A DNA stretch of 18,676 bases. Origin: Fidelibacterota bacterium. GTDB lineage: Bacteria; Fidelibacterota; Marinisomatia; Marinisomatales; UBA2128. Below are positions 1-18,676 of the stretch, piece by piece; the first letter of the stretch is position 1, and each line of letters begins with the position of its first letter. Where the stretch lies: contig JBHHUM010000039.1 in NCBI GenBank assembly GCA_046861645.1, forward strand, positions 1 through 18,676, in the 5' to 3' direction. The translations under genes were made by a program, and so were the position numbers. The notes below the pieces were generated by a model. The model was not told the origin of the DNA and did not search any database. It saw nothing but the letters and a program-made list of their open reading frames with translations.

Positions 1-18
1 CTGTTCCACCACCCGGGC
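1..18 (-). tRNA. 5' end of a probable tRNA-Leu, running off the window edge
   Basis: Minus strand reads GCCCGGG-TG-GTGGAACAG, a typical acceptor 5' strand plus start of a Leu-type D arm. The anticodon is outside the window. Confidence 0.55.
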
Positions 19-28
19 AATCAATCCT

Positions 29-72
29 TCAGGATTAAAATCTGATGTGTCTACCAATTCCACCACTCCGGC
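29..72 (-). pseudogene. Truncated tRNA-Leu-like 5' half
   Basis: Minus strand GCCGGAG-TG-GTGGAATTGGTAGACAC-A-TCAGA-TTTTAAT-CCTGA gives the acceptor 5' strand, a full Leu D arm and an imperfect anticodon arm. No variable arm, T arm (GTTCRA) or acceptor 3' strand follows before the next tRNA-like start at 18. Confidence 0.7.
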
Positions 73-464
73 AAGTGACTGAATTTACAAAGTTGTATTA
101 TGAAGTATTATGTAAAAAGTACAATGATAGAAAAACGACGAAATAAGATTCAAAATAAAGCCCTCAAATAGTGATGTACACAGCAAAAGTAATGTAGAAC
201 TGGATATATAAAACATTAATAATGAGGCAACAAGTTATAACTTCGTAACCATGTCATCTTTCCATCCATAATATCCATCACTATTTTTGAAAATGAAGAA
301 GTCCCGACAGACCGGATAAGTCTGATGATGTAAATAAACCGAGTCAATAGAGTTTTCTGTTTGCCGTCGGTTACTGATGAGTATACACGGGATTTCAGTA
401 TTGTTTTGCATGCAAAGTTGTCACTAATTATAGAGTAATTGTAGAAACTATTTGATATTTGTAA

Positions 465-782
465 GCAACAGACCGTCCATTAGGAAGAAGACTAAATGAA
501 CATACTTTAGATAGATTAAATGGTCGTTGGGATAGGTTTTCATGGTTCGGACTTAAGCCTGTAACTGATAAGGGTAAATTGATAGAATCAACCATATCTC
601 CCTCGGCTAAGCAGCTGATAAGTACAATGGAAGCCTTATTAATTGAGGGATTAGAACCTCCTCAAAATAGACGACGTGGTGATGATTTTAGTGCAGTAGA
701 ATATTTACAAGCTGAGGATACCGATCTAAAGGATAAACAAACAAATGAGTTTATTTTAGAGCTATTGAGGAATAAACAGTAA
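465..782 (+). pseudogene. 5'-truncated GIY-YIG-like nuclease domain (C-terminal part of the HARE-HTH-associated nuclease family)
   Basis: The frame of ORF 579..782 is open back to TAA at 462-464 with no start codon before 579: ATDRPLGRRLNEHTLDRLNGRWDRFSWFGLKPV...EALLIEGLEPPQNRRRGD. RLxEH, RWDRFSWFG and ExxLIExLEPxQN resemble this family as I recall it. Confidence 0.65.
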
Positions 783-930
783 TAAATTTCCTGATTATCG
801 GGGATCACAGTCGGTGTTGGTGGTCTTATGTTGTGTTATATCGAAAATGTCTGAACCGTGATTTTCTTGATTAACTTGATAATACTGATTTTCTAATCAT
901 GTTAATCTTGACAATCCTACAAATCATGGT

Positions 931-1614
931 TCAGACCATGGCCATCCGCTCTTCCCCGTCAAGTTTCTCATATTTGCTTATCCATCCTCTCACACGACTT
1001 ATACCGTACGCCTCTTCCCAGGCGGAAACGATAGCATCCACCGGAATATCGGCAAAAGTGCCGTGGTATTCAAGGTACTCCATAAACTTCCGGTTATCCG
1101 AATCATAAGCGTGAAAGAGGGAATCTTCCCTCCCATTGAATTCCAGCGGAGCTACGTTGTGCTTTCTGCATAGTTCAACGTTAAAAGCCGGAGTGGCTCT
1201 TACCCATTTGCCTTCAAGATAAAACTCTACATATGCATGATAGACGAAAATATCAGCACCGAGAAATTCGATAAACTGCCGGGTAGCCAGATGATTCCGG
1301 ACATTAGCAAACCCAACTCGAGTTGGAATTTCGGCTGCCCGACCGACAGCACAGAGAAGTGACGCTTTACCAATACAGAATGCACGTCCACTATTCAGCA
1401 CATGACTGGCTCGATAGTGTTCCGGGAGATGGAACTGCAAGTACGGATTATACCTGATTCCATCACGAACAGCGTAGTAGAGACTGACAGCTTTCTCGAC
1501 TGGATTATCACTGACATCCTCTAAAATAGTGTTGGTATAGTTAATTATCTCACTGCTATCGCTGTCAATGATGGAAGTTGGTGAAAGGTATTTTCTGTCA
1601 ATATCAATTGTCAT
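931..1614 (-). CDS. Transglutaminase-like superfamily protein
   Basis: 227 aa with LYYAVRDGIRY, catalytic Cys in AFCIGKASLL, His in YHAYVEFY and a WVRATPAF motif. Confidence 0.88.
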   Translation of the reverse strand: MTIDIDRKYLSPTSIIDSDSSEIINYTNTILEDVSDNPVEKAVSLYYAVRDGIRYNPYLQFHLPEHYRASHVLNSGRAFCIGKASLLCAVGRAAEIPTRVGFANVRNHLATRQFIEFLGADIFVYHAYVEFYLEGKWVRATPAFNVELCRKHNVAPLEFNGREDSLFHAYDSDNRKFMEYLEYHGTFADIPVDAIVSAWEEAYGISRVRGWISKYEKLDGEERMAMV

Positions 1615-1700
1615 CTAATTATCTCGTAAGCAAATTTACAGGACTCGATCTGGTAGAATGTAGAATTCAAGTCAACTTGACGCAATAGTGAAAGTAAATT

Positions 1701-1728
1701 TATCGTAACTAACGCTTGAGTTACGATA
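1701..1728. promoter_or_regulatory. Perfect 10-bp inverted repeat, candidate operator in divergent promoter
   Basis: TATCGTAACT-N8-AGTTACGATA between divergent genes, overlapping a possible TTGAGT(1716)-N18-TATATT(1740) promoter for the gap pair. Confidence 0.45.
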
Positions 1729-1776
1729 GTACGATATTGTATATTGTCTTAGTATTCAGTAAGGAATATAATAAAT

Positions 1777-2796
1777 ATGTCAAATCCCATCAGCATCGGA
1801 CTATTCGGATTCGGCCGCATTGGTCGCAATATATTTCGTCTGGGTTACAACGATCCTCGATACGAATTTACCGCCATAAGTGACCTCGGGGGTCCTGAAT
1901 CCCTTCATTATCTCTTGATGCGAGACTCAGTATTTGGCCCCATAGATCATGATATTCATTTGGAGGGGAATTACCTTTGTTACAATGACCATAAAACCAG
2001 ACTGATCCCAGGTGGAAAACCTGGAACAGTCACTTGGGACGCTTTTGATATCGATTTAGTCATTGATGCAACTGGAGCCTACCGTCATAAGGAAGATCTC
2101 GATAAGCACATCGAAGCCGGAGCCAAACGCTTGATCGTATCTGTTCCGCCATTGGATCAGATTGATCGTATCGTGATACCTGGGATTAATGAAAATTCAA
2201 TTCAACTAGAGGATTACATTATTTCTACAACTTCCTCCACAACGCAAGTACTGGCTCTGATGTTGAAAATTCTAGATGAAGATTTTGGTGTCCAAAGAGG
2301 TATGATGACATCAATACATGCTTATACATCAGATCAACCCCTTGCCGATGCAGTACGTTCTGATTTGCGACGTAGCCGTTCCGCTGTAGAAAACATTATT
2401 CCTAATGAAACATGGGCGCCAGATTACGTCTCCCAAATCATGCCGGAGTTTGAAGACAAAATTTCTGGCATCGCCTTTAACGTTCCCGTACCGGATGGTT
2501 CTTGTGTTGATCTCACTACTGAACTAAGACAAATACCTTCTGTTGAGGAGGCAAATGCGTGTGTCAGCGCTGCTGCAAATAACCGCTATCAGCACTTGAT
2601 TGGGTATACTGAGGACCCCATTGTTTCCAGTGATGTCATTGGTCGGGAAGAAACAATGATTTTCGATGCCAAAGCAACCATGATCGCTTCAGGTAAAATG
2701 TTAAAGACACTTTGCTGGTATGATAATGGATGGGGTTTTGCTAAAAGAATCTTGGAGATGGCCGACCACTACCGGGAACTGGAGATTAGATCATGA
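1777..2796 (+). CDS. GAPDH-like protein lacking the catalytic cysteine
   Basis: Rossmann GFGRIGR, IDATG, IHAYTSDQ and WYDNGWGF are present. The active-site segment reads ISTTSSTTQV instead of ISNASCTTNC. AAGGA RBS upstream. Confidence 0.9.
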   Translation: MSNPISIGLFGFGRIGRNIFRLGYNDPRYEFTAISDLGGPESLHYLLMRDSVFGPIDHDIHLEGNYLCYNDHKTRLIPGGKPGTVTWDAFDIDLVIDATGAYRHKEDLDKHIEAGAKRLIVSVPPLDQIDRIVIPGINENSIQLEDYIISTTSSTTQVLALMLKILDEDFGVQRGMMTSIHAYTSDQPLADAVRSDLRRSRSAVENIIPNETWAPDYVSQIMPEFEDKISGIAFNVPVPDGSCVDLTTELRQIPSVEEANACVSAAANNRYQHLIGYTEDPIVSSDVIGREETMIFDAKATMIASGKMLKTLCWYDNGWGFAKRILEMADHYRELEIRS

Positions 2797-3794
2797 ATAT
2801 CGCTATTAACGGTTTCGGTAGAATCGGACGAAGTGTTTTCAGAATTCTCAATCTAAATAAAGACTACCGTATCGTTGCTATTAATGATCTTACCCCCTCT
2901 GATGCCCTTACTTACCTGCTCAAGTACGATACTGTCATGGGGCGTCTTGAAGGAAAAGCAGAGCTTGAAGGTGATATTCTTCGCACTGAAAATCACACTG
3001 TGAAAATGCTTTCCGAAAGTAAACCATCTGAATTACCATGGACAGCGATGGGTATAGACATTGTCATTGAGGCTACCGGTGTGTTTCGTACCAGAGAGAA
3101 ACTTTCTCCTCACCTTGAAGCAGGAGCAAAGAGAGTTATCTTAACTGTTCCAGCTAAGGATGAGATCGATTATACAGTAGTTATAGGTGTCAATGATAAA
3201 GGGTTAACACCCCAGGATCGCATCATTTCAAATGCCAGTTGTACTACCAACTGCCTGGCTCCTATGGCTAAAGTACTGAACGATTCCTTTGGAATAGATT
3301 ATGGAGTAATCAATACTATTCATGCTTATACCAATGATCAACGTCTTGCTGATGTACCTCATACTGATTGGCGACGGAGTCGCGCTGCTGCTGAAAATGT
3401 CATACCTACAACTACGGGTGCTGCCCGTGCAGTAGGTAAAGTTTTACCTGAATTAGATGGCAAATTGGATGGAATAGCCATGCGAGTTCCTGTACCAGAT
3501 GGTTCAGTAGTTGACTTTGTTGTCCGTCTGGAACAAGATGTTACAACAAAGCAGGTTAATGAAGCCGTCAAAGAGGCCTCGAATTCTATTCAACTCGAGC
3601 GTATTTTAGAATTTTCCACTCTACCCGTTGTCTCCACTGATATAATAGGAAACCCACACTCTTCAATATTTGACGCTCCCTTTACTAAAGTAATACAGGG
3701 AAATCTGGTTAAAACCCTAAACTGGTATGATAATGAATGGGGATATTCCAACCGTGTCGTAGACCTTATTGGAATCCTGGCTGATATGGATTAA
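2793..3794 (+). CDS. gap: Type I glyceraldehyde-3-phosphate dehydrogenase
   Basis: GFGRIGR, SNASCTTNCLAP, IHAYTNDQ, PTTTGAA, RVPVPDGS and WYDNEWGYS motifs. ATGA overlap with the upstream gene. Confidence 0.97.
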   Translation: MNIAINGFGRIGRSVFRILNLNKDYRIVAINDLTPSDALTYLLKYDTVMGRLEGKAELEGDILRTENHTVKMLSESKPSELPWTAMGIDIVIEATGVFRTREKLSPHLEAGAKRVILTVPAKDEIDYTVVIGVNDKGLTPQDRIISNASCTTNCLAPMAKVLNDSFGIDYGVINTIHAYTNDQRLADVPHTDWRRSRAAAENVIPTTTGAARAVGKVLPELDGKLDGIAMRVPVPDGSVVDFVVRLEQDVTTKQVNEAVKEASNSIQLERILEFSTLPVVSTDIIGNPHSSIFDAPFTKVIQGNLVKTLNWYDNEWGYSNRVVDLIGILADMD

Positions 3795-4049
3795 CTCCTT
3801 GTTCTCTTAATTTTCCTGTAAAATCTCATTATAGATGGAATTGCGATATTTTTATAAGTATTTATAATTGATAATATAATCGAATAGCTGATTAAAAAAT
3901 CAATCTACAGTTGAGACATAGACCGGCTTACCCAACAGTTCTCCCTCAAGTTGGATGGGGACAGTAAACCAGAGTATCCTGTTATAGCTAACCACTTCCT
4001 TAACTTATTAAGGTTCAAAATATTGACTATAGAATTTAGGAAAGATTTG

Positions 4050-4122
4050 AGGCGTGGACCGGATTCGAACCGGTGCATCGCGGTTTTGCAGACCGCTCCC
4101 TTAGCCACTTGGGTACCACGCC
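4050..4122 (-). tRNA. tRNA-Cys(GCA)
   Basis: GGCGTGG...GCGGT-CTGCAAA-ACCGC...CCGGTTCGAATCCGG-TCCACGCC-T forms a complete cloverleaf. CCA is not encoded. Confidence 0.97.
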
Positions 4123-4132
4123 TAATGATCTG

Positions 4133-4161
4133 AATTTAACTGTTTTTTCATCCCTATTCAA
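4133..4161 (-). promoter_or_regulatory. Sigma70-like promoter of tRNA-Cys
   Basis: Minus strand TTGAAT-N17-TAAATT, 10 nt before the tRNA. Confidence 0.55.
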
Positions 4162-4182
4162 ATTGGAATCTGACTATTATTG

Positions 4183-4211
4183 TTGACCTCCATTATTAAG
4201 TACTCTAACTT
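4183..4211 (+). promoter_or_regulatory. Sigma70-like promoter of the TlpA-like gene
   Basis: TTGACC-N17-TAACTT, 20 nt upstream of ATG 4232. Confidence 0.5.
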
Positions 4212-4231
4212 CAAATAAAACTGGGACCTCA

Positions 4232-4759
4232 ATGAGCAGTATTAGGACTTTATTACTAATCGTAACATTAGTTTGGGCACAAGATGTTTCACCTGACGAA
4301 CGGGGTTATATCGTTAGAATTGGAGACAGTGTACCAGATTTCGAGTTCTATCATGTTAATGGAAAGTTAGCCAGACTTTCAGATTATTTGGGTACGCCTG
4401 TTATGCTCCAGTTTACGGCTTCATGGTGTTCAGTCTGTCGGGAAGAGATGCCACATATTGAAAAGGAAATCTGGCGCCGTTTCAAGGATCAAGGTCTCAT
4501 AGTAATTGGTGTTGATCGTGATGAACCTCTGGAAATCGTAAAAGATTTTGCTAAAGAAATGAACATCACTTATCCTTTGGTATTAGATCCTGGAGCTGAA
4601 ATATTTGGTCTATTTGCCAGTAAAGAGAGTGGTGTAACCAGGAATGTTTTGATTGATCGTCACGGAAAAATAGTCTTTCTAACCCGATTATTTGAGGAAG
4701 AGGAATTCCATTCGCTGGTCGAGAAGATAGGGGAGTTGTTTTTGCCATCAAACCAATGA
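4232..4759 (+). CDS. TlpA/ResA-family thiol-disulfide oxidoreductase (exported)
   Basis: Signal-like N-terminus, IGDSVPDF, FTASWCSVCREEMP (CxxC) and VLIDRHGKI; thioredoxin fold. Confidence 0.92.
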   Translation: MSSIRTLLLIVTLVWAQDVSPDERGYIVRIGDSVPDFEFYHVNGKLARLSDYLGTPVMLQFTASWCSVCREEMPHIEKEIWRRFKDQGLIVIGVDRDEPLEIVKDFAKEMNITYPLVLDPGAEIFGLFASKESGVTRNVLIDRHGKIVFLTRLFEEEEFHSLVEKIGELFLPSNQ

Positions 4760-4815
4760 TAGTATTCAAAATCTAAAATAGTAATATCTCATGCTTTTTA
4801 TCTTCTTTCTCAACC

Positions 4816-4844
4816 TTGCATTCTTAACACAATGACCGTAAACT
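4816..4844 (+). promoter_or_regulatory. Sigma70-like promoter giving a probably leaderless mRNA
   Basis: TTGCAT-N17-TAAACT, then only 7 nt (TTTCCCA) to ATG 4852. No Shine-Dalgarno sequence. Confidence 0.55.
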
Positions 4845-4851
4845 TTTCCCA

Positions 4852-6129
4852 ATGAAAAATACAAATATAGCCCTGATAATAACCTTTCTACTATTGACCA
4901 GTACAGCTGCTAGCTGCAGTAGTGAAAGTTCTGGAGCACCTAAAAAGAGTGCAGGTGAAAATACTTCAGAAACAGTTTCAGATAAATCGAACTTAAGTGG
5001 AAAGGCTACCCTCATTGTCACCGGAAATGTACATGGTCAACTCGACCCCTGTGGCTGAAAACGCAATCCTTCTGGCGGTCTGTCGAGAAAAGCATATTAT
5101 GTAACTTCATTAAAAGAGAGTGGCTTGAATCCTCTTATCATGGATGCCGGAGATCTCTTCTTTGCCAAAACTACTGTAACCGGAATCGCCGGTGAAAAGG
5201 CTATACTTCAGGCTAAAACCATCGTCGATGGTTTTAACATAATTGGTTGCGATGCTATCAATATTGGAGCTAAAGATTTTGCCCAGGGACTCGATTTCCT
5301 GCAGGAATTGGAGACAATGTCATCATTCCCTTTCCTATCAGCAAATATTGTTGAAGAATCAACCAGTGAACTGGTCTTTAAAGAATACGAAATAGTGGAA
5401 AGAGAAGGATTCCGCTTTGGAATAGTCGGATTAGTTGGGAGTCTATCCAACATTACTCGAGGATCTTTAACGACTCTCAACTTCATCCAACGAGGTAAAG
5501 AAGTATTAGAAGATCTTGAAGAAAATTCTGATTATCAGATAGTACTTTTTAATGGTACTGTAGAGCAGGCAAATACGATTAAGGATTCCTTAACTAAAGC
5601 AGAGTTTATTTTTATCAGCGGTGATACTCGGAATCCGACCAGATCAAGTGGAAAGGTTGAGTCAGGGACTTTAATGAAGAAACTTGGCAAGCAGGGTAAA
5701 TCTCTTGGTGTAGTAACAATTGATATAAAAAAAGTTGGCGAACCACTACGGGATCTAACCAGTCTTTCCAACCGGAAGAAATTTCTAACTCGACAACTTA
5801 ATCGTTATAATAAAAAAGATCCTAAAAAGACTCTCGAAGAAATATATGCCCAAGACGAGCGTATGCTCGATCGCATTTCTACCATGAAGACGGAGCTGGA
5901 AAACATAACAGAAGAATTATTAGTAGAAGGAAACACCGTTCGCTTTGATTTTGTTCCTATGAGTAAAAACATCGGTGATAATATGTTGCTGCTCAGTATG
6001 GTTAACGAAACACTAGCCCAATGTGATGCTTTGGGACCTGATAATACTTCCTCGAACCAAAGGAATTCCACGAAAAAATCTGGACGCTCTCCTAAAAAAA
6101 CTGAATCTCAAACTAAACCGGGGAAGTGA
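4852..6129 (+). CDS. UshA/5'-nucleotidase-like selenoprotein (CxU), predicted lipoprotein, 425 aa, Sec at codon 69
   Basis: ORFs 4852..5058 and 5125..6129 share a frame and are separated only by TGA 5056-5058. Read-through gives ...GNVHGQLDPCG-U-KRNPSGGLSRKAYYVTSLKESGLNPLIMDAGD..., joining metallophosphoesterase motifs (xxHG, GGxxR, DAGD). A SECIS follows the TGA. Lipobox TAASC. Confidence 0.88.
5056..5089 (+). promoter_or_regulatory. Bacterial SECIS element
   Basis: TGA AAA CGC AAT CCT TCT GGC GGT CTG TCG AGA A folds into hairpin TTCTGGC/GGTCT/GTC(G)AGAA. GGTCTG lies at +22..+27 counting the T of TGA as +1, the same sequence and position as in the E. coli fdhF SECIS. Confidence 0.8.
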
Positions 6130-6608
6130 AACCCACTCCATCAGTCCAGGCCGTTATTCTTACTGGGCTATCATTGATATTTGCTCTTGGATATAATATT
6201 GTCCGTTCAGATAGAATCCCACTTTTCTACGAAAAACTAGAATCATACAGCATATCAAAAGCTGATTCATTGTTAGCTGAGTCAACTATTCTGATATCTC
6301 CTGAGCCGATTGACCTCGATTTAGCTAAGAACTATTATGATCGAAAAATTATGTTCATCGATGCCAGGGATGAAGAAGATTACACTAATGGGCATATCAA
6401 AGGAGCCGTGTTGGCTCCTGCCATTCTCGGTGAATTATGGGATATTTCTCCTCCCGAATTTCCTATTGTTGTTTATTGCAGTGGTGGGCATTGTGAATTG
6501 AGTTGGGACGTTGCCAATGAATTGACTGAAGAGTGGAATTATGAAAAAGTTTTTGTTTTTTTAGGTGGTTGGGATGAATGGCAGAGCGCCGGTTATCCTA
6601 CAGAATAG
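6126..6608 (+). CDS. Membrane-anchored rhodanese-like domain protein
   Basis: N-terminal TM helix, FIDAR..Y..GHIKGA, active-site loop VYCSGGHC and FLGGWDEW. GTG start overlaps the upstream TGA (GTGA). Confidence 0.9.
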   Translation: MKPTPSVQAVILTGLSLIFALGYNIVRSDRIPLFYEKLESYSISKADSLLAESTILISPEPIDLDLAKNYYDRKIMFIDARDEEDYTNGHIKGAVLAPAILGELWDISPPEFPIVVYCSGGHCELSWDVANELTEEWNYEKVFVFLGGWDEWQSAGYPTE

Positions 6609-6609
6609 A

Positions 6610-7053
6610 ATGTCAATTTTGAATAATAAATGGGTGATATTATTATTTCGTTTGTTTCTGGGAGTATTACTGTTTTATACTGGTTATCATAAAATCAGTG
6701 AATCTCCAGAGGAATTTGCTCAGGTAATCAGGCTTTATGAGATTGGCTTCCTAGCCCCTTTTTCCAATTTAATAGCATTAGTTTTTCCTTGGTTGGAGTT
6801 ATTTGTAGGGTTTTGTTTAATATTTGGAATTTTTTTAGATGGCGCCCTCCTGCTTACTTTTGGCTTGATGGGCGTTTTCTTTGTTGTAGTCTTTCAAGCT
6901 GTACTAAGGGGAATTACCGGAGACTGTGGTTGTGGCATTTTTACTGAGGAACATCTTGGGTGGTGGAAAGTGCTGCAAAACTCTCTTTATTTTATTATGT
7001 CGTACCATATTTGGAATACCGAGAATCATCTATTGAGAGCTTATCCCAAATAA
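6610..7053 (+). CDS. MauE/DoxX-family redox-associated membrane protein
   Basis: Four TM helices, RLFLG, LVFPWLELFVG and RGITGDCGCG. Start placed at ATG 6610, 1 nt after the rhodanese stop, rather than 6565. Confidence 0.88.
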   Translation: MSILNNKWVILLFRLFLGVLLFYTGYHKISESPEEFAQVIRLYEIGFLAPFSNLIALVFPWLELFVGFCLIFGIFLDGALLLTFGLMGVFFVVVFQAVLRGITGDCGCGIFTEEHLGWWKVLQNSLYFIMSYHIWNTENHLLRAYPK

Positions 7054-7055
7054 TT

Positions 7056-7084
7056 TTGCCAGAGCCTGATTGTAGTTGTAAATT
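7056..7084 (+). promoter_or_regulatory. Promoter of the tRNA-Gly/tRNA-Ala pair
   Basis: TTGCCA-N17-TAAATT followed by a GC-rich discriminator CGGCTCGC. Confidence 0.6.
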
Positions 7085-7113
7085 CGGCTCGCTTTTTAAC
7101 CATATATGTATTT

Positions 7114-7186
7114 GCGAGAGTAGCTCAGCTGGTAGAGCCCCACGTTGCCAACGTGGCTGTCGCGGGTTCGAGTCCCGTCTCTCGCT
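7114..7186 (+). tRNA. tRNA-Gly(GCC)
   Basis: GCGAGAG...CCACG-TTGCCAA-CGTGG...GCGGGTTCGAGTCCCGT-CTCTCGC-T. Confidence 0.97.
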
Positions 7187-7206
7187 CGAATGTTTGTTAT
7201 GTTCCT

Positions 7207-7279
<73 letters not shown>

Positions 7280-7283
7280 CTAA

Positions 7284-7517
7284 ATGTTCTCAACATATAT
7301 TCTATAGAGCAAAATTACTCATAGATTTTATATTGGTCACACCAGTGATATCACTAAGAGACTTAAACAGCACAATGCGGGTTATTCCAAAGCCACTAAA
7401 AGGGAACGTCCCTGGAATCTGGTCTATACCAAAACGTTCAAGACAAGGAGCGAAGCCAGACAGCATGAATTTCGACTCAAAAACTTTATAAATAAGACAA
7501 ATTGTTCGATGTATTAG
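7284..7517 (+). pseudogene. Small GIY-YIG nuclease (UPF0213/YhbQ-like) interrupted by TAG at codon 8
   Basis: Manual translation: MFSTYIL*SKITHRFYIGHTSDITKRLKQHNAGYSKATKRERPWNLVYTKTFKTRSEARQHEFRLKNF... It shows the YIL, YIG, RLxQHN, PWxLVY and A..E..LK motifs. TAG at 7305-7307. Not in the ORF track. Confidence 0.85.
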
Positions 7518-7549
7518 ACTATCTTTTACGCTTGCATTTATTCTTTGAT

Positions 7550-8392
7550 TTATTCCTCGATTGATATCTTCAGTGATTTTTTCTTACTGACTATTGTATC
7601 AATCACACCTCCAAAACCGATGAGGTAAACCAGCAGTTTCACAAACCACCCGACTACCGGTATTATTCCGATTAATCCGAGAAGTACCAAACCAACTAAC
7701 CCTTCGAGGAGGATCGGTCGACTTGCACTATCGAGAGCAATAAACACTCTTTTTCCGATGAGACGACCTACAGCCAAATACCCAAACAGAATCGCCAAGA
7801 TGATAATCAGGCAGAATAAAGGTATCAAAACGATACCTATTACAGATAGAACAAGGGAAATGATGACAGGGACAATCAAAACAAATCCCAATATTCCAAA
7901 AAAGATAGTTCGGAGGGGTTGTACCTCTACGGAATCAGAAACTGCTGTTATCTGTTTCGGCAAAAAGAGAATTAGGACCATTGCCAAGGCGATAAACCCG
8001 ATAAAAGAGAATAATCTGAAAGCCCAATAGAATTCTCCCCAATTATCCCATTTCAAAGGGATAAAGGTAGATACTAAATCCTGGACTTCTACAAGATCTC
8101 CATCAATGATCCCTCCCTCCTCAATATGGATATGCCCTCCGACTGACACAGCATTACCATCGATATAACCGTTTGAGAATACTGTGATAGAACCCCCGAC
8201 AGCCACTGCATCTCCATCCACATCACCGAAAACTTCGATATCCCCGCCGATAGCTACGACATCCTCCACTTCCCTCCCTCCTTCGATAACCACATCTCCC
8301 CCAACACGAACGATAGTTCCTTTTTCCGCCAATAAGGGAAATGAAGATGCCATGATTATTAAAAAAGCAAGAAACTGAATTCTCTTCATCAT
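7550..8392 (-). CDS. Bactofilin-like (polymer-forming cytoskeletal) beta-helix membrane protein
   Basis: Signal peptide, repeated (V/I)xGD(A/V)V(A/S)(V/I)GG units and a multi-TM C-terminus. AAGGAG RBS. Confidence 0.75.
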   Translation of the reverse strand: MMKRIQFLAFLIIMASSFPLLAEKGTIVRVGGDVVIEGGREVEDVVAIGGDIEVFGDVDGDAVAVGGSITVFSNGYIDGNAVSVGGHIHIEEGGIIDGDLVEVQDLVSTFIPLKWDNWGEFYWAFRLFSFIGFIALAMVLILFLPKQITAVSDSVEVQPLRTIFFGILGFVLIVPVIISLVLSVIGIVLIPLFCLIIILAILFGYLAVGRLIGKRVFIALDSASRPILLEGLVGLVLLGLIGIIPVVGWFVKLLVYLIGFGGVIDTIVSKKKSLKISIEE

Positions 8393-8453
8393 AACTCCTT
8401 TTTTGAATTCAGGTATAACTACTTATTCAACTTTTTCCAAGATTCAACCAACC

Positions 8454-9767
8454 TTAACTGGTTTTAGTACCAACGCTGACATTATCAAAAAGTATCGCTG
8501 GAAAAGTTCCCCCGGAGGAAGGATGTACAGTATCCTCAATTTCTAAAACAGTATTAAACAGGTCGTATATATTTCCTGTGACCATAGCATCCTTAATGTG
8601 GCCTGTTATTTCCCCGTTTTCTACATACAATCCCGGAGAAAGACCCACAGAGAAATCACCATTAGGGATATTACCACTGTGAGCTCCCATTGCCTCAGGG
8701 ATAATAATTCCCTTATCGATAGAGTTGATTATCTCGCCTATCGATTTATTGCCGGGTTCAATGAACAGGTGCTGAAGGGATGGAGTTGGCTTAAGTGATA
8801 CTGTCTCTCCGCCCCACATCGCACTTTTAAAACCGTGCCCTGTAGGTTGTGTATTCATCTTTTTGGCGTAAAAGAGGTCGTAATAAAAATTCCTCAAGAC
8901 ACCATTTCTTACCACATCTAATCGCCGGCAAGGGATTCCCTCATCATCAAATGACCGTGCACCCGGAAAGTTGTCGTTTAATGGATCATCGAAAATCGTA
9001 ACTCTTTCATCAAAAATGGTATCACCAATCTTGTCTATGAGCGGGGACTCTTTCACGTAAATGTTCTTTCCATTGGAAGCAAACCGCAACCTCCACATTA
9101 AAACATACATTGTCTCGGGGAGAAAGAGCGTCTTCACTTTTCCGCTTTTTAGACTTACTTCTTTTTCAGAGCTGTTGTAGGTGTGCAGAATATAGTCCAG
9201 GAAATCATTGGGAACGGCTTCAAACTTTTTGCGCCTGAACATGCGGTAGATAGAGGCATAAGAACCAGGATACAGAACAAACGGAGTTAAGGAGTAATGA
9301 GAAGACTTGTTAGCAATATCGGTACCTTGATTGTTAATAATTCTGATATCGTCAGTAGTAATCTCAGAATTGACATTTATCTGTCCCTTCGTCTTGCCGG
9401 TAAGATATTCACATATTCTACTGCATTCTTCATATAACTTCTCGTTCATAAGTGATTCTATGGCAGAATCATAGGAATCCACTTCAGCTATATCCTTTGT
9501 GTAGGGGAAATCCAACTGCCCTTCTACGCCTCCTTTCAATGAATCAACCGCATTCCGGATAAGTCCCTCCCTGTCATGCAGATTTTTTGTGTAGGCAAAA
9601 CCGGTTTTACCATCCTTTATAATCCTGAGACTTAATCCAGACTGGATTGAACTATCAATATCCTTTAGTTTTGCATTTTCGAAAGTGACAGAATCACTTT
9701 TTTGTTTTATAGCATAAATTTCCACCTGATCAGCAGACATGCTTGCCAGTTCTAATAATTTTTCCAT
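8454..9767 (-). CDS. pmbA: PmbA/TldE family protein
   Basis: SLRIIKDGKTGFAYT, SFDDEGIP and NIPNGDFS motifs, no HExxxH. Start placed at ATG 9767 (GGAGGAG RBS, TGATG overlap with tldD). Confidence 0.88.
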   Translation of the reverse strand: MEKLLELASMSADQVEIYAIKQKSDSVTFENAKLKDIDSSIQSGLSLRIIKDGKTGFAYTKNLHDREGLIRNAVDSLKGGVEGQLDFPYTKDIAEVDSYDSAIESLMNEKLYEECSRICEYLTGKTKGQINVNSEITTDDIRIINNQGTDIANKSSHYSLTPFVLYPGSYASIYRMFRRKKFEAVPNDFLDYILHTYNSSEKEVSLKSGKVKTLFLPETMYVLMWRLRFASNGKNIYVKESPLIDKIGDTIFDERVTIFDDPLNDNFPGARSFDDEGIPCRRLDVVRNGVLRNFYYDLFYAKKMNTQPTGHGFKSAMWGGETVSLKPTPSLQHLFIEPGNKSIGEIINSIDKGIIIPEAMGAHSGNIPNGDFSVGLSPGLYVENGEITGHIKDAMVTGNIYDLFNTVLEIEDTVHPSSGGTFPAILFDNVSVGTKTS

Positions 9768-11140
9768 CAGGCTCCTCCGCACACGACATTTTTGATAAGG
9801 ATATGCGGCGCCCCATGACACGACCTGATGTTAGACTGATGTCCTTTACCACAGCCACCCATACCAGGACGGCACAGCTCCAAATCATTCCCGATGGCAA
9901 CAATGTTTTTCAGAGTCTGATACAGATTCCCGGAGATATTGACATCTCTGATCATCTCTACAATTTTACCATTTTTGACGACATATCCATACTGTGTTCC
10001 AAAAGTGAAGTTCTCACCGCTGGTCTCGCCTCCTTTGGCATCCAGTAGATAAAGCCCATCGTCCAGTTTTTGAAAAAGGTCGTCAATTGAACTGTCGCCC
10101 GGTTCGATGAAAATTGTTCCCATTCTGATTATGGGTGCGAAGCGGTAGTCCTCTGCCACACAGTGACCGGATATCGGTTCATCAAATGCTGCTGCAGTCC
10201 TCCTGGAATGAAGTCTGCCTGTCAGGACACCTCCTTTCATTAACTGGGTTGGTCTTGCTTCAACTCCTTCATCATCATACTTGTAGTGCCCTAACTGGTC
10301 CGGGAGAGTGGGATCATCTTTAATGTTGAGAATTTCGTTACCGAGTTTTGCACCAAGTTTCATCTTTTCTCTCATTGAAGGAGAATCTTCAATCAGATCA
10401 GCCTCTGAAAAGTGACCGAAAGCTTCGTGGGTGAACACTCCTGCAAGGTCCGGATTAATGATTACATCATATGCTCCTGCTTTTACCGGCTTTGCTTTCA
10501 GGAGTTGTATTGCAATGGACGTCTTTTTCTCAAACTGCTCTTCGACATTCCTTAATATAGCGAATCCGCTGCTCCCACCGATACCAACCCTGACATTTTG
10601 AAGGATGTTACCATCCTTAGCTGTTATAGTGCCTCCCACCCGGGGCGTGATCAATTCTTCTCTAATCTCACTTCCTTCCGAACTGACGAAATACTTTTCA
10701 CGAATCAGTTCACTGTACCCAATGTTAGTCGTAGCAATCTTATCTTTATGTAAAGGGATGCTATTGTATTTTCTTGTTAACTCCAGTTTTTCTTCCATAG
10801 AAATACTTCTGGGATCTTCATTCAGCTGGGGTATAAAAGTGTCTTTAACACTTCCCGTTTTGGCAAATCTTGTGGGTACTTTTTTGTTCTTCGAAATCAG
10901 GAGAGCATTTTCTACAACAGTGCGTATTGCATTTTCCGTATCGGTTTCCTTTGTATAGGCAATCGAGGATAAACCACCGTTCCTCAGTACCCTTATTACG
11001 TATCCATCAGTAGAATTGGAACCGATACTGGTGAGTTCATTTCCGTTAAAAACTATAGCAGTTTCCTTTTTGATCTCGTAGCGGATATCGGCGTAATCGG
11101 CATCAATTCTGGCAAGGATTGTTTTTAGTTTCTCAAACAT
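9767..11140 (-). CDS. tldD: TldD family metalloprotease
   Basis: HEAFGH zinc motif, YDDEGV, PIIRMGT and C-terminal GGCGKGHQ Cys ligand. Confidence 0.93.
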   Translation of the reverse strand: MFEKLKTILARIDADYADIRYEIKKETAIVFNGNELTSIGSNSTDGYVIRVLRNGGLSSIAYTKETDTENAIRTVVENALLISKNKKVPTRFAKTGSVKDTFIPQLNEDPRSISMEEKLELTRKYNSIPLHKDKIATTNIGYSELIREKYFVSSEGSEIREELITPRVGGTITAKDGNILQNVRVGIGGSSGFAILRNVEEQFEKKTSIAIQLLKAKPVKAGAYDVIINPDLAGVFTHEAFGHFSEADLIEDSPSMREKMKLGAKLGNEILNIKDDPTLPDQLGHYKYDDEGVEARPTQLMKGGVLTGRLHSRRTAAAFDEPISGHCVAEDYRFAPIIRMGTIFIEPGDSSIDDLFQKLDDGLYLLDAKGGETSGENFTFGTQYGYVVKNGKIVEMIRDVNISGNLYQTLKNIVAIGNDLELCRPGMGGCGKGHQSNIRSCHGAPHILIKNVVCGGA

Positions 11141-11141
11141 T

Positions 11142-11264
11142 TTACAGGTTTAGTGAATCTTCATTCTTCAACTTAACATTTCCACTTAGTTGTGAAAACC
11201 TGAAAGTAGTCCATATAGCGGTAAGTTTGCGCATAGGGTCTTGATGACGATAGGGTTCAGACAT
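11142..11264 (-). CDS. Putative 40-aa peptide directly upstream of tldD
   Basis: MSEPYRHQDPMRKLTAIWTTFRFSQLSGNVKLKNEDSLNL*. AAGGGGG lies 11 nt upstream. Its TAA is 1 nt before the tldD ATG, which has no SD of its own. Confidence 0.4.
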   Translation of the reverse strand: MSEPYRHQDPMRKLTAIWTTFRFSQLSGNVKLKNEDSLNL

Positions 11265-11708
11265 ATACTAATATGCCCCCTTAGTAAGGATAAATTACAA
11301 TAAAATCATTCAATTTGGGACACAATCCATAAACTTTTGCGGATTAGGTAAAAACATCTAAATAATGGAATGTACCAAGTTCTGGCAAAAACTCAGTTAC
11401 GTCCCAAATTCTGCTATTGATCTGTTCAAAGCCTAATCTACCGGTATAGTCAAATAGTCTGTTGAACTTCGACCTTCCTGTGCTGGAGCTACATCAGACA
11501 AGCGGGACAGGCACTGAGGACTATAAACCCCGGGGTCTAGTTGAAAACGAACTTTCCCGCTAGACTCTATTTGCCAAAGATGCTACAAGAATCTGGTTGT
11601 AGATGCTGTTGGAATGGCAATCCCGAGGAGACCCTATGGGTCATAAGAGTTCTTTCCTTCTCGATCTTCGGAGTAGCATCAGGTGTAGGTTGAGCGTATT
11701 TTGTAATC

Positions 11709-12128
11709 TTATGTTGCTTTTGTTCCTCTTGCGTAAACCAAGGCTATAACAATTCCTCCTATCGTCTTTTCAACGACCTGAAATAATACATTAACTAAAG
11801 TTCCTGTAAGAGGTAAAGTGTAATGCGCATACAAAACAAATTGTACTGGAAGATGCATAATTAAACCTATAATAATTCCGAATTTAAGACCCTCCTCAAC
11901 AGGTTTCCCGCCTTTATATCCAATAGGAAAGATGTAAGCCATTAATAAGATTCCAATATAATAACCTAGAACATCCCATAACCATTGGATTTGATCTTCA
12001 GCTCTTATTATGTCTGAAAATTCCTTGAGATACCAATCTTTCATTATGCCTTGGTACCACAAAACATCAATCACAGTCATTGCGATAGCTCCATAGATAA
12101 ACGCCAATAACAGTTTCTTAACATTCAT
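11709..12128 (-). CDS. Small 4-TM membrane protein (DUF1761/DUF2177-like)
   Basis: 139 aa with hydrophobic helices and a GLKFGIIIG motif. AAGGAGG RBS. Confidence 0.75.
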   Translation of the reverse strand: MNVKKLLLAFIYGAIAMTVIDVLWYQGIMKDWYLKEFSDIIRAEDQIQWLWDVLGYYIGILLMAYIFPIGYKGGKPVEEGLKFGIIIGLIMHLPVQFVLYAHYTLPLTGTLVNVLFQVVEKTIGGIVIALVYARGTKAT

Positions 12129-12272
12129 GTTTTACCTCCTTTATTCTCTAATAAATCTGATAACAAGAAATATCCAACCAGAAATGGTATCGTGATTGGT
12201 CAGTTACCATCAGATTTATTGTCATTATGTTTTGAGTTAAATGTATCATGGATCAGGACCAAATGTTTATAT

Positions 12273-13223
12273 TTAAGGATAGATCTCCACATCGTTTTTT
12301 ATTGGATTTAAAGTCATCAAGTAAGCATAGATAGCTCCCAGATCTTCTTCCGTCATTTCCGCGTAAGAAGTCCAACCCATAGTAGTATTTCTATTATTAT
12401 AGACTGGCGTATGTTTCGCATCAGGAGAGGCATATTCCTTAAACCGTTCAATAAAATCATCTCGATCCCAATCACCAATTCCAGTGTCCTCATCAGGTGT
12501 GATATTAGAGGATCTAACTAAAAAACCACCTGGCATGGGGTGATCCGATCCACCAGCATACTCCATTCCTTCGATTAAATTGGGTCCTTTCATGGGAGTA
12601 TGACATCCAATGCATCCTGCAATGGTAATCAAATATTCTCCATACGCCACTTCGTCGGTTGGATCTGGTTTAGTTTGTGGTACGTATTCTTTTGGTATGG
12701 TTCGGATAATGTATTTCAGGGGGAACTTGAGTTTACCAGTTTTAACGTCACTCGGGATTGATTTTAGCGTTCGCAAATAAGCTATGATCGAATAGACATC
12801 TTCTTCAGTCATCCTGGCGTAACTGAGATAAGGCATCATTGGGAAAATAGCATCTCCATCTTTATTGACGCCACTGACAATTGCGCGAAATATCTCACCA
12901 TCGGTCCAGTTTCCAAGGCCATAGGGAGTGATATTGGAAAGGCACACGGTACCGGGAACCCCTAACTCCTCCCCGAAACATTCACCGCCCTTTCCTTCAG
13001 TACCTTCTACGATTGGTATAGCATAATTATCCCACTTATGCTCGGAATGACAATCGAAACAACCGGTGACAGCCCTGGCTAAATACTCACCTCGGGCAAC
13101 TCGTCCCTCTGTGATTTCAATCTTAATGTCAGGAGCGGGACCAACTTTTATTGGTATCAAAATGGTGCAGCCACAAATAAGGATTAATACAAAATATATT
13201 ACAACTTTGAATGGATTATTCAT
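12273..13223 (-). CDS. Diheme c-type cytochrome, probably membrane-anchored or lipoprotein
   Basis: Two CxxCH motifs (CFDCH, CIGCH) in repeated GEYL...NITP...G.G.W units. Start placed at ATG 13223, 6 nt after AAGGAG. Confidence 0.9.
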   Translation of the reverse strand: MNNPFKVVIYFVLILICGCTILIPIKVGPAPDIKIEITEGRVARGEYLARAVTGCFDCHSEHKWDNYAIPIVEGTEGKGGECFGEELGVPGTVCLSNITPYGLGNWTDGEIFRAIVSGVNKDGDAIFPMMPYLSYARMTEEDVYSIIAYLRTLKSIPSDVKTGKLKFPLKYIIRTIPKEYVPQTKPDPTDEVAYGEYLITIAGCIGCHTPMKGPNLIEGMEYAGGSDHPMPGGFLVRSSNITPDEDTGIGDWDRDDFIERFKEYASPDAKHTPVYNNRNTTMGWTSYAEMTEEDLGAIYAYLMTLNPIKNDVEIYP

Positions 13224-13471
13224 GACCATCTCCTTTTCTTTGTTGAAGAATTCAACCATTCAATACTCAAATACACGCTGTCATGTACCTCTACCTGATA
13301 AAGACTATTATCCAACATTTGGGTCTTTAATCCCACTATCTCTGCTCATATAAAATATGAGCGCTGGTCATATGAATATCAAGAACTTCCATCGGGATGT
13401 CCTCAGAACATCATTACACGTTCTTGACTTTGCGATAGAAATCACTGTTTTGTATTTATATACCTGATTTT

Positions 13472-14467
13472 CTATAATCCTTCAAAATATTCAAAGGCAT
13501 CAATAATATCCAAATACACTCCATCAAATCCAGCATCAAGAATCTTCTTCAAATATGAGCTATCATTACCAAAAATAATATCCTGCCACTCCGTATCCCA
13601 ATATCTGACTTTGTAATTTCCTTCCCAGTCAGGATTTTCCTTCTCTAACCATGATGGCGGATTGTTTTTCCAATCAGAATTCCAGTAATATCGGTAATCT
13701 TCTACTTCACCAATACTCATGTAAGCGATCATCAGGCGCGAGCCGCCATTTAATTTGGTCTTTAGAGAGGTTATATCATCAAAAGTCAGTTCATCAGTAC
13801 CCTCAAAGAAAAGGTCCATTATTACCAGATCATAGTTAGTGTTCTGTACAGCATTCAAGAATTCTACTTTTGTGCTATATGTACCGGGATTAAGCAGGTA
13901 GAGAAAATTCATGGCTTCAGCTAATGATGGTATATTGTCTGCGTTAACATCATGAGGTGTTGCCGGATAGTCTGGAATATTATCCAATTCCCTGTGATCA
14001 GCCGCAAAAGATATATAACCTTTGGCAGCATTCTGTGCATAGGAATCATCCATATAGGAAGGTGTCCAACAGTAGTCGGTTACTAATACCTCAACACCAT
14101 TGTTTTCCGCTATATCCATAAAGGCAAGCATGTAGTCTTTATCAACCGCAGAGGTGGGTTCATTATCATCATCATAACCATAAAATAAATCCTCACGTCC
14201 CACACCATCAATTGCATTAATGTAATCTGCGGCTGGGGTTCCTGTCTCTTCGCCATCTTCCGTTAATATGTCATGACCATTTTGTGGTATAATGATAAAA
14301 GAAGCATTGATTCCTTTCGAATAGCTGCTAATTCCTTGGACAAAATCACGCATATCCTGTTTGAAATCTCTATCAGGAATGGTATCAGAATCGTCGTCTT
14401 CACAGAAGGTTAATAGCATAACTGATAATACTGAGATGAATATAAGTTTAATTAAATTATTATTCAT
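13472..14467 (-). CDS. GH114/TM1410-like endo-alpha-1,4-polygalactosaminidase family lipoprotein
   Basis: IIPQNG, DGVGREDLFYG, AYMSIGEVEDYRYYW and GFDGVYLDIIDAF motifs. Signal peptide ending in Cys (LLTFC). Confidence 0.85.
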   Translation of the reverse strand: MNNNLIKLIFISVLSVMLLTFCEDDDSDTIPDRDFKQDMRDFVQGISSYSKGINASFIIIPQNGHDILTEDGEETGTPAADYINAIDGVGREDLFYGYDDDNEPTSAVDKDYMLAFMDIAENNGVEVLVTDYCWTPSYMDDSYAQNAAKGYISFAADHRELDNIPDYPATPHDVNADNIPSLAEAMNFLYLLNPGTYSTKVEFLNAVQNTNYDLVIMDLFFEGTDELTFDDITSLKTKLNGGSRLMIAYMSIGEVEDYRYYWNSDWKNNPPSWLEKENPDWEGNYKVRYWDTEWQDIIFGNDSSYLKKILDAGFDGVYLDIIDAFEYFEGL

Positions 14468-14631
14468 GACTGCTCCCTTTTCCTAATTTGAACGAATTTA
14501 CGACTTGTTATCTGTATTCAAAATAAAAAGGGATTATTCAAAACACCGTCCATATACTCCCAAAGATTCGGGATACGATGAATAAATCTTCCTAATCGGA
14601 ATAATATCAATCATCAGAACAGTTTTTCTAT

Positions 14632-15900
14632 CTAATCTTCTAACATGCCAGCAACTACATCCAAACTCCCATCTGTGATTGTGGGCTCAATATCCATTAC
14701 CTTGGCAATAAGTTCGTAAATGTGAATATTCTGAAAAGATGGGATGCTCAACCCATCCTTGAAATCCGGGCCATAGGCTAGGAAAATTCCATGCATGGAC
14801 AGCAAGAGAGGATCATACCCATGCGTACCTCCTGTATAGGCATCAGGATGGCTATCGTAGTAACTCCTGGTACTGATAGACCAACCTTCATCGGCAATTC
14901 CAATAATTGGTGTAATACGCCGGTGATTACGGTAGTGCAGGTGTTCCGGGGTTTCCTCCTTCTTATATACCGAGAACCGTGTGTGAGCATTAACAAGTGA
15001 ATTGTAGATCGAGTCTTCCAGCCCTTCATTAGGAATGATTGCCGCAACGGGAGACCACCCCACCATAGTCACATCCGATAGATTGATGTAGTCACCAAGA
15101 AAGATTATACTATCTCTATCTATTTCAGTCATTCCATGATCAGCAGTGATAATGATATTCACTTTATTCAATAAATCCCGAGTAGTTAAACCTGCTATCA
15201 ACCTCCCCAGATCAACATCCAATCCTTGTATTACAGTATCCATTTCCACTGATTCAGGACCCAAGATATGCCCCCAGTAGTTGGCATCATTTAGATAGGC
15301 TGTCATGAAGACAGGGCGTTCACTATCCGGAAGGTCCAGCCATGCCAATAGTTGATCTATTATCGTTTCATTAGAGGTTGAACCATCATAAGTATACCAA
15401 TAAGTAGGTCTCTCACCATTAATTTCAGCTTCAGAACCAGGCCAGAAATACGTAGCGGTAACCTTTCCCTGTTTCTCAGCAGTTACCCATATAGGCTCTC
15501 CCTCATACCAACGACTCTCGGGGACTGATTCGCTTCCTTCACCTATGGTATACCATGCATCAAAAACCTCGTCGTACATCCTATTCGAGACAATCCCGTG
15601 ATTCTCTGGGTATAATCCAGTAACGATAGATAAGTGGTTGGGAAAAGTAAATGTTGGAAAAACCGGTATGAGTGACTCGGCTTTTACTCCACCCTCGATG
15701 AGAAAATCGAAATTCGGAGTATACGTCCTTTCAGTATAATCCCATCTGAAACCATCCATTGAGATCAGGATAACAGGGTTTATCTTAGCTTGATCATCCT
15801 CTTCGTCTGCTTGGAAAAGATCACATGTCCAGATCAGTGTACAGATGATGATTAAAATAAAGATTATTGCAAAATGTTGATACTTAAGATTCCCTTTCAT
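14632..15900 (-). CDS. Ectonucleotide pyrophosphatase/phosphodiesterase (alkaline phosphatase superfamily)
   Basis: LISMDGFRWDY, catalytic Thr in PTFTFPNH, TADHGM and GTHGYD. Signal peptide with Cys. Confidence 0.93.
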   Translation of the reverse strand: MKGNLKYQHFAIIFILIIICTLIWTCDLFQADEEDDQAKINPVILISMDGFRWDYTERTYTPNFDFLIEGGVKAESLIPVFPTFTFPNHLSIVTGLYPENHGIVSNRMYDEVFDAWYTIGEGSESVPESRWYEGEPIWVTAEKQGKVTATYFWPGSEAEINGERPTYWYTYDGSTSNETIIDQLLAWLDLPDSERPVFMTAYLNDANYWGHILGPESVEMDTVIQGLDVDLGRLIAGLTTRDLLNKVNIIITADHGMTEIDRDSIIFLGDYINLSDVTMVGWSPVAAIIPNEGLEDSIYNSLVNAHTRFSVYKKEETPEHLHYRNHRRITPIIGIADEGWSISTRSYYDSHPDAYTGGTHGYDPLLLSMHGIFLAYGPDFKDGLSIPSFQNIHIYELIAKVMDIEPTITDGSLDVVAGMLED

Positions 15901-16017
15901 TTCTTATTTACTCTTAGAGTCTGAAAAAAGGTATCTTGACTTTTTAGTTGTACGACATTGCATACTATTGGATTGTTTTGTTCCACCATACTCACTCACC
16001 GTGAATGGACCGGAGAG

Positions 16018-16158
16018 ATGCAAAATCTTCAGAATATCAAACTGTCGTATGGGAAAGGGGAAGTCGCTGCTCTTGCGGATAAAGTCAATTTCCGTGACTT
16101 GATGGATAAACCTGGAAAGAACACGGACCAGGTGGGTGATTCTCTTTTCCCGTATTAA
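16018..16158 (+). pseudogene. Short ORF, possibly a gene remnant (LarA-like N-terminus?)
   Basis: GGAGAG RBS before ATG 16018. IKLSYGKGEV loosely resembles the start of lactate racemase-family proteins, but the ORF stops after 46 aa. Confidence 0.25.
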
Positions 16159-16304
16159 TCAGTTTACACCCTGTGGTGTTTTAATTCAATAGCTAAGCAT
16201 GAAAAAGTAACTGTTCGTCTGACAGATGAAATTGATACAAGAATGTGGATAGTGGTGGGATCAGATCCACAAGAAAGAGCCTTTAGGGGGTTTTCATCGA
16301 AAAC

Positions 16305-16337
16305 AAAAGGGGGAACAGGTGAATCTGCCCCCCTTTT
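16305..16337 (-). terminator. Intrinsic terminator hairpin (possibly bidirectional)
   Basis: Minus strand AAAAGGGGGGCAG-ATTCAC-CTGTTCCCCCTTTT, with T tracts on both strands. Confidence 0.7.
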
Positions 16338-16418
16338 CATGTGTCAACTTTAAATCCTGAGCCCGGGGACTTTTTCAAATCAAGGGAGCGTGTAAACCCA
16401 CAAATCCACCTGTTCCCC
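16310..16418 (-). ncRNA. Candidate structured RNA / antiterminator
   Basis: 16400-16418 pairs with 16310-16328 over 19 contiguous bp (16 Watson-Crick plus 3 G-U, the latter only on the minus strand). Inner CTCCCTT can pair with AAGGGGG. Confidence 0.4.
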
Positions 16419-16468
16419 AAGACATCTTTCGCTATCAGCGAAAAACTCAGAACTTGGCTGTTCGAGAT

Positions 16469-16588
16469 TTATTCGACTTCTGCAGCCGGCGCTTCTTCAC
16501 CACCATTATCAGCAGCTTTTTCACCTCCTCCACAACCAATTAGAACTATAAGGGAAAGGGTTAGTAATGCGGAAATTAACTTCTTCAT
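16469..16588 (-). CDS. 39-aa small lipoprotein
   Basis: MKKLISALLTLSLIVLIGC-GGGEKAADNGGEEAPAAEVE*. AAGGAG RBS 7 nt upstream; basic n-region, hydrophobic h-region and lipobox LIGC. Below the ORF-track length cutoff. Confidence 0.85.
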   Translation of the reverse strand: MKKLISALLTLSLIVLIGCGGGEKAADNGGEEAPAAEVE

Positions 16589-16758
16589 CTCTGAACTCCT
16601 TTTACTGGATTGACAGATTTTCGTGAGTTAGGCAAGAGGGGTAGTATAGAATCATTCACCTATACAATCCACTTTCACCTCTATCAATATAACAACTCGA
16701 TTTTCTATCAACAATCTTTTTCAGAAGCTGTATTTTCCAGTCTGTGTTACCAGAATAG

Positions 16759-16788
16759 TTGACAGGTCTATTGAACTCCATGTACATT
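16759..16788 (+). promoter_or_regulatory. Candidate sigma70 promoter
   Basis: TTGACA-N18-TACATT, 24 nt upstream of ATG 16813. Confidence 0.4.
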
Positions 16789-16812
16789 AGTTACCTTAAT
16801 TTCGTCTACATC

Positions 16813-18393
16813 ATGAACTATGATGCTATCATAATCGGGGCAGGACATAATGGTCTTGTTTGTGCAGCCTATCTGGCAAAAGCGGGTAAGAAAGTAGCTA
16901 TTCTGGAGAGGCGTTCAGTGATCGGTGGTTGTGCTGTGACTGAAGAAATTTTCCCTGGCTGTAAGATTTCCCGGGCAGCTTATGTCAATTCACTCTTCCG
17001 ACCAGAAATCATTAGAGAACTCAAACTACCTCACTATGGACTTCAACTATTACCACGAAACCCCGCCAGTTTCACACCATTTCCCGACAACAGGTATTTG
17101 ATTCTAGGATCAGGAATTACACAAGATCAAAAAGAGATAGCTAAATTTTCCCAAAGTGACGCCCTTCGTTATCCAGAATATGAAATAATGTTGAACCGTT
17201 TGGTTCAATTCGTAGAACCTTTATGGAAAAATCCTCCTCCTGCCCCTTTATCCAACCATTTAGGTGACTTTTGGAGGTTGTTTTCATTAGCTTTAAAAAC
17301 CCGACGCTCTGGAGAAGAATTCATCCAGGAGATAGTGGAGTTGTTCACTCTTTCTGCAGGTGATCTTCTTGACCGCTGGTTCGAATCAGAGGGCTTGAAA
17401 GCTACATTAGCTACTGACGGGGTCATCGGTGCCCTGGCAGGACCTTATACGCCTGGTACGGCTTATGTTCTTCTGCATCATGTCTTTGGTGAGACAAACG
17501 GGAAACGCGGCGTTTGGGCCTATGTACGGGGAGGAATGGGCTCCCTCAGCGATGCTATCGCCTCGGTATGTCGTGACCTCGATGTTGATATCTTTCTTGA
17601 GAGTTGCGTCGAACAAATCTCACTCAATCATAGAGCAACTGGTGTCACACTAACTGATGGTAGAGAATTAACTTCAAAATGTGTGGTCTCTTCCATTGAT
17701 CCACAAGTCACTTTTCTAGGACTTCTTACTCAAAATGATCTTTCTTCAGAATTCAAATCTAAAATAGAGAAAATGGATTTCCGCTCTGCAACCCTTAAAA
17801 TGAATCTTCACCTGTCAGAGCTACCTGACTTTAATGCACTTCCGGGTAAAACCCCTGGTCCTCAACATTTCGGCACTATTCACCTCTCCCCTACCATGGA
17901 ATTTGTAGAAAGAGCCTATGATGACGTTAAATACGGTCATCCATCGCAACACCCTATGATTGAGGCAACCCTACCTTCCACTCTGGATGATAGTCTGGCA
18001 CCTGAGGGAGAGCATGTCATGGGTATTTTCTGTCAGTATGCTCCTTATACACTCAAGAACGGCGATTGGGAGACTGAGAAAACTGCTTTTGCTAATCGCA
18101 TTATAGACGACTTTTCTGAATATGCTCCCAACTTTCGAAATTCCATTATAGAATACGAACTCCTGACACCACCTGACATGGAACGTATCTTCGGCCTTAC
18201 TGGGGGCAATATCTTCCACGGAGCTATGACTCCCAATCAGCTCTTTTTCATGCGTCCTGTTTTGGGATGGGCAGATCACCGGACTCCTGTAAAGGGACTC
18301 TATCTGTGTGGTTCAGGTACACATCCAGGTGGTGGTGTTACCGGTGCCCCGGGCCGGAATGCAGCGCAGGTTGTACTTCGAGATCTCCGGTAG
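16813..18393 (+). CDS. Phytoene dehydrogenase-like NAD(P)/FAD oxidoreductase (PYROXD2-like)
   Basis: YDAIIIGAGHNGL FAD motif, RGGMG, GGNIFHG and LYLCGSGTHPGGGVTGAPGRNAA. Start moved to ATG 16813. Confidence 0.92.
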   Translation: MNYDAIIIGAGHNGLVCAAYLAKAGKKVAILERRSVIGGCAVTEEIFPGCKISRAAYVNSLFRPEIIRELKLPHYGLQLLPRNPASFTPFPDNRYLILGSGITQDQKEIAKFSQSDALRYPEYEIMLNRLVQFVEPLWKNPPPAPLSNHLGDFWRLFSLALKTRRSGEEFIQEIVELFTLSAGDLLDRWFESEGLKATLATDGVIGALAGPYTPGTAYVLLHHVFGETNGKRGVWAYVRGGMGSLSDAIASVCRDLDVDIFLESCVEQISLNHRATGVTLTDGRELTSKCVVSSIDPQVTFLGLLTQNDLSSEFKSKIEKMDFRSATLKMNLHLSELPDFNALPGKTPGPQHFGTIHLSPTMEFVERAYDDVKYGHPSQHPMIEATLPSTLDDSLAPEGEHVMGIFCQYAPYTLKNGDWETEKTAFANRIIDDFSEYAPNFRNSIIEYELLTPPDMERIFGLTGGNIFHGAMTPNQLFFMRPVLGWADHRTPVKGLYLCGSGTHPGGGVTGAPGRNAAQVVLRDLR

Positions 18394-18426
18394 ACTCTAA
18401 AAGATCAGAACTTTTACTCTTTGTAC

Positions 18427-18443
18427 GAAAGATGACATCTTTC
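18427..18443. repeat. Palindrome next to the RAYT-like gene (REP-like candidate)
   Basis: GAAAGATG-A-CATCTTTC, 28 nt beyond the transposase stop. Confidence 0.35.
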
Positions 18444-18471
18444 TTCTTTCTCTTTTTGATAGTGATGTTTT

Positions 18472-18675
18472 TTATTCGATCGTTAGATGTCTAATTCTGT
18501 CAATATTCTGAATTTCCTCATGGAATCTTACATATTCCTTCAATCCTCCAAACCATTCCAATAATTCCTTTCCCTTCAATTTGCTTGGATAATCGCCTTG
18601 AATTTTTTCATATGAGCTCAACTCATATGTTTTGAAGTCTTCTGTAATTCTATGCCTTTCTGGATTCGAATGGAT
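18472..18675 (-). mobile_element. 3' end of a RAYT/IS200-like (Y1) tyrosine transposase, partial
   Basis: Manual translation: IHSNPERHRITEDFKTYELSSYEKIQGDYPSKLKGKELLEWFGGLKEYVRFHEEIQNIDRIRHLTIE*. The (Y)IHxNP, YxxSSY and LxWFGG..FH pattern is typical of RAYT C-termini. The 5' part is outside the window. Confidence 0.72.
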
Positions 18676-18676
18676 G

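Follow-up and report, generated by a model that had tools for sequence, protein, structure and literature searches.

A Probable UshA-Like Cys-Gly-Sec Selenoprotein with a Degenerate Metal Site and Rhodanese and MauE Neighbours in Marinimicrobia

Overview

The stretch of DNA analysed here (18,676 nucleotides, hereafter the window) carries on its forward strand, at 4852..6129, a gene that very probably encodes an exported and probably lipid-anchored UshA-like (PCGU) selenoprotein—one in which selenocysteine (Sec) is inserted by way of a SECIS element, phosphoesterase activity is probably absent, a Cys-Gly-Sec (C-G-U) motif may do redox chemistry, and a rhodanese and a MauE protein may act as partners. 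Comparison across genomes shows the single gene, the Sec decoding, the SECIS, the fold and the loss of the metal ligands. The findings overturn nothing known: the product is a further member of the already catalogued UshA-like CxU family, which appeared in lists by 2008 at the latest and has had no function assigned to it. Public databases hold the protein mostly in truncated form, because standard gene callers split the gene or read the Sec codon as Trp, and the nearest family model, NF041198, would not name it since the score falls below the cut-off. Of 201 genomes sampled across the phylum, 149 have a match at E <= 1e-30. Loss of the metal ligands, together with haem-fused relatives and the rhodanese and MauE neighbours, leads to a testable idea, namely that of a periplasmic Cys-Sec redox centre.

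Gene Structure and Export Signal

An earlier note on this DNA, made from the letters alone, held that two called open reading frames (ORFs) are one frame broken only by a TGA, and that together they encode a 425-aa Sec-containing lipoprotein. The features concerned are as follows.

4852..5058, + strand: first called ORF, 68 aa, ATG start
5125..6129, + strand: second called ORF, 334 aa, TTG start
4852..6129, + strand: probable UshA-like selenoprotein precursor, whole gene; ATG at 4852, stop TGA 6127-6129, 425 aa
4852..4917, + strand: signal peptide with putative lipobox (TSTAAS-C22); Cys22 codon 4915-4917
5050..5058, + strand: Cys67-Gly68-Sec69 (TGT GGC TGA), the proposed redox centre; Sec codon 5056-5058
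5070..5089, + strand: SECIS-like hairpin; 5' arm 5070-5076, loop GGUCU 5077-5081, 3' arm 5082-5089, with G5085 bulged

Translation with TGA read as U bears the single frame out: the sole internal stop is the TGA at 5056-5058, and 4852-6129 then forms an open frame of 425 residues followed by the terminal TGA, with the internal codon in the context GNVHGQLDPCG-U-KRNPSGGLSRK. The single frame, the conservation of the TGA and the Sec machinery of the genome (see below) all agree with the claimed Sec product. The mis-annotation that had been foreseen is also seen in practice, as callers split the gene and public entries are for the most part C-terminal fragments some 299-330 aa long.

The N-terminal sequence ahead of Cys22 reads MKNTNIALIITFLLLTSTAAS-C22, and Cys occupies the lipobox column in 34 of 39 aligned sequences. 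The putative lipobox was judged from the sequence by the usual lipobox rule; signal peptide and conserved Cys are consistent with the lipoprotein part of the claim, and the protein is probably lipidated. A promoter and terminator scan of 4000-7600 gave counts at the level of shuffled sequence and was uninformative.

Conservation of the Selenocysteine Codon

The case for Sec decoding is comparative. C-G-TGA stands at one column in all 37 TGA-bearing order-level orthologues (30 of 30 loci plus 7 more), and the orthologues align end to end with the read-through protein. Codon 69 among the order-level orthologues is TGA in 37 and Cys in 2, and is never a variable residue; one paralogue lacks the whole motif, and 38 of 39 sequences carry C67 and G68. 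The two Cys orthologues (L053 and L054) read YYDCGC, L071 and L072 read PCGC and DCGC, and farther homologues with Cys read ELCGC, APCGC and EPCGC. Homologues had been expected to show CGC or CGU here if the proposal was right, and Trp or a variable residue if it was wrong; they carry U or C, and those without the TGA have Cys.

The pattern extends over the phylum, which is Marinimicrobia going by the names on public matches. P-C-G-U with TGA at the same codon occurs in 19 of 20 distant loci, and in one of the 20 (L082) a pattern search found no C-G-TGA. At least 56 loci, with identities of 25-68%, have the TGA at a single codon, and the frame is kept on both sides of it. Among the matches listed in the phylum survey, 12 have no internal stop, 1 has a TAA only and the rest have an in-frame TGA, as counted by eye. 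Cys replaces Sec in a genus with genomes of about 1 Mb, in which selA exceeded its cut-off in 0/4 genomes and tRNA-Sec in 0/4. A contig scan with one CGC-containing pattern, by which only Cys forms could be found, returned four Cys-form loci, from Bacteriovoracaceae, Halobacteriovoraceae, one Marinimicrobia metagenome-assembled genome (MAG) and one uncultured bacterium. Four public entries have W at codon 69; this is probably the gene caller's reading, because the W aligns to a residue that is TGA-encoded in 37 orthologues.

The genome itself has the machinery that Sec decoding would use, a point on which the proposal could have failed. Its tRNA-Sec (63.9 bits, anticodon tca per ARAGORN), selA (531 bits), selB (395 bits) and selD (390 bits, with a TGA of its own and hence Sec-containing) all score above their cut-offs.

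A SECIS-Like Hairpin Downstream of the TGA

The UGA is separated from the hairpin by a spacer of 11 nt (5059-5069), and a count of positions confirms that GGTCTG, at 5077-5082, occupies +22..+27 with the U of UGA as +1; we take GGUCUG at +22..+27 to be identical to E. coli fdhF. Folding of the single sequence gave a minimum free energy of -7.6 kcal/mol with z = +1.11, and 173 of 200 shuffles folded at least as well. Support for the hairpin is therefore comparative, as the lone-sequence fold is no better than chance. GGCGGTCT is invariant in 37/37 TGA-bearing orthologues, three synonymous sites included; the GGL codons are GGAGGATTG or GGAGGGCTT in the Cys forms and GGTGGCCTT in the motif-less paralogue. 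Stem positions pair in 80.6% of cells, compared with 72.3% for shuffles, none of 500 of which reaches the observed value, and the observed register is better than every slid register. The covariation score tells the same story (0.300 versus 0.134 in shuffles; 0/500 reach 0.300), with pair 24-36 of alignment A1 showing six pair types—GC 14, AU 8, CG 6, UA 3, GU 2 and UG 2, with one sequence unpaired. The hairpin is 3 nt nearer the UGA in one orthologue (L059); across the phylum there are two stem registers, and the stem has 5-7 bp formed from the codons of x-G-G-L-(S/P/A)-R.

The E. coli rule, as given in the passages of PMC8659212 that deal with it, sets a spacer of 11 nt between the UGA and the upper hairpin, whose apical loop contains G23 and U24. 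The present element shares the spacer and has G23 (G5078) and U24 (U5079) in its loop; however, the bulged U17 of the fdhF SECIS is absent, position 17 being the paired C5072, and the bulge lies instead on the 3' arm (G5085). The description of the hairpin as an fdhF-like SECIS thus stands for the G23/U24 loop, the spacer, the conservation and the covariation, but does not hold for the bulged U17 or for the significance of the lone fold. An Rfam scan of 4700-6300 returned no SECIS family, only four matches at chance level. In the SECIS of selD from this genome, which folds into a strong hairpin (-24.9 kcal/mol), we looked for a shared GGUCU-loop geometry and saw none; it therefore lends no support to a common motif. 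In the decoding that we propose, the UGA at 5056-5058 would be read as Sec, with SelB and Sec-tRNA(Sec) binding the hairpin 11 nt downstream through its GGUCU loop and G23/U24.

Fold and Loss of the Metal Ligands

The AlphaFold2 model of the protein (pLDDT 87.1, pTM 0.81) has the calcineurin-like fold of a 5'-nucleotidase N-terminal domain, which the protein keeps. Foldseek ranks E. coli UshA and CD73 highest (E about 1e-20, TM about 0.55; 1oid_B at E 4.2e-21), and a profile match to 1ush was obtained at E 1e-18. In the predicted structure the C-terminal part is a helical hairpin (residues 303-356) followed by a disordered basic tail that ends at 425 aa. A Pfam search of the read-through protein gave nothing significant, and the 5'-nucleotidase C-terminal domain had no match. 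The TGA does fall, as had been claimed, inside the metallophosphoesterase motifs, between the motif I position GNVHG (aa 58-62) and motif II, DAGD (aa 98-101); the motifs themselves are degenerate.

The degeneration was followed residue by residue for DxH and GNHE. Over 39 sequences the motif I Asp position is N in 36, S in 3 and D in none, and the motif I His is kept in 16. The GNHE Asn position holds 12 different residues and never N, and the GNHE His position is Y in 13, F in 11, K in 9, N in 3, H in 2 and E in 1. D98 is invariant, D101 is D, E or N, and N59, N165 and S256 are conserved. Compared with E. coli UshA, human CD73 and the Thermus 5'-nucleotidase (1ush, 4h2i and 2z1a), the protein shares the N-terminal fold and the stretches LDAGD, GG[LV]xR[KR] and SAN; in contrast, identity is only 14-20%, N-x-(H/R/N/F/Q) stands in place of DxH and G-x-x-(D/E) in place of GNHE, the protein carries a C-G-U insert, and the C-terminal nucleotide-binding domain is absent. 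The name UshA-like is therefore apt for the fold but not for the metal ligands, which are lost.

The selenoprotein is probably not a phosphatase or phosphoesterase, because the motif I Asp, the Asn and His of GNHE and the nucleotide-binding C-terminal domain have all gone. D98, D101, N59 and N165, along with the Cys and the Sec, could still hold one metal. By its place in the alignment the Cys67-Gly-Sec69 loop, directly after motif I, would lie close to the old active site and may be the reactive centre, cycling between the selenol/thiol and the selenenylsulfide, possibly on a sulfur substrate.

Relation to Known Families

The best family match is NF041198 (UshA_like_PCGU), at 208.6 bits and E 1.5e-61 over model positions 22-396 of 519, short of the curated cut-off of 275 bits; all 39 clade members match the model, the best with an E-value of 4.7e-69. 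The protein shares with NF041198 the P-C-G-U after motif I (DPCGU, aa 65-69), the 5'-nucleotidase-like N-terminal fold and the occurrence of Sec and Cys forms. Members above the cut-off (P0072 at 401 bits and P0079 at 289 bits) differ in carrying a C-terminal multihaem Cytochrome_C554, whereas the window protein has neither a CxxCH motif nor a Pfam cytochrome match, and its clade instead has rhodanese and MauE genes alongside. The multihaem domain may be a defining trait of NF041198, as judged from these two members; in such relatives the fused cytochrome would be the redox partner.

Selenoproteome reviews list the family as 'UshA-like protein, CxU'. The Global Ocean Sampling (GOS) study of 2008 has an entry 'COG0737, UshA-like, CxU', counting 76 Sec sequences, from 20 samples, alongside 92 Cys homologues, for a marine family without an assigned function in the passages that list it (PMC2398784). 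Those same passages are silent on the lost metal ligands, a SECIS model and the rhodanese and MauE neighbours. The earlier note had stated that such proteins were reported in other bacteria with no established function, and the literature agrees: in the papers found, UshA-like selenoproteins appear in lists only. By title or abstract, searches on MauE, rhodanese and DoxX gave nothing relevant, and among the papers listed for Marinimicrobia selenoproteins none was on this protein.

Neighbouring Genes and a Possible Relay

Three genes with Cys pairs lie next to the selenoprotein gene in the window.

4232..4759, + strand: TlpA/ResA-like periplasmic thiol:disulfide oxidoreductase (WCSVC); Pfam AhpC-TSA and Redoxin; 92 nt upstream
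6126..6608, + strand: rhodanese-domain protein, hydrophobic anchor at the N-terminus, YC118SGGHC123 loop; Pfam Rhodanese, E 1.6e-14
6565..7053, + strand: MauE/DoxX-family membrane protein with C121-G-C123; Pfam MauE, E 1.5e-22, and DoxX

The GTG start of the rhodanese gene overlaps the stop codon of the selenoprotein gene, and the true start of the MauE/DoxX gene is probably ATG 6610 because of the N-termini of its orthologues. The nearest NCBIfam model for the rhodanese is that of a rhodanese-related (seleno)protein (NF041203, 52 bits, below cut-off), and the nearest matches of the MauE-like protein include a Cu-binding RiPP maturation family (24.6 bits, also below cut-off). Both genes keep their place and their cysteines across the order: the rhodanese adjoins the selenoprotein gene in 29 of 30 loci, with C118 and C123 invariant in 27/27, and the MauE/DoxX gene is adjacent in 27 of 30, with C-G-C invariant in 27/27.

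Linkage is looser elsewhere. The order rhodanese-MauE-selenoprotein is found in 5 of the 20 distant loci, and in 15 of them neither a rhodanese nor a MauE gene lies within the fetched flanks; four of five unlinked distant genomes that were checked have the rhodanese-MauE pair elsewhere on its own. MauE had no match in the four Cys-form genomes (0/4), which keep the selenoprotein homologue; the five loci with Cys or without the motif lack both neighbours, and ORF lists, read without profiles, showed no obvious rhodanese or MauE neighbour at the four Cys-form loci of the contig scan. The genes that flank it differ among 14 distant loci (6 have an FMN_dh-like gene upstream, 3 have aminopeptidase P, the others are mixed), which looks like unrelated synteny.

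An obligate relay is disfavoured by the 15 of 20 unlinked distant loci, by the rhodanese-MauE pairs that stand alone elsewhere in such genomes, by the Cys genomes without MauE and by the Cys and motif-less loci without either neighbour.

The TlpA/ResA-like gene (NCBIfam ResA, 89.5 bits, below cut-off) was considered as a conserved partner and set aside; of 30 loci only 2, from a single genus, have it beside the selenoprotein gene, so that its membership of the unit is doubtful.

Several relays of a comparable kind are known, including the DsbB/DsbA-type and DsbD-type periplasmic disulfide relays; MauE acts in methylamine dehydrogenase maturation, and a DoxX-rhodanese (SseA) complex occurs in mycobacteria. 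These resemble the present arrangement in having a Cys-pair membrane protein beside soluble or anchored proteins with a Cys pair or Cys-Sec pair; they differ in that here the terminal member would be a dead-phosphatase fold with Sec, and in that linkage is confined to certain clades. Because a CX4C rhodanese and a CGC MauE/DoxX protein adjoin the gene across the order, their adjacency suggests a periplasmic thiol/selenol relay, and they would be the likeliest redox partners in this clade; we infer both this partnership and the redox chemistry at C-G-U. A fuller version of the idea, which we put forward tentatively and regard as rather doubtful, makes the C-G-U loop at the former dimetal site the catalytic end of an undescribed selenol/thiol relay. 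The C-G-C of MauE/DoxX would exchange electrons with the quinone pool, the membrane-anchored CX4C rhodanese would pass them to the selenoprotein, and the latter would have as its substrate a sulfur compound, either inorganic or bound to a carrier; a tetrahaem cytochrome would take over from the rhodanese-MauE pair in the haem-fused relatives. If this were true, evolution would have recast a phosphatase scaffold as a redox enzyme for chalcogens, one found in the majority of the genomes sampled from an abundant marine phylum.

Alternative Explanations

The fold is that of dimetal phosphoesterases, and the selenoprotein might still be a metal-dependent hydrolase in which Cys67 and Sec69 take the place of the lost ligands and, along with D98, D101 and N59, coordinate one metal or an unusual one for phospho- or sulfo-ester cleavage, SoxB-like, on a carrier-bound thiosulfonate. 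The invariant D98, the D/E/N at 101 and the conserved N59, N165 and S256 fit such an enzyme, as do the SoxB model among the NCBIfam matches (44 bits here, 86-102 bits in the haem-fused relatives) and a neighbouring rhodanese, which is a carrier of sulfur on Cys; however, with the motif I Asp and the GNHE Asn found in 0/39, the motif I His in 16/39 and the GNHE His in 2/39, and with a multihaem fusion in relatives that favours electron transfer over hydrolysis, we consider it unlikely. Less probable again is a non-catalytic protein that serves in trafficking or detoxification, its Cys-Gly-Sec binding or carrying a soft ligand in the periplasm (sulfane sulfur, selenium, or a metal such as Hg, Cu or As). 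In favour of this, the active site of the ancestor no longer works, a CxU pair is by general chemistry a good chelator of soft ligands, the rhodanese and DoxX/MauE context includes the below-cut-off Cu-binding RiPP maturation match, and the source sample bears the label of a hydrothermal vent metagenome. Nothing speaks specifically for this account, though: no metal-resistance or transporter genes adjoin the gene in the window or in 14 distant loci, and the haem fusion of relatives is better suited to electron transfer.

The TGA could also be taken at face value as a stop, put down to a nonsense mutation or to an error of assembly, or read as Trp or Gly under an altered code; the locus would then make two products, be a pseudogene or encode an ordinary protein. 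Gene callers split the gene, most public entries are the C-terminal pieces noted above, four public entries have W at this codon, and the lone hairpin is not significant. Even so, we find this reading scarcely credible beside that of a selenoprotein: a TGA kept at the same codon in no fewer than 56 loci with the frame intact on both sides, and replaced by Cys rather than Trp in orthologues, argues against it, and the downstream piece would have neither signal peptide nor motif I. TGA ends 5 of the 15 ORFs in the window, where Trp is encoded by TGG and the TGA at 5056-5058 is the only internal one. A sequencing error, which the earlier note had named as a way for the proposal to fail, is opposed by four separately assembled DNA runs, all from one sample that may be the source, whose contigs are identical across the TGA. 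These four are the only runs listed as containing the stretch, and none is of RNA; set against the window, their contigs agree with it except for a single C>A at 5851 in one run.

A Single Gene Interrupted by a UGA Codon

Two listed open reading frames (ORFs) lie in one shared frame:

4852..5058, +, ORF of 68 aa with an ATG start
5125..6129, +, ORF of 334 aa with a TTG start

Translated with TGA as selenocysteine (Sec, U), window 4852-6129 is a single 425-residue frame whose sole internal stop is TGA 5056-5058 (...TLIVTGNVHGQLDPCG-U-KRNPSGGLSRK...); this confirms the earlier note's claim that a TGA had split one frame into two ORFs. In the window TGA is otherwise an ordinary stop—it terminates five of the 15 ORFs, Trp is encoded by TGG, and the TGA at 5056 is the only internal one. 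The letters across it are identical in contigs from four sequencing runs, which all derive from one sample, possibly the source itself, and are thus not independent. Readings of this TGA as a stop, an error, or a recoding were excluded for practical purposes.

Comparison with relatives shows 4852-6129 to be one gene, with its UGA predicted to be read as Sec via a SelB-type hairpin. The conserved TGA, the SECIS element, the Sec machinery, and the fold support the earlier reading of a Sec-containing UshA-like protein, and the earlier note's statement that such CxU proteins had been reported is borne out by three papers. The 2008 Global Ocean Sampling survey lists 'COG0737, UshA-like, CxU', counting 76 selenoprotein sequences across 20 samples alongside 92 Cys homologues, and remarks that this is no obvious thiol oxidoreductase family (PMC2398784); 'UshA-like protein, CxU' appears in two reviews together with a second family, NF049981 (PMC9312934, PMC13188914). 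Our literature search, supplements aside, found nothing on the family's function, its lost ligands, or a rhodanese-MauE context.

Sec Machinery and Orthologues

The assembly that contains the window (2.5 Mb in 184 contigs, 94% complete) has the complete set that the earlier note had named: tRNA-Sec (63.9 bits; called SeC with anticodon tca by ARAGORN), selA (531 bits), selB (395 bits), and selD (390 bits, with one in-frame TGA of its own). This selD encodes a selenoprotein (SHGSGUACKLGP) and its TGA is followed by a strong hairpin (-24.9 kcal/mol); a near-copy of the gene's 5' end, 65 aa long, lies about 6.5 kb away (the stretches concerned are G000:C34:32445-32582, L020, and G000:C34:25008-25934, L018). 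The near-copy has the same TGA and hairpin, and is probably a partial duplication.

An orthologue was matched in 40 of 41 genomes (40 relatives and the window's own), and [D]PCG-TGA stands at the same place in all 30 fetched loci. Eleven further matches comprise seven with TGA, two with Cys (YYDCGC), one motif-less paralogue, and one interrupted by N. Across the phylum, 149 of 201 sampled genomes have a match at E <= 1e-30; by eye count of the matches listed, 12 lack an internal stop, one carries only a TAA, and all the rest have an in-frame TGA. Of 20 loci that belong to other families and classes and share 25-36% identity, 19 also have PCG-TGA. C-G-U, or C-G-C in a few, occupies the site across the order and in distant loci, the pattern that the earlier note had named as support for a Sec codon. 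The genus of the two Cys forms has genomes of about 1 Mb (96-99% complete), and neither selA nor tRNA-Sec exceeds its cut-off in any of four genomes; a fifth genome with a Cys form, G176, yet has both.

Four public orthologues (P0025, P0028, P0039, P0041) read DPCGW. Their W aligns with the TGA-encoded residue of 37 orthologues and is probably the Sec codon rendered as Trp by translation with an alternative code. Other public entries are mostly C-terminal pieces of 299-330 aa.

The SECIS Hairpin

The hexamer GGTCTG occupies 5077-5082; counted from the U of UGA this is +22..+27, just where the earlier note had placed it. In the RNAfold structure, 5070-5076 pair with 5082-5089 around a GGUCU loop, and G5085 bulges out. 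As a single sequence the hairpin does not beat chance (z = +1.11; equal or better folding in 173 of 200 shuffles), and an Rfam scan of the region gave no family match. For the E. coli element, a review places the 17-nt upper hairpin at a distance of 11 nt from the UGA, with U17 bulged and G23 and U24 lying in the loop (PMC8659212); the window hairpin shares the 11-nt spacer and has G5078 and U5079 as G23 and U24, but unlike the E. coli element has no 5' bulged U.

Conservation is found at the nucleotide level. All 37 TGA-bearing genes encode G-G-L by GGCGGTCT, a stretch with three synonymous positions; the same residues are encoded by GGAGGATTG and GGAGGGCTT in the two Cys forms, and by GGTGGCCTT in the motif-less paralogue. 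Over the seven pairs of the helix (columns 21-27 with 33-39 of alignment A1), 80.6% of cells are paired vs 72.3% in shuffles, with none of 500 shuffles reaching the observed value; slid registers pair at most 48.8%. Pair 24-36, made of two synonymous third positions, is GC in 14 sequences, AU in 8, CG in 6, UA in 3, GU in 2, UG in 2, and unpaired in 1. Distant loci with GGLAR residues have the stem in a neighbouring register, with GGUCU still in the loop. One orthologue (L059, G039:C73) has a one-codon deletion between UGA and hairpin, at columns 13-15 of A1, which shortens the distance from UGA to GGUCU loop by 3 nt relative to the other 36.

Family, Fold and Lost Metal Ligands

Pfam gave no match for the read-through protein. 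Among NCBIfam models, NF041198 ('UshA-like (seleno)protein') fits best, with 208.6 bits vs a cut-off of 275 over model positions 22-396 of 519; this model is matched by every one of the 39 aligned clade members, none with an E-value better than 4.7e-69. Public proteins P0072 (401 bits) and P0079 (289 bits, covering 24-518) exceed the cut-off and both have a C-terminal Cytochrome_C554 multihaem domain, which the window protein, unlike them, does not have. It adds a member to an already known kind of selenoprotein and, more precisely, belongs to a haem-less clade scoring under the cut-off. The same genome encodes a second superfamily member of 580 aa (G000:C59 = L067:774-2516, +; 256.8 bits, just under the cut-off), in which N-C-L-C-P replaces P-C-G-U and four CxxCH motifs (Cytochrome_C554) precede a C-terminal LysM domain.

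An AlphaFold2 model from the 39-sequence alignment (pLDDT 87.1, pTM 0.81) has E. coli UshA and CD73 as top Foldseek matches (E ~1e-20, TM ~0.55), and a profile search against PDB sequences points the same way (1ush, E 1e-18). Aligned to solved 5'-nucleotidases, TGNVHGQLDP lies opposite TNDTHAHLEP and NIGAKDF opposite ALGNHEF.

Residues at metal-ligand positions, counted over 39 sequences
Motif I Asp: N 36, S 3
Motif I His: R 17, H 16, N 3, F 2, Q 1
GNHE Asn: 12 different residues, N 0
GNHE His: Y 13, F 11, K 9, N 3, H 2, E 1

The comparison shows a 5'-nucleotidase fold that has lost its metal ligands. C67-G68-U69 is found in 38 of the 39 sequences, and G75, G76, L77, R79, D98, G100, N165, and S256 are invariant. 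A Cys closing the N-terminal signal peptide is kept in 34 of 39, consistent with a putative lipoprotein; the last 30 residues are basic, and the model has low confidence there.

A residual single-metal hydrolase, comparable to SoxB, would suit the fold, but the motif I His is kept in only 16 sequences and the GNHE Asn in none; we regard it as unlikely. A ligand-carrying role for the C-G-U loop would fit the loss of the metal ligands and seems more doubtful still. We favour an exported and lipidated protein in which C67-G-U69, in the loop after motif I, would form a redox-active selenenylsulfide centre.

Gene Neighbourhood and a Possible Relay

The neighbours of the selenoprotein gene are:

4232-4759, +, TlpA/ResA-like redoxin with WCSVC
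6126-6608, +, rhodanese, N-terminus hydrophobic, with a GTG start that overlaps the selenoprotein stop codon
6565-7053, +, MauE/DoxX membrane protein

Among 30 order-level loci, the rhodanese lies 3' of the selenoprotein gene in 29 and MauE in 27 (the misses being two contig ends and one cut locus); the redoxin is beside it in only two. Rhodanese C118 and C123 and MauE C121-G-C123 are each invariant (27/27). In 5 of 20 distant loci the three genes are adjacent in another order, rhodanese-MauE-selenoprotein; the linkage is thus genuine and has outlasted a rearrangement. Neither gene lies within the flanks of the other 15, nor do five Cys or motif-less loci have either as neighbour, so the linkage is clade-confined and the selenoprotein family is also maintained where it is absent. 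All five checked genomes without linkage have a MauE homologue elsewhere, beside a rhodanese in four, and no MauE match was found in the four Cys-form genomes. The CX4C rhodanese and the CGC MauE protein may exchange electrons or sulfur with the selenoprotein; in relatives, their part would be played by the fused multihaem cytochrome. Such a relay, if true, would raise the significance of the find.

tRNA-Gly(GCC) (7114-7187, +) and tRNA-Ala(GGC) (7207-7280, +) lie directly past the MauE gene and bound the cluster; the listed ORFs 6960-7283 and 7153-7491, which overlap them, are probably not genes. Upstream of the redoxin gene are tRNA-Cys(GCA) (4049-4122, -) and tandem glyceraldehyde-3-phosphate dehydrogenase genes (1777-2796 and 2793-3794, +; 4-nt overlap). 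The window also holds a PmbA/TldD metallopeptidase pair (8454-9821 and 9767-11140, -) and a type I phosphodiesterase/nucleotide pyrophosphatase (14632-15900, -), a conventional candidate for nucleotide hydrolysis nearby. At a distance of 6 kb from the selenoprotein gene is a 328-aa dihaem cytochrome c (12273-13259, -); in a distant genome (G194, L090:3017-4006), a similarly sized protein with the same two Pfam families is encoded just downstream of the orthologue. An FMN_dh-like gene (342-351 aa) is directly upstream on the same strand in six distant loci (L078, L079, L080, L081, L087, L092), and aminopeptidase P holds the upstream position in three others—both probably reflect lineage synteny rather than functional partnership.
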